NCBI GenBank assembly: GCA_029906985.1 | Contig: JARYMT010000001.1 | Span: 67,223-131,222, forward strand | From: Microgenomates group bacterium | GTDB lineage: Bacteria; Patescibacteriota; Microgenomatia; UBA1406; GWC2-37-13 | DNA: 64,000 nucleotides | Reading direction: 5' to 3' | Part shown: piece after piece, positions 1 to 64,000 of the stretch | How the letters are laid out: each line of letters opens with the position of its first letter | Position numbering within the stretch: position 1 is the first letter of the stretch | The notes under the pieces: model-generated | Databases searched by the model: none | What the model was told of the DNA's origin: nothing | Seen by the model: only the letters and a program-made list of their open reading frames with translations | Program-made: the position numbers and the translations under genes

Positions 1-1590
1 GACGCCGGCAATTTGGAAATCAAAAAAACCGAGCCGGCCACCGCCGCTGATTTTGTCTATCAGGCCCAAGCCGATCAAATGCGAAGCACTAGCTACAGTA
101 TTGAAGACGCTGTTAATGGTTTAATTGAGAGAATTGGTGTTTTTTCCCAAATTGCCAGCGCTAAAATAAAGACCGGCTTGTTGGACACTCAAGACGCCAT
201 TGTTAATAATACTTTGGCGGCCAAAAACATTGTCAGTGACAATATCAAAACTTTGACATTAAATGTAGAAAATTTAACGGCGAAAATATTAAACGTTAAC
301 GAAAAAATTACCTCGCCGATTGTCGAAACCGATAAACTTGAAGCAAACAATTTGACAACCAAGGAAATTGCTGCCAAAGAACAAAATTTGATTATTAATT
401 TAGCGCCAACGCCGGCTGCTGAAACTGGTCAATTATCAAAACTTATCATCAAAGGCTTGGCGGGAAAAACCGTGACAACGATCGACGCCGAAGGCAATCT
501 CATAACCGAAGGAGATATTGCCGGCCGGAATGCTTCATTCTCCGGTCAGCTGGCCGCCGATTCAATCCAGGCCATCAACGCCACTATTTCAGGTAATTTG
601 GCCGTCAATGGTTCTTTGACAGGTACCGAAGCCAGTCTTTCGGGAAAATTAACTGCCCAGCAAGTTGAGGCGGAAAATATAAAAAGCCTTGAAGAAAAAT
701 TATCCGATGTTGAAAATAATCAACTGACCACCGCCAGCTCTTCATCAATTTTGGCAAACGAAATTAATGAAATTCAGGCGCTTTTGGCGGAAATCAAAAA
801 CCAGCCTCTTCCCAATCCGGATTATTATCAAAATATCGCCAGCGATTCGGCTCTGATCGATGGAAACTTTTTATCATTAACCGCTCAAAATTTGTTGGTC
901 AGCGGCAATACCAATCTTTATAATCTTAATGTTTCCGGTTCATTTTTAGCTGGAAGTATTTTTATTGACAATAACAAAATTTTGTCTCTGGCAAGCGAAT
1001 TAAAATTATCTGCCCTCTCACAGATAAATTTTTTTGACGAAGCCGTCGTCATCGCCAAAGATGGCACTATTACCACCAAAGGCGCCCTGATTGCCCAAGG
1101 CGGAATCAAGACCAATCGCTTAAGCCCAATTTCTTCAACCGACAATCTGCAGGTTCAATTAAATTCCGCCAATAAATTACAAATTACCAACAATAATGAA
1201 GAAGTGGCATCAATTGATTCGCAGGGAGCGGCCCGCCTAAGCAGTCTTTCATTAACAAAAGTGGCGACGGCCAGTTCGATTATCGCCGCCACCGATAATT
1301 TTAATCGTAATGGAATTTATGCCCCGGCAATTGAAACGACGATTGAAACGGCTGGTGTGGCAACAATTCCAGAAAAAGAATCGGAAATAATTATTTATAA
1401 TCAAAATATCAAAGATAATACCCTCATTTACCTGACTCCAATTGCCACTTTGCCAAATAGCAGTTTAAGCGTCATTTCCAAAGAAACCTGTTGGGAAAAA
1501 TTAAATCAAAATTGTAAGCCGTACTTTAAAGTCGCCATTGATAAAAAAACCAATGTTCCTGTAAACTTTAATTGGTTGATTATAAATTAG
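1..1590 (+). CDS. C-terminal portion of a large fibre-like surface protein (5' end outside window)
   Basis: Frame is open from base 1 (track start at 13 is an internal TTG). Asn/Ala/Ser/Thr/Ile-rich, no TM helix, degenerate short repeats (e.g. SGQLAADSIQAINATISGNLAVNGSLTGTEASLSGKLTA), Cys only near the C-terminus. No family recognised. Lies directly upstream of a pilin-like gene. Confidence 0.5.
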   Translation, partial: DAGNLEIKKTEPATAADFVYQAQADQMRSTSYSIEDAVNGLIERIGVFSQIASAKIKTGLLDTQDAIVNNTLAAKNIVSDNIKTLTLNVENLTAKILNVNEKITSPIVETDKLEANNLTTKEIAAKEQNLIINLAPTPAAETGQLSKLIIKGLAGKTVTTIDAEGNLITEGDIAGRNASFSGQLAADSIQAINATISGNLAVNGSLTGTEASLSGKLTAQQVEAENIKSLEEKLSDVENNQLTTASSSSILANEINEIQALLAEIKNQPLPNPDYYQNIASDSALIDGNFLSLTAQNLLVSGNTNLYNLNVSGSFLAGSIFIDNNKILSLASELKLSALSQINFFDEAVVIAKDGTITTKGALIAQGGIKTNRLSPISSTDNLQVQLNSANKLQITNNNEEVASIDSQGAARLSSLSLTKVATASSIIAATDNFNRNGIYAPAIETTIETAGVATIPEKESEIIIYNQNIKDNTLIYLTPIATLPNSSLSVISKETCWEKLNQNCKPYFKVAIDKKTNVPVNFNWLIIN

Positions 1591-1673
1591 GATAAAGAAA
1601 ATTTTTAATTGCTGTCGACGTGCTAAAAGATAATAAAGAAACAGGAAAATATTTAATAAACTTTAATAAATCT

Positions 1674-2498
1674 ATGGGCTATCAAAAACTAAACAGAAAC
1701 AAAGACTCCTTTACTATCATAGAGCTTCTGATTGTTGTTACTTTAATCGTCTTGTTGGCAGCTGCCTCCCTTTCCCTACTTAATCCGGTCAAACAACTTA
1801 AGAAAGCGTGGGACAGCCGCCGGAAAGCTGATCTTTCGACGATGCAAAAAGCTTTTGAAGATTTCTACAATGATAAAAATCATTATCCTTTGGCTTCTGA
1901 CGTTTGTTATGGCCCCAATGTGATAAATGAAAATGGAGTTTGTTCCTGTTTTATTTGTGGCTGGGAAAAAGATACCCCGGATTTTTCTCCATATTTGAGA
2001 AAGCTTCCCTGCGATCCCCAACATCCGCAAAAAGCTTATTATTATCAATACGACTGCTCTGTTACTTTTCCCAACTGGTTTAAAATTTGCACCTTTTTAA
2101 ATGAACTGCCGGCATCAACCGTCTATAATTATGGAGTTGCCAGTCCTAATGTTAATGCCGATAGTTGTTTGACCGTCAGCTTGCCCCAACAGCCTGTAGG
2201 GCCAACTTCAACCCCCGCACCAATAACTCCCAGTTCGACTTTCCCGGCCGCTTCCCCAACTTCGGCAATCACCCATACGCCAACGCCAACTGTCAATCCA
2301 CCAACCCCAACGAGCGCCATAATTACTCCGAGTCCCACCAGTCAACCATTACCAACCTGTCCTCCAAATATTTATTGTTATAAAGGCATTGATTGTAAAA
2401 TTTGTGGCACGCTGGAAAATTGTTTAAAACCGGAAATTTGTGACAATCCAAATGAACTGTATTCGGTTCCCCATTGTCTCATTAGATGTTATTATTAA
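1674..2498 (+). CDS. type IV pilin-like / pseudopilin protein with Pro/Thr-rich tract and Cys-rich C-terminal knot
   Basis: Prepilin-type N-terminal motif ...NKDS|FTIIELLIVVTLIVLLAAA (class III signal plus hydrophobic helix). ATG at 1674 gives a 12-aa leader; the track's GTG at 1620 would give a 30-aa leader. About 45-aa P/T/S-rich tract, then many Cys (CPPNIYCYKGIDCKICGTLENCLKPEICD...). Confidence 0.7.
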   Translation: MGYQKLNRNKDSFTIIELLIVVTLIVLLAAASLSLLNPVKQLKKAWDSRRKADLSTMQKAFEDFYNDKNHYPLASDVCYGPNVINENGVCSCFICGWEKDTPDFSPYLRKLPCDPQHPQKAYYYQYDCSVTFPNWFKICTFLNELPASTVYNYGVASPNVNADSCLTVSLPQQPVGPTSTPAPITPSSTFPAASPTSAITHTPTPTVNPPTPTSAIITPSPTSQPLPTCPPNIYCYKGIDCKICGTLENCLKPEICDNPNELYSVPHCLIRCYY

Positions 2499-2627
2499 AA
2501 ATTCAAAGAAAAATTTTGTTAATTATTCTCTTTTATTCAAAAAATGCCCAATTTAATTTTGGCGGCGGCCTTAATTTAGAAGGAATTAACATTAATTAAT
2601 TAGTTTAAAATGTATTAAAATAACCAT

Positions 2628-4769
2628 ATGAGCCGAATAAAAAAAATATTAATTTTTTTTATCATCTTTCTTTTCCCGTTATTTTTTTTAACCATTACCC
2701 AAGAATTCTATTTAATTAATAAATTTTATTTTCTCGCTTTTGGTTCTCTTCTTTTGCTTCTTTCTCTTATTCCCGGGTTGTTGTCCGGAGAAACAATTGT
2801 TTGGCAAAAAAAGCCTCTTGATATGCCAATTATTCTTTTCAATTTAACAACTATTATTTCTGTCATCATAAGTTCTCCCAATAAAGTACAAGCTCTTTTA
2901 AACCCCAATTTTGGTCCGGTTTTGATTTTTTCTCTAACCGTGATGTACTTTTTTCTTTCCCGATTAACAAGCGATAAACCGGCCGTAAAAACTTCCCCCG
3001 ACCACTCAAGAAATATTTTAGAAGCTAGTTTTATTGACAACCGCTCCCGCCTAAATTTGCCATCAAAATCAAAAATTAAAGAAGATATCCGGGCAATTTT
3101 AAATATTTTATTTGCTTCTTCAATAATTATTTCTTTATTAACAATCGTTTTTTTCTTTAATCCTTTGAAAAATCTTTCCCTTTCTGAATCATTTCAGTTT
3201 TTAAAAAATTCTAACTTTACGCCATTAGGAACGCCGCTTAATTTGGTAATTTATCTTGGTTTTTTTGTTGTTTTGACACTCAATCAATTAATACAATCGG
3301 CAAAAAAAAATCAATCACCAACAACTCTGGAAGTTTTAACTTTTGTTTTGTCTTTTAGCGCTTTATCTTGTAGTCTTTATAATATTTTGAAGCCAAACCA
3401 AAATCCTTTTCTTTTGGGAATTGCCTTGCCTCCCTATCGCCTTTCTTGGTATGCCGCCGTGGAAACTTTTAAAAATCCTTTAACCGGCCTTTTTGGGGTT
3501 GGAGTTGATAATTTTAGTAATATTTTTACAAAAGTAAAAGATATCGCCTATAATCAATCTCCCTATTGGCAAGTTCGGATGATGTCTTTAAGCCACTCAT
3601 CTTTGCTTCAAATTCTGACGGAAGCGGGTTTATTTGGTTTGCTCGCTTTTATACTTATCTTGGTTTCTTTTACCAACTTAATCTTTTATACCGGTGATGC
3701 TGAAAAAAAACTAGCCGAAAATCAAACTCGATTTTGGTTGCCAATAGGAATTTATTTATTATTGATTTTTTTATTTTTCCCCCCAGGCCCGGTAGTTTTT
3801 TTTCTGTTATTTGTTTTTTTAGCTTTAATCAGCTTGGAGTATCCTACTAAAGAAAATGAAATGGTCGCTATTGATACCTCTGACAATATTTTAAGTTATG
3901 CTACCAGCATTTTTATTTTTATTTTCGCCAGTTTGAGTGGATATTTATTGGGCAGAAGTTATTGGGCGGAATTTGTTTATAAAAAATCCCTAAACGCTTG
4001 GAAAACTAATAATTTAGGGGAACTTTATAACGATCAAAAAGAGGCTATCCGCCTCAATCCCTTTCTTGAAAAATTGCATATCGATTTTAGTCAAACTAAT
4101 TTAATTTTAGCTAATAATGTGATTAGTAAATATACAAAACCCCAAAAAGAATCAACCACTTCAGCTCAAATTACCGATCAGGAAAAACAAATTATTGCCC
4201 AAGCAATTCAAGCGTCAATTGCCGAGGCAAAAGCTGCCTTAAGCCTCAATTCGGGAAGAGCGATCTACTGGGAAAATTTAGCCAATATTTATAAAAGTAT
4301 TATTGGCTTAATTCAAGGAGCAGAAACTTGGAGCATTTCTTCATACCAGCGGGCGATTGTAGCCGATCCAATCAATCCTACTTACTTTTTAGGTTTGGGC
4401 GGGCTATATTATTCTCTTAGACAATATGATGATGCCATTAGGATGTTTGAACAAACAGTCAATCTCAAACCCGACTGGGCTAACGCCTATTATAATTTAG
4501 CTTGGGCCAGCTATAATAAAGGTGATTATGTCAGAGCCGTCAACGAGATGCAAAACGCCATTAAATTAGTTGATCCTAAATTAGCCAAAGACGATTATGA
4601 AAAGGCAAAAAAAGAGCTTGAAGAATTTAAGAAAAAATTGCCGAAAAACGCTATTTCTCCCACTCCCTCACCGGCTCAAAACAAAGAATTGATTCTGCCA
4701 ACCCCCTTCCCAACCAGCTCTAAGCTGCCGATTACCTTACCAAAAGAAGCTAGTCCAGAAGCAAAATAA
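2628..4769 (+). CDS. O-antigen ligase (Wzy_C)-like polytopic membrane protein fused to C-terminal TPR repeats
   Basis: Many TM helices. Motif SLSHSSLLQILTEAGLFGLLAFILIL resembles the conserved H...E.G..G core of Wzy_C/O-antigen ligase/PglL enzymes. C-terminal TPR-like repeats (YFLGLGGLYYSLRQYDDAIRMFEQTVNLKPDWANAYYNLAWASYNKGDYVRAVNEMQNAIKLDP). P/T-rich tail. Confidence 0.65.
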   Translation: MSRIKKILIFFIIFLFPLFFLTITQEFYLINKFYFLAFGSLLLLLSLIPGLLSGETIVWQKKPLDMPIILFNLTTIISVIISSPNKVQALLNPNFGPVLIFSLTVMYFFLSRLTSDKPAVKTSPDHSRNILEASFIDNRSRLNLPSKSKIKEDIRAILNILFASSIIISLLTIVFFFNPLKNLSLSESFQFLKNSNFTPLGTPLNLVIYLGFFVVLTLNQLIQSAKKNQSPTTLEVLTFVLSFSALSCSLYNILKPNQNPFLLGIALPPYRLSWYAAVETFKNPLTGLFGVGVDNFSNIFTKVKDIAYNQSPYWQVRMMSLSHSSLLQILTEAGLFGLLAFILILVSFTNLIFYTGDAEKKLAENQTRFWLPIGIYLLLIFLFFPPGPVVFFLLFVFLALISLEYPTKENEMVAIDTSDNILSYATSIFIFIFASLSGYLLGRSYWAEFVYKKSLNAWKTNNLGELYNDQKEAIRLNPFLEKLHIDFSQTNLILANNVISKYTKPQKESTTSAQITDQEKQIIAQAIQASIAEAKAALSLNSGRAIYWENLANIYKSIIGLIQGAETWSISSYQRAIVADPINPTYFLGLGGLYYSLRQYDDAIRMFEQTVNLKPDWANAYYNLAWASYNKGDYVRAVNEMQNAIKLVDPKLAKDDYEKAKKELEEFKKKLPKNAISPTPSPAQNKELILPTPFPTSSKLPITLPKEASPEAK

Positions 4770-4792
4770 TAAAGTAAAAAATTCGACGCCAA

Positions 4793-7021
4793 CTATTTAT
4801 TAAATTTAATTTCTTTTTGTCGGTGTAAAATAAACCAGATAATAAAAACTGCCATCTCCAACCAAATGAGGGCTATTTTTAGACTATTAGGTTGATAAAT
4901 CGCCCTAACCGTATAGGTTCCCGCCCGCCTAATTGGAATTCCAATATAAAAAGGAAAGACTGGAAAAGATTCCCCTTTTTGGCCATTTATTGTCACCTGC
5001 CAATTAGGATGATAAGTCTGTTTTAAAACAACCACGCAGTTATCACAGTCATTTAATAAAGTAAAACTCGTTTGATAACCGGCAGGAAGAATTTCTTCTT
5101 TATCAAGATCAGTCCAAAAATTAGCTGGTAAAAATTCTATCGGTTTTTGCCAAATTGTACTAGTTTCTCCTTTTTCATCAATATAGGTTGTCATATCAAC
5201 TATTTTTATCTTTTTTCCTGTATAATTAGTTTGAACATTTGGGAAGTTTATTCTTGGGTACTGGTGGTTTTTAAAACCTACCTCTAGCCAAAATTTTACT
5301 AAATTAATCAGTTCATCTTTTTTACTGGTCACTTCAAAAGGAACTTTTCCAAAAGTAAACCAACCATCAGTCTTTATCTCATAAAGGTTGTATTTGCCAA
5401 ATTTTCCAAGGTGCTTGGCAAAGGAGGGAGCTTTAAAATTATTGGGTGTCACCAAATAACGACTATTAAATATATCATAATAGTCTATATCTGCCTCATT
5501 AAAAAATTGATCGCTTTCTGAAGTTGGCGACCAGCTCTCCGGAGCAAAACCAACAACAGGAAAACCATCTCGAGTCAAAGCCATATATAAAGCAGTGTGC
5601 CCAACTTTAAAATCTCGACCCCAATTCCCCGGCCGGCCGACATAAATTCTACCTCTGGGCAATTGTTTTAATTTATTTACCAACGCCTGATAATCTGGTA
5701 ATTCTTGACGATAGCTGTCGTTTGCTTGATTTAACCAAAGATCATTTTCCCAAGCATATTTTACAATCGGTTTTTCTGCCCTAATAACAATAATTAACAA
5801 AACGATTAAAATCAAATATTTAAAAAAGTTAGATAATTTTTGTCTTTTTAAATAATCTAAAAGCTTATTTACCAACCAGCCGGCCAAAAAAATACCGGAA
5901 AATTGGACCATGACAATAAACCGGTGAAGATGAAACTCCGACAAGCCGGGAATAAGGTCAATTAAATTTCCCCAAGTGGCTCGACCAAAAAAAATAAAAA
6001 AGTAAAAAACAAACAATAATCCAAATAATTTAAACAGTTTTTCTTTTGTTTTAAAAACCAAAATTGAGGCAAAAATGGCCAAAAAAGTGATCAGTTGCCA
6101 TCGGTTGAAATCAAAAAATTCTCCATTTAAAAGCCAAATAATTGCCTGTTTAACACCGAAAGAATTAAATTTCCACCAGGGATCCCAAAAAGAAAAATTA
6201 CGATAATTGTCAAAATAATAAAAAGGAATAATAAAATAACTCAAAGAAAAAAAGGTCAAAAAAGCCAAAATAAATAATTTTTTTAGCTTTTGCCAGCCTA
6301 CTAAAACTAATTCTCGGGTTTGCTTTTGCCATTCTTTAACTTTAACTCCTTCAACTATTTCTAAACCGGTTATCAATGGATAAGAAAGAGCCCCCATGTA
6401 AAAAATACCAAAATGAAACTCAGCAGTTAAGAAATTAAACAAAACTGCTTGAGCAAGATTTTTCCCCCGGGTTAAATAATTATAAGTATAGGCAAAGGCA
6501 ATCGGCAGGAAAAAAACCGCCATCTGTTGGGAAGATAATCCCCAGCCCCGCCATAGATAGCTTGAACTATCAATGCCGTAAAAACCATTGGTAAAAGTTA
6601 ATTGGGTTATCAAGGCAATAAGAGCGGCTAAAAGATGAGGCAGTCCGAGAATTAAACCGCCAAAAAAGAAAGAAACCGGCAAAAGAATTAAAAAAAGGTA
6701 TTTGACGATATTAAAAAAAAGATAAAGATCAATTCCGGTTATGGCGGCGCCAATGACCAAAAGCGCTTGAGGAAGATGAGCATAATAAGTTGAAAGAGCA
6801 AAGCCTTCGTTCCATCTTTCGTTAAAACTGTCAAAAAGATAAAAAATTGAAAGCTTCCCTTTTAAAACCTCTTGAAAAATGTTTTTTGCTTCATCGACTA
6901 AACTATACTGAAAAATGTTGTCATTAACATCAGCTAAAATTGTTAATTCACCCCGATAAAGGTAGGCGTTGAAAATGATGATTAAAATTAAAATTGTGTA
7001 AGCGATTATTTTCCTATTCAT
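4793..7021 (-). CDS. large polytopic membrane protein, possibly GT-C-like, with C-terminal extracytoplasmic domain
   Basis: 742-aa ORF with more than 10 hydrophobic segments followed by a roughly 300-aa soluble region and a terminal TM helix. Family not recognised. Located in the glycosylation cluster. Confidence 0.45.
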   Translation of the reverse strand: MNRKIIAYTILILIIIFNAYLYRGELTILADVNDNIFQYSLVDEAKNIFQEVLKGKLSIFYLFDSFNERWNEGFALSTYYAHLPQALLVIGAAITGIDLYLFFNIVKYLFLILLPVSFFFGGLILGLPHLLAALIALITQLTFTNGFYGIDSSSYLWRGWGLSSQQMAVFFLPIAFAYTYNYLTRGKNLAQAVLFNFLTAEFHFGIFYMGALSYPLITGLEIVEGVKVKEWQKQTRELVLVGWQKLKKLFILAFLTFFSLSYFIIPFYYFDNYRNFSFWDPWWKFNSFGVKQAIIWLLNGEFFDFNRWQLITFLAIFASILVFKTKEKLFKLFGLLFVFYFFIFFGRATWGNLIDLIPGLSEFHLHRFIVMVQFSGIFLAGWLVNKLLDYLKRQKLSNFFKYLILIVLLIIVIRAEKPIVKYAWENDLWLNQANDSYRQELPDYQALVNKLKQLPRGRIYVGRPGNWGRDFKVGHTALYMALTRDGFPVVGFAPESWSPTSESDQFFNEADIDYYDIFNSRYLVTPNNFKAPSFAKHLGKFGKYNLYEIKTDGWFTFGKVPFEVTSKKDELINLVKFWLEVGFKNHQYPRINFPNVQTNYTGKKIKIVDMTTYIDEKGETSTIWQKPIEFLPANFWTDLDKEEILPAGYQTSFTLLNDCDNCVVVLKQTYHPNWQVTINGQKGESFPVFPFYIGIPIRRAGTYTVRAIYQPNSLKIALIWLEMAVFIIWFILHRQKEIKFNK

Positions 7022-7100
7022 AATTTAATGTAAAAATAAAAAATTAAAAATCTACCAATCAATATCAAATAACAAAACATTTTTGAAATTTGTTATTTAT

Positions 7101-8888
7101 CTAATAACTAATAAGCACTGGGTTGAGCCAATCGGCATGATGACCATAATTACTGCTTCCTACTCGTTGAATTTTTAAAACCAACTGTTTAACATTGTCA
7201 ATTTTTAAATCGACGGTTGAAGGTTTATCAAAATGGCCTTTTTTTTCTGATCGAAAAATTTGCCGGCCGTCAGCTTCGACAATAAAAAAAGCCTCGGCGT
7301 TGGCATCGGCCTCGGTTTCGATGCCAAAATCAGATTTAAAACGGGAAAATTTTCCCCCCAAATTATAGATGATCGCAGAATTAGTGTGAGAGGCGATTGC
7401 TTGTTTGTAAAAATAATAATTGGAAGAAATGCGGCCAAAATTAAATGGGTTTAAAAAAGAATTAAGGTTTTTATTATAAGTTGGCGTCATATAATCTTGG
7501 GAAAAAGAATATGGTGGTATGCTGGTTAAATAAATTGGCTTTTTTAAAATATAATCTAAGTTTTTATAAATTAAACCGGTAAAAAAAATAATGATTAATC
7601 CGGTGAGATAAATTTTCTCATCGATTATCTCCGGCAAAAAGAATTTGACTAAAAAATAACCAAAAAGGCCAATATTAAGATAACTTAAATAAAGGGTAAA
7701 CAGCCGGGTTTGCTGCTGGTCAAAAAACCATAAAACCTGATCTGGATAATTAAAAAACATCGTTAAATAAAGATTAAGGAAAAATACCGCTGAAACAAGC
7801 CAGTAAAAAATAAACAATCGGCGATCTTTATATTTATCGTCTTGAAGATAAAATAAAAAAAGCAGGGGCAATAATCCCAACACGTGGTAAAGATAACGCT
7901 CGTGGCTTTGGGTTAATAGGTGAAAAAAGAAAAAAACTAAAGCGGTGGCCGACAACAAAAAGTTTTTCATTAAATTTTCTTTTTTTGATTTGATAATAAG
8001 CAAAACAACCAAGGCATAAAAAAAAGAAAAAAGCATAACCGAAAAATTCCTTGCGGTGGTGATTCCAAAAATTAGATTGGTATCATAAATTTTCATTCCG
8101 TCCAAGCCTGATAAAATCCACCAAAAATTAAAAGCGTAAAGACTGTAAAAAGGAAAATAATTATTATTGATTGTCAAAAGCTTAATCAGAAGATCGGCTC
8201 TTTTTGAGATTAAAAAAGGCAAATTAATAATTAATAAAGTCAAAGCGCTCCATTTTAAAGAATCAATCATTTTGGCTAAAGAGTATTTTTTCCAGACAAA
8301 AAGATAAAACAAAGGGATAAAAATAATGTTTTGAAATTTCATCATATACGAAAGGCTAAAAATAACGCTGGCTTCGGTAATTTTTTCTTTGATAAGAAAA
8401 AAAATGACTAAAAGAAATAGCAAAAGACCAAACTGATCTACCTGACCCCAATGGGCACCATCAAAAAAAGAAGCCGGATTTAAAAAATAAAACAACGGCA
8501 AAAATAAAACCCACTTAGATATTTTCTGATTGTTCTTTTTTTTCTGAGTAATTAATTTGCTGATTTTTATTAATAAATAAACAATCCCGATATCAGCCGC
8601 AATAAAAATTATTTTAAATAAAAAAAGGTAAAGCAAATTACCGTCAGACCAGTAAGATTCGATATTGTAGGGATCGGCAAATAATTTATAAATTTTATTA
8701 ATTAAAAACAAAACATAGGCAAATCCCGGAGGATAATTATAATTGGTGTTTTCGGCCAACCAAAGGATTCCTTTATCAGCTACCGCCAGCCCCCAGCCCT
8801 TCCAGAAAGCGATATCGGCTTTAAAACCGGAAAAAGGAATCAGTAACAGACGAATAAAAAAACCAATGAGCATTAAAAAGTAGAACAT
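7101..8888 (-). CDS. GT-C-type membrane glycosyltransferase-like protein fused to C-terminal NPCBM-like carbohydrate-binding module
   Basis: N-terminus GFKADIAFWKGWG...NYNYPPGFAYVLFLI resembles the first loop of DUF2029/PIG-V/GT87-type GT-C enzymes. The C-terminal about 110 aa (AIIYNLGGKFSRFKSDFGIETEADANAEAFFIVEADGRQIF...LVLKIQRVGSSNYGHHADWLNPVL) matches the NPCBM pattern (G.f..F....G.d....v.F.V..DG....L.L......DHADW). Confidence 0.55.
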   Translation of the reverse strand: MFYFLMLIGFFIRLLLIPFSGFKADIAFWKGWGLAVADKGILWLAENTNYNYPPGFAYVLFLINKIYKLFADPYNIESYWSDGNLLYLFLFKIIFIAADIGIVYLLIKISKLITQKKKNNQKISKWVLFLPLFYFLNPASFFDGAHWGQVDQFGLLLFLLVIFFLIKEKITEASVIFSLSYMMKFQNIIFIPLFYLFVWKKYSLAKMIDSLKWSALTLLIINLPFLISKRADLLIKLLTINNNYFPFYSLYAFNFWWILSGLDGMKIYDTNLIFGITTARNFSVMLFSFFYALVVLLIIKSKKENLMKNFLLSATALVFFFFHLLTQSHERYLYHVLGLLPLLFLFYLQDDKYKDRRLFIFYWLVSAVFFLNLYLTMFFNYPDQVLWFFDQQQTRLFTLYLSYLNIGLFGYFLVKFFLPEIIDEKIYLTGLIIIFFTGLIYKNLDYILKKPIYLTSIPPYSFSQDYMTPTYNKNLNSFLNPFNFGRISSNYYFYKQAIASHTNSAIIYNLGGKFSRFKSDFGIETEADANAEAFFIVEADGRQIFRSEKKGHFDKPSTVDLKIDNVKQLVLKIQRVGSSNYGHHADWLNPVLISY

Positions 8889-9037
8889 TCAATTATTTTA
8901 AATAATCAAAAATCATAAAACAAGAAAAAAACAGCCGTTGCCAAAGATGATATTAATTATTTAGGTATCTTATTTATCACCAAACCAGTAAATTATCTCA
9001 ATTTCAACCAGTAAAGAAGTATTTGCCGATTGGTCTT

Positions 9038-9703
9038 TTATTTGAATTCGACACTGTTGACAATCTGATTAAAAATATTTTCCGGAATCATCCCATTAAT
9101 CACCTGAAGGACATGATCTGGATCGTTGGGAACTTGAAAAAAATAATTAGTATTGGCCACGTTTCCCTTTTTATCAAGATAAATAGCCTTAAAACCTTTT
9201 AGCCCTTTGGAATTGGTATAAGGCTCAACTGATTTTGCGCCAGAGAGACCACTAAATCTTCGCCAATAATTGGCAGCAAATCCTTCTAAATCACCCTGAT
9301 ATTTTTTATTAAATTCTGAGATAGTTTCTACGGTAAAAGCAATATTTTGTTGGGGAGGAACAATGCCTGTAATCCAAGCAATTTTGTCCGATTGGTCATT
9401 GATAAAGGCAGTTATTTGTAGTTCGGCCGGATAGATAAATAAATATTTGTATATTTTTCCGCCCGACTGGAGCCATTTTCCTGATTTACCTAATTGAGTT
9501 AAATCAACTGTTGGCACCGGCGTTAATTGATTTGGCCCTAAATAGCTTACCCCGGCAGGAAAGACGACATTTCCTTTATTTTTTTTGCTTACCCAAAAAT
9601 ATACCCCGCCAACCAAAAGCAAAAAAACTAGTAAAACAACGACGCTGGTTAGAGCAAGACTATCTTTTTCTAATAAGTTAGAGTTAGATTTTGATTTTTC
9701 CAT
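9038..9703 (-). CDS. hypothetical membrane-anchored extracytoplasmic protein
   Basis: 221-aa ORF with a single N-terminal TM helix (LALTSVVVLLVFLLLVGGVYFWV). No motif recognised. TTGACA-17-TAAATT promoter-like sequence upstream at about 9712-9740 (minus strand). Confidence 0.5.
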   Translation of the reverse strand: MEKSKSNSNLLEKDSLALTSVVVLLVFLLLVGGVYFWVSKKNKGNVVFPAGVSYLGPNQLTPVPTVDLTQLGKSGKWLQSGGKIYKYLFIYPAELQITAFINDQSDKIAWITGIVPPQQNIAFTVETISEFNKKYQGDLEGFAANYWRRFSGLSGAKSVEPYTNSKGLKGFKAIYLDKKGNVANTNYFFQVPNDPDHVLQVINGMIPENIFNQIVNSVEFK

Positions 9704-9810
9704 AATAATTCAATTTAAAGAAAAATTTCTTATTTGTCAAGAGGATTAATGGTTTTTTTCTTTCTTTAGAAGATATATATTAAAATTTATTTTATACTTT
9801 TAAAAAGACG

Positions 9811-11472
9811 ATGAAAAATTATTTTTTAATATTGGTTTTTGCTTTTGGCTTTCTTTTTTTAAGTTATGTTCCCAATTTTTATGAAGTCTCGCTAGTTGAC
9901 CAAATTGCTTCCGACCGGACAATAATTTTGGGCGAACATATTTATCCTTATGATTATAATGTTTATCTTTCAAAAATCAGACAAGGGGCAGAGGGCCGTT
10001 TAACTGTGGTTGATAAGTATGATAATAATCCAAGTCAAAAAGGTGTTTTTTTACAAATGTTTTATCTGCTCTCTGGAAAAGTGGGTGGCTTTTTTAGACT
10101 TGAACCGGGCACAATTTATTTTTTAATGCGGTTGTTTGCTTCTGTTTTTTGGCTTTTAACGATCGTTTTTTTAAATATCTTGTTTCTTCGGCAAAAACGA
10201 TTTTATCTTTTGGGAATTATTTTATGTCTTTTAAGTGCCAGTTGGCCGGTAATTGCTAAAATTGATAATCAATTTTGGTTAAAAGGTTATATGGACTGGT
10301 GGCAGGAGATGGATGTCTTAAAAAGAATTAGTTTTTTGCCCCATGATGTTGTTAATTACCTAAATCTTGCCTTTTTAAATATTTTCCTTTATTTTTTTTC
10401 AATCACCAACCAGAAAAAATATTTCTTTTTTATCGCTGTGATATTGTTTTTTTCTTTTTTCATTCATCCGGCAGCCGGCTTGACTTTTTTGATTTCCTGG
10501 TTTTTGTTCCACTTTATAAAATTTATTTTCTTTAAGGAAAAAGTCAATCGATACAAAAAAAATAATTTAAAAAAATTTTTTCTTACGACTTTGGTTTTGG
10601 TTTTAGTAAGTTTAATCCCCCTTTTTTATATCAAAACAGTTGTCTCCGCTTACCCGTGGAAAACCTTGGTCGATTTTGATCAATACCAACGCCTGCCTTT
10701 TTCTTTAAAAGAATATTTTTTAGCTTTGGGGCCGATATTAATCAGTGGTTTTTTTGGCATCTTTCTGGTCTTCTTACAAAAAAATCGCCGGTTTTTAATT
10801 TTGACCAGCTGGTTTTTGTCTACTCTAATGGGGATGGTAATTTTCACCTTTTTCCCCTGGCAGTCGCCGATGCGTTTTGTCCAAACTGCCAATCATATTC
10901 CTTTGGCGATTTTGTCTGTTTATTTTTTTGAGGCAATGTTAAAAAGAAAAAAATTCTCGCTTAATTTAATCTTGTATATATTAATAACAATCACGATTGT
11001 TTCCGGTGGCCTGTTGACTTTTTATTCTTTGAAAAGCCAAAATCATTTCATTCATCAAAGGGTCGTAGCAACAATCCCTTTGGTTCCCTATCCTCCCCAA
11101 GTCATGTATCCTTTAACTGATTTTTATCAGGGATTAAAATGGCTTGAGAAAAATACTGATCGGCAGAGCATTGTTTTATCAAAAATTACTGCCGGTAATT
11201 ATATCCCCGCCTATGCCGGCAATTTTGTCTTTTTTGGTCATGTTGGAGAAACGCCCCATTTTTTTGAACGAGAAAAGTTGGTAAATAATTTCTTTTCTGG
11301 ATTAATGAATCCCGGGGAGGCTAAAGATTTTTTGAAAAAAGAAGGTATAAATTACATTTTTTATGGACCGCAGGAGAAAGATGGCGCTATTAGAGACATT
11401 GACCGATATGATTTTATAAAACCTGTTTTTAAATCAAATTATGTTACTATATATTCTTTTACAAAAGAATAA
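9811..11472 (+). CDS. polytopic membrane protein (GT-C-like candidate), paralogue 1
   Basis: 553 aa, many TM helices plus a C-terminal soluble domain. C-terminal region (..AKDFLKKEGINYIFYGPQEKDG..) parallels the next ORF (..ALNFLKKNHFDYVYFGYQEAYGGG..), indicating tandem paralogy. Confidence 0.5.
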   Translation: MKNYFLILVFAFGFLFLSYVPNFYEVSLVDQIASDRTIILGEHIYPYDYNVYLSKIRQGAEGRLTVVDKYDNNPSQKGVFLQMFYLLSGKVGGFFRLEPGTIYFLMRLFASVFWLLTIVFLNILFLRQKRFYLLGIILCLLSASWPVIAKIDNQFWLKGYMDWWQEMDVLKRISFLPHDVVNYLNLAFLNIFLYFFSITNQKKYFFFIAVILFFSFFIHPAAGLTFLISWFLFHFIKFIFFKEKVNRYKKNNLKKFFLTTLVLVLVSLIPLFYIKTVVSAYPWKTLVDFDQYQRLPFSLKEYFLALGPILISGFFGIFLVFLQKNRRFLILTSWFLSTLMGMVIFTFFPWQSPMRFVQTANHIPLAILSVYFFEAMLKRKKFSLNLILYILITITIVSGGLLTFYSLKSQNHFIHQRVVATIPLVPYPPQVMYPLTDFYQGLKWLEKNTDRQSIVLSKITAGNYIPAYAGNFVFFGHVGETPHFFEREKLVNNFFSGLMNPGEAKDFLKKEGINYIFYGPQEKDGAIRDIDRYDFIKPVFKSNYVTIYSFTKE

Positions 11473-11561
11473 AATTCAAGTCGCAAATCAATGATAAATG
11501 ATAAAAAAGTTTAGAAATTTGTTCGCTTTGCTTGATTACCAAAGCGGGTTATTTTTAACTC

Positions 11562-13151
11562 ATGCAAAAATTTACCAATCAGGAAAAAAATAACCTTTTT
11601 TGGTACTTTCTTGTCCCTGTTTTAATTAGCATCACTCTAATTATTTCCCTTTCTCCCTGGTTTTTTGAGTTTTTGGCAACACCGGTTAATCGGGTTTTTA
11701 GTGGAATCAACCGTTGGAGCGTTGATTATTTTCTATACCTTTCTTATGTAGAACTAGGCCGCCGGGGACAGCTTTTGACTAAACTTCTCTTTACCACTGC
11801 TCCGCAAAAACCTGTTTTTGCTCATCTTGTCTATACTCTTCCCGGTCTTGTTTTTGGTAAATTTTTGGGTTTAAGTAGTGTTTTTATCTATCATCTATTT
11901 CGCGGTCTTTACGGTTTAATGTTTTTAATTACTACCATTATTTTTTTCTATAGTTTTACTAAAAGTAAAATTATTACTTTATTGTCTTTTTTATTGACTT
12001 TTTATGTCTCTGGTTTTGCTAAAGTTGACTCCTGGTCGCCTTTAAAATTTTCCCGTCAGCTTGACTGGCTTCAGGAGCAAAATATCATAGAAAGGGCTAC
12101 CGGACCGCTCCATTATAGTTTGGGATTTGTCTTTTTTCTTTTGGCAATCGTTTGGTTTTTCCGAGTAAAGACAAAGCCACTGATAAAATTTTTAGTTTTC
12201 GGGCTTTTACTTAACCTGACTCTTTTTAGTAATCCTTTTTCTTATCTGGTGGCTGGTTTTACTTTTGTTGTTTACAGTTTATTTTTATTGATTGGCAATC
12301 ATAAAAATATTAAAGAATTATTAGCTATTATTTTGGGTTTTTTGACAACTTTACCTTTAATTTTTTATTACCAAATTGTTCTTTCGGGCGAGATTTGGGG
12401 GAAAACCGGTATGTCGCCAAAATATTATGTCGTCACTCATCCGCCACTTTATTTTTGGCCAACTATCTTATCGATCGGGCCAATTTTTTTCTTAGGCATC
12501 ACGGGAATAATATATTGTTGGCAGTCGAAAAAACAATTCTTGGGCAAAAAAGAGTTTATTTTTCTGGCTTTATGGCCAATTGTCCAGTCTCTCCTTTTCT
12601 TTTTTGGTGATTATTTAAAAATTCATCCTTTGCGAATTTTTAGCGGTCTTTATTATTTGCCTTTGGCTTTGTTCTCGGCTATTTTTGTTAAAGAAATTTT
12701 TCCGAAAAAATTTTGGCTGGTGATTTTTATTCTTTTTGTCATCACTTTCCCTAACTATTATTTGTCTTATATCGACCGCCTCTACGCCTTTACCAATTTT
12801 AAAGAATTTGGCCGGTTTTCTTATCCGACTAAAAAACAGGTGGAAGCACTAAGGTTTTTGGAAAAAAATAGTCCGGTCGGTAGCGGTCTTTTAGCGATGT
12901 ATGAAATTAGTTCATTAAGTATTGGTTTTTCCGGAAATTCATCCGAATTCAGCTTGGACCAACAAATAAAAGCTAGATTTTATAACAACCAAATGGATAA
13001 TCAAGAGGCTCTTAATTTTCTTAAAAAAAATCATTTTGATTATGTTTATTTTGGCTATCAAGAAGCTTATGGCGGCGGCAATCCTGAAAAATATCCTTTT
13101 TTAAAAAAAATTTTTGAAAATGAGGAAGCCAAAATTTATAAAGTGAAATAA
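11562..13151 (+). CDS. polytopic membrane protein (GT-C-like candidate), paralogue 2
   Basis: 529 aa with the same architecture and shared C-terminal motifs as 9811..11472. Confidence 0.5.
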   Translation: MQKFTNQEKNNLFWYFLVPVLISITLIISLSPWFFEFLATPVNRVFSGINRWSVDYFLYLSYVELGRRGQLLTKLLFTTAPQKPVFAHLVYTLPGLVFGKFLGLSSVFIYHLFRGLYGLMFLITTIIFFYSFTKSKIITLLSFLLTFYVSGFAKVDSWSPLKFSRQLDWLQEQNIIERATGPLHYSLGFVFFLLAIVWFFRVKTKPLIKFLVFGLLLNLTLFSNPFSYLVAGFTFVVYSLFLLIGNHKNIKELLAIILGFLTTLPLIFYYQIVLSGEIWGKTGMSPKYYVVTHPPLYFWPTILSIGPIFFLGITGIIYCWQSKKQFLGKKEFIFLALWPIVQSLLFFFGDYLKIHPLRIFSGLYYLPLALFSAIFVKEIFPKKFWLVIFILFVITFPNYYLSYIDRLYAFTNFKEFGRFSYPTKKQVEALRFLEKNSPVGSGLLAMYEISSLSIGFSGNSSEFSLDQQIKARFYNNQMDNQEALNFLKKNHFDYVYFGYQEAYGGGNPEKYPFLKKIFENEEAKIYKVK

Positions 13152-13190
13152 AGTGTTTCTCCCACAATAAAACTCTTTGGGAAAACACCA

Positions 13191-13832
13191 TTACTTTTCA
13201 AAAATCAAAAAGCTTTGTCGGCCGAAAAAATGCCAAAAAAACGGCAACTTTAAATAAAGTTTTACTAAAGAAATTGCTCTTGGAAAATTGCTTTTGGTAG
13301 TATAAGGAAGAAAACGAAGAATCCTTTTTTTAAGTTTAAAACCAAAAGTCAGAAAAATTTCTTCCAAAGCGCGGTCGTCAATTGGGGTTAAATGATCAAA
13401 AAACTGCCAATAATCATTGGGAATAAGTCGGATATTGGGCTGAAGAATTAATACTTGTCCGCCTTTTTTCAAAATCCTTTTAAATTCTTTTATCGTCGCG
13501 ATTATATCACTTCTTGTTAAGTGTTCAAAAAAATTACTGACAAAAATCTTGTCAATAGAATTTTTCTTCAAAAAAGGCATTTTTGTTGACGAGGCTCGAT
13601 AAAAAATAATTTCCTGTTTTAGGTGTTTTTTTGCCTCGGTGTTTAAATCAACCGCCAATTTTTTCCGGCAACGAATTTGATTAATAAATTCTCCATAACC
13701 GCAGCCAATATCAACAACGGTATCTTTTTTATTAATAAACTGTTGGAAAAATGATTCCACCAAAACCTGCCAGAGTTTTTGGCGCCACTTTAAATCATCG
13801 TATCTTTCTTGGTAAATTTTTTTTAAGTTCAT
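13191..13832 (-). CDS. class I SAM-dependent methyltransferase
   Basis: Motif I VVDIGCGYGEF, post-I acidic residue, later GGQVLILQPN. Size typical of Methyltransf_11-like proteins. Confidence 0.75.
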   Translation of the reverse strand: MNLKKIYQERYDDLKWRQKLWQVLVESFFQQFINKKDTVVDIGCGYGEFINQIRCRKKLAVDLNTEAKKHLKQEIIFYRASSTKMPFLKKNSIDKIFVSNFFEHLTRSDIIATIKEFKRILKKGGQVLILQPNIRLIPNDYWQFFDHLTPIDDRALEEIFLTFGFKLKKRILRFLPYTTKSNFPRAISLVKLYLKLPFFWHFFGRQSFLIFEK

Positions 13833-13916
13833 ATTTTTTTATTAACCGTCTACTTTAAAACAATCGGCTTGATAAATCCTAGCCCCGGTTGTGAGAGCAA
13901 AATGGTTTAAAATGGT

Positions 13917-14618
13917 TCAAGTTTTTAATAAATAAAAATACCATTTTATATATTTTGGTAACCATTTTATCAATTTAAATTTTGATTTCCCTTCCGTTCG
14001 ATCTTGCCAACTGGTTGGTATTTCTGTTATTTTATACCCTTTTTTAAAAGCTTTAACTATTATTTCAAAGTTGTACTCAAAACCGCCGGTGCTTTCGATG
14101 TTAATTTCATCAACAACCTTTTTTTTATACATTTTAAAAGCATTAGTAACATCATGAGTAGGGATTTTAAATAAAAAATGGGCGCTTAATCCCGCCAATC
14201 TTGATAAATTTTTTTTAACAAAAGGGCCACCAATCATCTGCCCTCCAGGCATATAACGACTGCCGCAAACAATATCATAACCTTTTTTGATTTGCTGATA
14301 CATTAAATCAATTTTGCTGATATCATCGGACAAATCTGCCATAACGACGGCAATCGCTTTTCCTTGAGCTTTTTTAAATCCGGTTTTTACGGCATTGACT
14401 ACTCCCCGACCATTACCAAAAGAATTTTTTATTAATTTGATGTTAAAGTCTTTGGTTTCTTTTAAATATTTTTTGACCACCGGAATGGTCGGATCTTTTT
14501 CAAAATCGTAAATAAGTAAAATTTCACAAGCGGTCTTAACTTTTTTTTTAATTTCGTTAAGAGTTTTAATGATGTTTTTTTCTTCCCAGAAAACGGGAAT
14601 AATGATTGAAAGATCCAT
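13917..14618 (-). CDS. family 2 glycosyltransferase, polyprenyl-phosphate sugar synthase-like (Dpm1/ArnC type)
   Basis: N-terminus MDLSIIIPVFWEEKNI, acidic motif VVMADLSDD, soluble about 230-aa size typical of dolichyl/undecaprenyl-phosphate glycosyltransferases. Confidence 0.7.
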   Translation of the reverse strand: MDLSIIIPVFWEEKNIIKTLNEIKKKVKTACEILLIYDFEKDPTIPVVKKYLKETKDFNIKLIKNSFGNGRGVVNAVKTGFKKAQGKAIAVVMADLSDDISKIDLMYQQIKKGYDIVCGSRYMPGGQMIGGPFVKKNLSRLAGLSAHFLFKIPTHDVTNAFKMYKKKVVDEINIESTGGFEYNFEIIVKAFKKGYKITEIPTSWQDRTEGKSKFKLIKWLPKYIKWYFYLLKT

Positions 14619-14730
14619 ATAATAGCCAATTTACAAATATTAATCAAAAAATCATAAATGATCAATCAAACTTAAATTATAAATATCAAATTATCAACTT
14701 GTTGTTTGATGTTTGTCATTGATTTGCTAT

Positions 14731-15753
14731 TTAAAGTTTTCCAGTTGTTGATTTTATCCATAAAATTACTTCGTCTAAAATTTCATCAAGAGTGGTTTTT
14801 GCTTCGAAATTTAAGATTTTTTTGGCTTTTCTGACATCGGGAATCCTCTTTTGAACATCATAGGTAAATGGCTTTTCGCTGATATAACGAAAAGGTTTAT
14901 GGGGATTAATTTTTTTCCAAATTAACTTGGCTAATTCAAGGACAGTGGTCGATTTATCGGTAGCAATATTAAAATCTTCATTCTTTGCTTTGGGAGAGAA
15001 AATTGCTTTGACAATCCCTTTGGCAATATCTCCGCCATAGGTATAATGTCTGATTTGTTTTCCGTCGCCAAAAATATGAACCGGGTCTTGCCCGTTTAAA
15101 ATTTTATAAACCAGGTCAGGAACTACATGACTTAAAGCTAGTTTGATATTACCACTTTTTACCTCTTTTTCGGCCGCCGCCCTCATTTCACCGATTCCAA
15201 CACAATTAAATGGCCGAATAATTGTATATGGCAATTGGTATTGTTCCCAAGCCCCTTTGGCAAAATATTCGCTACTTAACTTTTGAAAGCCATAAGTTGA
15301 TTTTGGTGGCGGCGATGTTAAAACAGCTGTTTCGGGTGTAGGAAAAATATCAGTTGATTCAAAAACCATGCTTGAGGAAATAACAATAATTTTTTTAAGT
15401 TTAAATTTTTTAGAGGCTTTTATGGCAGCATCAAAAGTTGAAGCGGTAATTCTTTCATTTTCGGCTAACAGATCATAAGCATAGCGGTGAAAATAAGCAA
15501 TGCCGCCAATCATGGCCGCTCCAGCAACCAAATAATCACAATCTTTGAGGAGCCTTACTAATAAATAAGTGTTTTTAACATCGCCTTTGACAAATTTATA
15601 GTTCGGATTGTCATCATAACTTTTTTTAATTGGACCATATTTTGAATAATTATCGATGCCCACGACAAAGTGACCCTGTCTAAGCAGCTCTTCCACTAAA
15701 TAACCGCCGATAAATCCGGCTGAGCCGGTGACTAAAATTTTGGATTTTTTCAT
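14731..15753 (-). CDS. NAD-dependent nucleotide-sugar epimerase/dehydratase (extended SDR)
   Basis: Rossmann motif KILVTGSAGFIGGYLVEELLRQGH, catalytic YxxxK (STYGFQKLSSE). Confidence 0.8.
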   Translation of the reverse strand: MKKSKILVTGSAGFIGGYLVEELLRQGHFVVGIDNYSKYGPIKKSYDDNPNYKFVKGDVKNTYLLVRLLKDCDYLVAGAAMIGGIAYFHRYAYDLLAENERITASTFDAAIKASKKFKLKKIIVISSSMVFESTDIFPTPETAVLTSPPPKSTYGFQKLSSEYFAKGAWEQYQLPYTIIRPFNCVGIGEMRAAAEKEVKSGNIKLALSHVVPDLVYKILNGQDPVHIFGDGKQIRHYTYGGDIAKGIVKAIFSPKAKNEDFNIATDKSTTVLELAKLIWKKINPHKPFRYISEKPFTYDVQKRIPDVRKAKKILNFEAKTTLDEILDEVILWIKSTTGKL

Positions 15754-15799
15754 ATTTTATTTGAAAAAAGCTTAAACTTTTACTCTTTTTGTAAAACAG

Positions 15800-17044
15800 C
15801 TAGACCCGAAAAATTAACTTATTTGTTCTAAAAATATTCCAAATATCAACAACATAAGTCTTCCGAGCCAACCAGCCAAGGATTTTTTCTTTTTCTTTAA
15901 TATACTGTTTATGACGAGTGGCAACAACTACCACATCAATATTTTTTAGTGCTTTTTTAAGATCGGTAACAATCTCCTGATGACGATAAAATTTGACATA
16001 AGGGTCATGAAGAATTACTTTGGCTTGCTCACGAAGAAGGGCTTTTCTGATTTTAAAGCTTAAAGATTCTCGAATATCATCAATCTCTGGTTTAAAGGCT
16101 AATCCCAAAATCGTCACTTTTTTGTTTTGAAGTTTAATCCGCTCGCGGAGTTTTTTGATTAAAAATAAAGGCAATGCCTCATTGATTTTCCAACTGGCAA
16201 CAATCAAATCCAAAAAGGGATTTTCATTGATTAAAAAAAAGCCGTCTTTGAAAAGACATGGACCAGCGGTCAAGCCCGGTAAAACCAACCCTCCCCGTTT
16301 ATAATCCCGGTTAACCAATTCAATAATTTCATAAATATTGCGATGGAAGTTCTCGGCAATCACCATAAATTCATTGGCGATGGCAAAAGAAATATAGCGG
16401 TACATATTGGTAAAAAGTTTGGCTAGTTCGGCCGAGACCGAATCGGTAATAAAAGATTTGATCCCTAAATCAGTAAAAAAAGAAAAAGCTTTTTTTGTTG
16501 ACTGATTGTCTATGCCGCCAATAATTTGGGGGATTTCTTTTAACTCCTTAAGGGCTTTTCCTTCAGCAATCCTTTCCGGGCAAAAAGCAATGAAAAAATT
16601 TTCCCCAATTTTGAATTTTGTTTTTTTTTCAATAAATTCGCCGGCATAAAGGGTGGTTCTTGGAGCCACTGTGCTTCTTAAAATTAAAAGCTGGTTTTTT
16701 TTAAGAAATGGGGAAATTTTTTCTAAAGTATTATCAATTTGATCATATTCAGGATTCATATTGGCATCAACCGGCGTTCCCAAGGTTAAGATAATGTTTT
16801 CTACTTCTTTTGCTTTTTGGTAGTCGGTAGTTGGAAAAAATGATCGATTAATATATTTTTTTAAAATTCTTTCTGCTCCTTCCTCCATAAACGGCATGGT
16901 TCCTTTTTTCAGAAGATTAATTTTTGCTTGATCAATATCTATACCAATTACTTGATGCTGGTGATCGGCCAAAAATAAAGCCATTGGCAGGCCTACCCGA
17001 CCAAGGCCGATTACCGCCGCTGTTTTCTTTTTCATAATTGACAA
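15800..17044 (-). CDS. nucleotide-sugar dehydrogenase (UDP-glucose/GDP-mannose dehydrogenase family)
   Basis: N-terminal AVIGLGRVGLPMALFLAD Rossmann fold, catalytic-Cys region LTAGPCLFKDG, three-domain length of about 410 aa. Confidence 0.8.
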   Translation of the reverse strand: MSIMKKKTAAVIGLGRVGLPMALFLADHQHQVIGIDIDQAKINLLKKGTMPFMEEGAERILKKYINRSFFPTTDYQKAKEVENIILTLGTPVDANMNPEYDQIDNTLEKISPFLKKNQLLILRSTVAPRTTLYAGEFIEKKTKFKIGENFFIAFCPERIAEGKALKELKEIPQIIGGIDNQSTKKAFSFFTDLGIKSFITDSVSAELAKLFTNMYRYISFAIANEFMVIAENFHRNIYEIIELVNRDYKRGGLVLPGLTAGPCLFKDGFFLINENPFLDLIVASWKINEALPLFLIKKLRERIKLQNKKVTILGLAFKPEIDDIRESLSFKIRKALLREQAKVILHDPYVKFYRHQEIVTDLKKALKNIDVVVVATRHKQYIKEKEKILGWLARKTYVVDIWNIFRTNKLIFRV

Positions 17045-17111
17045 AATAATTTTCGTGAATAAAATTTGTTTAGCTCTATTATACTATGTTTTAAGATTGC
17101 TCAAATTTTTT

Positions 17112-17948
17112 ATGAAATGCCCTTTGTGCCGAAAAAATAATTTTCGATTAATCATCAAGACTAAATGGCCGATTAAAAAATGTCTTTACTGTGGTCTGGT
17201 TCAGGTTAATCCCCTACCAAGCCGAAAAGAAATTAATTCTCTTTATCAGGGAGATTATTATAAAAATTTTCAACCCTATTTTTCTCAATTAAACAATCAC
17301 CGAAAATATTTTAAAAAACAGATAAAAGAAATTAAAAAATATTTTAAAACAGGCAAAATTCTTGATGTTGGCTGTGCTTTAGGTCCTTTTTTGGAAGTTG
17401 GCCGCCGGGAGGGGTTTCAGGCCGAAGGAGTGGAAATTTCTGATTATGCGGTGGCTTATTGCCGGAAAAAAAACCTGACAGCCTATACGGGAACAATTTT
17501 TTCAATAAAAAAACCAAATTATTATGATATTATCACTGCTTTTGAATTAATTGAGCACGAGAGAGAGCCTTTGAAAATGCTTTCGGCGGCATATAAATTG
17601 CTGAAAAAAAACGGTTTATTAGTTATAACTACGCCAAATTATGACTCTTTTTGGCGGAAAATTTTTGGTCGGTTTTGGATTGGTTATCGTCATCGCGAAC
17701 ACTTATTTTTTTTCTCGCCAAAAACTTTGACAATTATTCTCAAAAAAGTTGGTTTTAGAAATATTATCATTAAAAAAGATATTCCACGTCCGTATAGTTT
17801 TGATTATTTTTTTCGTCGGTTGGCAGATTATATTCCGATAATTTTTTTAAAACGTATTCTGTTTTTTATGGGAGAACTTGTCAAACGAATCAATTTTAGC
17901 CCCCCTCTTAATCCCTGGGAAAATATGATAGTTTATGCTTATAAATAA
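17112..17948 (+). CDS. SAM-dependent methyltransferase with N-terminal Cys4 zinc-ribbon
   Basis: MKCPLCRKNNF...CLYCGL zinc ribbon, motif I ILDVGCALGPFLE, GLLVITTPN. The track ORF starts at GTG 17055; ATG 17112 is more plausible. Confidence 0.7.
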   Translation: MKCPLCRKNNFRLIIKTKWPIKKCLYCGLVQVNPLPSRKEINSLYQGDYYKNFQPYFSQLNNHRKYFKKQIKEIKKYFKTGKILDVGCALGPFLEVGRREGFQAEGVEISDYAVAYCRKKNLTAYTGTIFSIKKPNYYDIITAFELIEHEREPLKMLSAAYKLLKKNGLLVITTPNYDSFWRKIFGRFWIGYRHREHLFFFSPKTLTIILKKVGFRNIIIKKDIPRPYSFDYFFRRLADYIPIIFLKRILFFMGELVKRINFSPPLNPWENMIVYAYK

Positions 17949-18009
17949 ATCTTTTTTTTTGGGAAAAATTTTCTCGATAAGAATTAAAAGACAATGATAT
18001 AATTTTCCC

Positions 18010-19017
18010 ATGAAAAAAATTATTCTCTCGATTGTTGTCCCCGCTTATAATTGTCAAAACTCGATTAAAAACTTGCTTTTCTCTATTAACCGATCAAAAT
18101 TTCGTCATTTTGGGCAAATCGAGACCATCATTGTTGATGATCGATCAACGGATAAAACTATCGAAGTAATAAAAAAAATTGCTCCCCAATTAAAATTTCC
18201 TCTTCGTTTAATTAGGTTAAAAAAAAATGCTGGACCGGCGAGAGCTCGTAATTTAGGAGTTAAAAAATCACGCGGTAATTATATTTTATTTCTGGATTCT
18301 GACGTCGAACTTTTTCCCAAGACCTTAGATTTTGCTTTTCAATTGGTAAAAAAACATCAGGTCAAAGCTTTTACCGGCCTTTGGCATTATCGGCAAAAAA
18401 GCCAAAAATTTTTTCCCCAATTTAAGGCTTTAAGAGACTGGGGGTATTGGACGATTGAAAGAAACCGGGGTTGGCGGTATTATCTTTTTTCCACCCGGAT
18501 TGCCGGAATCGAAAAAAAACTTTTTCAAAAAATTGGCGGTTTTTCTGAAAGTTATAAAGGGCCGACTGTTGAAGATATTGAATTAACCTACAAAATTGAA
18601 AAGTTGGCCCCGATTAAATTTTATCACCGACTGATGGTTGGCCATGAATTTGAAGATTTTGCCACCATTGCTAAAAAATATTTTTTAAGAAGCCGCGATT
18701 GGATTGCTCTTTACCGCAAAAGATTAAGGTTTGATCCGGTCGCTACCACTCCTAAAGAAGCATTAAAACCAATTGTTGCCAGTCTTTTAATTTTTTCTTT
18801 AATGATAAGTTTATTTTATTGGCCCTTTCTTTATTATTCATTCTGGCTCTTTCTGATTTATGGATTTCTCGAACGATATTTCTGGCGGTTTTTGATCAAA
18901 AAAAAGGGGTTCTGGTTTTTTTTAAAAAGTCTCCCGGTGGCAATTTTTTTATATTTAATTATTGCCTTAGGAAGCGTTTACGGCTTAATTTTATCGATTA
19001 TTAAATCTCAAAAATAA
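18010..19017 (+). CDS. family 2 glycosyltransferase with C-terminal TM helices
   Basis: LSIVVPAYNCQNSI, IIVDDRSTD, GPARARNLG, FLDSDV (DxD) motifs. The last about 90 aa are hydrophobic. Confidence 0.75.
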   Translation: MKKIILSIVVPAYNCQNSIKNLLFSINRSKFRHFGQIETIIVDDRSTDKTIEVIKKIAPQLKFPLRLIRLKKNAGPARARNLGVKKSRGNYILFLDSDVELFPKTLDFAFQLVKKHQVKAFTGLWHYRQKSQKFFPQFKALRDWGYWTIERNRGWRYYLFSTRIAGIEKKLFQKIGGFSESYKGPTVEDIELTYKIEKLAPIKFYHRLMVGHEFEDFATIAKKYFLRSRDWIALYRKRLRFDPVATTPKEALKPIVASLLIFSLMISLFYWPFLYYSFWLFLIYGFLERYFWRFLIKKKGFWFFLKSLPVAIFLYLIIALGSVYGLILSIIKSQK

Positions 19018-19020
19018 TTT

Positions 19021-20622
19021 TCAGCGTAATTTTTTAATATACGTCATCGGGACACCAAGGTGGGTAACCAGATGAATAGGTTCTCCCGGAAAAGCCAAAT
19101 GTAAATCCCATCGGGTTAAAGAAATTAGATAGTCTGCCTGATTTAAATCATCGGTTAAATAAAAATTTTTCGGGAAATAATAACTGGCGGTAAAAGGTTC
19201 GCCGACGACAAAAATCCGATAAATAACCTGATTTTTCTTCGTGTGTTTTGCCAACCAACCAACTGCTTCTTTGTAAGAAAGACAATTGTATTCAGTTTCA
19301 TAATCTTTATAAGCATTTTTTACCCCGCCAACTAACTGATTAAAATATATATATTCGTAAGGATGGTACAAGCTCATTTCCCAACCGGTATAAATCATTG
19401 TGCTAACAATCAGAATTAAAAATATCATCTTTACCAGCTTAATTTTTATATTCAATATCGCCGCTAAACCAAAACTGGCAATGATAATTATTGGCACGGT
19501 TAAAAAAAGCATTTGCCGCCAACTATCATAAAGTGTCGGCCTTAACCAAACCACTAAAAAAACTGGTATAAAAAAAGCCATTAAAAAATAAAAATAAAGC
19601 CATTTATTAACCGGATCATTTTTTTCTTGAAAAAAATGTTTAATGAGAGAATAAACACCAAGGAAAAAAAGAAACAAGGTCATTAAAGGAGAGGTAATCA
19701 GCAGCAGTTTAGGTAAATAATACCAAGGTAAGTCATAAGCCCAAATTCGCCGTCCCTCAAAAAGCACCGTCGCTGTCCAAGCATAATTTTTTGCCGCCAT
19801 TAGTTGGTCATAAATCCCCTTGATGGGGTGTTTTAATAAATAAGGATGACTCAAATGCCAAAATAAAATTGTTGCCAGAAAAATTAACAATATTTCTGAA
19901 AAAATTTTTTTTAAGGATTTTTTTTGTGAAAGATCAATAATTAAAATTGTCAACAAACTCAAAATAAAAAGATAGCCTAAAACAATTCTTTGGCTTATAC
20001 CAACCGCCGTCACCAAAGCCAGTCCCAATTTTTTGATCAAATCTTTATTGCTTTTTTGATAATAAACAAAAAAGGCAATGATTAAAGCGGTCGATAAAGT
20101 TGTCATTGTATCAATTGAGTTATTAAACATATCACCAAAAAATTTTGGAAATAAGGCAAGAAGAAGCATTGACCCTAAAGAAACTTCTGGACCAAAAAAA
20201 TTATTAACTACCAGCCCGATAAAAATAAAAGTCGGTAAAGCAAATAAAGCTTTTATTAAATGAAAAGATTCGAAATTAAAATTTTTGAAAAAAAGAGTCG
20301 ACAAAGTAATTAAAATGTCAAAAATTACTCCATGTCCTTTAAGGTGCATTTCTTTGGTGTCTATCTTTACCACGGTTAAATTGGTTTTTAAATTAAGAAG
20401 ATTAAAAAGAGAGTTGACAAAATCCCGGCCGTAATTAGCGTAATAAGGTTCATCCCAAGCAATTCCATAATCCCGGTAAATAAAAAATATTAAAAAAATT
20501 AAAGCGGTGACAAACAAAAAATGCAGCCAGTATTTTTTAATCCGCTTTAACCAAATTCTTTTATCGTAAAATTGGGAAATCTCAGTTTTTTTAAACACTT
20601 TTTTATTATATAAAAAAATCAA
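19021..20622 (-). CDS. GT-C glycosyltransferase (ArnT/PMT, GT39/GT83-like)
   Basis: 533-aa polytopic protein. First extracytoplasmic loop YRDYGIAWDEPYY carries the acidic DE motif typical of ArnT/PMT-type enzymes. C-terminal soluble domain. Confidence 0.6.
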   Translation of the reverse strand: MIFLYNKKVFKKTEISQFYDKRIWLKRIKKYWLHFLFVTALIFLIFFIYRDYGIAWDEPYYANYGRDFVNSLFNLLNLKTNLTVVKIDTKEMHLKGHGVIFDILITLSTLFFKNFNFESFHLIKALFALPTFIFIGLVVNNFFGPEVSLGSMLLLALFPKFFGDMFNNSIDTMTTLSTALIIAFFVYYQKSNKDLIKKLGLALVTAVGISQRIVLGYLFILSLLTILIIDLSQKKSLKKIFSEILLIFLATILFWHLSHPYLLKHPIKGIYDQLMAAKNYAWTATVLFEGRRIWAYDLPWYYLPKLLLITSPLMTLFLFFLGVYSLIKHFFQEKNDPVNKWLYFYFLMAFFIPVFLVVWLRPTLYDSWRQMLFLTVPIIIIASFGLAAILNIKIKLVKMIFLILIVSTMIYTGWEMSLYHPYEYIYFNQLVGGVKNAYKDYETEYNCLSYKEAVGWLAKHTKKNQVIYRIFVVGEPFTASYYFPKNFYLTDDLNQADYLISLTRWDLHLAFPGEPIHLVTHLGVPMTYIKKLR

Positions 20623-20651
20623 TCGTCATCAAATTAAAAAATGAGTCGTTT

Positions 20652-21710
20652 TTATTTAAGAAAATTAAGAGGATTAAGCAGACTTCCGCCCGAACGGATT
20701 TCAAAATGGAGATGAGGACCAGTTGAATGACCAGTTGAACCAACATTGCCAATCTTTTGTCCTTGAGTCACTCCTTGACCAGGAGAAACATCTATATTTG
20801 CTAAATGAGCATAAAGTGTTTGGTACCCGTTGGCGTGATCAATAATAATATGGCATCCATAACCATAGCGAACGCAGCCAGCAAAAACTACGGTCCCAGT
20901 ATCAGAGGCTAAAACCGGTGGATAACTTGGGTTGGCGATATCAAGAGCCATATGATACCAAACTGGATATTGGGTAATTAATCCTGATGTTGGCCAAATA
21001 AAATTAGATGACCCTTTGACTCCGGCTTGAATTTGAGCATAAAATTTTGGCGAAGCAATCGCCGGAGCTTCTTCGATTACCCCATCAGGGACATAAAGGA
21101 TTTGACCAACAGTCAAACTAAAGGTGTCTAGGTCGGCAAAATCATTAAAAGGAAAGTTAACGATTTTCTGCGGATCAGTTTTATACTTTTTAGCAATGGT
21201 ATAAATTGTTTCACCCGAGGCGACTTTATGAACAATGCCAGTAACCGGCGGAATCTTCAAAATTTGGCCCGGCTTAATCGTATCCGTCTTTAAATTATTA
21301 GCCCATTTGATTGTGTCAACCGAAATATCAAATTTTTTGGCAATTGAGGCTAAAGTATCGCCGGCCGCCACCTGATAATCAACGATGCTATCTCGAGGTT
21401 TGGAAGAAATTGTTGTTGATAAAGAATTTTCATAAGGATTATAGGCGACCATCGCCGCCTGATATTTTGAATCGGCTTCTAAATTAGGAAGAAAGGGGTT
21501 GTTTTCGGCAATAATTGGTCCACCAACAAAAGCCGATAACACAATTAAAAAAAATGAAGTGTTTAAAAAAGAACTGGAATATTTTCCTCTTTTTACGATT
21601 AAAAAAGCGACAATAATATCTTTTATGCCCTCAAACCATTGGCCAAAATTCAAAAACCGGCTCTTCAGATAATTTTTGATAAACAAAAAATAATCTCTTA
21701 TATCTTGCAT
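20652..21710 (-). CDS. LysM-domain M23 family metallopeptidase (peptidoglycan hydrolase)
   Basis: Two LysM repeats (YQVAAGDTLASIAKKF...; HKVASGETIYTIAKKY...) and the M23 signature YAHL...GNVGSTGHSTGPHLHFEIR. N-terminal TM anchor. Confidence 0.85.
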   Translation of the reverse strand: MQDIRDYFLFIKNYLKSRFLNFGQWFEGIKDIIVAFLIVKRGKYSSSFLNTSFFLIVLSAFVGGPIIAENNPFLPNLEADSKYQAAMVAYNPYENSLSTTISSKPRDSIVDYQVAAGDTLASIAKKFDISVDTIKWANNLKTDTIKPGQILKIPPVTGIVHKVASGETIYTIAKKYKTDPQKIVNFPFNDFADLDTFSLTVGQILYVPDGVIEEAPAIASPKFYAQIQAGVKGSSNFIWPTSGLITQYPVWYHMALDIANPSYPPVLASDTGTVVFAGCVRYGYGCHIIIDHANGYQTLYAHLANIDVSPGQGVTQGQKIGNVGSTGHSTGPHLHFEIRSGGSLLNPLNFLK

Positions 21711-21794
21711 AGAATAGTCATCTATATTTTACCATTTTATCGCCCGGGGGGGGTTTTTCCCGGCCAAAATAACTTAATTGTTATCCTCCTTTGT

Positions 21795-23051
21795 TTATCT
21801 CATCGCCGCCACAATTCTTTCAATCGCCGTCTCAAATGCCGCCTGTTTAAGGGAAATTTTTTTAGATTGCGATTTTTGCCAAATGCCGGCAAAAGCTTTT
21901 TCTAAAGAATCTTTTAATCTCTGATTAACTTCTTCTTCGGTCCACCAATATCCCTGCTTTCCCTGTACCCATTCCAAATAAGAGACAGTCACTCCACCGC
22001 TGTTGGCCAGAACATCGGGGACAATAATTACTCCTTTTTCATTTAAATATTCATAAGCTTCTTCTGTTAAAGGACCATTGGCCATTTCAATGATTATTTT
22101 TGCTTTAATTTTTTTCATGTTTTTTTCATTAATGACGTTTTCCAAAGCGGCAGGAACCAAAACATCAACCGGTAATTCTAAAAGTTCTTCATTGGAAATT
22201 GGCTGGCCAAAACTAAGATCGCAAACTGAGCCTCGGCAATAACAACCAGCCACGCTACCTTTTTCGTTTTTACATTTTAAGGTTGTTTGTGGATCTAAAC
22301 CATCTTTAACCAAGACACCACCCCGGCTATCTGAAACTGCCACCACTTTAAAACCGGATTCAGCAGCAATTTTCGCAAAATAATAACCCACATTACCAAA
22401 ACCCTGAACCGCAATGGAATGGGATTTTTTTCTTAATTTTGAAAGGAGGGCATTCAAAATTATTACTCCCCCTCTTCCTGTCGCCTCTGTCCTCCCTAGG
22501 CTTCCTCCTTTTTCAATCGGCTTGCCGGTAAAAGTCGCCGGACTTTTACGACCAATGATTTTTTCATATTCATCAAGCATCCAGGCCATAATTTTGGGAT
22601 TGGTGTTGACGTCTGGCGCCGGAACATCAATATTCTCGCCGATAAAGGCGGCTATCTGATCAACGTATTTTCTTGACAATCTTTCTAGTTCATCCTCCGA
22701 AAGTTCTTTGGGATTAAGCACCACCCCACCTTTGCCGCCGCCGTAAGGTAGTCCGGCCACCGAACACTTGATTGACATTAAAGTGGCTAAAGCCTGGGAT
22801 TCTTCTCGGTTAACCTGGGGGTGAAATCTGATCCCGCCTTTATATGGTCCTAAGGCGCTATTGTGCTGAATACGAAATCCTTTAAAAAGTTTTATTTCTC
22901 CATTATCCATTTTTACCGGAAAATTAAATTCATGAACCATTTCCGGTTCAATTAAGCGCTTGATAAGTTGATTATCCAAACCCAGTTTTTTTCCGGTTTT
23001 AATAATTAATGACTGGGCGCTTTCCAGCATTTTTTTTCCTTGGTTTTCCAT
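21795..23051 (-). CDS. gdhA: Glu/Leu/Phe/Val dehydrogenase family, glutamate dehydrogenase
   Basis: Signatures GPYKGGIRFHP, LPYGGGKGG, Rossmann VQGFGNVG. Confidence 0.9.
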   Translation of the reverse strand: MENQGKKMLESAQSLIIKTGKKLGLDNQLIKRLIEPEMVHEFNFPVKMDNGEIKLFKGFRIQHNSALGPYKGGIRFHPQVNREESQALATLMSIKCSVAGLPYGGGKGGVVLNPKELSEDELERLSRKYVDQIAAFIGENIDVPAPDVNTNPKIMAWMLDEYEKIIGRKSPATFTGKPIEKGGSLGRTEATGRGGVIILNALLSKLRKKSHSIAVQGFGNVGYYFAKIAAESGFKVVAVSDSRGGVLVKDGLDPQTTLKCKNEKGSVAGCYCRGSVCDLSFGQPISNEELLELPVDVLVPAALENVINEKNMKKIKAKIIIEMANGPLTEEAYEYLNEKGVIIVPDVLANSGGVTVSYLEWVQGKQGYWWTEEEVNQRLKDSLEKAFAGIWQKSQSKKISLKQAAFETAIERIVAAMR

Positions 23052-23099
23052 AAATAAAAGTTTTTAAAAAAAATAAATTTATAATATTTTTTAAATTTT

Positions 23100-24059
23100 T
23101 TAGTCTGATTTTTTTTCCAACCACCTTTTTATTTCTAAAGCGGCCGCCACCCCAGCACCAACAGCGGTTGCTAATTGGCGATAAACTGAATCAACACAAT
23201 CCCCAGCGGCAAAAACACCGTCAACCGAAGTCAAATAATTTTTAGTTAAGATATAGCCTTTTTCATCCATTTTAATCTGATTTTTAAAAATTTCTGTTGC
23301 TGGCCGATGACCAATTGCCACAAATAATCCATCGATTTTTAAAATTTGGTTGTTTGGTTTATTTTGAGAGCTTTTTTGCTGACTTTTATTTACTGGGGAG
23401 AAATTTTCAGTGGTTTTTAATTTTACCGCTTCTACTTTGTCTTTACCCAATACTTCAACAACTTGAGAATCCCAAATGATTTTAATTTTAGGATGATTTA
23501 AGGCTCTTTTTTGCATAATTTCTGTTGCCCGAAATTGATGACGACGATGAATAATATAAACCTTTTTTGCAAATTGGGTTAAACTTAAAGCTTCTTCTAA
23601 AGCGGTATCACCGCCGCCAACGACAGCAACGACTTTATCTTTATAAAAAAATCCATCACAATTAGCGCAAGTCGACACCCCGCGGCCAATAAACCGTTTT
23701 TCAGAAGGTAAACCAAGCCACACTGGTTTAGCGCCAGTGGCGATTAACACTGCTTGGGCTAAATATGTTTGATCAGTGGTAAAAATTTTAAATGGTTTTT
23801 GGCTAAAATCAACTCTAATTACTAATTTATCAGTGATTTTTGCTCCGAAACTTTTAGCTTGTCTTCTTATTTTTTCTGCCAATTCTGGTCCAGAGATTTT
23901 TTCGTGACCAGGAAAATTTTCTACATATGAAGTTAAAATTGGTTGACCACCTGGCAGATCGCCGGAAAAAACCACCGGCGACAATCCCGCCCGTCCCAAA
24001 TAAATGGCCGCCGCCAATCCTGCTGGCCCACCACCGATGACGATCACTTTTTCTACCAT
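23100..24059 (-). CDS. trxB: thioredoxin-disulfide reductase
   Basis: VIVIGGGPAGLAAAIY FAD motif, redox-active CANCDG, second Rossmann VAVVGGGDTALEEA, C-terminal GVFAAGDC. Contains a Q/S/N-rich insertion (NKSQQKSSQNKPNNQ). Confidence 0.9.
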   Translation of the reverse strand: MVEKVIVIGGGPAGLAAAIYLGRAGLSPVVFSGDLPGGQPILTSYVENFPGHEKISGPELAEKIRRQAKSFGAKITDKLVIRVDFSQKPFKIFTTDQTYLAQAVLIATGAKPVWLGLPSEKRFIGRGVSTCANCDGFFYKDKVVAVVGGGDTALEEALSLTQFAKKVYIIHRRHQFRATEIMQKRALNHPKIKIIWDSQVVEVLGKDKVEAVKLKTTENFSPVNKSQQKSSQNKPNNQILKIDGLFVAIGHRPATEIFKNQIKMDEKGYILTKNYLTSVDGVFAAGDCVDSVYRQLATAVGAGVAAALEIKRWLEKKSD

Positions 24060-24085
24060 AAAAATTAAGTAAAAAATTAATAATT

Positions 24086-24313
24086 TTAAAGGCTAATGAC
24101 CCTTTCAACCATTCTTTCAATTTTTTTTGCTTCGGTTTTTGGCATAATTTGACACATTTCCGAAACAACTATCTCTTTGGAAAGGCTGTCGATGGCTTTT
24201 TTTATGGCTGAAATTTGTTGAAGCACCTCACTGCAGTCACGCTTTTCGCCAACCATCTTTTCGATACCGCGAAGCTGTCCGACTATCCGGTTGACTCTTT
24301 TTTTAATATCCAT
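24086..24313 (-). CDS. CsoR/RcnR/FrmR-family metal- or redox-sensing transcriptional repressor
   Basis: 75 aa. RVNRIVGQLRGIEKMV...C..VLQQISAIKKAIDSL matches the DUF156 helix-bundle pattern, including the conserved Cys. Confidence 0.75.
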   Translation of the reverse strand: MDIKKRVNRIVGQLRGIEKMVGEKRDCSEVLQQISAIKKAIDSLSKEIVVSEMCQIMPKTEAKKIERMVERVISL

Positions 24314-24351
24314 AATTGTAAATTTTTGATTTTTAATTAAATATTTTCTCT

Positions 24352-24400
24352 TATATACTCCTTACCAGTATATAGTATACTGCTTTGGTCTGATTGTCAA
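24352..24400 (-). promoter_or_regulatory. promoter (TTGACA-17-TACTAT) with overlapping inverted-repeat operator for the csoR-like gene
   Basis: On the minus strand, TTGACA lies at 24395-24400, followed by a 17-nt spacer and TACTAT at 24372-24377. The inverted repeat TATATACT-N7-AGTATATA (24352-24374) overlaps the -10 element and the predicted TSS. Confidence 0.45.
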
Positions 24401-24552
24401 GAGGAATTATCAAATATCGTTTGAGCTTATTTTTTAAGACTTCTGCCTAAACAGGGTTTTGGTGATGTGAAATTTAAATCTAATCAAGCAATATTTATGT
24501 AATAAAGAAGCATCAGTTATGACGATTAATTTTTCCTAAATTTTCTCCAGAT

Positions 24553-25851
24553 TTAACCGGTTTTTAATGATTCTAAAAATTCTTGATTGTTTTTAGTCTT
24601 TGATAGTTTTTCAATTAGGGCAGTCAGGGCTTCTTCCGGTGTCAAAAGTGATAGCATTCTTCTTAAAGTGGCGACTTTTTTTAACATTTCTTTATCAAAC
24701 AGCAATTCTTCGTGGCGCGTCCCTGATTTTAAGATATCAATCGCTGGAAAAATTCTTTTATCGGCAAATTGCCGCTCAAGGTGAATTTCCATATTGCCTG
24801 TTCCTTTGAATTCTTCATAGATCAAATCGTCCATTCTTGATTCTGTCCCCACTAGGGCAGTGCCAATGATCGTCAAACTTCCGCCTTCTTCACAGTTTCG
24901 GGCGGCCCCGAGAAATTTTTTCGCCGGATAAAGAGCTGATGGATCAAAACCACCGGATAAACTTCTTCCAGTATTATTTACGGAAAGATTTAAGGCGCGC
25001 GCCAGCCGAGTCACCGAATCCAAAAGAATAATGACATCTTCACCCATCTCTACTAACCTTTTAGCTCTTTCTAAAGCTAAATTAGCCACTTTTACTTGCT
25101 GGCGGGGTGACTCATCAAAATTTGAGGCCGCCACCTCTCCTTTAATAAATCGTTTGATTTCAGTTACTTCCTCTGGTCTTTCTCCAATTAAAATCGCCAT
25201 AATTTTTACTTTGGGATAATTGATAGCGATTGCTTCGGCAATTTCTTTAAGAAAAGTAGTTTTCCCTGCTTTTGGCTGAGAGACAATTAAAGCTCGTTGA
25301 CCAAAACCGATTGGCGCCAGAAGGTCAATAATTCTGGTTGACAAAACTTCTTTATTAGTCTCCAGTTTAATTTGTTTGTTCGGGTGAAGTGAAGTGAGTT
25401 GGTCAAAATTTTTTCTCTGTCGGCTTTCTTCCTCGGTCATTACCTGATTGTTGATTTTTTTGATTAAAAGCAAGCTATGAAATCTTTCTCCTTCTTTGGG
25501 AGGCCGAGCTAAACCTTCAACTTCATCGCCTCGACGCAACCAAAATCTTCTAATTTGTGAGGTAGAAACATAAATATCCTGGTTTGGGTCGATAAAATAA
25601 TCCTTTCGTAAAAAACCATAACCCCCAAAGGTAATATCAAGAATCCCCTTGGCCGGATAACTAATTTTTAAATCTTCCTTTAATCTTTCTTCTAAAGGAA
25701 TTTCTTTTTCCATTGTAGACGAGGAGGTAAGATTTTCTTCGGGGACAATTGGCTTTTCTTCATATTTGTCGAGAATTTTTGCTACATCTAGCTCTTCACT
25801 TTCAATTTTAGTTTTTTTCCCTGATGTCCGGGTAGTTTTTCTGGGGAGCAT
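24553..25851 (-). CDS. rho: transcription termination factor Rho
   Basis: Rho N-terminal domain plus cold-shock-like RNA-binding domain (GYGFLR), Walker [16 protein letters not shown], full-length similarity pattern. Confidence 0.95.
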
Positions 25852-25969
25852 AAATAGAATATAAAATTATAATAAATAAAAAAATAATAATAACCCTAAA
25901 TTTTAAAATTAAACCAATTCATACTTTTTGATTTTTTCTTCTAAGAAGGCCATTATGAGGTAATATAAT

Positions 25970-26147
25970 GATCCTCCCGAATGAGCAACAAGGAACTTTT
26001 TCCCTGTAAATAAATGGGGAGAAAGGCTCCGAACCCTTAAGGATCCGGAGACGCTATCTCATTTCAGGCGCCGATTGGTGCCCGATTACCCTTAAGTTTG
26101 ATAGCGTAGAGAAAAAGTTTTCAAAGTTTTTCCTCATCAGGAGGATC
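25970..26147 (-). ncRNA. 178-nt structured RNA (unclassified): rho 5' leader element or independent small RNA
   Basis: The ends pair over about 14 bp (GAUCCUCCUGAUGAG / CUCAUUCGGGAGGAUC). The stem continues as AACUUUUUCUC/GGGAAAAAGUU. Internal perfect 8-bp stem ACGCUAUC/GAUAGCGU and a 10-bp hairpin CUCCGGAUCC-UUAA-GGGUUCGGAG. GC visibly above the flanks. A minus-strand TTGACA-18-TATACT promoter (26154-26183) places the TSS at about 26147, the first base of the closing stem. Confidence 0.4.
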
Positions 26148-26314
26148 AGTCAAAGTATACTAAATTTAAATATCGCTTGTCAAGCCGAATATTTTTATCA
26201 TCTTTTGGGGATGATTCTTATCGAGTTTGCGGTTTTAAATTTTAATTTCGGACTTTCTTTATTTTTTTTAGCAGAGAATTAATGAATTTTGATTTTAAAT
26301 TATATAATTAATTT

Positions 26315-27097
26315 ATGCTCAAATATTGGACGGTTTTTAAATTGACAATAAAAGAATATTTTGTTTATCGTTTAAATTTTCTCCTTTGGCGTCTGCGGGT
26401 TTTTTTAAGTTATTTGGTAATTTTTTTTATCTGGTTAACCGTCTTTGAATCAAAAACAAACTTTGCCAGCTATAATAAAGCTTTACTTTTAACTTATCTT
26501 CTTATCTCCAATCTGATTTCCAGTTTTGTCCTTGGAACAAGAACAGCTGATATCGGAGCGGAAATCAATTCTGGAAAAATCATTAATCTTCTTCTTAAGC
26601 CGATCTCTTTTTTCAAATATTATTTAACCCTCGACTTGGCTGACAAGTTCCTTAATTTTTTTTGTGCGTTTTTTGAAATTACTTTGTTAGTAATCATTTT
26701 TAAAATTCCCATTATTGACCTAAAAAATCCGCTCCTTTTCCTAATTTTTTTTATTAATGGCGTTGCCATTTCTTTTTTTCTTAGCTTAATCATTTCTTTT
26801 TTAGGCTTCTGGACAACAGAAACTTGGGCGCCGCGGTTCATTTTTACCACCTTAATTTTTTTTCTCTCGGGTGCTTATTTTCCTCTTGATCTTTTGCCTT
26901 TTAATCTTTATTTTTTCTTTCTGATCAGCCCTTTCCCCTATTTATTTTACTTACCAACAAAAATCCTTATTGGAAAAATTGATCAATTAATTTATTTTCA
27001 GTTTATTATGTCATTTATCTGGGTTTTGTTATCTTATAAAATAAGCTATAAGATGTGGGTTAACGGCAATAAAAGTTTCTCTTTTTTTGGCCGCTGA
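26315..27097 (+). CDS. ABC-2 family transporter permease
   Basis: 260 aa with six hydrophobic segments. Translationally coupled to a second permease, followed by an ABC ATPase. Confidence 0.6.
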   Translation: MLKYWTVFKLTIKEYFVYRLNFLLWRLRVFLSYLVIFFIWLTVFESKTNFASYNKALLLTYLLISNLISSFVLGTRTADIGAEINSGKIINLLLKPISFFKYYLTLDLADKFLNFFCAFFEITLLVIIFKIPIIDLKNPLLFLIFFINGVAISFFLSLIISFLGFWTTETWAPRFIFTTLIFFLSGAYFPLDLLPFNLYFFFLISPFPYLFYLPTKILIGKIDQLIYFQFIMSFIWVLLSYKISYKMWVNGNKSFSFFGR

Positions 27098-27098
27098 T

Positions 27099-27881
27099 AT
27101 GAAACATTCTTTAAAAATATTTTTTTACTTAACCAAACTCTCTTTAAAAACGATTTTTCAAAATAAAATTGGTTCGATGTTTTTTATTATTGGAAAACTA
27201 ATCCGATTTGTTTTCTTTGTTTTTTTTATTTATATTCTTTTTAGTCAAACCAAATTAATTCGGAACTATAATTTTAATCAAATTATAATTTTTTATCTCA
27301 CTTTCAATTTGATTGACACTCTGTCTCAAGCTCTTTTTCGCGAAGTTTATCGTTTTCGGCCCTTAATTCTTTCCGGAAATTTTGATTTGGTTTTAACTAA
27401 GCCTCATCATCCTTTTTTAAAAATTCTTCTTGGCGGAGTTGATTTTCTTGATGTTTTTTTATTTATTCCTTATATTGGGCTAATAATTTATTTTGGATTA
27501 AAAATTCCCAACATCCATCTTATTTCTGTTTTTCTTTATATTTTATTTATTTTTAACTCCCTTTTAATTACCACGGCTTTTCATATCGCTGTTTTGGCTT
27601 TTGGTATCTTAACCACTTCGGTTGACCATATAATTTTTATTTATCGCGATCTTATGTCGGTTGGTCGATTTCCTATTGATATTTATAAATCGCCGGTGCG
27701 GGAAATTTTTATTTTTTTTATTCCCACGGCGGTAGTGATGACTTTTCCTGCCAAAATTCTTTTGGGAATTTTAACTTGGCCGTTTTTTCTTTGGTCTTTT
27801 TTTGTATCATTATTATCATTATTTTTAGCCTTAAGGCTTTGGGATTTTGCTTTAAGAAAATATCAAAGTTATGGAGGATAA
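27099..27881 (+). CDS. ABC-2 family transporter permease (second subunit)
   Basis: Polytopic protein of about 260 aa. ATG 27099 lies 1 nt after the upstream stop (27095-27097); the track start is TTG 27087. Confidence 0.6.
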   Translation: MKHSLKIFFYLTKLSLKTIFQNKIGSMFFIIGKLIRFVFFVFFIYILFSQTKLIRNYNFNQIIIFYLTFNLIDTLSQALFREVYRFRPLILSGNFDLVLTKPHHPFLKILLGGVDFLDVFLFIPYIGLIIYFGLKIPNIHLISVFLYILFIFNSLLITTAFHIAVLAFGILTTSVDHIIFIYRDLMSVGRFPIDIYKSPVREIFIFFIPTAVVMTFPAKILLGILTWPFFLWSFFVSLLSLFLALRLWDFALRKYQSYGG

Positions 27882-27960
27882 CTGATTTTCAACTTTAAAT
27901 TTTAAATACCAAATTGATAAATTTATTAGAAATTTAAAAAAGAAATTAAAAAATTAACAA

Positions 27961-28920
27961 ATGATTACTGTCCGGAATTTAACCAAGGTTTATCAGGTCC
28001 CAATTAAGGGAAAATCTTTTTTGTCTGATATCTTCAACCGCCAGTACCAGGAAAATGTCGCCTTGAATAAAATTTCATTTGAAATTGCCGAAGATGAACT
28101 GGTTGGTTTCATCGGTCCCAACGGCGCTGGAAAAACAACCACTTTAAAAATTCTTGCCGGTATTTTGTATCCAACCGCCGGTCAAGTAAGCGTCGTCGGC
28201 TATACCCCTTTTGAAAAAAAAGCCGCTTTTCTTAGACAGATTTCTTTTATCGCCGGTCAACGGAATCAGCTTATTTGGGATTTGCCGGTAATCGATAGTT
28301 TTTACCTAAATAAAGAAATTTACCAAATCAGTAATCCCGATTTTAATAAACGAATTGATGAATTGTCTTCGCTTTTAAACTGCCGCCACCTTCTTAATAA
28401 GCCGGTCAAAATGCTTTCTTTAGGCGAAAGAATGAAGATGGAATTAATCGCCGCGTTAATTCACCAACCAAAAATAATTTTTTTTGACGAACCAACCATC
28501 GGTTTGGATATTTTTTCTCAAGAAACTATTCGCCACTTTATCAAAAATTATCAAAAAAATTACCGGGCGACAATTGTCCTTACCAGTCATTACCTTGAAG
28601 ATGTCAAAAGAATGGCAAAAAGATTGATTATTATTGATAAAGGAAAAATTATTTACGACGGCAGTTTAAAAAGAATTCTCCAAGAATATTCAAAAGGAAA
28701 AAAAGTAAGTTTGTTTTTAGAAAATGAGGCTAAACCTGAATTAATTTATGCAATCGGCCGGCCGGTAACTTATGAGTATCCTAAAGTGGTTTTTTTTATA
28801 AAAAAAGAGGATCTGCCGGAAAAAATCAAATTAATCACCAAAACCCTGCCTTTTACTGATTTGACCGTTGAAGACGAATCGATCGAAAGAATAATAAAGA
28901 ATTTTTTTAAAAACCAGTAA
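27961..28920 (+). CDS. ABC transporter ATP-binding protein
   Basis: Walker A GPNGAGKTTTLKIL, signature LSLGERMK, Walker B IIFFDEPTIGLD. Confidence 0.9.
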   Translation: MITVRNLTKVYQVPIKGKSFLSDIFNRQYQENVALNKISFEIAEDELVGFIGPNGAGKTTTLKILAGILYPTAGQVSVVGYTPFEKKAAFLRQISFIAGQRNQLIWDLPVIDSFYLNKEIYQISNPDFNKRIDELSSLLNCRHLLNKPVKMLSLGERMKMELIAALIHQPKIIFFDEPTIGLDIFSQETIRHFIKNYQKNYRATIVLTSHYLEDVKRMAKRLIIIDKGKIIYDGSLKRILQEYSKGKKVSLFLENEAKPELIYAIGRPVTYEYPKVVFFIKKEDLPEKIKLITKTLPFTDLTVEDESIERIIKNFFKNQ

Positions 28921-28946
28921 AGTTTATTTTATGCTAAACTTTATCT

Positions 28947-29219
28947 ATGAAAAAACCATATTTGTTTTTAGTTTTTCTTATTGTCGTTTTAAGCTTTGTC
29001 CTCGGCGTCCGCTATGGTCAGCAGGTGGAAAAAACCAATAAATTCATTGACTACCTAACTAGTTTGTCGCCAACCAAACCGTCTTCCCCCACTCCGACTC
29101 CCTGGATAATAGAAAACTATCGCAGCAAAAAATGGGGGCTTCGCTTTTATTTTCCTTCTTTTTTGTCTGTCAAAGAAGATCCGACCAGTCCAGCAGTTTA
29201 TATCGAATTGAAAAAATGA
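28947..29219 (+). CDS. small membrane-anchored hypothetical protein
   Basis: 90 aa with an N-terminal TM helix and a PTKPSSPTPTP linker. Its stop overlaps the fmt ATG (ATGA). Confidence 0.4.
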   Translation: MKKPYLFLVFLIVVLSFVLGVRYGQQVEKTNKFIDYLTSLSPTKPSSPTPTPWIIENYRSKKWGLRFYFPSFLSVKEDPTSPAVYIELKK

Positions 29220-30265
29220 ATAAGCCTGCTCTTATTTATTTTGGTTCGTCTTATTTTTCGGCAATTTTTTTGGAAAAGCTTCTATCCGACTCTGATTTAA
29301 AACAAATTATTAAGATAAAGTGTGTTATCACCCAACCTGATAAACCAGTCGGCCGAAAACAGATTTTAACGCCAACCAAAGTAAAACTTATGGCTCAAAA
29401 ATATAATATTCCAGTCTGCTATTATAGTCTTAGATTTCAAAAGTCAAATCTCAAAATCATATCTAAAAACCTAAATCAAAATAAAAAGACTTTAGATTTA
29501 AGATGCGGGTTTGACATTTACGATTTGGGAGCCAACGTAGATTTATGTCTGGTCTTTGCCTTCGGTGAAATTATTCCTAAGAAACTATTAGCTCTCCCAA
29601 AATATGGATTTATTAATATCCACCCCTCATTGTTGCCCAAATACCGCGGGCCATCGCCAATCGCCTATCCGCTGATAAACGGCGATACCGTAACCGGAGT
29701 TACCTTGATTCAAATGGATGAGAAGATTGATCACGGTCCGATCATCAGTCAGGAAAAACTGGATATTTTACCCGGCGACCGTCGTCCTGATTTAGAAATA
29801 AAACTCACTGATTTGGCGTTTTTGTTATTTAAGAAAACAATTACTCAATTACGAATTGCGGATTGCGGATTAAAAACAAGAAGCCAAAATCATAAAGAAG
29901 CCACTTATACAAAACTCCTCAAAAAATCCGACGGTTTTATTTCCTTTTCTGTTCTTAAAAAAGTTTTAAACAATCAACCAATTAGTCCTAAAGAGCTTCC
30001 ACCGATTATTAAGAATTTGAAATTAGAAATTAGAAATTTACCGAAAATTATTTTTGATTATTTTCGGGGTTTATATCCTTGGCCCGGCCTCTGGACCACC
30101 ATCCGTGTCAATCCGTTATCAATCCGTGAGAATCTTATCAATAAGAGATTGAAAATAACTGATTTGCAGTACAAAGATGAAAAGTTAATAATCCGTCGTG
30201 TCCAACTGGAAGGCAAAAAAGAAGTCGACTTTGAGACCTTTAATAGGGCTTATAAAGTTTTTTAA
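29216..30265 (+). CDS. fmt: methionyl-tRNA formyltransferase
   Basis: From ATG 29216 (MNKPALIYFGSS...). Motifs VITQPDKPVGRK, INIHPSLLPKYRGPSPI, TGVTLIQMDEKIDHGPI. Several extra segments relative to the E. coli Fmt pattern. The track start at 29132 overlaps the upstream gene. Confidence 0.85.
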   Translation: MNKPALIYFGSSYFSAIFLEKLLSDSDLKQIIKIKCVITQPDKPVGRKQILTPTKVKLMAQKYNIPVCYYSLRFQKSNLKIISKNLNQNKKTLDLRCGFDIYDLGANVDLCLVFAFGEIIPKKLLALPKYGFINIHPSLLPKYRGPSPIAYPLINGDTVTGVTLIQMDEKIDHGPIISQEKLDILPGDRRPDLEIKLTDLAFLLFKKTITQLRIADCGLKTRSQNHKEATYTKLLKKSDGFISFSVLKKVLNNQPISPKELPPIIKNLKLEIRNLPKIIFDYFRGLYPWPGLWTTIRVNPLSIRENLINKRLKITDLQYKDEKLIIRRVQLEGKKEVDFETFNRAYKVF

Positions 30266-31428
30266 AAGCGGCCACTAACATCAAAATCTTCTGCTTTCTC
30301 GGTTTTCCCTGATTTAACTTCGGTGACAATTATCTTCCCGCCTCTTTGTTTTATCCATTCTTGGATAAGCGGATCAGCGATTAACTGTTGAGCAATTCTT
30401 TTCGATTCCTCAAGACTTGATGTTTCGATAATTAGTGTTTTTGTGTCAAAAAAGCTTTGACCTTCATTGGCATAAATTGCATGTTTGATTGGATAATAAA
30501 GTTGGGTAATCGCTTGTTTTAGGTCTTTGGCTCTGATTTTGACCCGTGGGGATGAGGCGATTTCGGTTAGTTTTTCAATCGGTAATCTGACAACAAAAGC
30601 AGTATTGGGACAACCAAATAATGGTGGATACCTTAAACCGATAGGAATTGGTGATGTTGATAATACAACTGCTCTGGGATTTTGGACTTTTTGCCTTTCA
30701 GCAAAGCCTGGATCAGCCATCAGCCTTGCGGTCGTCAATTGGGTATTCTTTTCAATAATTTCTAGAAATTCTGTCGTTAGGCTACCCTCTTCTAGGGCAG
30801 GAATTTGTCCCAATTCTCCTTCATTGTCGATAATTTGCGGATAAATAATTGCTCTTTCTTTTCTTTCATTCACTATTGATTGAGCAATCGGCGCCGCCAT
30901 TAATGTCAAATGATCAACGGCAATTCCGTATACTGGTTTATCTCCAGCCAAGCGCGATACTTGTTTAACAATTGCCACTGTTTGCTTTAATGAATCCGGC
31001 TGAATCCGGGAAATAAAAGCCGTCAACTCATCGGCCGGTGGCTGATCTTCGTTGGTAATTTGTTGTCTGGCATCAACGCCGCCACAACCAGCTATTACTC
31101 CGTTTTCTTCTAATTTTTTTCCATCATAATGGCCAACAACTACTACCCGACCGACTCCTTTATGTCTAATTAGATATTTGAACGGCTCTGTCTCACCATT
31201 TGCAGCAATATTCGATACCGAAGCTACTAAAATATTACCACCCATGATCCATATCGAATTTAGTCTGGCATCAGAACATAAGATCACCAAAGTCAACTCG
31301 CCTTGCTTCCTTTCTTTTGCCTCTTGCCATAATCTCAAATTTATTTGAGCTTCATCTTCTTGGTTTACTTCCAATAAAGTTTTTGCTGTTATCGGCAAAT
31401 CTTTTTGCCGCGGAACCTCAGGTGTCAT
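30262..31428 (-). CDS. hypothetical protein with beta-carbonic-anhydrase-like N-terminal domain
   Basis: LVILCSDARL... and VVVVGHYDGKKLEENGVIAGCGGV resemble the beta-CA zinc motifs CxDxR and GHxxCGG, but with about 12 residues inserted between His and Cys. The C-terminal about 200 aa are unrecognised. Confidence 0.35.
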   Translation of the reverse strand: MTPEVPRQKDLPITAKTLLEVNQEDEAQINLRLWQEAKERKQGELTLVILCSDARLNSIWIMGGNILVASVSNIAANGETEPFKYLIRHKGVGRVVVVGHYDGKKLEENGVIAGCGGVDARQQITNEDQPPADELTAFISRIQPDSLKQTVAIVKQVSRLAGDKPVYGIAVDHLTLMAAPIAQSIVNERKERAIIYPQIIDNEGELGQIPALEEGSLTTEFLEIIEKNTQLTTARLMADPGFAERQKVQNPRAVVLSTSPIPIGLRYPPLFGCPNTAFVVRLPIEKLTEIASSPRVKIRAKDLKQAITQLYYPIKHAIYANEGQSFFDTKTLIIETSSLEESKRIAQQLIADPLIQEWIKQRGGKIIVTEVKSGKTEKAEDFDVSGRF

Positions 31429-31519
31429 TTTTATCTTTTAAAACTAAAAAAAATTGAAAAAGAAATTATATTAACAAGGAATTTTTTTGTCAACTAGATA
31501 ATGAAATTCAAATATCTTT

Positions 31520-32005
31520 TCAATAAAAAAGAGGTGGTCGAAGTCCGGGCATTCCATTTTCCATGTAAGCTTGTAAAATTTCTAATGTTTTGGGACCGTC
31601 TATTTGTAACGGCAGTCGTCGGCCGCCAATTTGTATTGTCCTCAGTGGTGGTCCGAAACCTCCATGGGGGATTTTAAACCAACCCGAGCCATCCGAGCCA
31701 AAACGATCCAAACAAAGAAATCGGTCAGGGCCTTTTGGGGTTGTTCGCATCATTTCTTGATAAAGAAAAACCATTGGTAAAGTTGGCTGTTGATCACCCC
31801 TATCTTTACTATCTTTATCTTCTAAAGGAAGAGCAACAAAAGCAAACATATATTCCTTCTTTCCTGTTGGGTTTCCAAACCAAACGCCAACCGCCATATC
31901 TGGCACCCTTTCTTCTACTGAATGACTCGGTTGATTACCTAAAGAAAAACCTACCGCTGCCAGTCCGTTTGCGGAAAATGGGACAAATAAACAAGCAGTC
32001 ATCAT
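31520..32005 (-). CDS. hypothetical Gly/Pro-rich protein; possibly the 3' part of a frameshifted gene
   Basis: 161-aa ORF, visibly GC-richer than its neighbours. The same frame is open upstream to 32143 without a start codon. A 33-codon ORF (32077..32178, MGIIETTIYFDKPG...) begins 5 nt after the upstream gene's stop, and its frame differs by one base (the 161-aa ORF is reached by a -1 shift). Confidence 0.3.
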   Translation of the reverse strand: MMTACLFVPFSANGLAAVGFSLGNQPSHSVEERVPDMAVGVWFGNPTGKKEYMFAFVALPLEDKDSKDRGDQQPTLPMVFLYQEMMRTTPKGPDRFLCLDRFGSDGSGWFKIPHGGFGPPLRTIQIGGRRLPLQIDGPKTLEILQAYMENGMPGLRPPLFY

Positions 32006-32182
32006 TAATTCGCTATAACACCATTTCCCCCAATCACCCTCATCTGACCGGCGGGGGAGTTTGATACCAAGGGTTATTAATAAATTGATAGCACGTTGGA
32101 GCCCGCTGATACCCGGGTTTCCATTTTGGTAATTATTCCGGGTTTATCAAAATAAATTGTCGTTTCAATTATCCCCATATTT

Positions 32183-32962
32183 TTACACCTTAAACAAACT
32201 TCCCACCAAATATCCAACCAAAGCCGAAAGCATACCGATCGCCATCATCTCAAATCCCATTTTAAGAAAATTCCGGCCAAGGGTGATTTTTGCTTTGTAA
32301 TAACCGATACCAAAAAGAATTAATGAGGTGATTATTACCGATAGCCAGACGCTGACAGTGACCGGCAGGAAAAAAAACGGCAATAGTGGGGTTAACGAAC
32401 CAATTAAAGCGGCCACACCAACAATTAAAGCGTCTGGAAAAGCTTGTCTTCTATCAACTTTTTCCAGTTTTAGTTCCTGTTCCATCATTACCTGCAACCA
32501 GTTTTTTTTGTCGCTGGTAATTTTTTCAATAATTTCCTCCAGCTGTTTTCCTTGAAAACCATAATTTTCATAAAGAGCTTTGATTTCTTCTTTTTCACCA
32601 TTTGGATTATTTTCAATCTCCCATTTTTCTCTCTCCAGTTCCGATTGATAATAGTCTGCCTCGGCCAGCTTGCTGTTGTAGGCAACCGCCGCCATGGAAA
32701 AACTTTCGGCAAAAGTCATTGCCAGACCAGAAATAATCACCAGACGCGAATCGGAAGTTGCGGCCGCCACCCCTAAAATTAAACCTAAGACATTAACCAG
32801 TCCATCCTGACCACCAAGAATAATTTGAGGTAAAATAAAACTGTTGTTTTTCTTTTCACCATTATGAATTGCCCGATGGACCAAGCGGGGGGCATGAAAT
32901 AATTTCATTTTTTTTAAATCTTTTTTCAAAAACGCCTCGCGGGCCTTATCTATTCTGGGCAT
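32183..32962 (-). CDS. VIT1/CCC1-family iron/manganese transporter
   Basis: GGQDGLVNVLGLILGVAAA motif, central acidic helical region (EADYYQSELEREKWEIENNP), C-terminal TM helices. Confidence 0.75.
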   Translation of the reverse strand: MPRIDKAREAFLKKDLKKMKLFHAPRLVHRAIHNGEKKNNSFILPQIILGGQDGLVNVLGLILGVAAATSDSRLVIISGLAMTFAESFSMAAVAYNSKLAEADYYQSELEREKWEIENNPNGEKEEIKALYENYGFQGKQLEEIIEKITSDKKNWLQVMMEQELKLEKVDRRQAFPDALIVGVAALIGSLTPLLPFFFLPVTVSVWLSVIITSLILFGIGYYKAKITLGRNFLKMGFEMMAIGMLSALVGYLVGSLFKV

Positions 32963-33020
32963 AAAAAATTAAAAAATATTAAAATTTAATCTTGTTTTTT
33001 CCTACAATCAAACTTAACTT

Positions 33021-34403
33021 TTATATCTTATTATTGATAATTAATTCTCTAATTATATCAAAAAATCTCTCCATCACCAATAAATTATGATATGTTGCTA
33101 AATTATAAGCCAAAATTTCTTTTTGTTTAAATAAATGGTGAAGATAAGATTTACTAAAATTTTGACAAACATAACAATAACAATTTTCATCAACCGGTGA
33201 CAAATCATGTTTATATCGATTTTTAAAAATATCAACTTGTCTGGAAATTGTTTTTTTAAAATTGGAAACTTGGTGAGAATTTAGAAAATTGAAACTTGAG
33301 ATTTGGTATAACCTCCCCATTCTTGCTAATCTCGTCGGTTCAACGCAATCAAAAGTATCAATCCCATATCCTACTAGATCTAAAATATCATCAAATTGGC
33401 CAACACCAAGAAGATGAACCGGCCGATCAGCGGGCAGATAATCGGCAACCCAGTCAACCTGATCTCGCATCTCTTTTTTGCTTTCGCCGACAGAGACGCC
33501 GCCAATCGCTACTCCATCGGTGTTTTGGGAAACAACAAATTTGGCCGACTCTTTCCGTAAATCCTCAAAAGTGGCCCCCTGAATAATGCCATAAAGAAAC
33601 TGTTGTTTTTGTTTGAGAGGCAAAGCAGCCCCAACTGGAGGTTTGGCCGACGAAGCCTTAGTGACTTTGGTAAACGAATCCAAAACAGGAGTCGCTAACC
33701 GATTATTAAAATATTTGATGCATCTTTTTAACCATTCATGAGTTCTCTCCATCGCTTTTCTAGCATATTTGTATTGCGCAGGATAATATGTGCATTCATC
33801 AAACGCCATCATTATGTCTGCTCCAATTTTTATCTGATGCTCCATTGATTTTTCCGGAGTAAACTCGATCAGCTGGCCATCATAGGTCGACCGAAACCTT
33901 ACCCCATCGTCGGAAATTTTTATCACCAGCGGCTCTTCCTCGCCTCTAATATCGGCTTTTCTTATTTTGTTTTGACCATGAAGAAATACCTGCTTTTGTG
34001 ACAGTCGCCCGGGTGAGGCGGTCGAAAAAACACGGTGTCGAGCATCATTATTTTCAGAAAGGTCCGCCTTCGCAGTAAATCGCTGCTTTGTCGAGGCGAG
34101 GGAAAACACCTGAAACCCTCCTGAATCACTCATTAAAGGAAGATTTAATTTTGCCCATTGATGGATCCCTCCGGCTTTCTGGATTAAATCAGCCCCCGGA
34201 TGAGAGACTAAATGATAAGTATTGACAAAAGCCGCTTGGGTTTTGATTTGATTAAGTAAAAATGGAAAAGTTGTTTTAATTGTCCCTTTTGTCCCAACGG
34301 CTACAAATGCCGGCGTTTTGATTATCCCATGGCTGGTTTTAATTTCCCCAACTCGGGCGTGAGATTTTTTAGATCGATATAGTAATTTAAAAAATTTACC
34401 CAT
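33021..34403 (-). CDS. tgt: tRNA-guanine transglycosylase (queuine tRNA-ribosyltransferase)
   Basis: ARVGEIKTSHGIIKTPAFVAVGT, DSGGFQVFSL, MAFDEC, zinc site CYCYVC...H. Carries extra segments, including about 50 aa after FSL that contain the repeat at 34000-34043. Confidence 0.9.
   Translation of the reverse strand: MGKFFKLLYRSKKSHARVGEIKTSHGIIKTPAFVAVGTKGTIKTTFPFLLNQIKTQAAFVNTYHLVSHPGADLIQKAGGIHQWAKLNLPLMSDSGGFQVFSLASTKQRFTAKADLSENNDARHRVFSTASPGRLSQKQVFLHGQNKIRKADIRGEEEPLVIKISDDGVRFRSTYDGQLIEFTPEKSMEHQIKIGADIMMAFDECTYYPAQYKYARKAMERTHEWLKRCIKYFNNRLATPVLDSFTKVTKASSAKPPVGAALPLKQKQQFLYGIIQGATFEDLRKESAKFVVSQNTDGVAIGGVSVGESKKEMRDQVDWVADYLPADRPVHLLGVGQFDDILDLVGYGIDTFDCVEPTRLARMGRLYQISSFNFLNSHQVSNFKKTISRQVDIFKNRYKHDLSPVDENCYCYVCQNFSKSYLHHLFKQKEILAYNLATYHNLLVMERFFDIIRELIINNKI
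34000..34043. repeat. GC-rich repeat inside the tgt coding sequence (copy 1)
   Basis: GACAGTCGCCCGGGTGAGGCGGTCGAAAAAACACGGTGTCGAGC matches 52335-52402 inside tatD, apart from a 23-nt hairpin present only there, a 1-nt A-run length difference and a few substitutions. Confidence 0.7.
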
Positions 34404-34543
34404 TAAGATAATATTATACCCGGGATTTGATTGACAAAAAAAGCAAAAGGGAAGTTTATTTTTTTAACTTTAAAAATTTTATTGAAATTTTTGGCGTTAA
34501 ACCGGCGATGAAAACGACTGCTTCTTTAATTAAACTTTAAAAA

Positions 34544-35023
34544 TTATTTATAATACTCTCGCACCTGAAATAAACAATAAAATGAAATGGCGCCGCCGAT
34601 GATCAAGCCGCCAAGATTAAAAAGAATCAAATTTTGTAAAACGCCAACCAAACTGGCATAGAACATATAATTCCAACCAGCTTTCGTTCTTTTCATTAAT
34701 CCGGAAATCGAAAGAGCTTGAAGAATTACGATAACGATTAAAAACGCCATATTGATATAATATCCAGTCCCCCAAAAAATTCTTCCGGTTGCCCAACCGC
34801 CCATCATCCCCCATGGAGCAAAAGCCGCTCCAATTCCCAAAATCGCCAAAATAGCCGGAATCGATAAAATAACGCCAAGGATCGCTAAATAAGGCGCTAA
34901 GTTAACGATTAATTCTTTGATATTGGTTGGTAGAGCCGGTGCTTTTTTGCCAAAATATAAATTTAATGTTTCCTCGAGGCTTTTTAAGGATGATTTTAAA
35001 TCTGCCTCTGTTTTTTGTACCAT
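34544..35023 (-). CDS. hypothetical integral membrane protein
   Basis: 159 aa with three or four TM helices after an N-terminal amphipathic segment. No family recognised. Confidence 0.5.
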   Translation of the reverse strand: MVQKTEADLKSSLKSLEETLNLYFGKKAPALPTNIKELIVNLAPYLAILGVILSIPAILAILGIGAAFAPWGMMGGWATGRIFWGTGYYINMAFLIVIVILQALSISGLMKRTKAGWNYMFYASLVGVLQNLILFNLGGLIIGGAISFYCLFQVREYYK

Positions 35024-35086
35024 AGTTTTTTAAAAATTTTTAATTAATACCATCATATTATTTAAATTAAAACTTGTCAATCTAAA

Positions 35087-36181
35087 CTATTTTATCAGCA
35101 TCGCGTCTCCAAAAGAATAAAAACGGCAGTGATTATCAATGGCAATCTGGTACAATTCCTCAAGCGTCTTTTTGGCTTTTTTGAACTTTAAAAAAGCTTC
35201 AACTAATAATCTTAACGAAGAACCGGGTAAATGAAAATTGGTAATCAGACAATCAACCGCTTTAAAATTATAAGGGGGAAAAATAAAAATCCGGGTGTTG
35301 CCAAAGATTTTTTTGTTTTTAGAAATTATTTCACTAAATTGGTTATAGCATTTTTGGCAAGAACCGGAAATAAATTCAGGCGGATATAAAAATATCGATT
35401 CCAAAGTTCTGACAACGGTTGTTCCCACTGCCACTAGTTTTTTGCCATTTTTTTTCCATCTCTGGCAGTTTTTCAATGTTTCTTTTTCCATCTCAAAATA
35501 TTCTTGATGAAGTTTTTTTTCTTTTATATTTTTTTCCGATACCGGCGCAAAAGTTCCCAGTCCAACATGAAGGGTAATAAAAAATTTTTTAATTCCTTTT
35601 TTTTCTAATTTTTTAAAAACCCGGTCGGTAAAGTGCAGCGAGGCGGTCGGCGCCGCCATCGAGCCAATCAACCGGGCGCCGACTGGCGTCCCGGAGAAAA
35701 TGGTCTGATATTTTTTTCTCAACTCCTGTTCTGTGAGCGGTGTGTTTTTAATATACGGCGGAATCGGCATAGATCCGGCATTTTCTAAAAGTCTAAATAA
35801 CTTTTCCCGGGTAAAGTTTAATTTAAATGTAAAAATATTATTTTCCTGTCTTACTGCGGTTGCCAAGTTTTTATTATCAAAAAATAGCTTGTCTCCGATG
35901 TTTATTTTTCGATCAACCATTCCCCTAATTTTTTTGTCAGACCTATTAGTCTCATTCACTAAAAACAACACCTCCACCACTCCACCGTTTTTCTTTTTTA
36001 ACCTGATTCTCGCCGGCAATACCTTAGTATTGTTGAAAACCAAAAAAGATTTTTTAGGCAGATATTTATCCAAGTTATAAAACCGGTCAAAGAAAATCTC
36101 ATCGGTTGAGGTATCATAAACCAAAAGTTTTGCCCAGTCGCGCGGACTGGCTGGTTGTTGGGCAATAATAATATTTTTCAC
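35087..36181 (-). CDS. queA: S-adenosylmethionine:tRNA ribosyltransferase-isomerase
   Basis: PASPRD...KLLV, SMAAPTASLHFT, HVGLGTF, VAVGTTVVRTLES motifs. Confidence 0.9.
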   Translation of the reverse strand: MKNIIIAQQPASPRDWAKLLVYDTSTDEIFFDRFYNLDKYLPKKSFLVFNNTKVLPARIRLKKKNGGVVEVLFLVNETNRSDKKIRGMVDRKINIGDKLFFDNKNLATAVRQENNIFTFKLNFTREKLFRLLENAGSMPIPPYIKNTPLTEQELRKKYQTIFSGTPVGARLIGSMAAPTASLHFTDRVFKKLEKKGIKKFFITLHVGLGTFAPVSEKNIKEKKLHQEYFEMEKETLKNCQRWKKNGKKLVAVGTTVVRTLESIFLYPPEFISGSCQKCYNQFSEIISKNKKIFGNTRIFIFPPYNFKAVDCLITNFHLPGSSLRLLVEAFLKFKKAKKTLEELYQIAIDNHCRFYSFGDAMLIK

Positions 36182-36714
36182 CTAACCAATTCGACAAACC
36201 TAAACTTGTATCCACCGCTTTGATGAGATTGATCAAAGATGACTTTTTTGAATTCCGAATAATCAGGGAAAAAAGTATCGGCGTCAGCCGGAGAATCAAC
36301 GATTGTCAGATATAGTTTATCAGCAATTTTAATTGCCTGTTGGTAAATCTGCCCTCCACCGATAATAAATATCTCCGAACTATCGATTTTTAAAAAATTT
36401 GAGACACCAACCGGCCACTTTTCTTTTTTAGCGACAATTAAAGCTTCACCAAGCGAGTTGACAACCACTGTTTTGCTATGGCTTAGGTTATTATATTGAT
36501 CGGTTTTATAGCGTCGATTTCGGGTAATCACAATGTTTAGTCGATGCTGAAGAGGGCCTCCAATCGATTCAAAAGTCTTTCTTCCCATGATGACTGGATG
36601 TGCTTCGGTAATTTTTTTAAATCTTTTTAAGTCGGCGGGAATATGATAAAGAAGCTTATTGTCTTTTCCCAGTTCCCGGTGAGGGCCAATAACGGCAATT
36701 AAGCTGATTTTCAT
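36178..36714 (-). CDS. folA: dihydrofolate reductase
   Basis: MKISLIAVIG...LGKDNKLLYHIPADLKRFKKIT..HPVIMGRKTFESIG. ATG at 36714; the track extends to 36732. Overlaps the queA start by 4 nt. Confidence 0.85.
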   Translation of the reverse strand: MKISLIAVIGPHRELGKDNKLLYHIPADLKRFKKITEAHPVIMGRKTFESIGGPLQHRLNIVITRNRRYKTDQYNNLSHSKTVVVNSLGEALIVAKKEKWPVGVSNFLKIDSSEIFIIGGGQIYQQAIKIADKLYLTIVDSPADADTFFPDYSEFKKVIFDQSHQSGGYKFRFVELVR

Positions 36715-36764
36715 AGATATATTACAGGTCATCCTGAAATCAGGTTCGGTATGACTAGAATATT

Positions 36765-37706
36765 TTATATTTTTTTAAAATATCCGCCGGCAACGGTTAA
36801 TTTAGCTTTAATTGGCGGGTAAGGATTATAGTTTTTCAAAATCACATCCTCTGGCCGAAAATCATCGATCGTCTTAAATTTTTTAATAAATTTAATTTGG
36901 GGAAATGGTCTAGGATTTCTTCTTATCTGTTCTTTTGCTTGAAGAAGATGATTTTCATAAAGGTGGACATCGCCAAAAGTATGAATAAATTCACCCGGCC
37001 GATAACCAGTCACCTGACAAATAATTAAAGTTAGAAGGGCATAACTTCCGATATTAAAAGGAACGCCCAAAAAAACATCGGCTGACCGCTGATAAAGCTG
37101 AAGGGATAATTTGCCGTTGTTGACATTTAATTGATACATATTGTGGCAAATGGGGAAATAAGAAGTTTCATTTTTTTTAGCCATTGTATAAAGATATTCT
37201 GGATTCCAAGAGGTAACAATGGCATTGTGACAAGCCGGATCTTCAATTACTTCGTTAATTGCCCATTTTAATTGATCAATGGTTCGGCCTTTTTCTTTGG
37301 TGGGCCAGCGACGCCAAAGCTCGCCATAAATTTTAGGTAATTCTCCCCATTTTTTGGCAAATTTTGCCTCGGTTTTTATTTTTTCGATAAACTCCTCTTT
37401 GGAAATTTTCGATCGGGGATTTTTAATTTGGTAAATTTTATAGGGATAATCATCCCAGATATGGACATTGTTGTCTACCAAATATTTGATATTCGTCTGC
37501 CCGGAAATAAACCAATATAGTTCGTATAAAACTCCTTGCCAATAGACTTTCTTTGTTGTCAAAAGAGGAAAACCTTGGGATAAATCAAATCTTATCTGCC
37601 GGCCAAAAACCGAATAAGAAGCCACTCCTGTCCCCCGATCGACCTTGCGGACGCCATGTTTTAAAATATCTTTGAGAAGGTTGAGATATTGTTGTTCCTG
37701 GTGCAT
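36765..37706 (-). CDS. thyA: thymidylate synthase (ThyA)
   Basis: DRTGVGT-like DRGTGVAS, PLLTTKKV, catalytic PICHNMYQ, YQRSADVFLGVPFNIGSYALL. Confidence 0.95.
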   Translation of the reverse strand: MHQEQQYLNLLKDILKHGVRKVDRGTGVASYSVFGRQIRFDLSQGFPLLTTKKVYWQGVLYELYWFISGQTNIKYLVDNNVHIWDDYPYKIYQIKNPRSKISKEEFIEKIKTEAKFAKKWGELPKIYGELWRRWPTKEKGRTIDQLKWAINEVIEDPACHNAIVTSWNPEYLYTMAKKNETSYFPICHNMYQLNVNNGKLSLQLYQRSADVFLGVPFNIGSYALLTLIICQVTGYRPGEFIHTFGDVHLYENHLLQAKEQIRRNPRPFPQIKFIKKFKTIDDFRPEDVILKNYNPYPPIKAKLTVAGGYFKKI

Positions 37707-37875
37707 AACGATAATTTGTAATTGGCTTAATTAATTTAATCAATTTCTAAATTAGTATTAATCATCGTTTTTTAGATCAATTCTGATTTAATTAGAGTTA
37801 ATTACATTAAATAGTAGAATAATTAGTAATTATACAAAATTTTTATCTGAATAAATTTGTTATACTTTTTGCAAG

Positions 37876-39828
37876 ATGCTCTCCCAATTTTTGATTAAAC
37901 AAAAAAAAATCCTTCTTCTTTCTTCTTTTTTTATTATCTTTTTTTCAGTTACCGCCATAACAATAAATGAAATTAATAAACCTAAAACATTCAAATCCAA
38001 AGCTAGCGAGATTTCACCAACGCCTCCTTCGGCCGGACACTCACCAAAAAAAGGCGTTGCCGGAACCAAAGCGTTTGAACCGCCAAGATTTAATACAACC
38101 GCCGCTGAAATAAAAGCTTCCTGGTATTACAACTGGTCCTGGGTGCCCTTTGATCGCAGTCTTGGTGACACTGTTGCTTTTAATAGCAATTATTGGACAA
38201 GTCCAGAGTTTGTTCCTACTTTTCTTTCTCGAGGACAAAACTGTGGCTGTCAGACTGAGGCAAAAAGGACCGCATTAACAAATTCCGTTGTTTATCGTAT
38301 GAATCTTATCTGTTCAAAAGGATTTTGTAATCAGGGTCGCTATTACTTAGTTGGAAATGAGCCTGAAATTCCCGGTCAAGATCTTTGCCCAAACAGTCCT
38401 GATCCTGTTCAGGATGCAGTCAACTGTTATGGGGTTATTGCTAAAACGATTAAAATAAAAGATCCGACTGCTAAATTAATTATGCTTGGCCTGGGTTCAG
38501 ACAACGCCGCCTTTATTAGATCCTATATCCAAAAATGGAAAATTGCCTGGGATGGAACTGAAATTGCTGATCTTTCGCAGGTGGCCAACGGCTGGCATTT
38601 TCATGATTATGGTAGTTATAACCGCTGCCCAACCGATGACGTCCGGGCCCGCAATCTTAAAACAGCGGTTGATCAAGAGATGCAGGCAAACTTTGGACGA
38701 ACCATTAATAATCAAGAAATCTGGATAACCGAGATGGGAAGCTTGTCTCCCCCAAATCCTTCAAATACCGTTGAAAGGCAAAAATTCCTTAATCTTATGG
38801 AATGTTTGGTTAATGTATATGAGGCTTCACCGATCGTAAATCGTTATGCCTGGTTTTATACCGGGGACCTTACTCAAGATTGGCCCCTAACCAGTCTTTA
38901 TATTCCGAATGCTTCAGGTGGCTACAACATCACCGATCTTGGAATTAAATACGGCCTTCTCCCTCCCGGTCCTTCCCCATCCCCAACTCCTCTGCCTGAA
39001 AATTGTCAGACCTTTGGTCAGTCGACAGTTGATCAAAAACAAGAAAATAAATGGCGTTATCAAATAATAAATTCTGGTTGGGGCTATGGAGGACCCCTAA
39101 CATTTTATCCTCAAGTTATGGGCAAGCTTGACAAGGTTGAACTTTATGTTGCCGGCTCCGGGAAAATTCAGGTGAAAATAGTTAATCAATCAGGAGTTGA
39201 TATTAGCGATACGATTGAAAAAAATATCGCCGGTGAAGGCTGGCTTGAGTTTGACTTTTTAACCGAAGAGGTTGTTGTCCCTGGTAATTTGTATACAATT
39301 CTTTTTCGAGATTCTGGATCGTCTAATGACGTCAGGCTGTATCGAGGCGACTCATGGAACTGGGCGTATCGGCAGTATGTCAAACCTTGTCAATCCGACG
39401 CCATTACTCCGACTCCAACTCAAAGTCCTACCCCGACTCTCACCGGCCAACCAACCCAGCCTCCATCAACCCCCACCCCGACTCCACCTGCTTCTGCTAA
39501 CCGGGCTCCAGTAATTACCACCTTTGGCTTTTTTCCAGATGGCTATGTTGGACAAATATACAGACCAAACGGAAGAATTTTTTATGTTGAAGGCTATGAT
39601 GAAGATGTTAACGATAATTTAATAATGAAATATTATGGTCCACCTCCGGGGATATCTTTACAAAACTGTAGTCAATTTTTGGTTAATAATAAACGAATGA
39701 TAAAATGTGAAATTTCTGGCACTGTTGATGCCAATACAATTGTTAAAACCTACTATGGACGAATCATTCTTGTTGACTCCCGGGGCGGCCAGACAGAAAA
39801 AAATGTCGCCATTAGAATCACTAATTAA
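37876..39828 (+). CDS. secreted clan GH-A-like glycoside hydrolase (Glyco_hydro_cc-like) with PT linkers and C-terminal Ig/cadherin-like domain
   Basis: N-terminal TM/signal. ASWYYNWSW motif, acid/base-like VGNEPE and nucleophile-like IWITEMGS. PSPSPTP and TPTPTQSPTPT linkers. Confidence 0.55.
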   Translation: MLSQFLIKQKKILLLSSFFIIFFSVTAITINEINKPKTFKSKASEISPTPPSAGHSPKKGVAGTKAFEPPRFNTTAAEIKASWYYNWSWVPFDRSLGDTVAFNSNYWTSPEFVPTFLSRGQNCGCQTEAKRTALTNSVVYRMNLICSKGFCNQGRYYLVGNEPEIPGQDLCPNSPDPVQDAVNCYGVIAKTIKIKDPTAKLIMLGLGSDNAAFIRSYIQKWKIAWDGTEIADLSQVANGWHFHDYGSYNRCPTDDVRARNLKTAVDQEMQANFGRTINNQEIWITEMGSLSPPNPSNTVERQKFLNLMECLVNVYEASPIVNRYAWFYTGDLTQDWPLTSLYIPNASGGYNITDLGIKYGLLPPGPSPSPTPLPENCQTFGQSTVDQKQENKWRYQIINSGWGYGGPLTFYPQVMGKLDKVELYVAGSGKIQVKIVNQSGVDISDTIEKNIAGEGWLEFDFLTEEVVVPGNLYTILFRDSGSSNDVRLYRGDSWNWAYRQYVKPCQSDAITPTPTQSPTPTLTGQPTQPPSTPTPTPPASANRAPVITTFGFFPDGYVGQIYRPNGRIFYVEGYDEDVNDNLIMKYYGPPPGISLQNCSQFLVNNKRMIKCEISGTVDANTIVKTYYGRIILVDSRGGQTEKNVAIRITN

Positions 39829-39916
39829 ATGATAATAAAAAACTCCCTGTAGCAGCTAAGAAAATTGATGGAAAAATTATCTTTGAAGTTTGAATTTAGT
39901 TTGTCTTTTTGATTGA

Positions 39917-40459
39917 TTAAATCTGTTTTTCTCTTTTTTTGGTGGTTATTCGTCCACCTTGCCATTGCCCTCGATAAAGGCTTCCCCCTCCTTTAACTTC
40001 CTCAAACTGGGCATGGACAATCCGACAGCCCATCTCTAAAGTAACCGCCATTGGGCCATCGTTTTTGATGGCAAAAGTTAGTTTTCCGCAATAACCGGGG
40101 GCGACATTGCCTGTCCTTATGATTAGCCCACAACGAAAAGTGGTCGTCCTTGGTTTAAAATTAACCGTGATATTTTTGGGGGTGTTGACTTTTTCAATTG
40201 TTGTTGCTAAATAATATGCTTGCGGTTTTAAGGTAATTGTTTGACTTTTGTCAGGCTGGTAAGCGGCGACTAATTTGATTTTGGGTGTCTCTCTTTCTTC
40301 TTCTCCCAAAAAAGCTTTTCCGCCGCTGATTTGATAAATTTCTCCCAGTCTTAGGTCAAAACCAGCCCCTTCGGGATTAGTTAACTCGCGTTTTGCCAAC
40401 CCCTCAACTAGTTTTTTTTCTTTGACTAATTTTAAAAGTATTTTTGGTCCTAAAATCAT
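39917..40459 (-). CDS. dcd: dCTP deaminase / dUTPase-superfamily protein
   Basis: GAGFDLRLG, LATTIEKVNTP, FKPRTTTFRCGLII, APGYCGKLTFAIKNDGP follow the Dcd pattern. Confidence 0.7.
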   Translation of the reverse strand: MILGPKILLKLVKEKKLVEGLAKRELTNPEGAGFDLRLGEIYQISGGKAFLGEEERETPKIKLVAAYQPDKSQTITLKPQAYYLATTIEKVNTPKNITVNFKPRTTTFRCGLIIRTGNVAPGYCGKLTFAIKNDGPMAVTLEMGCRIVHAQFEEVKGGGSLYRGQWQGGRITTKKREKQI

Positions 40460-40603
40460 AGAAAAAAATTATACCATCAATTATTAGAAAAAATAATTAC
40501 CGGAGAAATTTTAATAAATCTAAAATAAAAATACAAACCACGATAGTAAATTAGACTCGTTGGGTTATTAGTTAATAATTCAACAATCTGTTAGAATTGT
40601 ATA

Positions 40604-41140
40604 ATGCTTAAACGTTCTCTTCGCACCGATATTTTCTTGGCTTTTATTTTGTTATTTGCCGGCGTCAATCTTACTGGTTGGAAAAATGTTCTTCCCTTTT
40701 TAACAAAAAATTTTACCTTAGCTTTTTATCCTCTTTTGACAATCGCTTTTCTTCTTTTAATTGTTTTTTATTTTATTGGCAAAAAAAGGAAAAGCGGTTT
40801 TCTTTTTGGTTTTCATTTTTGGCTGACTTTGCTGGTTTATCCGCTTTGGGCATTGATTCAACAGTTAATTGTAATCTTATTGGTCTATCTTCCGGTTTTT
40901 AAATTAAGTAATTCACCTTTGGTGGCGGTTTTTTTTGGCTCATTATTTTTTGCCGCTCTTCATCTTCCTAATTTTAAATTTTTTTTGGCGACGCTATTTG
41001 GAGAACTGATATTCCTAACTGTTTTCAGTCAAACTGGTAATATCCTGGCTGTTGCCATTTGCCACAGTCTTATTGCTCCGAGCTATTACTTCTGGGTCCA
41101 CGGCGACGACGTTCTTAAACGAAGATTTGCGGGAAGATAA
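40604..41140 (+). CDS. CPBP (CAAX protease/Abi)-family intramembrane protein, possibly catalytically degenerate
   Basis: Polytopic. FFAALHLPN and CHSLIAP motifs are retained, but the usual EExxxR position reads IQQLIV. Confidence 0.45.
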   Translation: MLKRSLRTDIFLAFILLFAGVNLTGWKNVLPFLTKNFTLAFYPLLTIAFLLLIVFYFIGKKRKSGFLFGFHFWLTLLVYPLWALIQQLIVILLVYLPVFKLSNSPLVAVFFGSLFFAALHLPNFKFFLATLFGELIFLTVFSQTGNILAVAICHSLIAPSYYFWVHGDDVLKRRFAGR

Positions 41141-41230
41141 TTTTTAATTTTTACATCACTCATAATACCTACCTACCGGCAGACAGGTTTAAACATTAGA
41201 AATTAATTCATTGAAAATTCATTAGAAATT

Positions 41231-42016
41231 TTAGACAATCCCTATCTCTTTAATCTCAAACCCTCCATCAGCCTCAAAGTTAACCTGATAGATCGGCAAG
41301 CCCTTAGCTAGTCTTCTTGAGGTTTCCATTAAATGATTCTCCGCCATTTCCGACAAAACCTGATAAAGATATTCTCCGTTTAGGCTTTTATAAAGCTTGA
41401 CTGCTTTTTGTTTAACTAATTCTTCTGCCAGTTTTTTATATCTTTCCTGGGCTAGGCTCTGATGATAAACAAAAACCTGAACTTCAATTTTGCCTTCTTG
41501 ACTGTCTAAGTTATAACGGGGATAAAGGCTGTAGGGGCCAGAAACGATTAACACCGCCCCCTCAAGATGTTCGCCGTGAAGAATAATTTCTTTCGCTCCT
41601 TTTTTTTTGGCGCTGGTAAATTTTGCTCGTATTTTTTCGACCTGTTTTTTGTCAAGATTATAAGCTTGGGAGTCAAGGGTCATTTGTTTGAAATGACCGC
41701 AGCCTCCAAGCGTGAGATTTTTTTCGGCGTGAGAATCGGTATGGAACTGGAGATTTTTTTCTCCGCCAACCATTTCCACCAAGACTTGATATGCTTTATC
41801 AAGATCAACTTCAAAGCCATAAGAATTGCCTGTGGCTAAAATCAAGGCTAGATCTCCGGCATCCGCCCCCGGCACCCCGATAGGCGCCAACTGACCTTGA
41901 ACCTGGTATCTACCGTCTATGCATCTACTCGCCAGCCTCATCTTAGCTTCAACTTTATAATGATTGTCCGAAACAATTTTCCTCACCTGTTCAATTGAAA
42001 GAATATATTTTTTCAT
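41231..42016 (-). CDS. hypothetical protein (CIDGR ... HTDSH ... GGCGH motifs)
   Basis: 261-aa soluble ORF, no family recognised. The Cys/Asp/His motif spacing is loosely beta-CA-like. Confidence 0.4.
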   Translation of the reverse strand: MKKYILSIEQVRKIVSDNHYKVEAKMRLASRCIDGRYQVQGQLAPIGVPGADAGDLALILATGNSYGFEVDLDKAYQVLVEMVGGEKNLQFHTDSHAEKNLTLGGCGHFKQMTLDSQAYNLDKKQVEKIRAKFTSAKKKGAKEIILHGEHLEGAVLIVSGPYSLYPRYNLDSQEGKIEVQVFVYHQSLAQERYKKLAEELVKQKAVKLYKSLNGEYLYQVLSEMAENHLMETSRRLAKGLPIYQVNFEADGGFEIKEIGIV

Positions 42017-42101
42017 ATAAGAAAAAATTATATCACATGTTTCTAAAACCTTTGGGGTTTTATTGAAAAGTAAAAATCAAAGATTGAATTATTAACAAAA
42101 G

Positions 42102-42130
42102 TTGACTTTTTTCCCCTAGTTTTATATAAT
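42102..42130 (+). promoter_or_regulatory. near-consensus sigma-70-type promoter TTGACT-17-TATAAT
   Basis: TTGACT at 42102-42107, a 17-nt spacer, TATAAT at 42125-42130. No coding gene for about 490 nt downstream. Confidence 0.55.
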
Positions 42131-42136
42131 TTGCTA

Positions 42137-42620
42137 TAGGCTATTTTATCGCCTGAAGTGCGGTTTAATAAAGTTCGTAAAACAAGCAAACGAACTAACA
42201 AAAAAACAATTAAACCGCTTTTTTGATGTTCTTAAAATCAAAGCTTGAGTCAAGCATTCAGGCTTCAAAAATAAGGATTTTAAGCGCGCACCTTAACAAC
42301 CAGCAGCAACTTGAGGTTCCACACAAATTCCTAATAGGGATTTAATCTATTAAGGTTTGTTGGGAACCGAAATCCAGCCGTAGCGATTAACTCTCTATAT
42401 CTAAAATTAGATGTTTGAGATTATTCGCGTAGGCGGATCAAAAAGGTTATCTCCTTTTAAAAGTTGCCTTCCACTTTAAATCGGTCCAAAAGACGGGTTT
42501 AGAGAGGAAGCGCAACTTATATCGAATAAACAACGAGGAGGTGATGGAGTGATCAAATAAAAAACAACTGAATACGGATCAATTCGTGCAGTATCTAGTT
42601 CCATAGGGAGAAAAAGACCA
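42137..42620 (+). ncRNA. about 0.5-kb hairpin-rich non-coding transcript (large ncRNA or long structured leader of 42624..43001)
   Basis: No ORF of 60 aa or more on either strand. Successive imperfect long hairpins at about 42170-42228, 42315-42368, 42378-42436, 42441-42458 and 42464-42515. GC visibly above the genome background. Confidence 0.35.
42170..42234 (+). terminator. intrinsic-terminator/attenuator-like hairpin plus T-tract about 35-100 nt after the predicted TSS
   Basis: GCGGTTTAAT...(inner GTTCGT/ACGAAC)...ATTAAACCGC followed by TTTTTT (42229-42234). Confidence 0.45.
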
Positions 42621-42623
42621 ACT

Positions 42624-43001
42624 ATGAGAAAGAAAGTAGCTTACTTGATACTTGTCGCGGTGCTCCTCGTCGTTCTCGTGCCAACCTTCACGGACGACAC
42701 TTTTGCCGCCGGCCCAACCCTCAAGCCCGGAACGCTTGTCCGGATCACTGGACGAGGGTACTATAACCCTGAATGCGTCGGGTTTAGAGGGTGGCTATGG
42801 GAAGGTTCTAACCCCCAACAGTTCTACCGAATTTGCGGGTTGCCTCACGGCTATGACCATGGCATAGGAGTAGTTACTCCGAACAATTCGGGAGGTTACT
42901 ACTTTAACAAATGCTATCGAGTCTGCTTCGCATACGAAATTTGCGCATGGTACCCAACAAAATCTCTGGTGCCACTACCGTGGCAACCGGCGATCAGGTA
43001 G
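42624..43001 (+). CDS. small secreted Cys-rich protein, compositionally foreign
   Basis: 125 aa. Signal peptide MRKKVAYLILVAVLLVVLVPTFTDDTFA|AG. The mature part of about 95 aa has 5 Cys and many Gly/Tyr/Trp. Codon choice is GC-rich (CTC, GTC, GCC, CGG), unlike the neighbours. GGGAG lies 14 nt upstream of the ATG. Confidence 0.6.
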   Translation: MRKKVAYLILVAVLLVVLVPTFTDDTFAAGPTLKPGTLVRITGRGYYNPECVGFRGWLWEGSNPQQFYRICGLPHGYDHGIGVVTPNNSGGYYFNKCYRVCFAYEICAWYPTKSLVPLPWQPAIR

Positions 43002-43041
43002 ACTCACCTCTGGGAGAAGAATGAGCGTAACAACGCTCAGA

Positions 43042-43087
43042 GTGGAGAGACGATGTCGTCTCTCCACCTCCCTTTCGGGGGTTTTTC
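43042..43087 (+). terminator. intrinsic terminator (two hairpins plus T-tract)
   Basis: 12-bp perfect stem GTGGAGAGACGA-TG-TCGTCTCTCCAC, then CCC-TTTC-GGG followed by GTTTTT. Confidence 0.65.
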
Positions 43088-43164
43088 CGTAGTTGTTGCT
43101 GCTGGTGTTTGTTGTTTAGGCTTAATCTTTTAAACCTAAACAACAAGCTAATTTAAGTCTGTTT

Positions 43165-44352
43165 TTACTCTTGCTTAAAAAAGGTAGAAATGAGTGCCAA
43201 CGTTTTTGGCCCAAGTCCTCTTATTTTTCGACCATTGTCTCCCTTTAGCCATTGTTTAAGATCTTCGATACTTGTTATTCCTCCTCTTATTAACATCCGT
43301 ATAATCCTTGTCGCCTGACTCTGGTTTGTTTGCCCTAACAAAAATGCCTGAAGCAAAGCAAGAGGGTTTTGGTCTTTTCTTAAACAATGTTTATCAAGCC
43401 TGTTTATCATTCTTTTTATGGTATTTTTTACCTCCTTAAAAGTTAATCCAAGCTCTTCTGCGATCTGTTTATAATTTTTTTTCTCAAATAAATATTTTTG
43501 TAAAATTATCCGCTCAAATTCACTAGTTAATTGATCAATAATTCCCTCTTCGGCTGCTTGTTGATAAATTCTGAGGAATTGTTCCCGGATTTTCGGAACC
43601 AGACCAAGAAAATACATCCGTTTGGCTATCCATAGATATTTGTCTCCAACCCCATATTCATAAGCTAAAGTTTTTAAACTCCAACCGCGCCGTACTGCCT
43701 CTTCATAAACAGCTTCTACTGGTCTGCCAAAAACTGCTTTCAGTTGAGCCTTATATTTTTCTCTTCTTTGCTCATCGGTCATTTTTTTATAAAGACGTTG
43801 TTTCCTTGACTTTGGCCAATTTTGATAATCTATTCCAAATTTCCTAAACCAGCCACAAACTGTTTGAAAATTAAGCCCTAATAAGTTGGCCAAAGCCGCC
43901 GGCCTCATCCTCATTCTTATAATAAATTGTCTAAGCGACTCCCCCGGTTGCCTCAGTTCTTCCAATTTAGGAGATTTTACTCTCTGTGAAAATCTTTTTT
44001 TAGAGGGAGGCAATGATTTCCAGTCTGCTCCAACACGCTTTAACAAAGCTTTCGCTTCATCGTAGGGAATATTAAATAAGTCGGCGATTTCATTTGGTCT
44101 CATTCCAGAATAAAGTATAACCTCCTCAACCGTCTCACCGGCGACTCTTAGGGCTTCTGCTGTTTCTTGAATCTTTCCTGGTTTTAATGGTTTTGTAATT
44201 TTTTCTTTGTTGGGAGGAGTTATTCCATGGGTCGATAAGTAATCTGCTCTTGTATTTAAAACCCGAATCATTGCTTGGACCAAGCTGCCAACAGATTCTT
44301 TTGAAACTGGTGGTGCCTGATCTGCTTCCGGCCGACAAAAAACTTTTTCCAT
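43165..44352 (-). CDS. multi-HTH protein with sigma-70 region-4-like HTH and RNAP alpha-CTD-like HhH domain (paralogue A)
   Basis: 395 aa. Three repeated HTH-like modules (MRPNEIADLFNIPYDEAKALLKRVGADW; MRPAALANLLGLNFQTVCGWFRKFGIDY; WSLKTLAYEYGVGDKYLWIAKR). Sigma-r4-like ERIILQKYLFEKKNYKQIAEELGLTFKEVKNTIKRMINRL. C-terminal RMLIRGGITSIEDLKQW...IRGLGPKTLALI. Confidence 0.55.
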   Translation of the reverse strand: MEKVFCRPEADQAPPVSKESVGSLVQAMIRVLNTRADYLSTHGITPPNKEKITKPLKPGKIQETAEALRVAGETVEEVILYSGMRPNEIADLFNIPYDEAKALLKRVGADWKSLPPSKKRFSQRVKSPKLEELRQPGESLRQFIIRMRMRPAALANLLGLNFQTVCGWFRKFGIDYQNWPKSRKQRLYKKMTDEQRREKYKAQLKAVFGRPVEAVYEEAVRRGWSLKTLAYEYGVGDKYLWIAKRMYFLGLVPKIREQFLRIYQQAAEEGIIDQLTSEFERIILQKYLFEKKNYKQIAEELGLTFKEVKNTIKRMINRLDKHCLRKDQNPLALLQAFLLGQTNQSQATRIIRMLIRGGITSIEDLKQWLKGDNGRKIRGLGPKTLALISTFFKQE

Positions 44353-44477
44353 ATTTAATATTATACCTTATAATACTATAAGATAAATGTGATGTCACCT
44401 GTTAACTATTTACTGACTTCTCCCCATACCGACTAGTGCGGGCAATATTTTAGCTCCATACCAAACGGTGCGGGACT

Positions 44478-44705
44478 TAAAAAGACCATATTTTATTATT
44501 CAAACCTATCAAGATTTCTCCCCAGTTATTATTCGAGTAAGCGGAGGGTGTCAAGAACTATTCCCGGTTACTGTTCGAGCTTGTCAAGAAACATCCTTGG
44601 TTATTATTTAAGCTTGTCAAGAATCTTTATGTTGTTTAAGCAATCCCAGATAAGAAGAGTCCAATAATTAAAAAAATAAACTTTTAAATAATACAAATTG
44701 TAGTG
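44478..44705. repeat. 228-bp direct repeat, copy A (four tandem TTGACA-containing units plus A/T-rich tail)
   Basis: By eye, identical to 46735-46969 except one substitution (44538 t versus 46795 c) and a 7-nt TTAATTA indel near the end. Internal units GTTAYTRTTYRAGC..TTGTCAAGAA have motif starts at 44507 (degenerate), 44549, 44582 and 44615, giving spacings of 42, 33 and 33 nt. Confidence 0.9.
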
Positions 44706-44905
44706 GGGAAAAGGGGGGCGTTCACGTATTAAACCTTTTTAACCTAAAAAGCTATTTAAAAAAAGCAGGTGTCGGAAAGAAAGAAGAAATATTAAGAACT
44801 AAAAATATCACAAACTTTTAAAAGACCACCTTAATTAGAATTAATAAATAACCAATTTCTTAAACTTAATCAACTTTTAGTAAAGCGTTTTATCTCATAA
44901 AAGCT

Positions 44906-46627
44906 TCACGTATTCTTGCTGTTTTCCCAATCATTGACCTGGTCTCTTATTTTTTGTAACTGTTCTTTTATCTTATCAATCTGATGCGGTTTGATGCCTA
45001 AATTTCTCAATTCAGAATCATTACAGGATAATAAAAATTCTAGGGTAGTTTTTTTGTTGTCTCTTAAAAAACGATTAGATATTCTTGCGCCGGCGATTAA
45101 CCGGATTTCCCCCCATTCAGCTGATTGACTGGAAATAATATTTTTTTCAAATAATTTCCGCCTTAACTCATTAATCTGAGTAGGTTTTAATCCTTTGGTT
45201 ATTAATTCGTCATCACTTAGCGTGGCCACTTCTGCTGGTGAGATCTTTAAACGATATAGTCTATTACTAAGTCTTGGTCGAAGCTTAAAATCTGACCATT
45301 TTGCCTCTCTCTTTAGGTCTTCTTGCCAGAGGATAAATTTTTGATAATTAAATTTGGTTTGCAAAGTTAAAGACAAAGTTCCTTCGATCGCTCTAGCCAA
45401 ATTTAAACCATGATCGTTTAACCAGTCTTTAATATCTTGAAGAGTTTTGTTTCCGATCCCTCTTATGCGCCGTAATTGTTGCGGAGTTAGCGCTTTTAAC
45501 TCATCTATAGTAGTAATTCCCCCCCTCAATAAGGCGTTTCTGGCCCGAATTGGTAATCCGGAAAATGGGTCGACTACTCCTAGTTCCACCGCTCCCCAAG
45601 ATTTATTAATATTAATAGCTTTAAGAATTTTTGTTTTTATGCTTTGAAGATGTTGAAGAATTCTTTGTCTGGTGACTCGACCAAATTTTTCCTGATATTT
45701 TTCTAGAAGTTCGCTAATATTGGTAACTAATCCCTTTTTTAATAGATCGAAAATAAATTCTTGTTTGGGCGATAAAGATAAAGACAAATCAGGATATTTT
45801 CCAATTACCCATTTAAATACTCCAACTCGTCCTAATTGACTTATTTCTCTGGTCTTTTCTAACCAATCTCTTAAAGTATCAGGATTTATTCCTTTTTTAT
45901 GAGCAATGTCTCTTAAACTAAGGTTGTTAAAAAAAATTTGTTTTATGATTGTATCGAGATAATCTTTACCAAAGTAGCCCTCCAGTTTTGTTTTTGCTTT
46001 ACCCCTTTTTACCTCGGGAGGCGTTTTTTCTTTTATTGAGACTTCATCTTTGGGAAAATCTGAAAAAGGTATTCCCAATCTTCGATAAAGATAATAAACC
46101 AATGCCTTTCGTTGCCGAGGCAAATGAAGCATTCTACATAATTTATCTGGTCTTAATTGATTACTTATAATATATGTTGTTAATTCTTCTTCCCTGTCGG
46201 GAAAACCGTATTTTTGTAATAATTCTTTTGTTTTTTCTTTTAGACGAAACGGTCTTTCAAAAAACGGCCAATCAGCCCCAACTCCTTCTAATAAAGCTCT
46301 TGCCCGGGACGGACTTACTTTTAATATTCGTGCCAACCTTCCGATGGTTGGTTGTGCCGCCGCCAGCCATTCTTCTGGCGTTTGACCGGGAGTTCTTTGG
46401 ACTCTTATTTTATCAAGTTCAACAGGACTAAAAACTCCCGACAAAGGTTTAATCCCGGTTATAGGCGGACCATCAAGACCTTTTGATCTTAAAAAATTTA
46501 TTCTTGTAGCTACTATGGACACTATTTGAAGAACTAACCCGAGCGCATTATTATCTGGCTTAACTTGTTCGTCATTTTCTTTTGGGGGTTCAACAAGATT
46601 TTGTCCTAATGAACATATTCTTTCCAT
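44906..46627 (-). CDS. multi-HTH protein with three RNAP alpha-CTD-like HhH repeats (paralogue B)
   Basis: 573 aa. The N-terminal about 350 aa are collinear with 43165..44352 (e.g. IGRLARILKVSPSRARALLEGVGADW; LSLRDIAHKKGINPDTLRDWLEK). GLPIRARNALLRGGITTIDELKALTPQQLRRIRGIGNKTLQDIKDWLNDHGLNL closely follows the alpha-CTD pattern. Two further degenerate copies follow. Confidence 0.6.
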   Translation of the reverse strand: MERICSLGQNLVEPPKENDEQVKPDNNALGLVLQIVSIVATRINFLRSKGLDGPPITGIKPLSGVFSPVELDKIRVQRTPGQTPEEWLAAAQPTIGRLARILKVSPSRARALLEGVGADWPFFERPFRLKEKTKELLQKYGFPDREEELTTYIISNQLRPDKLCRMLHLPRQRKALVYYLYRRLGIPFSDFPKDEVSIKEKTPPEVKRGKAKTKLEGYFGKDYLDTIIKQIFFNNLSLRDIAHKKGINPDTLRDWLEKTREISQLGRVGVFKWVIGKYPDLSLSLSPKQEFIFDLLKKGLVTNISELLEKYQEKFGRVTRQRILQHLQSIKTKILKAININKSWGAVELGVVDPFSGLPIRARNALLRGGITTIDELKALTPQQLRRIRGIGNKTLQDIKDWLNDHGLNLARAIEGTLSLTLQTKFNYQKFILWQEDLKREAKWSDFKLRPRLSNRLYRLKISPAEVATLSDDELITKGLKPTQINELRRKLFEKNIISSQSAEWGEIRLIAGARISNRFLRDNKKTTLEFLLSCNDSELRNLGIKPHQIDKIKEQLQKIRDQVNDWENSKNT

Positions 46628-46633
46628 TCTTGT

Positions 46634-46662
46634 ATTATACTTTTAAAAATACTATAAGTCAA
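46634..46662 (-). promoter_or_regulatory. consensus promoter TTGACT-17-TATAAT placed for a leaderless mRNA of 44906..46627
   Basis: On the minus strand, TTGACT lies at 46657-46662, followed by a 17-nt spacer and TATAAT at 46634-46639, then ACAAGA and the ATG (46625-46627). The expected +1 therefore coincides with the A of the ATG. The homologous sequence upstream of 44352 reads CTTATAGTATTATAAGGTATAAT-N7-ATG. Confidence 0.55.
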
Positions 46663-46734
46663 TTATAATTAACTTATCAGTGGCGAAATTTTTCCATGAA
46701 TAGTTTTTATTAAGTGGCCTTAGGTAATTTGTGG

Positions 46735-46969
46735 TAAAAAGACCATATTTTATTATTCAAACCTATCAAGATTTCTCCCCAGTTATTATTCGAGCAAGCG
46801 GAGGGTGTCAAGAACTATTCCCGGTTACTGTTCGAGCTTGTCAAGAAACATCCTTGGTTATTATTTAAGCTTGTCAAGAATCTTTATGTTGTTTAAGCAA
46901 TCCCAGATAAGAAGAGTCCAATAATTAAAAAAATAAACTTTTAAATAATACAATTAATTAATTGTAGTG
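46735..46969. repeat. 235-bp direct repeat, copy B
   Basis: See copy A. Same orientation, offset 2257 bp, located upstream (in the minus-strand sense) of 44906..46627. Confidence 0.9.
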
Positions 46970-47209
46970 AAAAAATAAGTTATTGTTTAGGACTAGTTTA
47001 GAATTAAAATTGGGCAGCAAACTTTGTTATGAAGCGAGAATTTCACACCTCAACCTTGTTTCGTCAAAAGTTTAAAGAAACATTATTAAAAGATCCCTTA
47101 CGCGGTGTCCTATAAATTTGGGGTTGGCTTATCAATCAATAATAATTTAATCTAAATTATTTGGGTTAATCAGAATAATTAAGCTAGTTAAATCTGTTAA
47201 AATTTCTTT

Positions 47210-48361
47210 ATGGCCGCTTCAGTGATTGTCTTTGATCCAACCGCAAATGATGAATTAAGCCGTGTCCGCGGTGTTGGCCGCTACCTACAAATTCTAAAAG
47301 AAAATTTTTCCGGAGAATGGATTTTTACCAACAATTTAACCACAAAGCAATTGAGCTATTCAACAATTTTCATTAACCCATTTTTTAACTTCCTTCAACC
47401 GCCTCTAACTCTCAAACGCCTTGCCAAAAAACAGATCGCCGTTATTCATGATCTTATTCCCTTAAAATATCCCGGGCATTTTCCCGCCGGAATCAAAGGA
47501 AAGATAAATGTCTTTTTAAACAAACTGACTTTAAAAAATTATGACTTAATAATAACCGACTCTGAGGCCTCAAAAAAAGACATTATTCAAATACTTAATC
47601 AACTGCCGGAAAAAGTTAAGGTAGTTTATCCTTGTTTACCAACAGTTTTTAGGGAAAATAAAAATCGGAAAGAGGCTGTGACAGCGAGCCAAAAAAATTT
47701 AAGCAAAATTTTGTTTCCAGACCCACCTCCTAACTTTTGTATTTATGTCGGCGACGCTACCTGGAATAAAAATTTAGTCAACCTGGCAAAGGCAATAAAG
47801 ATAATAAATGTTCCGTGTGTTTTCGTCGGGAAAGTTTTTAGCGCGGGTGGTGAGCGACGGGGGGACCCAACGAGCCGAGCGACATTATCCGCACGGAAGC
47901 ATTTACCAAGTGAGGCGAGCGAGGCTGGGGCTGGCGCGAACCAAGACCCGCCGAAAAATCCATGGTTAAACGAACTCAATCAATTCCTTTTTGAAGCCAA
48001 AAACGACCAACGCTTTATTTTTCCCGGTTTTGTACCTGATGAAAGGCTAATCCAACTCTATAAGCAGGCGAGATTAAACATTCTTGTTTCCCGTGACGAA
48101 GGCTTCGGTTTCTCCTACTTTGAAGCCGCCTCCCAAGGCTGCTCATCAGTTCTTTCCGACATTCCGGTTTTTCGCGAAACCGCCGATAGTGCTGCTTTAT
48201 TTGCCAACCCAAATAATCCAAATGAGATTGCCGATCAAATCGGCGAACTTTATTTTAATGAAGAATTAAGAAATAATTTTAGTCAAAAAGCAAAAAAGCG
48301 CTTCCGTCAATTTTCTCCAGAGAAATTCAAAAGAGAGTTTCTTAATTCGCTTAATTTTTAG
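47210..48361 (+). CDS. family 4 (GT-B, group 1) glycosyltransferase with GC-rich internal insertion
   Basis: C-terminal GT1 core ..VSRDEGFGFSYFEAASQGCSSVLSDIPVFRE.. (EX7E-type). The segment 47841-47955 encodes SAGGERRGDPTSRATLSARKHLPSEASEAGAGANQDPP and is strikingly GC-rich. Confidence 0.8.
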   Translation: MAASVIVFDPTANDELSRVRGVGRYLQILKENFSGEWIFTNNLTTKQLSYSTIFINPFFNFLQPPLTLKRLAKKQIAVIHDLIPLKYPGHFPAGIKGKINVFLNKLTLKNYDLIITDSEASKKDIIQILNQLPEKVKVVYPCLPTVFRENKNRKEAVTASQKNLSKILFPDPPPNFCIYVGDATWNKNLVNLAKAIKIINVPCVFVGKVFSAGGERRGDPTSRATLSARKHLPSEASEAGAGANQDPPKNPWLNELNQFLFEAKNDQRFIFPGFVPDERLIQLYKQARLNILVSRDEGFGFSYFEAASQGCSSVLSDIPVFRETADSAALFANPNNPNEIADQIGELYFNEELRNNFSQKAKKRFRQFSPEKFKREFLNSLNF

Positions 48362-48373
48362 CTTGTTTTTGCC

Positions 48374-48424
48374 ATAAAGGTTGACCGTGGGGGTCAAATT
48401 TATGGCGTCAATATAATCCAAAAT
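48374..48424. repeat. 51-nt hairpin-containing repeat, copy 1 (downstream of GT4)
   Basis: ATAAAGGTTGACCGTGGGGGTCAAATTTATGGCGTCAATATAATCCAAAAT versus 51678-51728, with 4 mismatches by eye. Contains the TTGACC/GGTCAA stem extended by ATAAAGG/TTTATGG. Confidence 0.8.
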
Positions 48425-48488
48425 TTGCTAAAAATTGACTTTTTTTGTTCTTGTTTTTTTTATTGAAATTTATTATTCTAAATAATTA

Positions 48489-51400
48489 ATGCCTATTTTA
48501 AAATCAATTTCAAAATCAACTTGGTTGATTTTTTCTTTCTTTTTTTTAATTGTCGTTATTGCTGCCGGAGTTCATCTTGATCAAAAAGCAAGGATTTTAA
48601 AAAATAGAGCCCAGGAAAAAGTACCTCCTGAATTTGAATTAAAAAAACCGGAATATGCTAAAGGAGAAGTAATTATAAAGCTCAAAACGGGCAGTTTAAA
48701 TTTGAAATCGAGTGGCGGACAAGCTCTTTCTGATAAAATACCCAACCCACTAAATGAAATTGAAGAAACAATACTTCCTGAGTCATTAAAATCATTTAAG
48801 AAAAAACACCCGGAAGCAAAAATAAAAAAAGTTTTCACAAACTATACTAATCCTTCAGACGAATTAAAAACTTTTAAACAAAAATTTTCAGAAGATCTCA
48901 AAACTGGTAAACGAAAAATCAACGAGCAAGGAATCTTAAAAATTGATTTAGGAGGAATTTATCTACTTAGTTTTGATCAAAATGTGCCAGTTGAATCAAT
49001 AATCTTAGAACTCATTAATCATCCAGAGGTTGCCTATGCCGAACCAAATTATATTTATACAATTAACGCAGAATCTAATGATCCCTATTACTTAGATAGT
49101 TACCCTGATAATATAGCCAATCGGGACCCTGCCTGGAACCCAAGCTACGACTATCAATGGAACCTTAAAAAAATCAATGTTCAACAGGCTTGGGATATTC
49201 CCTTAACCCATGAAACAATTGTGGCAGTTATTGATACCGGAGTTGATTATACCCACGAGGAATTCGGTAACTGCACTTTAACAATGATTAATAATAATCA
49301 ATGCCAAAAAATTACAGCTGGCTTTAATTATATAGACCTATCTGACGATCCAATTGATGATCATGGCCACGGCACCCATGTCGCAGGAATTATCGCCGCA
49401 GCCACCAATAATAATAAAGGCGTTGCCTCTCTTGATAGAAATAATAATTTAAGAATTATGCCAATTAAATCCCTTGCTAAAGACGGCGCTGGTTATCTTG
49501 ATGACGTAGCAAGTTCTATCGTGTTTGCTTCTCAAAATGGAGCAAAAGTAATCAACATGAGTCTTGGTTCTGGTCCTTATGAAGTAGAGGAAGAAACCGA
49601 AAGAGAGGTTATAGAATTTGCTTTTAATTTTGGTGTGACTATAGTTGCCTCCGCTGGTAATAAAAATATTGATGTGGCTGATGGCTACTGGCCAGCTAAT
49701 AATCAGTATGTTATTTCTGTTGCCGCTACCGATCAAAATGACAACAAGGCTCTCTACTCTAATTTTGGAAACATAGATGTAGCTGCCCCGGGAGGAGAAA
49801 AACCATACAATTTATTATCTTTAAATGCCCATGACCCGGCTAATTCATCAAGTTTTTTAAATTTAGGCAACCTCCCTGTTGGGAATGGTTATCTACGTCT
49901 GGCTGGGACATCAATGGCCGCTCCCCATGTTGCTGGTTTAGCTGGATTAATTTTATCCAAAAATCCAAATTTAAATCCATTAGAGGTCAGGTCAATTATT
50001 GAATTATCTGCTGATTCAATGGGAGATCCAGGAATAAATAGTTATTTCGGTTGGGGAAGAATTAATGCTTTTAAAGCGCTTTCTTTTAACGGTTCTCCAC
50101 CTGTGGCGGAAATTTACTCGCCGACAAGAAATCAAATAGTTCACGGTGTTTGTGAAATTATCGGTACGGCTACCGCAGTTAATTTTTCCAGTTTTAATCT
50201 CTCTGTCGGTCTCGGCGCCCACCCAACTCAGTGGTCAAGTCTTGGAATTACCCAAACTACTAATAATTCTGTTGAAAATGGCTTGTTGGGGACAATTGAT
50301 GTTTCCTATTACAAAAACCAACAATTTACTATCAGACTACAAACAAATACTTTAACAGGCCAAACAAAAGAAGCCTATGTTTTTGTTTCTAATTTCATCT
50401 ATAGTGTCCCGTCTTTACCATCATCGCCTGAATGTCCCTACCCAACAAGACGGTTTTCTATTTATTATGGTTATGCCTACATTAATAATCAATTGGCGCC
50501 AGAAGGAACAAAAATCTGGGCAGTCACCCCCCGAGGCGAAATTGCTGGTTGCCAAACCGTTATAGAAAATGGGATGATTCAATTTATGCATGTTTATGGA
50601 GAAGATGAACCGAATATGCCGGGAATGAGAACAAATGAACCAATTAGTATTTATGTCAACGATTCTTATGCTACTACTGTTCCTTCAACTTTGTTTTGGC
50701 AAAATGATTGGAATACTCATATGATAGAAGTTTATGCCCCAGCTCCGGGCCAGCAAATAAGTTTAAACACTGGTTGGAATTGGATAACTCAAAGAACACT
50801 TATTCCTGATCCAGCTATTGCTGGAGCCCTATCAAGCATCTCTGGCAAATATGATCAAGTTTTGGCCGAAAACGGTATCTATTCTTCCTGGTTGCCGCCG
50901 GTATACAATACGCTTAATAACTTATCAGCTGGCGCCATGTATATGATTCATGCCACTGACATTGCCGAACTAAAACTATATGGAGAGCCTATCCCCGTTT
51001 CCCAACCCATATCTCTTCATCAGGGATGGAATTGGATTGGGTACTATGGTCAAAGCCCGATGTCAATAACAGTGGCTTTAAGTTCTATTTCCGGTCAATA
51101 CTCAAGTGTCTTAAGCGAAGATGAATACTACGATCCTCTTAATCCTGATTATTCTTCTTTACAAACCCTGATACCAAATAAAGGATACCTTTTAAAATCA
51201 AAAATTAATCAAACTCTAATCTACCCTTCCTCAACTACTCAAGCCGCTAATCAAGCCACTAATTCTGTGTTGGGGGTAGCATCAACTTCCCTTTGTAAAA
51301 AAACAGTCACCAATATCTACACCAATGTTTATGCTAAAATTCCTAAATCAGTTTTTAATGCCAAAGATGATTTGACAGCAAAATTTATAACACCAAGCGG

Positions 51401-51662
51401 TGTCATCGCCGGTTGTGGGACCATCCAAAGAAATTTATTAAAAATAACTCGTTTGTTTGGTGAGGAATCAATTAATGGAAAAATTTACCCCGGTTTTAAA
51501 AAAGACGATTTGGTTAGAGTAGAAATAATTAATAACCGAACTCAAAAATCAATAGGGACCTTTGCCACAAATTTTAAGTTCACTCCCGATGATCAAGCTC
51601 ATTTTATTGAAATTGTTACTTCCTCACAGTCTCCAACCCCAACCCCAAGACGAAAAAAGTAA
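48489..51662 (+). CDS. S8 family subtilisin-like serine protease with I9-like propeptide and about 500-aa C-terminal extension
   Basis: N-terminal TM/signal. Catalytic triad motifs VIDTGVD, HGHGTHVAGII, GTSMAAPHVAGLAGL. Internal duplications in the C-terminal half. The protein ends in SPTPTPRRKK. Confidence 0.9.
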   Translation: MPILKSISKSTWLIFSFFFLIVVIAAGVHLDQKARILKNRAQEKVPPEFELKKPEYAKGEVIIKLKTGSLNLKSSGGQALSDKIPNPLNEIEETILPESLKSFKKKHPEAKIKKVFTNYTNPSDELKTFKQKFSEDLKTGKRKINEQGILKIDLGGIYLLSFDQNVPVESIILELINHPEVAYAEPNYIYTINAESNDPYYLDSYPDNIANRDPAWNPSYDYQWNLKKINVQQAWDIPLTHETIVAVIDTGVDYTHEEFGNCTLTMINNNQCQKITAGFNYIDLSDDPIDDHGHGTHVAGIIAAATNNNKGVASLDRNNNLRIMPIKSLAKDGAGYLDDVASSIVFASQNGAKVINMSLGSGPYEVEEETEREVIEFAFNFGVTIVASAGNKNIDVADGYWPANNQYVISVAATDQNDNKALYSNFGNIDVAAPGGEKPYNLLSLNAHDPANSSSFLNLGNLPVGNGYLRLAGTSMAAPHVAGLAGLILSKNPNLNPLEVRSIIELSADSMGDPGINSYFGWGRINAFKALSFNGSPPVAEIYSPTRNQIVHGVCEIIGTATAVNFSSFNLSVGLGAHPTQWSSLGITQTTNNSVENGLLGTIDVSYYKNQQFTIRLQTNTLTGQTKEAYVFVSNFIYSVPSLPSSPECPYPTRRFSIYYGYAYINNQLAPEGTKIWAVTPRGEIAGCQTVIENGMIQFMHVYGEDEPNMPGMRTNEPISIYVNDSYATTVPSTLFWQNDWNTHMIEVYAPAPGQQISLNTGWNWITQRTLIPDPAIAGALSSISGKYDQVLAENGIYSSWLPPVYNTLNNLSAGAMYMIHATDIAELKLYGEPIPVSQPISLHQGWNWIGYYGQSPMSITVALSSISGQYSSVLSEDEYYDPLNPDYSSLQTLIPNKGYLLKSKINQTLIYPSSTTQAANQATNSVLGVASTSLCKKTVTNIYTNVYAKIPKSVFNAKDDLTAKFITPSGVIAGCGTIQRNLLKITRLFGEESINGKIYPGFKKDDLVRVEIINNRTQKSIGTFATNFKFTPDDQAHFIEIVTSSQSPTPTPRRKK

Positions 51663-51677
51663 AGTGGTTTTTTTGTT

Positions 51678-51728
51678 ATAAAGGTTGACCGCGGGGGTCA
51701 AACTTATGGCGTCAATATAGTCTAAAAT
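51678..51728. repeat. 51-nt hairpin-containing repeat, copy 2 (between the convergent S8 protease and tatD genes)
   Basis: See copy 1. Confidence 0.8.
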
Positions 51729-51731
51729 ATA

Positions 51732-52628
51732 TTATTTTATTAAAAAAAGTTTTTGGGCGTTTTTTGTTGTTTTTTTGATTAATTGACTTGTTTGAATGTT
51801 TAATGTTTTGGCGATAAATTCGGCGATGAGTTTGATATTTTTTGGGACATTTGGTCCGTCACCAACGCTGATTTTATTAATTTTTGGCATCATAAAGGGG
51901 GCATCGGTTTCTAAAACCAAAAGATCCAACGGCACTTTTTTGATAAACTCCTGCTTTTTCTTTTTATATGTAATATCACCATCAATCCCGATATATATTT
52001 TGTGTTTGATTGCATAATCTAATAGTTTATCATCAGCCTCGCAGCAGTGAAAAACCGTCCGTCCCGCTAGTTTTTTATCCCAGACTTGATTTAAAATATG
52101 GAGCAAATCATCAGTTGCCTGTCGGTTATGAAGAATCAGACTTTTATTATATTCTTTTGCCAAATTAATCTGCTCAATTAATATATTTTTTTGCAGATCT
52201 ATAAATTCTTCATCTACTTTGTAATTTAAATATTTGGTTTTCTCATAATAATATCTATCAATCCCCACCTCACCAATCGCCACGACTTTTTTGTTTGCCA
52301 ATAAGCTCTCAATTGGCGAAGATATTTGTTTTGAGACAATCGCCTGGGGGACCCCCCATGCGAAGCGTGGGGGTGAGGCGGTCGAAAAACACGGTGTCAA
52401 GCCAATAGAATAAGACTTTACAAATTTATATACATGATGCGGATGTATTCCTACCGCCGCATAAACCTCTTTATATTTTCCCGCAACCTCCACCGCCCTC
52501 TTTGAACTTTCAATATCCGTCCCTGGGACAATAATTCTGTCGACGCCGGCTTTTTTGGCATCAGCAATAATTTGGTCGAGATTATTTTTAAATATCTTGA
52601 AGTTTAAATGACAATGCGTATCAACCAT
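51732..52628 (-). CDS. tatD: TatD-family metal-dependent hydrolase/DNase
   Basis: MVDTHCHLNF, AAVGIHPH, VVAIGEVGIDRYY, LILHNR, ETDAPF motifs. About 30 extra residues (..LTPCFSTASPPRFAWGVPQAIV..) are encoded by the repeat at 52335-52402. Confidence 0.85.
   Translation of the reverse strand: MVDTHCHLNFKIFKNNLDQIIADAKKAGVDRIIVPGTDIESSKRAVEVAGKYKEVYAAVGIHPHHVYKFVKSYSIGLTPCFSTASPPRFAWGVPQAIVSKQISSPIESLLANKKVVAIGEVGIDRYYYEKTKYLNYKVDEEFIDLQKNILIEQINLAKEYNKSLILHNRQATDDLLHILNQVWDKKLAGRTVFHCCEADDKLLDYAIKHKIYIGIDGDITYKKKKQEFIKKVPLDLLVLETDAPFMMPKINKISVGDGPNVPKNIKLIAEFIAKTLNIQTSQLIKKTTKNAQKLFLIK
52335..52402. repeat. GC-rich repeat inside the tatD coding sequence (copy 2, with extra hairpin)
   Basis: GACAATCGCCTGGGGG[ACCCCCCATGCGAAGCGTGGGG]GTGAGGCGGTCGAAAAACACGGTGTCAAGC. 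The bracketed part forms an 8-bp stem (CCCCATGC-GAA-GCGTGGGG) that is absent from the tgt copy. Confidence 0.7.
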
Positions 52629-52726
52629 TTTTATAGATTAACATCGATTGGTTGCGAATTTACACGGATTAATGATCCGTAAAAATCTGTTATTAATCTA
52701 TGAAATTCTATTATATAATAAATTGT

Positions 52727-53170
52727 ATGCCTATCTTCATTGGCGCTGACCATCGCGGTTTTGATTTAAAAAATAAGCTTATTGAATATCTTCAAGAAAA
52801 TAATATCCGCGTCGAAGATATGGGTAATTATGATTACGACCCTCAAGATGACTATCCTGAATTTGCTAAAAAAGTGGCTCAAGCGGTTTTGCAAAATCCC
52901 CATGACTCGTTGGGAATTATTATTTGTGGTTCGGGTGTTGGCGTTGCTATCGCCGCCAATCGCTTCAAAGGAATCCGCTGCGGAGTTGGTTTTAACGAGG
53001 CTCAAGTAAAGCATATTCGAGAAAATGATAATATCAATGTTTTGGCTTTGCCCTCTGATTTTATCACTTTTGATCAGGCAAAAAAATTAGTCGATGTTTT
53101 TCGGCGAACCGAAGCAAAAAAAGAAGAAAAATACTCTCGTCGACGAAAAATGCTTGATGAATTAATTTAA
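52727..53170 (+). CDS. rpiB: ribose-5-phosphate isomerase B (RpiB/LacA/LacB family)
   Basis: MPIFIGADHRGFDLKNKLIEYL, GIIICGSGVGVAIAANR, GVGFNE motifs. ATG 52727 preferred over the track start at 52700. Confidence 0.85.
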   Translation: MPIFIGADHRGFDLKNKLIEYLQENNIRVEDMGNYDYDPQDDYPEFAKKVAQAVLQNPHDSLGIIICGSGVGVAIAANRFKGIRCGVGFNEAQVKHIRENDNINVLALPSDFITFDQAKKLVDVFRRTEAKKEEKYSRRRKMLDELI

Positions 53171-53583
53171 ACTCTATTATTAACCAAGTCATCGGCTACT
53201 TTATTTTTTTCTCTGGGAATCAAATGATAGCTTATCGGTATATTTATTTCCTGCTCAAGAATCCTAATTTTAAAAATAAATTCGCGAATTTTAGCATTTT
53301 TTACTTTAAATAAGCCGTTTAATTGATTGACTAATAAGCTTGAATCAGAATACAACTCAATTTTTGATATTTTTGTCCATGGAACGATAGGTCTTTGACC
53401 AAGATTTTTAATTTTCTCAAGGGCAGTAATGACTGCCTGATATTCTGCTTCGTTATTGGTTTTAATTCCAATATCTTCTCGATAAGAAAAAATTTTCTTT
53501 TCCTCGAGATAAAAAACCATCCCAATTGAGGCTGGACCGGGATTGCCTTTAGCTCCACCGTCGGTATAGATTTTAAGAATCAT
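53167..53583 (-). CDS. rnhA: ribonuclease HI
   Basis: IYTDGGAKGNPGPASIG, NNEAEYQAVITAL, YSDSSLLVNQL, ...NKVADDL follow the DEDD RNase H1 pattern. Confidence 0.85.
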   Translation of the reverse strand: MILKIYTDGGAKGNPGPASIGMVFYLEEKKIFSYREDIGIKTNNEAEYQAVITALEKIKNLGQRPIVPWTKISKIELYSDSSLLVNQLNGLFKVKNAKIREFIFKIRILEQEINIPISYHLIPREKNKVADDLVNNRV

Positions 53584-53591
53584 AAAAAAAT

Positions 53592-54659
53592 TTAAATACC
53601 TATTTTAAATTCCAAAACATCTTTATCGGCAACCAAATAATCTTTTCCGTGAAGGCCAATTTTTCCTAATTCTTTGGCTTTGTGCCACGAACCAATCTTA
53701 ATTAATTCTTCCGCATTAATTGCCTCTACTTTAATAAATTTTTGGGCAAAATCAGAATGAACTTTGCCAGCGGCGGCGACTGCTTTTGCTCCCCGACTTA
53801 AAGGCCAAGCTCTCGCCTCATTTCTTTTGGCAATCGTATAAAAAGTAATTAAATCTAAGGCCTGGTAACAACTTAGTATCAGATTTTCTTTGGCGGGTTT
53901 TTCCAAGCCATATTCTTTAAGAAATTTGGTTTGATCGGCCGGCGGCAGTTGACAAATTTCCGCCTCCAGCCGGGCGCAGATAGATAAAATTGGTTGATTA
54001 TTAAACTTTTTTGGCGGGCCGGCAATTTCTTTTTCATCAATATTGGCTAAAATAAGTTGTTTTTTAAAACTTAACAAATTAAGCGATTTAACTATATTTT
54101 CTTCTTCTTCTGCCAAGCTGGGTTTGACCGCCGCGGTCAAAAAGGGATGGCCCGGAGGCGCTTGATTTAAATGATTGATTAATTTTTTGATAATTTCTTT
54201 TTGTTTATCAGTTAATTTTTCCTTTTTCAATTTTTTCTCCAAATTTTCCAAATCGGCAAGAATTAATTCCTGATTAACAATCGCCAGATCTTCTTTCGGA
54301 TCAACATTACTATGAACATGGGGGACGTCGGGGTTTTTAAAAAATCTTAAAACATGCAAAATCAAATCGACTTCCCGAATATGATGCAAAAATTGATTGC
54401 CTAAACCCTCACCTTGATGAGCCCCTTTAATCAAACCGGCGATATCGATAAAAGTAATTGTTGTTGGAGTAACTTTTTTGATTTTTTCAATTTCTGCCAG
54501 TTTAAATAAAATCGGGTCGGGGACTTCAACCACGCCGATATTTTTATCAATGGTGGTAAAAGGGTGAATCGCCACCGCCGCTTTTGTCCCCGAAACCAGA
54601 GCATTAAACAAAGTGGATTTTCCGGCATTAGGCAGACCGACAATTCCGATTTTTAACAT
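53592..54659 (-). CDS. ychF: redox-regulated ribosome-binding ATPase YchF
   Basis: MLKIGIVGLPNAGKSTLFNAL, DIAGLIKGAHQGEGLGNQFL, C-terminal TGS-like ..AWPLSRGAKAVAAAGKVHSDF.. Confidence 0.9.
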   Translation of the reverse strand: MLKIGIVGLPNAGKSTLFNALVSGTKAAVAIHPFTTIDKNIGVVEVPDPILFKLAEIEKIKKVTPTTITFIDIAGLIKGAHQGEGLGNQFLHHIREVDLILHVLRFFKNPDVPHVHSNVDPKEDLAIVNQELILADLENLEKKLKKEKLTDKQKEIIKKLINHLNQAPPGHPFLTAAVKPSLAEEEENIVKSLNLLSFKKQLILANIDEKEIAGPPKKFNNQPILSICARLEAEICQLPPADQTKFLKEYGLEKPAKENLILSCYQALDLITFYTIAKRNEARAWPLSRGAKAVAAAGKVHSDFAQKFIKVEAINAEELIKIGSWHKAKELGKIGLHGKDYLVADKDVLEFKIGI

Positions 54660-54677
54660 AGCAAAAATTATAACAGA

Positions 54678-55352
54678 TTAGTTTGAATTCATTTTTCTTA
54701 AAAAAAGCTGGCGGTGAAAGGGGGTGGGCCCGTGTTTTTTGATGGCTAAGCGATGTTTTAAAGTGCCGTATCCTTTGTTCTTTTCCCAAAAGTAATGAGG
54801 AAATTGACGGCTAAGTTTTATCATCAGCCGGTCGCGCTCAACTTTAGCGATAATTGAGGCGGCGGCAATCGATATTGATTTTTGGTCGCCTTTGATAATT
54901 GCCTTTTGATTTTTCAAACCGACACCCTTTATATATTTAAACCAAAAACCATCGATTAAAAGAAAAATTTTTTTATTCTTTAATCTCTGTTTTATTAAGA
55001 AAATTAATTTTCTGATTGCTAAAGCTTCGGCTTTTTGTAATCCAAGTTTATCAATTTTTTTCGGCTCGATGTTTAAGCTTTTGGCAATTATGGCCTCTTT
55101 TTTGATTAATTGATAAAGCATTTGCCTTTTTGGCAAAGAAAGACGTTTGGAATCATCCACTTCCAAACCTTCTAAAAACTTTTGTTTGTCTTTATTTCTA
55201 ATCATGGGAAAGATCACTCCAGCAACTGTCAAAGGCCCTGCCAAAGCCCCTCGCCCTACCTCATCGATCCCAATAGCAAAAAATTTTTTTTGCCATAATT
55301 TTTTTTCTTCTTTAAAATCAGGCAGTTTTTTTGCCATTTTTTTATTTAGCAA
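54678..55352 (-). CDS. rnhB: ribonuclease HII
   Basis: GIDEVGRGALAGPLTVAGV, DDSKRLS, ASIIAKVERD motifs. Confidence 0.9.
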   Translation of the reverse strand: MLNKKMAKKLPDFKEEKKLWQKKFFAIGIDEVGRGALAGPLTVAGVIFPMIRNKDKQKFLEGLEVDDSKRLSLPKRQMLYQLIKKEAIIAKSLNIEPKKIDKLGLQKAEALAIRKLIFLIKQRLKNKKIFLLIDGFWFKYIKGVGLKNQKAIIKGDQKSISIAAASIIAKVERDRLMIKLSRQFPHYFWEKNKGYGTLKHRLAIKKHGPTPFHRQLFLRKMNSN

Positions 55353-55416
55353 TAATTAACAACCCAAGACACACCTCGTAGGTGTGTTAATTGTATTGTA
55401 AAATATTATTAAAAAA

Positions 55417-56157
55417 ATGGCGAAGATTTTTATTGGCACTTCCGGCTTCTTTTATCCTCATTGGCAAGATATTTTTTACCCTCTTGGTCTAAAAAAAGAA
55501 GATTTTTTTTCTTTTTATTGTCGCTATTTTACAACTGTCGAAATTAATTCGTCTTTTTACCGACTCCCCCAAACAAAAATTGTTGAAAATTGGTTTAATC
55601 GGGCACCGAAAAATTTTGTTTTTTCTTTTAAAATGTCAAGAACTATTACCCATTTAAAAAAATTAGTTTTTGATTCTGTTGGTTTAAGTTTTTTAAATAA
55701 TTTTTTCCGCGTTCTTAAACCTCTAGAAAAATCAGCCAATCGTCATTTGATCCTTTTTCAACTGCCCCCTTTTTTAAAAGCCAACCCGAAAAAATTAAAT
55801 AAAATCTTTTCTCTCCTTCCTAAAAATTTTCTTTATGCTTTTGAATTTCGTCATTCAAGTTGGTTTGACAAGGCTATTTATAAAGTTCTGAAAAAATATA
55901 ATACGGCGGTTGTTTTATCTGATAATCCCGGCCTTTGGCCAAAAATTAATATAGAAACCGCTAATTTTTTTTACCTCCGTCTCCACGGCTCAAAAGAACT
56001 TTTTACTTCCTCCTACACTGATAATGAACTAAATTTTTATGCAAAATTAATGAAAAATAAATTCAAAAAAGGTCTTGATGTTTTTTGCTATTTTAACAAT
56101 GATGCTGGCGGCGCAGCCGTGGTTAATGCTCAAAAATTAAGCAGGCTGGTGCTGTAG
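55417..56157 (+). CDS. DUF72 (UPF0759) family protein
   Basis: IGTSGFFYPHWQDIFYP, TVEINSSFYRLP, FEFRHSSW, YLRLHG motifs. Confidence 0.8.
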   Translation: MAKIFIGTSGFFYPHWQDIFYPLGLKKEDFFSFYCRYFTTVEINSSFYRLPQTKIVENWFNRAPKNFVFSFKMSRTITHLKKLVFDSVGLSFLNNFFRVLKPLEKSANRHLILFQLPPFLKANPKKLNKIFSLLPKNFLYAFEFRHSSWFDKAIYKVLKKYNTAVVLSDNPGLWPKINIETANFFYLRLHGSKELFTSSYTDNELNFYAKLMKNKFKKGLDVFCYFNNDAGGAAVVNAQKLSRLVL

Positions 56158-56261
56158 TGGTGCTCCAAAATATCGACCTACAAAACTTTTTTGCTCTGCT
56201 TAACTTTCCATAAGAAACTGTGTTTGTCGGAAAAGCGGCTGTTTAACAAGTTTAAAAAAAT

Positions 56262-57347
56262 TTATAAAATAATCTGGTATCGGCCGTTTTGATTTTTTTG
56301 GACAATTCCTTTTATTTCAAGAGCCGAAAGCAAATTTAAAATTATGTTGACAGAAATTTTAGTTTCTTCGACTAGCTCGTCGACCAATTTAGGTTGGAAT
56401 TTTAATCGCTTGTAAATTTCTTTTTCTTTTGGAGTCAGCTTGGCTTCGGTTTCTTTGGTTTTTTGGGGCAAAAATCGCAAATTAAATTCTTCTAAAATAT
56501 CTTCAACCGAAGTCACCAGTTTGGCGCCCTGCTTTAACAGGATGTTGGGAGCCTCTGACATTTGAGAAGTAATTGGTCCCGGTGTGGCGAAAACTACTCT
56601 TCCTTGTTCGGCCGCATAACGGGCGGTAATTAAAGATCCAGAATCCCTCGCTCCTTCGACCACTAAAACTCCTTTTACTAAACCGGAAATAATTCTGTTT
56701 CTGGCGATAAAAAGGCCTTTTAAAACCGTTTGGCCCGGCGGAAATTCCGAGATAATCAAACTTCTTTTTTTTATAATTTCTTGATAAAGTTGAAAGTTTA
56801 AGGCCGGATAAACAATATCTACCCCGCAGCCCAAAACCGCGATTGTTTTTGCTTTAGCTTCTAAAGCTGCCCGATGGGCTAAAGCATCAATCCCCAACGC
56901 CATTCCTGAAACAATATTAAAACCAGCAGCTCCTAAGTCGGCCGTCAGCTTTCTCACTATTTGTTCACCATAACTCGTTGGTCTTCTGGTGCCAACTATT
57001 GCCAAAAAAAACTCTTTTTCAAAATCAAAAAACTCCACATTGCCCTTGATATATAAACAAATTGGCGGGTCGCTGATATTTTTTAAAGTTGGCGGATATC
57101 TTTTGTTGTCGCAATCAATGACAGTAATATTTTTTTCTCGAAGCTCTTTTAATTTTTTTTGACTATCGAAATGTCGACGAAAATGGATAAATTTTTCTGT
57201 CAGTGAATTGCCCAAAATTTCTTTTAGGTCTTTTTGTTTTGCCCAGTAACCTTTATCAACTTGCCCAAATTTATCTTTAATCGCCTTAAATTTCATTGGT
57301 CCGATGCCTAAAAAATGCGAAAAAGCCAGATAAGATAAATTAGTCAT
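56262..57347 (-). CDS. dprA: DNA-processing protein DprA (Smf)
   Basis: LAIVGTRRPTSYG, SGMALGIDALAHRAAL, VLGCGVDIVYP, RNRIISGL, C-terminal winged-helix-like tail. Confidence 0.9.
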   Translation of the reverse strand: MTNLSYLAFSHFLGIGPMKFKAIKDKFGQVDKGYWAKQKDLKEILGNSLTEKFIHFRRHFDSQKKLKELREKNITVIDCDNKRYPPTLKNISDPPICLYIKGNVEFFDFEKEFFLAIVGTRRPTSYGEQIVRKLTADLGAAGFNIVSGMALGIDALAHRAALEAKAKTIAVLGCGVDIVYPALNFQLYQEIIKKRSLIISEFPPGQTVLKGLFIARNRIISGLVKGVLVVEGARDSGSLITARYAAEQGRVVFATPGPITSQMSEAPNILLKQGAKLVTSVEDILEEFNLRFLPQKTKETEAKLTPKEKEIYKRLKFQPKLVDELVEETKISVNIILNLLSALEIKGIVQKNQNGRYQIIL

Positions 57348-57495
57348 TTTTTATTGTCAAAAATAATAAATTTCGCTAAAAAATTCGTTGCCAGTTTTTC
57401 TGGAACCTCTCACTATTTTAAAACAGATGATAAAAAAAGTCTGTCGACTATAATCGACAAAATTATTGTTTTTTTGATTGTAGTAAAATAATTTT

Positions 57496-58155
57496 ATGCA
57501 AATCGTCCCGGCTATTTTGGAAAAAACTCCCCAGGATTTTAAAAGACAAATAGACCGTCTTCGTCCTTATTTTAATTACTTTCAAATTGATGTTGCCGAC
57601 GGGCTGTTTGTCCCAAATAAAACTTTAATCATTGAAAAAATTATTTCCTCGTTAATAACTACTGATTCCCGCTTGGTTTTTGATTTTCACCTGATGGTTA
57701 AAAATTATGAGGAAGAAATTAAAAAGTTAGTTTCTTTTAAGAAAAGAGTTAATCTTAAAAATGTTTTTGTCCATTATTCTTTGTTTCCCAAATACCTGGT
57801 TCTTAAAAGTCGTTATCGTTTTATTACTATCGGCTTAGTTATCAATCCCGAAGATCAGATCAGTGATTTAGAGCAAAAATATGATCTAAAATCTATTGAC
57901 GTTCTCCAAATTATGTCAGTTAAGCCAGGCTTTCAGGGACAACCTTTTATCCCCAAAACGCTCAATAAAATTGAGCGGTTAAGAAAGCTTGGTTATAGGA
58001 ATAAAATTTATCTGGATGGGGGGATAAATGAAAAAACTCTCCCGATTATTTTGAAAAAAAAATATCAACCGGATGTTTTATGTGTTGGTGGTTTCTTAAC
58101 AAAGAATACCAATTTAGAAAATAAACTTCGGGTATTTAAAAAAAATTATGGATAA
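57496..58155 (+). CDS. ribulose-phosphate 3-epimerase-like TIM-barrel protein
   Basis: IVPAIL...FQIDVADGLFVPN, MSVKPGFQGQPF, LDGGIN resemble the Rpe family, but the protein is divergent. Confidence 0.55.
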   Translation: MQIVPAILEKTPQDFKRQIDRLRPYFNYFQIDVADGLFVPNKTLIIEKIISSLITTDSRLVFDFHLMVKNYEEEIKKLVSFKKRVNLKNVFVHYSLFPKYLVLKSRYRFITIGLVINPEDQISDLEQKYDLKSIDVLQIMSVKPGFQGQPFIPKTLNKIERLRKLGYRNKIYLDGGINEKTLPIILKKKYQPDVLCVGGFLTKNTNLENKLRVFKKNYG

Positions 58156-59885
58156 AATAGGTTAATAAACCTCGGGTTTTTAAAGAAGGTAATTATATCG
58201 CTTCCGCTCCACTTTCCATCTTGGTTAAAATCTAAAGGAATCATTTTTTCAAACCTCACCTGATTGGCCTCTTTTTTTTGAAAAGTAATAAAAGCCTGGC
58301 GCGGTAAATAATATGGTTTAAGGATGACCACGCGGTATTTTTTGCCAAAAGCGATATTTTGAATGTCTTTGATTTCTCCAAAACTTTTTTGAATTTTTAC
58401 ATTTTTTTTCCGGAAAACCATTTCCTCTTTCTGATCAAAAATTTGAATTTCGAAATCTTCTCCTTCTGTCGTTAATTTTGGATAAAGATTGACTTTAATT
58501 TTAAGGCTTGGGAGAGGAAAAATTTCCAACAACCATGGCCGACTTTCTAAAATTTTCTCTTTGTTTTTAAAAAGAGCGATTTTTGCCGCTTTTTTGCCCA
58601 AATTCCCATTGGTTTTAAAATATAAGTCTACCTCGGTCTCGTCAAAGGGTTTGAGTTTGTTTAAGTCGCTGATGATATAACGATCATAGGGAAAATCCGT
58701 CAACTGTAAAGTATAACCAGCTTCTTTATCCCAAAATCCCTGACCAAAATTTTTTATTTTAAAAGTTAAGTGATAATTTGAATGGGCAACAATTTCTTTG
58801 GGAAAATCAGCAATAATAATGCCTTTTTCCTCCTGCTCTGGCTCGCCTTTAACCTTGGTTATTGATTGAACGCTAAAATATTGAGGGAAAAAAATCTCTT
58901 GATCAGAAACAATTGATGAGGGAAGTTTCCAAGAAAATCCCAAAAAAGGCGGTCCCTGATAATCAAAAACAAAAGGAGTGACCGCCATCACCCGACCATC
59001 GGGTAGCCAAACATTTTCATAAGCCAGACGAAAATTTTGGGCAATTGTTTCTCGGGAAAGTTTATCAGCGCTCCAGCCAGTCTCGGTGATAAAAACCGGT
59101 AGATCTTTAGCCACACCAAGACTTTTTAATAAAGACAGCTCCCATAAATAGGTTCTTATTGTCCCTCTTCCTTGATCCCAGGGGCTACCGGAAAAACCGG
59201 GATTAGGATATGAGTGGGAACTCCAACCATTAATTAAATCATTATTTATACATTCGATAAGATTTAAACAATTGGATCGGCCATCAGAAGAAGAATCTCC
59301 GAGGGGACTAAGTAGTGCTTTTTCTAAAAATAATTTTTCATCTTCGAAAACCGGCGGACTTTGGGGCGCAGACGCATCCAACCCGGCCAACATCACAAAA
59401 AAATCCGGATTTTTTTCTTTCAATTTTTTAATAAACTCAAAAGCTACTTGAGCATAATCTTCGGCATCAACCTCTCCGCCCCATTCAGAACCATGATTGG
59501 GCTCATTAAAAAGAACAAGATAACGATTTTTTACCACCCAGTTCAATGAGGCTAAAAAATTGGCCCAATTTTCTGCCTCTTCTTTTTTTGGTCTTCGCCA
59601 AACCTCACCTTCAGGCTCAGTCGCCAAACGGACAATTGGGATTAAATGTTTTTCCCGAAGCAGATCAAAAATTTCTTGCCATTTTTTAATATTTCTATCA
59701 TTTTCTTGAATAATAACCGTCACATATCCCCAGTCGCCTCCTGACGAATTAACCAATTCTTTTATTGATTGTAAATCATTAAGATGCGGCTGGGCCAGAT
59801 GAATTCCCACTTTATTGTTGGCCGCCGCCAAAACCGAAACCGGCAATAAAAGCAAAATCAATAATAAGCCTAGACGATAAATCAT
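58146..59885 (-). CDS. secreted clan GH-A-like glycoside hydrolase with C-terminal beta-rich region and a dockerin/EF-hand-like loop
   Basis: Signal peptide MIYRLGLLLILLLLPVSVLAAA. LFNEPNHGSEW (acid/base-like) and VFITETGW (nucleophile-like). C-terminal LDFNQDGKWSGSDIITF resembles a single dockerin-type Ca-binding loop. Confidence 0.5.
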   Translation of the reverse strand: MIYRLGLLLILLLLPVSVLAAANNKVGIHLAQPHLNDLQSIKELVNSSGGDWGYVTVIIQENDRNIKKWQEIFDLLREKHLIPIVRLATEPEGEVWRRPKKEEAENWANFLASLNWVVKNRYLVLFNEPNHGSEWGGEVDAEDYAQVAFEFIKKLKEKNPDFFVMLAGLDASAPQSPPVFEDEKLFLEKALLSPLGDSSSDGRSNCLNLIECINNDLINGWSSHSYPNPGFSGSPWDQGRGTIRTYLWELSLLKSLGVAKDLPVFITETGWSADKLSRETIAQNFRLAYENVWLPDGRVMAVTPFVFDYQGPPFLGFSWKLPSSIVSDQEIFFPQYFSVQSITKVKGEPEQEEKGIIIADFPKEIVAHSNYHLTFKIKNFGQGFWDKEAGYTLQLTDFPYDRYIISDLNKLKPFDETEVDLYFKTNGNLGKKAAKIALFKNKEKILESRPWLLEIFPLPSLKIKVNLYPKLTTEGEDFEIQIFDQKEEMVFRKKNVKIQKSFGEIKDIQNIAFGKKYRVVILKPYYLPRQAFITFQKKEANQVRFEKMIPLDFNQDGKWSGSDIITFFKNPRFINLFYP

Positions 59886-59983
59886 AATAATAAAATAACA
59901 AATTTAAATTATTAATCTGGAGTTGTTTTTCTTAATTGTTGATAATTTGCGTTTATTAATTATTTAAAATAAGTTGCTTTAAG

Positions 59984-60475
59984 TTACTTGCCCTTCAGCC
60001 AGACGACAGCTATTTTAGCTTTTTTAAGGAGAGCCAACCCTCCTTCTTCATGAAATTTTTCTTGATAAACCACTCTTTTTATCCCGGAATTGATAATCAT
60101 TTTGGCGCAGCTGGAACAGGGAGCGTTGGTGGTGTAAAGAGTGCCGCCGTTGGTGGAAATCCCCAGATAAGCCGCCTGAATAATGGCGTTTTGCTCGGCA
60201 TGAATACAAATACAGCTCTCTTCATACTCATACCAGTCTATCTTCCCCTCGTCTCTTTTTTTACAGCGTTCGCAGCCTCCCTCGGAACAATTTTTTATCC
60301 CGTGCGGGGTGCCATTGTAACCGGTAGCAATGATGCGCAAATCCTTGACAATCAGGGCGCCGACCCGCCGCCTGGTGCAGTCCGCCCGACTTCTGACCAC
60401 TTTTGCCAATTTCATAAAATATTCATCCCAAGTCGGTCTTAAAATTTTTTTCATATTTTCATAATTTATAGCCAA
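59984..60475 (-). CDS. comEB: deoxycytidylate (dCMP) deaminase
   Basis: Zinc motifs HAEQNAI and PCSSCAKMI. Size and context fit dCMP deaminase. Confidence 0.85.
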   Translation of the reverse strand: MAINYENMKKILRPTWDEYFMKLAKVVRSRADCTRRRVGALIVKDLRIIATGYNGTPHGIKNCSEGGCERCKKRDEGKIDWYEYEESCICIHAEQNAIIQAAYLGISTNGGTLYTTNAPCSSCAKMIINSGIKRVVYQEKFHEEGGLALLKKAKIAVVWLKGK

Positions 60476-60941
60476 TTTTTCTTAAAAATTCTTTTCTTTC
60501 TTTTTTGTCTTTCTCGTCTTCAACGGCTTTTGGCGAACCGCCATCAATTACCCCTAAAATTCCCCTTCCTTGTTTGGTTTGGGCGACAATTACTTCCACA
60601 GGGTTGGCAGTGGCACAATAAACATTGACAATCTCCGAAACATTTTTTAACCGATTTAAAATATTGATTGGAAAAACATTTTTAAAAAAAATAAAAAGTG
60701 AGTGGCCGCAGCCGATTTTTTTTGCATTGTTAATTGCTAGTTTAATCATCTCTTCATCAGTCCCTTGATAACGAATCTTTCGCGGCCCCGAGGACTCGCA
60801 AAAAGCCAAACCAAATTTAATTCCCGGGACTGCTTCAACCAATGTCTCATAAACATCCTCTACGGTTTTGATAAAATGTCCCTGGGCTAAAATAAAATTT
60901 ACCTCGGCGGGTTTATTTATTGATATCGTTTTAAATTTCAT
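60459..60941 (-). CDS. adenosine-specific kinase family (PF04008-like) protein
   Basis: NFILAQGHFIKTVEDVYETLVEAVPGIKFGLAFCESSGP matches my recollection of this family. Overlaps the downstream gene by 17 nt. Confidence 0.6.
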   Translation of the reverse strand: MKFKTISINKPAEVNFILAQGHFIKTVEDVYETLVEAVPGIKFGLAFCESSGPRKIRYQGTDEEMIKLAINNAKKIGCGHSLFIFFKNVFPINILNRLKNVSEIVNVYCATANPVEVIVAQTKQGRGILGVIDGGSPKAVEDEKDKKERKEFLRKIGYKL

Positions 60942-61107
60942 AAATTAATTATACAATAATTTTTTATAACCAAATAAAAATATGACCATAATAATCTAAA
61001 ATTAAAAATTTTGGTTAGATAATTTATCAGTTTTTTTTATTTATTAATTAGCGTTTTTAATTAGGTTATTAATTAATAAATAATAAATTTAGTAAAATAT
61101 AGATAAC

Positions 61108-61181
61108 GGAGTGTAGTTCAGATGGCTAGAACGTCAGGCTGGGGGTCTGAAGGTCGCCGGTTCAAGTCCGGCCACTCCGAC
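61108..61181 (+). tRNA. tRNA-Pro (anticodon GGG), CCA not encoded
   Basis: Manual cloverleaf. Acceptor CGGAGTG/CACTCCG plus discriminator A. D arm GTTC-AGATGGCTA-GAAC. Anticodon arm TCAGG-CTGGGGG-TCTGA (anticodon GGG, G37). Variable loop AGGTC. T arm GCCGG-TTCAAGT-CCGGC. Confidence 0.9.
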
Positions 61182-61380
61182 TATTCTAAGCATTGCCAAT
61201 TTTATGGGCCTTATCCGCGATACGAAGCTTGGATCGCCAGGAGGTTTATGCTCTCATCGGGGCAGAAATTCTTGTTAAAAAAAATTTACCCTTCATTTAG
61301 TAAATTACAATCAGAGTTTTTTAAAAACATTAACTATAACAGTATAAAAAAATATAAAAACGCCCTATCAAACCCACTAA

Positions 61381-61415
61381 AAAACTCACTACAATTAATT
61401 AATTAATTGTAGTGA
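61381..61415 (-). terminator. intrinsic terminator of pyrH (A/T palindrome plus T-tract)
   Basis: Perfect palindrome CACTACAATTAATTAATTAATTGTAGTG (61388-61415), followed on the minus strand by AGTTTTTT. Confidence 0.5.
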
Positions 61416-61525
61416 AATTGGGAGTTGGTTTATTAAAAATTAATATGTTTTTTTATTGATTTAAACAATTAAAGAATTGTTTAAATTGTACAAATAAATT
61501 CTAAGGGAGTTTTTGAAATAATTAT

Positions 61526-62239
61526 TTAGCAGATGGTGGTTCCAACCTTTTCTCCCATGACTGCTTTTTTGAGAGCGCCTTTTTCGTAGATATTAAAAAC
61601 CACGATGTGAATTTTGTTGTCGCGGCACAATGAAATTGCCGCTTTATCAATTACCTGAATTTTATCGTCTTTAAAAGCTTCTTCAAAGCTTAAATAATCA
61701 TATTTTTTTGCCTCCGGGTTTTTAATTGGATCTTCGTGATAGACGCCACTGACTTTTGTCGCCTTAAAAACCGCTTCACATTTCAATTCCAAAGCCCGCA
61801 TCGCTGCTGTCGTATCGGTGGTAATAAAAGGCAGGCCTGTTCCTCCACCTAAAATAACAACTCTTTTTTTCTCTAGATGCCTGACCGCTCTTCTTCGAAT
61901 AAAAGGCTCGGCCACCTGCTCCATTTTTATCGCCGTCATCAGTCGGGTTTGGACGCCAACTCTTTCCAAAACCTCCTGTAGCGCCATGGCATTGAAAATT
62001 GTCGCCAGCATTCCCATATAGTCGCCGGTCGCCCGATCCATACCCTGTTTGCTGGCCGCCAAACCACGGAAAATATTGCCGCCGCCGGAAACAATCGCCA
62101 CCTCAACTCCAATCTCATAAATTTCTTTAATCTCATTGGCTAAATATAAAAGAAAGTCCGGATCAATGCCAAATTCCTTTTTGCCTTTGAGAGCTTCACC
62201 TGATAATTTAAGAAGGATCCTTTTGTATTTTGGTTTCAT
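61526..62239 (-). CDS. pyrH: UMP kinase
   Basis: KRILLKLSGEAL, VSGGGNIFRG, GDYMGMLATIFNA, ILGGGTGLPFITTDTTAA motifs. Confidence 0.95.
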   Translation of the reverse strand: MKPKYKRILLKLSGEALKGKKEFGIDPDFLLYLANEIKEIYEIGVEVAIVSGGGNIFRGLAASKQGMDRATGDYMGMLATIFNAMALQEVLERVGVQTRLMTAIKMEQVAEPFIRRRAVRHLEKKRVVILGGGTGLPFITTDTTAAMRALELKCEAVFKATKVSGVYHEDPIKNPEAKKYDYLSFEEAFKDDKIQVIDKAAISLCRDNKIHIVVFNIYEKGALKKAVMGEKVGTTIC

Positions 62240-62370
62240 ATCGTTTTTTAATCATAGCAAAAAAATAAAACCGATGCAAAACTTTTTTGAAAAACTTTCT
62301 TAAAGGAAGAATAAATAATGTAAAATTATTTATCCTCAGCGGTTTTTGTTTTTTTAAATTATAAAAAATT

Positions 62371-64000
62371 ATGAAAATAAAAAAACTGCCTTTTTTTGAA
62401 AAAGGCCATCAGGGTAATATGAATTTTGATAAAAATTCTTCCGATAGTGGATGGTTTTTTTATTTTTATATTTTTTTTATCGCGGCTTTCTTTTTTGTTT
62501 TGCTTATCCGTCTTTTCCAGTTGACGGTGGTTAAAGGAACTTATTATTTAAGTTTGTCCGAACAAAACCGATTAAGGGAGGTAATTATCGAAGCTCCCCG
62601 GGGAAAAATTATCGACAGAAAAGGGTTTGTTTTGGCAGAAAGCAGTGATCCTGATCTTGATATTTTCAGTCAAAGAATTATCTCTAAAAGACATTATTTT
62701 AATCCCGAATCAATTGCCCATCTGGTTGGATACCGACAGTTGGCTGATGCCAATGATTTAAAAAATGATGATTGTCTAAATAAATTAAAGCTGGGAGACA
62801 AGGTGGGGAAAAAAGGAGTAGAAAAACTTTTTGACTGCGATTTACGCGGTCGCAACGGTAAAAAACTCATTGAGGTTGATGCTTTTAATCGGCCGGTAAA
62901 AAACGGCTTGATTAATATCATTGCTCCAGAACAGGGAAAAACTATTCAATTGGCCTTAGATTCGGAACTTCAGCAAAAAGCTTTCGCCCTTTTATCGGGA
63001 AAAAAGGGGGCCATCATTGCCTTAAAGCCTAAAACCGGTGAAATTTTAACCATGGTTTCTTCTCCAAGCTTTAATCCCCAAGATTTCGAAGATCAAAACC
63101 ACGAGGCGCTCGAAAACTATCTAAAAGATGAAAATCATCCTTTTTTTAATCGCGCCAGCGAAGGCGCTTATCCGCCGGGGTCTGTTTTTAAGCTGGTGGT
63201 CGCCACCGCCGCCCTGGAGGAAAAATTAATCGATGAAAAAACCGTTTTTGAAGACACGGGAAAAATTACCGCCGGCCCCTTGACTTTTGGCAACTGGTAC
63301 TTTTTACAATACGGAAAAACCGAGGGGATGGTTGATGTAGTTAAGGCTTTGCGGCGGTCTAATGATATATTTTTTTATCATACCGGGGCGCTTCTTGGTC
63401 CGGAAAAAATTAAATTCTGGGCAGAAAAAATGGGTTTGGGGAAAAAAACCAATTTTGGTCTTGAGGAAAATGCCGGGGTTATTCCTTCTTCTTTTTGGAA
63501 AGAAGAGGTTTTAAAAGAACGCTGGTATTTGGGTGATACCTATAATTTGTCAATCGGTCAGGGATATCTTTTGGTTTCCCCTCTTCAGCTGGCCCAACTA
63601 ACCTCAATTTTTGCCAACGACGGCTATCTTTGCCAGCCCCAACTTTTAAAAAACCGCCGGCCAAATTGTCAAAAAATTGGTCTTTCCGAAAAAACCCTAT
63701 CCCTTATTAAAGAAGGTATGAAACAAGCTTGTTTTCCGGGTGGAACCGGTTGGCCGCTTTTTGACTTTAAAGTTAATGTTGGTCAAGAGGCAAAACCTCG
63801 CGCCTCAAATCAATCACCTAAAGAGTCAACTAACGAGGCCGATCAGACAAAAAAACCGCCTTCGGCTTTCTTGCCGATTCAGACCGCCTGCAAGACCGGC
63901 ACGGCGGAATTTTATTCTTATTCAAAAACTCCTCACGCCTGGTTTACTGTCTATGCGCCGGCTGATAATCCGGAAATTGTTTTAACGATTTTGGTTGAAC
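62371..64000 (+). CDS. mrdA: penicillin-binding protein 2 / peptidoglycan D,D-transpeptidase (3' end outside window)
   Basis: Not in the ORF track because no stop lies in the window. I read the frame as open from ATG 62371 to base 64000. TM anchor, LFQLTVVKGTYY..APRGKIIDRKGFVLAE, SxxK (GSVFK), SIGQG, KTGTAE motifs. Confidence 0.85.
   Translation, partial: MKIKKLPFFEKGHQGNMNFDKNSSDSGWFFYFYIFFIAAFFFVLLIRLFQLTVVKGTYYLSLSEQNRLREVIIEAPRGKIIDRKGFVLAESSDPDLDIFSQRIISKRHYFNPESIAHLVGYRQLADANDLKNDDCLNKLKLGDKVGKKGVEKLFDCDLRGRNGKKLIEVDAFNRPVKNGLINIIAPEQGKTIQLALDSELQQKAFALLSGKKGAIIALKPKTGEILTMVSSPSFNPQDFEDQNHEALENYLKDENHPFFNRASEGAYPPGSVFKLVVATAALEEKLIDEKTVFEDTGKITAGPLTFGNWYFLQYGKTEGMVDVVKALRRSNDIFFYHTGALLGPEKIKFWAEKMGLGKKTNFGLEENAGVIPSSFWKEEVLKERWYLGDTYNLSIGQGYLLVSPLQLAQLTSIFANDGYLCQPQLLKNRRPNCQKIGLSEKTLSLIKEGMKQACFPGGTGWPLFDFKVNVGQEAKPRASNQSPKESTNEADQTKKPPSAFLPIQTACKTGTAEFYSYSKTPHAWFTVYAPADNPEIVLTILVE

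Follow-up and report, generated by a model that had tools for sequence, protein, structure and literature searches.

Two multi-HTH paralogs with sigma-4/LuxR-type and alpha-CTD-type modules lie downstream of near-identical 219-bp cassettes in a Microgenomates bacterium

Two paralogous genes and their domain composition

Analysis of 64 kb of DNA (the window) from an uncultivated Microgenomates (CPR) bacterium revealed two paralogous genes, p395 and p573, whose products combine in one polypeptide a sigma-70 region-4/LuxR-type HTH, an RNA polymerase (RNAP) alpha-CTD-type HhH and further HTH modules, and each of which lies downstream of a 219-bp cassette. This combination of modules had been proposed in the original prediction and was upheld by HMM, PDB-sequence and partial structural tests; the coordinates and lengths given there for both ORFs agree exactly with ours (Table 1). 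In p395 the order is an N-terminal helix, HTH modules 1 to 3, the sigma-4/LuxR-type HTH and one alpha-CTD-like module. The two proteins are collinear, with 26% identity over about 400 aa (BLASTP, E 2e-18). No catalytic or other extra domain was found in either protein by Pfam, NCBIfam, PHROG and defence-system searches, and HMM searches assigned neither to a known family lacking alpha-CTD or sigma-4 similarity. Assignment to terminase, transposase or ParB/KorB families was rejected, as the HMM matches were merely sub-threshold noise of the HTH clan.

Table 1. Features of the p395/p573 locus, in window coordinates
Feature	Position	Strand	Size or residues	Basis or remark
p395 gene	43165..44352	-	395 aa	ORF; p573 paralog; Pfam and NCBIfam matches; AF2 model
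p395 alpha-CTD-like HhH module	43168..43350	-	aa 335-395	alignment to p573 alpha-CTD
p395 sigma-70 region-4/LuxR-type HTH	43396..43536	-	aa 273-319	PF04545
p395 HTH module 3	43588..43770	-	aa 195-255	like repeated module of P0004 and P0008
p395 HTH module 2	43813..43965	-	aa 130-180	alignment A5; exhaustive-search match to P0005
p395 HTH module 1	44008..44175	-	aa 60-115	hhalign vs module 2
p395 promoter region	44360..44398	-		GTGACA-17-TATTAT, then TATAAT ending 7 nt before ATG
Cassette copy A, upstream of p395	44478..44696	-	219 bp
Copy A TTCTTGACA sites	44615-44623, 44582-44590, 44549-44557			TCTTGATA at 44507-44514
p573 gene	44906..46627	-	573 aa	p395 plan plus C-terminal extension
p573 C-terminal extension	44909..45322	-	aa 436-573	two candidate degenerate alpha-CTD/SAM-like repeats
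p573 alpha-CTD-type domain	45392..45559	-	aa 357-412	PF03118, E 7.5e-11
p573 degenerate sigma-4-like HTH	45617..45775	-	aa 285-337	collinear with p395 sigma-4 domain
p573 HTH modules 1-3	45833..46420	-	aa 70-265	alignment A1
p573 core promoter TTGACT-17-TATAAT	46634..46662	-		-10 ends 6 nt before ATG
Cassette copy B, upstream of p573	46735..46953	-	219 bp
Copy B sites	46872-46880, 46839-46847, 46806-46814, 46764-46771

The alpha-CTD-type modules

The alpha-CTD-type domain of p573 matched the Pfam model RNA_pol_A_CTD over residues 358-404 with 42 bits against a gathering score of 23.8, the B. subtilis alpha-CTD (1z3e_B) with an E of about 5e-6 (4.7e-6), and a manually entered sequence of the E. 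coli alpha-CTD with 34% ungapped identity (E 4e-8). When a profile of the three family segments was searched, RpoA accounted for 38 of the 39 PDB matches (best E 2.4e-8). R265, N268, G296 and K298 of E. coli RpoA are UP-element contact residues; p573 retains the equivalents of all four, with T in place of S299. It differs from RpoA in that the domain sits C-terminally within a multi-HTH protein, and in the lack of an alpha-NTD, which rules p573 out as a subunit of RNAP.

The alpha-CTD-like end of p395 by itself matched HHH_3 at E 0.2 and failed to align with the E. coli alpha-CTD in BLASTP, and its assignment, made solely through the alignment with p573, is weaker. Several DNA-contact residues are gone from this copy and from those of the one homolog found (see below). 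In the C-terminal extension of p573, putative copies 2 and 3 aligned in register with the family alpha-CTD profile A4 at hhalign E values of 0.11 and 0.012, and SAM_1 matched at E 0.001, under the Pfam gathering score; a second and third copy are weak candidates. Thus, of the one copy in p395 and three in p573 originally predicted, one in p573 is strong, whereas that of p395 is insignificant when taken alone.

The sigma-4/LuxR-type HTH

In p395, Sigma70_r4 scored just above its Pfam threshold (24.5 bits; gathering score, 24.1) and HTH_23 also passed, with GerE (E 0.015) and TIGR02937 (E 9.6e-9; 35.1 bits, cutoff 42.9) remaining below theirs. The best local Foldseek matches of the p395 model were isolated sigma-4 domains, 8jzt_C, 3hug and 3vep (TMt 0.6-0.75, probability 0.94-0.99), with E values above 1, and the family sigma-4 profile also finds NarL, DevR and FliA. 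In p573, the predicted sigma-4 similarity was not significant: no significant Pfam match to Sigma70_r4 was obtained, the top PDB match, T. aquaticus sigma-A region 4 (1rio_H), was in register at an insignificant E of 0.86, and the HTH was placed through alignment with its paralog. It carries a primary-sigma-like helix, GRVTRQRILQ.

The residues R584, E585, R586, R588 and Q589 of sigma-70 are those with which a primary sigma reads TTGACA. Inspection against these textbook residues found the pattern missing from the recognition helix of p395 and three of the five kept in p573. The likeness is to the tetrahelical HTH of sigma-70 region 4 and LuxR-GerE (PF04545, PF00196); unlike their members, p395 and p573 have neither region 2 nor region 3 and so cannot be sigma factors, and they have no receiver domain and so are not response regulators.

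Other HTH modules, structure models and distant relatives

Three similar HTH-like repeats had been described in each protein. Profiles of modules 1 and 2 of p395 are indeed related (hhalign E 1.3e-6, probability 91%), but module 3 showed no kinship to either by hhalign. Module 2 contains the most conserved signature of the family, FIIRMRxRPAAL..LGL..V..WFRKFGIDYxNWP, and is 51% identical to the homolog P0005. HTH_28 and HTH_Tnp_1 matched p573 at residues 226-260 under the Pfam threshold. The AF2 models of both proteins are all-helical and of modest confidence (pLDDT 53 and 66); for p395, modelled from a 3-sequence MSA, the value of 66 for the whole chain rises to about 80 across residues 130-320. 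The best Foldseek E against PDB was never below 0.1 for either model; in BFVD the structural neighbours, at E of about 6e-4, were phage proteins with several HTHs and the DNA-binding tails of endonucleases.

Phage homing endonuclease tails and D5-like regulators read long DNA targets with multi-HTH chains. p395 and p573 share with them (PHROG 323, 7545 and 8446; BFVD A0A482MMZ3) a beads-on-a-string helical architecture, a marginal similarity of E 1e-6 to 1e-3 confined to the HTH modules, but have no nuclease or other catalytic domain. The metagenomic multi-HTH-repeat proteins P0004 and P0008 likewise join a module-3-type HTH of about 60 aa and a sigma-4 domain in one polypeptide; they are distant (E 4e-9 to 9e-7, over several stretches) and, unlike our proteins, carry 5-6 near-identical module copies and no alpha-CTD.

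Distribution and divergence of the family

A search among 1.8 billion representative proteins found one homolog, P0005 (locus L001), and no relatives were found in plasmid, phage and viral collections; the family is almost an orphan. P0005 has the same architecture, with two alpha-CTD-like modules. Its locus is syntenic, and the adjacent glycosyltransferase is 64% identical to its counterpart while P0005 itself is 27-29% identical to p395 and p573, which are lineage-restricted, fast-diverging paralogs of a rare family.

Fast divergence, tandem paralogs and narrow distribution are typical of conflict-related genes. All three are seen here (27% against 64% for the neighbouring gene, tandem genes and an extremely narrow distribution), and with both modules present the proteins might be decoys or mimics of the sigma-4 and alpha-CTD parts of RNAP that act through protein-protein contacts more than through DNA, for example by titrating factors directed at sigma-4 or alpha-CTD, be they activators, anti-sigma-like factors or phage hijacking factors. 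We consider this very improbable, as no defence-system match was found except the HhH common to PglW, an effector domain is absent, DNA binding is suggested by the three further HTH modules, and p573 retains the alpha-CTD contact residues for DNA.

Promoters

The -10 hexamer TATAAT stands close before the ATG of both genes (Table 1), which had led to the proposal of leaderless mRNAs. The geometry is present but unspecific: of 49 genes of the window, 10 have a -10-like hexamer ending exactly 6 nt before their ATG. An SD-like motif was wholly missing at 50 of 52 ORF starts in the 64 kb, the other two, p395 among them, having a weak SD 4-mer 13 nt upstream. Leaderless-type promoters without SD are therefore the norm of the window and not peculiar to p395 and p573. 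The p573 core promoter, previously called perfect, has the elements and spacing described but scores 11/12. It contains a family-conserved 10-mer, CTTATAGTAT, which the p395 promoter region also holds, and the same promoter occurs in L001.

The 219-bp cassette

Farther upstream, cassette copies A and B are identical at 218 of 219 positions, with sharp edges and unalignable flanks. They are in direct orientation 2257 bp apart, 125 nt (p395) and 107 nt (p573) from the ATG in the same orientation, and occur in the 64 kb solely before these two genes. Each consists of an A+T-rich tract (80-90% A+T over 40 nt), three TTCTTGACA sites and one TCTTGATA, and ends 7 nt past a promoter-like site, TTGATA-16-TATGGT. 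The sites are spaced by 33, 33 and 42 bp, near 3, 3 and 4 helical turns, which places their invariant TCTTGA-A core on one helical face. TRF reported a period of 33 nt with 2.3 copies and 78% matches; a core of 8-9 nt is invariant among the tandem units and the remainder diverges (78% matches between U1 and U2, and a 9-nt insertion in U3). The window holds 8 occurrences of TTCTTGACA where 0.5 would be expected, and six of the 8 are in the two upstream regions. The arrays originally described as four tandem copies of TTGACA plus an A/T-rich tract are thus real, but comprise three exact sites and a degenerate one. The A/T box downstream of each TTGACA occupies the spacer, not the UP position, of its own hexamer, and precedes the following hexamer by about 9-24 nt. 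As RNA the cassette gave fold z-scores of +0.5 and +0.75 and no Rfam match, and no ORF was found in it.

Since both arrays belong to one near-identical block, they count as one observation and not two. The best reading is that the cassette was recently copied or gene-converted between the two loci, which would put both paralogs under the same upstream control. The block could instead be neutral or selfish DNA, either a segment copied recently or a repeat that is non-autonomously mobile or prone to recombination; its main consequence would then be RecA-mediated deletion or amplification of the 2257-bp p573-carrying unit. Near-identity within sharp edges, direct copies flanking p573, and the related genome, which has a single family gene with a 77-nt intergenic region upstream, are all consistent with this. 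Such a reading is nevertheless improbable: inspection found no terminal inverted repeats or target-site duplications, only two copies exist in the window, orientation and start-codon distance are alike at both genes, and the phased internal repeat, with a core that does not vary, speaks for selection as a binding array.

Iteron and phased operator arrays before autoregulated rep or regulator genes resemble the cassette in having direct repeats phased by whole turns, an A+T-rich tract beside them and a DNA-binding-protein gene downstream; the core of the cassette, by contrast, is the host -35 hexamer. The arrangement would also fit an integrated element whose replicon or partition module lies here, with the cassette as origin or centromere and the proteins as initiators or centromere-binding proteins, and there is a weak KORA/TrfB HTH similarity (E 0.0034, under the Pfam threshold). 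This reading is largely refuted by the genomic context, and we give it hardly any credence. The locus lies among chromosomal housekeeping genes (thymidylate synthase, dCTP deaminase, TatD, RpiB and a glycosyltransferase) with no shift in GC or skew, no Rep, Par/ParA, relaxase or integrase was found among the domains of the two proteins or the neighbouring genes, plasmid, phage and viral-contig relatives are lacking, and the syntenic chromosomal ortholog has no repeats. The proposed role as initiators of a mobile replicon is thus disfavoured.

Relation between the proteins and the cassette

Co-occurrence of protein and repeat across relatives did not hold: the cassette is missing from the 77-nt region upstream of P0005 and TCTTGAYA is absent from the whole contig, so the cassette is not a conserved partner of the family. 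With no cassette in L001 and no TTGACA-reading residues in the p395 helix, the proposed functional link between the proteins and the TTCTTGACA/A+T units found no independent support, and the rough agreement between numbers of modules and of repeats was dismissed as numerology. Moreover, the paralogs are only 26% identical but their cassettes are the same, so at most one of the proteins, or another factor such as host RNAP, matches both arrays.

Host RNAP could read the cassette sites equally well, because TTGACA is its -35 consensus and other genes in the window use it in that role. The cassette, with its cluster of consensus -35 hexamers, might then be a portable upstream promoter module that recruits or stores RNAP and boosts or times whichever gene lies downstream, its neighbourhood to sigma-4/alpha-CTD proteins being coincidental. 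The A/T boxes are UP-like for the next unit, the cassette end coincides with the predicted +1 of the last unit, and the ortholog functions without a cassette. Taken as a whole this account is possible but rather unlikely, given that inspection showed no acceptable -10 at a spacing of 16-18 nt in units 1-3, that the cassette stands before no other gene in the 64 kb, and that both genes already have strong proximal promoters.

The best explanation, which we put forward tentatively and at somewhat less than even chance, is that p395 and p573 are lineage-specific multi-HTH regulators with a recently copied, shared cis-regulatory cassette. Judged from sequence, it is plausible that the proteins bind DNA at all, that they bind the cassette and that they act in regulation. 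The proteins would belong to a class of beads-on-a-string DNA-binding proteins without a catalytic or RNAP-core-binding domain, their chain running from two related HTH modules through a third HTH to a sigma-4/LuxR-type HTH and at least one alpha-CTD-type HhH. The HTH modules would occupy major grooves, with the alpha-CTD-type module lying in an A/T minor groove. Each gene has a strong leaderless-type core promoter and, farther upstream, the shared cassette with a weak promoter at its boundary. In our working model, one of the two proteins would bind cooperatively to the phased sites in auto- or cross-regulation. It may compete or cooperate there with host RNAP, the sites being matches to the host -35 consensus.

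p395 and p573 represent a new domain architecture assembled from known parts, and are most likely transcription regulators that would read an extended or repeated DNA site.

Genes and genomic setting

Both minus-strand ORFs of the original prediction were borne out; they encode proteins of 395 and 573 aa (p395 and p573), each starting with ME(K/R). The two are collinear paralogs sharing 26% identity across ~400 residues (E 2e-18), and their AF2 models are helical throughout. The only recorded source of either protein is one MAG of the Microgenomates group (CPR), in which the genes lie on a 299-kb contig; the G + C content of the window is about 35% and its GC skew is monotonic. The neighbours are ordinary chromosomal genes, for thymidylate synthase, a dCTP-deaminase-like protein, an Rce1-like protease, a group-1 glycosyltransferase (GT), an S8 protease, TatD and RpiB, and no phage-, plasmid- or transposon-like genes were found among the neighbour genes inspected.

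Several other features of the window were recorded. After a gene-free stretch of 607 nt comes an orphan ORF of 125 aa, whose product has a signal-peptide-like N-terminus and contains several Cys and Trp; neither this ORF nor the 261-aa ORF adjoining it has a Pfam match. The S8 protease gene has on both sides a copy of a 59-nt repeat (90% identical), in which a long palindrome, GCCATAAAggTTGACCgtggGGGTCAAatTTATGGC, is followed by TATAAT, and which may be a terminator and promoter cassette. A T-rich 47-nt direct repeat, 72% identical between copies 297 nt apart, is found at the start of, and again inside, one further ORF.

Coordinates of the features (positions in the window unless a contig is named)
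Feature	Position	Strand
ORF with T-rich repeat	9811-11472	
T-rich 47-nt repeat, two copies	9816-9862 and 10113-10159	
261-aa ORF	41231-42016	
Gene-free stretch and orphan 125-aa ORF	42017-43001	
p395 gene	43165-44352	minus
CTTATAGTAT, p395 promoter spacer	44373-44382	
219-bp cassette, copy A (upstream of p395)	44478-44696	
p573 gene	44906-46627	minus
PglW model match (p573 aa 356-412)	45392-45562	
CTTATAGTAT, p573 promoter spacer	46649-46658	
219-bp cassette, copy B (upstream of p573)	46735-46953	
GT gene	47210-48361	
59-nt repeat, two copies	48366-48424 and 51670-51728	
CTTATAGTAT, orthologous locus	L001, about 708-717	
P0008, distant multi-HTH protein	L120:5001-7070	

Domain architecture

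Both proteins had been described as three similar HTH-like repeats followed by a sigma-4/LuxR-type HTH and one or more modules like the C-terminal domain of the RNA polymerase alpha subunit (alpha-CTD). HMM and structure comparison upheld the sigma-4-type module in p395 and the alpha-CTD-type module in p573, and our confidence in this overall architecture is high. The N-terminal repeats are less uniform than was thought: modules 1 and 2 are indeed related (hhalign E 1.3e-6), but module 3 is a separate type of HTH.

The sigma-4 assignment was examined in each protein. Residues 273-319 of p395 pass the Sigma70_r4 model (PF04545) narrowly, with 24.5 bits against a gathering score of 24.1, and pass HTH_23 too, an ambiguity expected within the HTH clan; TIGR02937 also matched p395 (E 9.6e-9; 35.1 bits, under its cutoff of 42.9), essentially over region 4. 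A p395 model built from a 3-sequence MSA (pLDDT 66, ~80 across residues 130-320) had no significant global match in a Foldseek search of the PDB, and its best compact local matches were isolated sigma-4 domains, namely those of SigF (8jzt_C; TMt 0.73, rmsd 2.1 A, probability 0.99), SigL (3hug) and SigD (3vep). The single-sequence AF2 model of p573 (pLDDT 53, <50 in the alpha-CTD region) was left out of the fold search. The equivalent segment of p573 had no significant HMM match, and its top match among 177,635 PDB sequences was region 4 of Thermus aquaticus sigma-A (1rio_H), in register at E 0.86, with FGRVTRQRILQ aligned to FG-VTRERIRQ. The family profile of this segment matched NarL (E 0.007), FliA, SigB, WhiG and DevR at E values of 0.007-0.2, and the Pfam GerE match (E 0.015) was under the gathering score. 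The label 'sigma-4/LuxR-type HTH' is justified for the p395 module and probable for the p573 segment.

The alpha-CTD model PF03118 (RNA_pol_A_CTD) of Pfam matched residues 358-404 of p573 with 42 bits against a gathering score of 23.8 (E 7.5e-11), and the rpoA equivalog models matched p573 locally (12-38 bits; cutoffs 228-523). A phmmer search of the PDB with this module returned nearly only alpha-CTD chains, the best being Bacillus subtilis 1z3e_B (E 4.7e-6). It is 34% identical, without gaps, to the alpha-CTD of E. coli (E 4e-8). Residues R265, N268, G296, K298 and S299 of E. coli are the UP-element DNA contacts of the alpha-CTD; the aligned residues of p573 are R, N, G, K and T, and these contacts are not kept in p395 or in P0005, the homolog described below. 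The last 60 residues of p395 align with the p573 module and are not significant alone; when the segments of all three proteins were combined in a profile, RpoA accounted for 38 of the 39 PDB matches (best E 2.4e-8). The two extra alpha-CTD copies claimed for the p573 tail are in the right register, but with E values of only 0.11 and 0.012 against the family profile they are sequence candidates, not findings. Models of the BREX kinase PglW (NCBIfam NF033442 and PADLOC PglW) also matched the alpha-CTD-like module of p573, so PglW has a related HhH segment.

HMM searches found no catalytic, core-binding, receiver, Rep, ParB or DDE domain in p395 or p573, and known classes of protein could be rejected. 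There is no Sigma70_r2 or r3 match at E up to 1, as a sigma factor would have, and the alpha-NTD of an RpoA is missing, with no RNA_pol_A_bac or RNA_pol_L match. A LuxR/GerE response regulator was rejected for want of a receiver domain in Pfam, and the ParB/KorB or KorA type for want of a ParBc match, KORA scoring 18 bits against a gathering score of 26.7. For a DDE transposase, only HTH modules (HTH_23, HTH_28, HTH_Tnp_1) were present and no DDE domain was found; P0003, a distant match in the search described below, carries IS1595 DDE domains unrelated to the matched region. Membership of a defence system was rejected after a defence-system search.

Relatives and the orthologous locus

Queried with p573, p395 and the 3-sequence alignment, word-index homology searches retrieved nothing beyond these queries. 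The family-specific N-terminal part (265-285 residues) was also made into a profile and searched exhaustively with HMMER against 1.84 billion representatives; of the 16 proteins with E up to 1e-3, P0005 is the sole real relative. This protein of 422 aa contains a module 2 (51% identical to that of p395), a segment resembling sigma-4, and two alpha-CTD-like modules (E 2.5e-7 with PF03118; hhalign E 9.5e-6 for the second copy). The remaining matches are multi-HTH repeat proteins. Among them, the metagenomic P0004 and P0008 contain 5-6 near-identical copies of a ~60-aa module-3-like HTH (consensus LEQLxxLLGGDPKxxLEDLYxxQGLSxxDIAxRFHKxxxTVxxWFKRFGI) with interspersed NPEYR..LHSPE repeats and one Sigma70_r4 domain. 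P0008 adjoins genes for an RHS-repeat toxin and an N_methyl (pilin-like) protein; nothing relevant was found in the genomic surroundings of P0008, P0016 and P0014. Relatives were also absent from JGI metagenomes (protein-guided scan, 165 pattern matches), from IMG/VR viral contigs, and from INPHARED phages and PLSDB plasmids searched by tblastn. Three proteins in about 15 billion make up the family.

The P0005 gene is carried by a 2.2-kb Logan contig (L001), as the single family gene at this position, divergent from the same GT gene that is found in the window. The two GTs are 64% identical, against an identity of only 27-29% between P0005 and either p573 or p395, which indicates that the family evolves much faster than its neighbour. 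A 14-mer, AACACCAGCAGCAA, located just 3' of the P0005 stop codon recurs downstream of p395. The GT gene and P0005 are separated by 77 nt, in which the same core promoter is found, TTGACTTATAGTAT-N4-AAAAGTATAAT, with a TATAAT ending 13 nt ahead of the ATG. No match to the conserved promoter TTGACTTATAGTAT..AAGTATAAT turned up in a scan of metagenomes.

The upstream cassette

The upstream regions of p395 and p573 (553 and 582 nt) could be aligned only at the core promoter and at a 219-nt block, the cassette, whose two copies differ by a single mismatch at block position 159 (99.5% identical). An extra 10 nt, CACTACAATT, is common to both loci upstream of the block, across a 7-nt indel, and no further copy was found within the 64 kb. 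Since the blocks are 99.5% identical and the proteins 26%, the block was copied or converted recently. The blocks form direct repeats on either side of p573 with a period of 2257 bp, so that p573 could be lost or amplified if they recombined. Short-read assemblers have difficulty in resolving the 158-nt exact repeat within the cassette; even so, the graph needs the block to be present in two contexts.

In the direction of the genes, the cassette begins with ~40 nt of 80-90% A + T, followed by a possible degenerate unit, TTCTTATCT. The sequence TTCTTGACA then occurs at block positions 74, 107 and 140, and TCTTGATA at 183, placing TCTTGA cores at 75, 108, 141 and 183 with spacings of 33, 33 and 42 bp, each site being followed by an (A/G)TAA(C/A) A/T box. 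TRF reported a period of 33 (2.3 copies, 78% matches). The unit core is invariant and the rest of the unit has diverged, with a 9-nt insertion in unit 3 that restores the helical phase; judged from sequence, this combination is the signature of a putative selected protein-binding array.

The main rival to binding by p395 or p573 is that host RNA polymerase (RNAP) reads the cassette. The cassette sites are identical to the host -35 consensus, and two further points count against binding by the family proteins: the p395 helix lacks -35-reading residues, and neither the cassette nor a TCTTGAYA site is present anywhere on L001, the only independent ortholog locus. As to promoter geometry, units 1-3 lack a usable -10 at a spacing of 16-18 nt, and unit 4 reads TTGATA-16-TATGGT (9/12), the block ending 7 nt past that -10, at the predicted +1.

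Other origins of the cassette were tried and rejected. Fold z-scores of +0.52 and +0.75 rejected a structured ncRNA, and Rfam gave no match for the cassette at E up to 1, bar a spurious snoRNA match elsewhere; nothing credible was found among its ORFs. A MITE or IS-derived repeat was rejected, there being no TIR or TSD at the edges and two copies in 64 kb. A loose scan of genome contigs for TTCTTGACA-N-TTCTTGACA-N-TCTTGA yielded, among the matches listed, >118 unrelated tandem repeats from all phyla and no relative or block match. The cassette resembles iteron or operator arrays. An iteron-type plasmid replicon has in its favour the repeats and the A + T tract, but the Rep domain is absent; the idea that the proteins are initiators of a mobile replicon is further disfavoured by the housekeeping neighbours and the lack of plasmid or phage relatives.

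Promoters and expression signals

The predicted spacings were right: the -10 ends 6 nt before the ATG of p573 and 7 nt before that of p395. The p573 promoter, TTGACT-17-TATAAT, matches at 11/12 positions, and p395 has a better -35/-10 pair in GTGACA-17-TATTAT, ending 17 nt before the ATG. Leaderless expression, proposed for these two genes, has the correct geometry but is not special to them. Across the window, an SD-like motif is absent at 50 of 52 long ORF starts, the other two (including p395) having just a weak 4-mer 13 nt upstream, and the -10-like hexamers show a sharp preference for ending 6 nt before the ATG, as they do in 10 of 49 genes where any other distance accounts for about one. 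This pattern implies that leaderless mRNAs are probably widespread in this Microgenomates genome. Our search of the literature on CPR leaderless translation found nothing pertinent.

Within the window the exact 10-mer CTTATAGTAT is confined to the promoter spacers of p395 and p573, and it recurs at the same place in L001. It alone among the cis elements accompanies all three family genes, and could be an operator or a second -10 (TATAGT).

Regulatory model and significance

We conclude that p395, p573 and their cassette are a real feature with an unusual combination of modules. The proteins would be lineage-specific, fast-evolving multi-HTH DNA-binding regulators, built of known modules in a new combination; phage homing endonucleases, in their multi-HTH tails, and other DNA readers of the beads-on-a-string kind have a similar architecture. 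The recently shared upstream cassette would place both paralogs under common control, and one protein binding its phased sites would give auto- or cross-regulation. Considering adjacency, phasing and the nature of the domains, such binding is the most economical model; taken in full, with cassette binding included, the model is a tentative one.

A bolder version seems improbable to us. It would make p573 and p395 a free-standing RNA polymerase 'reading head', whose sigma-4-type HTH and alpha-CTD-type modules would read a -35 and its flanking A/T, the identical TTCTTGACA cassettes serving as high-affinity titration and autoregulation arrays that set the protein level. If so, the proteins could occupy, pre-mark or compete for promoters, recognising them as the holoenzyme does. 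To our knowledge, promoter mimicry as a mode of global regulation has not been described in bacteria. No description of sigma-4-type and alpha-CTD-type modules in one non-RNAP protein was found in the searchable literature, which is a weak negative.

The narrow distribution of the family limits the generality of these findings. Regardless of binding, the locus documents a new domain architecture, a regulatory cassette whose copies are kept identical although the paralogs have diverged widely, and clear evidence within the window that most genes are initiated from leaderless-type promoters without a Shine-Dalgarno sequence. Should -35-like hexamers with adjacent A/T prove to be what the proteins read, both promoter-recognition modules of RNAP would be redeployable together as a stand-alone regulator. 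We know of almost nothing on transcription control in CPR bacteria, and p395 and p573 would then offer a tractable way into it.

Follow-up and report, generated by a model that had tools for sequence, protein, structure and literature searches.

Why should two neighbouring genes whose products have diverged strongly be preceded by nearly the same stretch of intergenic DNA? The question is raised by a locus within 64,000 nt of the genome of an uncultured Microgenomates group bacterium (assembly GCA_029906985.1, contig JARYMT010000001.1, positions 67,223 to 131,222 of the forward strand), which we refer to as the window and number from its first base. A first-pass annotation of this DNA had described direct repeats of about 230 bp that differ by one substitution and a 7-nt indel, and this description was confirmed by a repeat finder, by blastn and by alignment. 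The repeat finder reported a 219-nt direct repeat at 44478-44696 and 46735-46953, with a start-to-start distance of 2257 nt, and blastn of the window against itself showed the two copies to be 99.5% identical. The sole substitution is T44538 in copy 1 versus C46795 in copy 2. Beyond the 219 nt, copy 2 alone carries 7 additional nucleotides within an (AATT)n core, after which the copies have 9 more nucleotides in common. At its full extent copy 1 covers 44478-44705 (228 nt) upstream of a gene that we call gene A, and copy 2, with C46795 and the 7-nt insertion, covers 46735-46969 (235 nt) upstream of a second gene, gene B; both copies read 5' to 3' on the minus strand. When the two intergenic regions were aligned globally, 223 of 230 columns were identical across the repeat, and the gene-distal flanks, with 39.5% identity, were unalignable. 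We found no third copy in the 64-kb window by blastn (n = 2 copies), and a search of 42017-43164 for a decayed third paralogue or repeat copy returned nothing significant.

Gene A (43165-44352, 395 aa) and gene B (44906-46627, 573 aa) are both on the minus strand and encode collinear paralogues with 26% amino-acid identity. Comparison with Pfam and NCBIfam identified a Sigma70_r4 helix-turn-helix (HTH) domain in A (residues 273-319), together with a sub-threshold match to the sigma-70 family over residues 168-321. In B the same comparison identified an RNA_pol_A_CTD domain (residues 358-404), which is a helix-hairpin-helix (HhH) domain like that of the RNA polymerase alpha subunit C-terminal domain (alpha-CTD), and the C-terminus of A aligns with this domain of B. 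The alignment of B to E. coli alpha-CTD is gapless, with 34% identity over 58 aa (E 9e-7), and B retains what we take to be the equivalents of the E. coli residues R265, N268, G296 and K298. The AlphaFold model of A is an all-helical, multi-HTH fold without winged-helix strands (mean pLDDT 66.5). Foldseek searches with this model gave weak matches, none of them at E<=0.001, and sigma factors made up most of the best-ranked ones. The only good superpositions were those of isolated sigma-4 domains, at TM 0.7-0.8, though with E-values above 1. When we inspected the sigma-4-like helix of A by eye, the residues with which sigma-70 reads TTGACA were not visibly kept. Their domain content identifies A and B as DNA-binding proteins.

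The family to which A and B belong is nearly an orphan. HMMER found 12 matches among 1.84 billion representative proteins, and among these 12 the full architecture was present, besides A itself and B, only in P0004, P0006 and P0008. A word-index search for homologues of B returned B itself only. Relatives of A or B were not found on plasmids by tblastn or on viral contigs by a protein-guided scan, and PADLOC and PHROGs gave nothing beyond HTH-level matches for the adjacent proteins. A literature search on tandem TTGACA operators or sigma-4/alpha-CTD fusion proteins in Patescibacteria likewise yielded nothing specific.

How did two such divergent genes come to share the repeat? DNA that is 99.5% identical upstream of genes whose products are 26% identical, and that is missing from relatives (see below), requires a recent copying or recombination event. 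Because the flanks of the copies are non-homologous and the copies differ by one base, we conclude that the second copy is recent and that it arose either independently of flanking homology or in a Campbell-type event via a pre-existing copy. The asymmetry between repeat and genes had been attributed in the first-pass annotation to recent gene conversion, mobility or selection. The asymmetry itself and a recent copy or recombination event stand, but the data do not fit classical gene conversion of paralogous regions of long standing, since the flanks of the module are not homologous. With a single substitution between the copies, selection is indistinguishable from recency, and recency alone can explain their identity.

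The DNA between repeat and gene requires a similar distinction. The gap from the repeat to the ATG had been put at 125 nt for each gene; this is correct for gene A, but for gene B the gap is 107 nt. These intervals had also been described as strongly diverged, which is true of the stretch from the repeat to the promoter (32.5% identity between the A side and the B side in the global alignment) but not of the last 47 or so nucleotides. Over the final 47 columns before the start codons the two regions are 64% identical, and the promoter found there is conserved in relatives. We considered whether the duplication could be an artefact of assembly, as a repeat of 219-228 nt exceeds typical short reads and k-mers. 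However, the copies differ by a substitution and an indel, they sit in different unique contexts, and the gene order agrees with that of a syntenic locus in a relative (L001), making an artefact extremely improbable.

The repeat has an ordered interior. In the direction of the gene, a terminal palindrome, CACTAC(AATT)nGTA, is followed by an A/T tract, a degenerate unit and then four units. Each unit is bipartite, with a box 1, TTCTTGACA (ATCTTGATA in unit 4), and a box 2, yGAAyArTAAC. On the minus strand, unit 1 (44600-44623 in copy 1, 46857-46880 in copy 2) reads TTCTTGACA-AGCT-TAAATAATAAC, and unit 2 (44567-44590 and 46824-46847) reads TTCTTGACA-AGCT-CGAACAGTAAC. In unit 3 (44525-44557 and 46782-46814), TTCTTGACA is separated from CGAATAATAAC by a 13-nt spacer that is about 9 nt longer than usual and is the site of the only substitution between the copies. 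Unit 4 (44492-44515 and 46749-46772) is degenerate and reads ATCTTGATA-GGT-TGAATAATAAA. To the earlier description we add a degenerate fifth unit, unit 0 (44627-44656 in copy 1, about 46884-46913 in copy 2), which is distal to unit 1, has lost box 1 and retains a box 2-like GCTTAAACAACATAA at 44627-44641. The A/T-rich tract occupies 37 nt at the gene-distal end (44663-44699, 95% A+T; about 46920-46963 in copy 2).

The spacings of 33, 33 and 42 nt that were given initially for the units hold for box 1, and the corresponding box-2 spacings are 33, 42 and 33 nt. The 42-nt spacing of box 1 results from the extra 9 or so nucleotides between box 1 and box 2 of unit 3. TRF likewise reported a period of 33 nt, with a score of 87. 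The sequence TTCTTGACA occurs 8 times in the window, compared with 0.5 expected, and 6 of the 8 occurrences are inside the repeats. The full 24-nt unit is confined to the repeats within the 64-kb window, even when 3 mismatches are allowed.

Units 1 to 3 contain perfect TTGACA hexamers, and the first-pass annotation had noted that these -35 hexamers lack a convincing -10 element. We found 14 matches to TTGACA-N15-19-TANNNT in the window compared with 3.2 expected, from which we conclude that canonical TTGACA/TATAAT promoters are in use in this organism. The matches do not include any of units 1-3, and a promoter scan of the array flagged unit 4 only, both in agreement with the initial observation. 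Because they have no -10 element, units 1-3 are orphan -35-like sites. The promoter-like site in unit 4 (44485-44512, minus strand; 46742-46769 in copy 2) reads TTGATA-16-TATGGT and is the only one in the array directed at the gene. It scores 9/12, and sites with this score are common by chance, with 19 found in the window and 12.9 expected. The last base that the copies have in common (44478 in copy 1, 46735 in copy 2) lies 7 nt after the -10-like hexamer of unit 4, a position at which transcription from this site would be predicted to start.

Both genes also have a proximal promoter of their own. That of gene B (46634-46662, minus strand) is TTGACT-17-TATAAT, scores 11/12, ends 6 nt before the ATG, and matches the promoter of the homologue P0006 with 90% identity over 31 nt. 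The equivalent region of gene A (44360-44398, minus strand) contains GTGACA-17-TATTAT plus a TATAAT located 7 nt before the ATG. In genes B and A, the -10 hexamers (in 46634-46662 and at 44360-44365, respectively) precede the ATG by 6-7 nt, which suggests that the mRNAs are leaderless or near-leaderless. The distance from the array to the proximal promoter differs by 17-18 bp between gene A and gene B, which argues against geometry-dependent action of the array on the proximal promoter. Between copy 1 and gene A, at 44411-44470 on the minus strand, we also observed two direct copies of CCCGCAC-N7-GGTATGG(A/G)G, about 34 nt apart, which can form a hairpin (dG -21.6, z -1.75) and are absent from the equivalent region of gene B.

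Could the array be a set of stacked promoters, or a region that recruits RNA polymerase, with the holoenzyme binding the hexamers and the UP-like tract and starting at unit 3 or 4? This would be consistent with the three perfect TTGACA hexamers, given that the organism has promoters of this type, with the arrangements TTGACA-17-TAATAA in unit 3 and TTGATA-16-TATGGT in unit 4, and with the 95% A/T tract upstream. On closer comparison, however, units 1 and 2 have no -10 element at any allowed spacing and unit 3 lacks the T at -7. Moreover, about 40 nt separate the A/T tract from the first hexamer downstream of it, so that the tract is not where an UP element would be, and a strong proximal promoter is already present. 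We consider such a polymerase-binding or stacked-promoter role for the array to be quite unlikely.

Homologous loci show what the locus looks like without the repeat. In these the gene adjoins a divergent GT4 glycosyltransferase, as in the window, and the upstream region is just 76-128 nt long and contains the promoter TTGACTTATAGTAT...TATAAT, the same as the proximal promoter of gene B. We found no trace of the 228-nt element or of its units in loci L001-L005, nor were sites conserved in the 76-128 nt upstream of these orthologues. Further relatives were located via a conserved neighbour protein of 261 aa. In L127-L129, where this protein is 57% identical, the glycosyltransferase and the gene for the 261-aa protein are 50-67 nt apart, without the A/B genes. 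L126 (64%) retains the position of a small secreted protein and a conserved non-coding block and is also without A or B, and L131 (64%) has the same block, within which its contig ends. No relative examined carries the element. Because the relatives have just the proximal promoter of 76-128 nt, the repeat is a lineage-specific addition to a promoter that was already functional.

The conserved block has features of its own. In the window it lies at 42102-42529, read on the minus strand upstream of the gene at 41231-42016, and it is 87-93% identical to L126 and L131, a DNA identity that exceeds the 64% identity of the adjoining protein to its L126 and L131 counterparts. The block has no Rfam match, and RNAalifold on two sequences predicted 85 pairs, 6 of them compensatory. 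We regard it as a candidate structured RNA or long leader.

Locus L001 agrees in gene order with the window, and the locus is chromosomal and syntenic with relatives. At 3705-7309 of L001, tandem HTH paralogues of 925, 100 and 462 aa share coding tracts of 215-300 nt with 72-89% identity, which indicates module duplication or gene conversion inside the family. From the tracts at 85-89% identity we conclude that tandem copies of these genes actively recombine with one another. In view of these comparisons, the interval of about 43118-47209, which contains A, B and their expanded upstream regions, is best described as a variable island. No recombinase gene was found in or near this interval. The suggestion that recombination between the two copies could lead to loss or circularisation of the 2257-nt interval is plausible.

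A variable island invites the explanation that the repeat is a neutral by-product of recent recombination at a hypervariable site, a duplicated segment that happens to contain a 33-nt minisatellite and has no function. Possible routes include illegitimate recombination and the Campbell-type integration of a circular molecule with gene B on it. The lineage specificity of the element, the absence of A and B from the same junction in L127-L129 and in L126, and the tracts shared by the L001 paralogues are all expected under this explanation, and a single substitution between the copies leaves no time for selection to show. Difficult to reconcile with it are the same orientation and equivalent position of the copies relative to two separate start codons, the bipartite units with perfect -35 hexamers, and the coincidence of the copy boundary with the predicted transcription start. 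A neutral origin is, in our judgement, a minority possibility that nevertheless deserves weight.

Alternatively, the copies could belong to a dispersed, non-autonomous family of intergenic repeats with internal tandem sub-units, similar to MITEs or BOX elements, with more copies elsewhere in the genome. Near-identical copies in non-homologous contexts would fit such a family, and the modular interior recalls the BOX elements of pneumococci, which are likewise near-identical intergenic sequences made of tandem sub-units. The window also contains a second pair of intergenic repeats, a 59-nt direct repeat with 90% identity at 48366-48424 and 51670-51728. In addition, the distal terminus of the module is a palindrome whose core recurs at 61387-61414. 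However, only two copies are present in 64 kb, and both are in the same orientation at a fixed position upstream of paralogues. Terminal features of a MITE or IS family, which the initial description had named as a point to check, were not visible, either as terminal inverted repeats joining the ends or as target-site duplications in the flanks. Database searches also failed to reveal further members. The repeat had no match in plasmid and phage DNA by blastn or in viral contigs by pattern scan. A single-unit pattern gave two matches in metagenome contigs, both of them single chance matches apparently inside coding sequence, and a loose three-unit pattern matched at least 118 stretches of genome contigs from unrelated phyla, none with the bipartite unit or any likeness to the repeat. 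Membership in a dispersed family is therefore doubtful.

With regard to the other repeats in the window, each 59-nt copy follows the stop codon of a plus-strand gene at a distance of 5-8 nt, and the two bracket a subtilisin-like gene (48489-51662). Each folds into a hairpin of about 15 bp (z -2.65 and -1.83), and the pair represents a family of terminator-like intergenic repeats. At the gene-distal end of copy 2, positions 46949-46966 form an 18-nt perfect palindrome, TACAATTAATTAATTGTA, and its equivalent in copy 1 is shortened by the 7-nt deletion. The core of this palindrome recurs in a 28-nt perfect palindrome, CACTAC(AATT)4GTAGTG, at 61387-61414, in the gap between tRNA-Pro and pyrH, two convergent genes. 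In its extended form the hairpin at that location has a dG of -21.4 and a z-score of -5.2, and it is the same in arm and core as the gene-distal end of copy 2 (46949-46969). The two sequences may represent a shared protein site, or a terminator.

The layout of the repeat had also suggested a theta-type replication origin or a packaging site. Indeed, the elements of an iteron origin are recognizable in four units at 33, 33 and 42 nt beside a 37-nt tract of 95% A+T, close to a gene for a DNA-binding protein, as in the origins of pSC101 and pPS10 and lambda ori. In addition, the direct repeats bracket a 2257-nt unit, so arranged that an integrated small replicon could be imagined, with the product of gene B as initiator and the repeat as its origin, partition or packaging site. 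We found nothing else to support this proposal. The adjacent proteins have no match to a Rep, Par or terminase family in Pfam, NCBIfam or PHROGs, only to HTH, sigma-4 and alpha-CTD domains, and the all-helical AlphaFold model has no winged-helix strands. The repeats contain no DnaA box, even with one mismatch allowed, and there is no GC-skew inflection at the region, where cumulative skew falls monotonically. The period is 33 bp, compared with the usual iteron period of about 22 bp. Finally, there are two copies 2.3 kb apart at a chromosomal locus that is syntenic with relatives, without plasmid or viral relatives and without a recombinase gene nearby. We conclude that an origin or packaging site is very improbable.

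Nor is the repeat a structured RNA. The fold z-scores of the two copies, +0.23 and +0.98, do not point to a stable structure, and Rfam gave no match to the repeats at the gathering score or at E<=1. Open reading frames overlapping the repeats are limited to short ones of 20-47 aa that begin with codons other than ATG, and the module seems not to encode a peptide.

An array of phased, repeated sites in front of genes for DNA-binding proteins is the arrangement of an operator array, and the units may plausibly be bound by protein. Five features speak for a functional cis-regulatory cassette rather than a randomly duplicated fragment. Relative to the two start codons, the copies match in both orientation and position; each unit is made of two boxes, and the units are in phase; the -35 hexamers have no -10 partners; the neighbouring products A and B are DNA-binding proteins; and the shared sequence stops exactly 7 nt past the only gene-directed promoter-like site, at what would be its +1. 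Other features weaken the operator interpretation. The element is absent from all relatives, which leaves no counterpart of the boxes for comparison, and the promoter-like site in unit 4 scores just 9/12, which is frequent by chance. The 17-18 bp difference in distance to the proximal promoter, the recency of the copy and the sigma-70 residues not visibly kept in A also count against it.

On balance, our preferred but tentative explanation, which we hold with somewhat less than even confidence, is that the repeat is a promoter/operator module, copied recently, through which the two paralogues come under shared, probably autoregulatory control. In this model, the module would be a self-contained cis-regulatory unit that consists of the A/T tract, a phased array, and a weak sigma-70-type promoter over the last unit. 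The array would present four to five bipartite sites (TTCTTGACA + yGAAyArTAAC) phased at 33 bp, or about three helical turns, and the module would have been placed upstream of an ancestral proximal promoter that is conserved in the family. Recent copying within the variable island, by illegitimate or Campbell-type recombination, would then have left both tandem paralogues with the module. We infer that the sites are operators for a multi-HTH protein that binds cooperatively along one face of the DNA. The likeliest binders would be the products of the adjacent genes A and B, with regulation running from these products back to their own genes as joint autoregulation.

Do known systems behave in this way? 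The omega protein of plasmid pSM19035 is a global repressor that acts at arrays of heptad operators. As in the omega system, a direct-repeat array is found here upstream of more than one gene, including that of the predicted regulator itself. The two differ in that omega is a ribbon-helix-helix protein with 7-bp heptads, whereas the units described here are 24 nt long with a 33-bp period, are chromosomal, and are predicted to be bound by HTH/HhH proteins. The 5' cassettes of the mycoplasma vsp and vlp genes are comparable in another respect, as near-identical upstream regions precede strongly diverged tandem paralogues in a recombination-prone locus. Those genes, however, encode surface lipoproteins and undergo site-specific inversion, whereas A and B are DNA-binding proteins without an accompanying recombinase. 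Direct-repeat operator arrays and near-identical cassettes before diverged paralogues are thus both known already. What appears to be new is an element without detectable relatives that is paired with an almost orphan protein family.

A further comparison is with the upstream elements of RNA polymerase itself, where sigma region 4 contacts the -35 hexamer and alpha-CTD contacts the UP element. The module shares with these the TTGACA hexamers and an A/T tract, and the adjacent proteins carry sigma-4-like and alpha-CTD-like domains. At the same time, units 1-3 have no -10, the tract is off the UP position, and the proteins are not polymerase subunits. A more specific form of the binding model would have A and B as free-standing copies of polymerase modules, a sigma-4-like HTH and an alpha-CTD-like HhH, that occupy an array in which orphan -35 hexamers and a UP-like tract mimic a promoter. 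We view this version as speculative and give it low probability.

The regulatory DNA and the transcription factors of Candidate Phyla Radiation (CPR) bacteria are almost unstudied, and this locus provides a testable pair in the form of two orphan multi-HTH proteins and a sharply delimited candidate target array. If the proteins do not bind the array, the locus would still be a record of very recent recombination within a variable island, in a genome that is reduced. If the polymerase-mimic version is correct, it would represent a new CPR circuit, with decoy promoter elements at which polymerase-like factors either compete against the holoenzyme or give way to it. If binding does occur, the array would supply the first DNA motif for the A/B protein family, and the locus would be a natural example of a portable promoter/operator cassette copied between paralogues.
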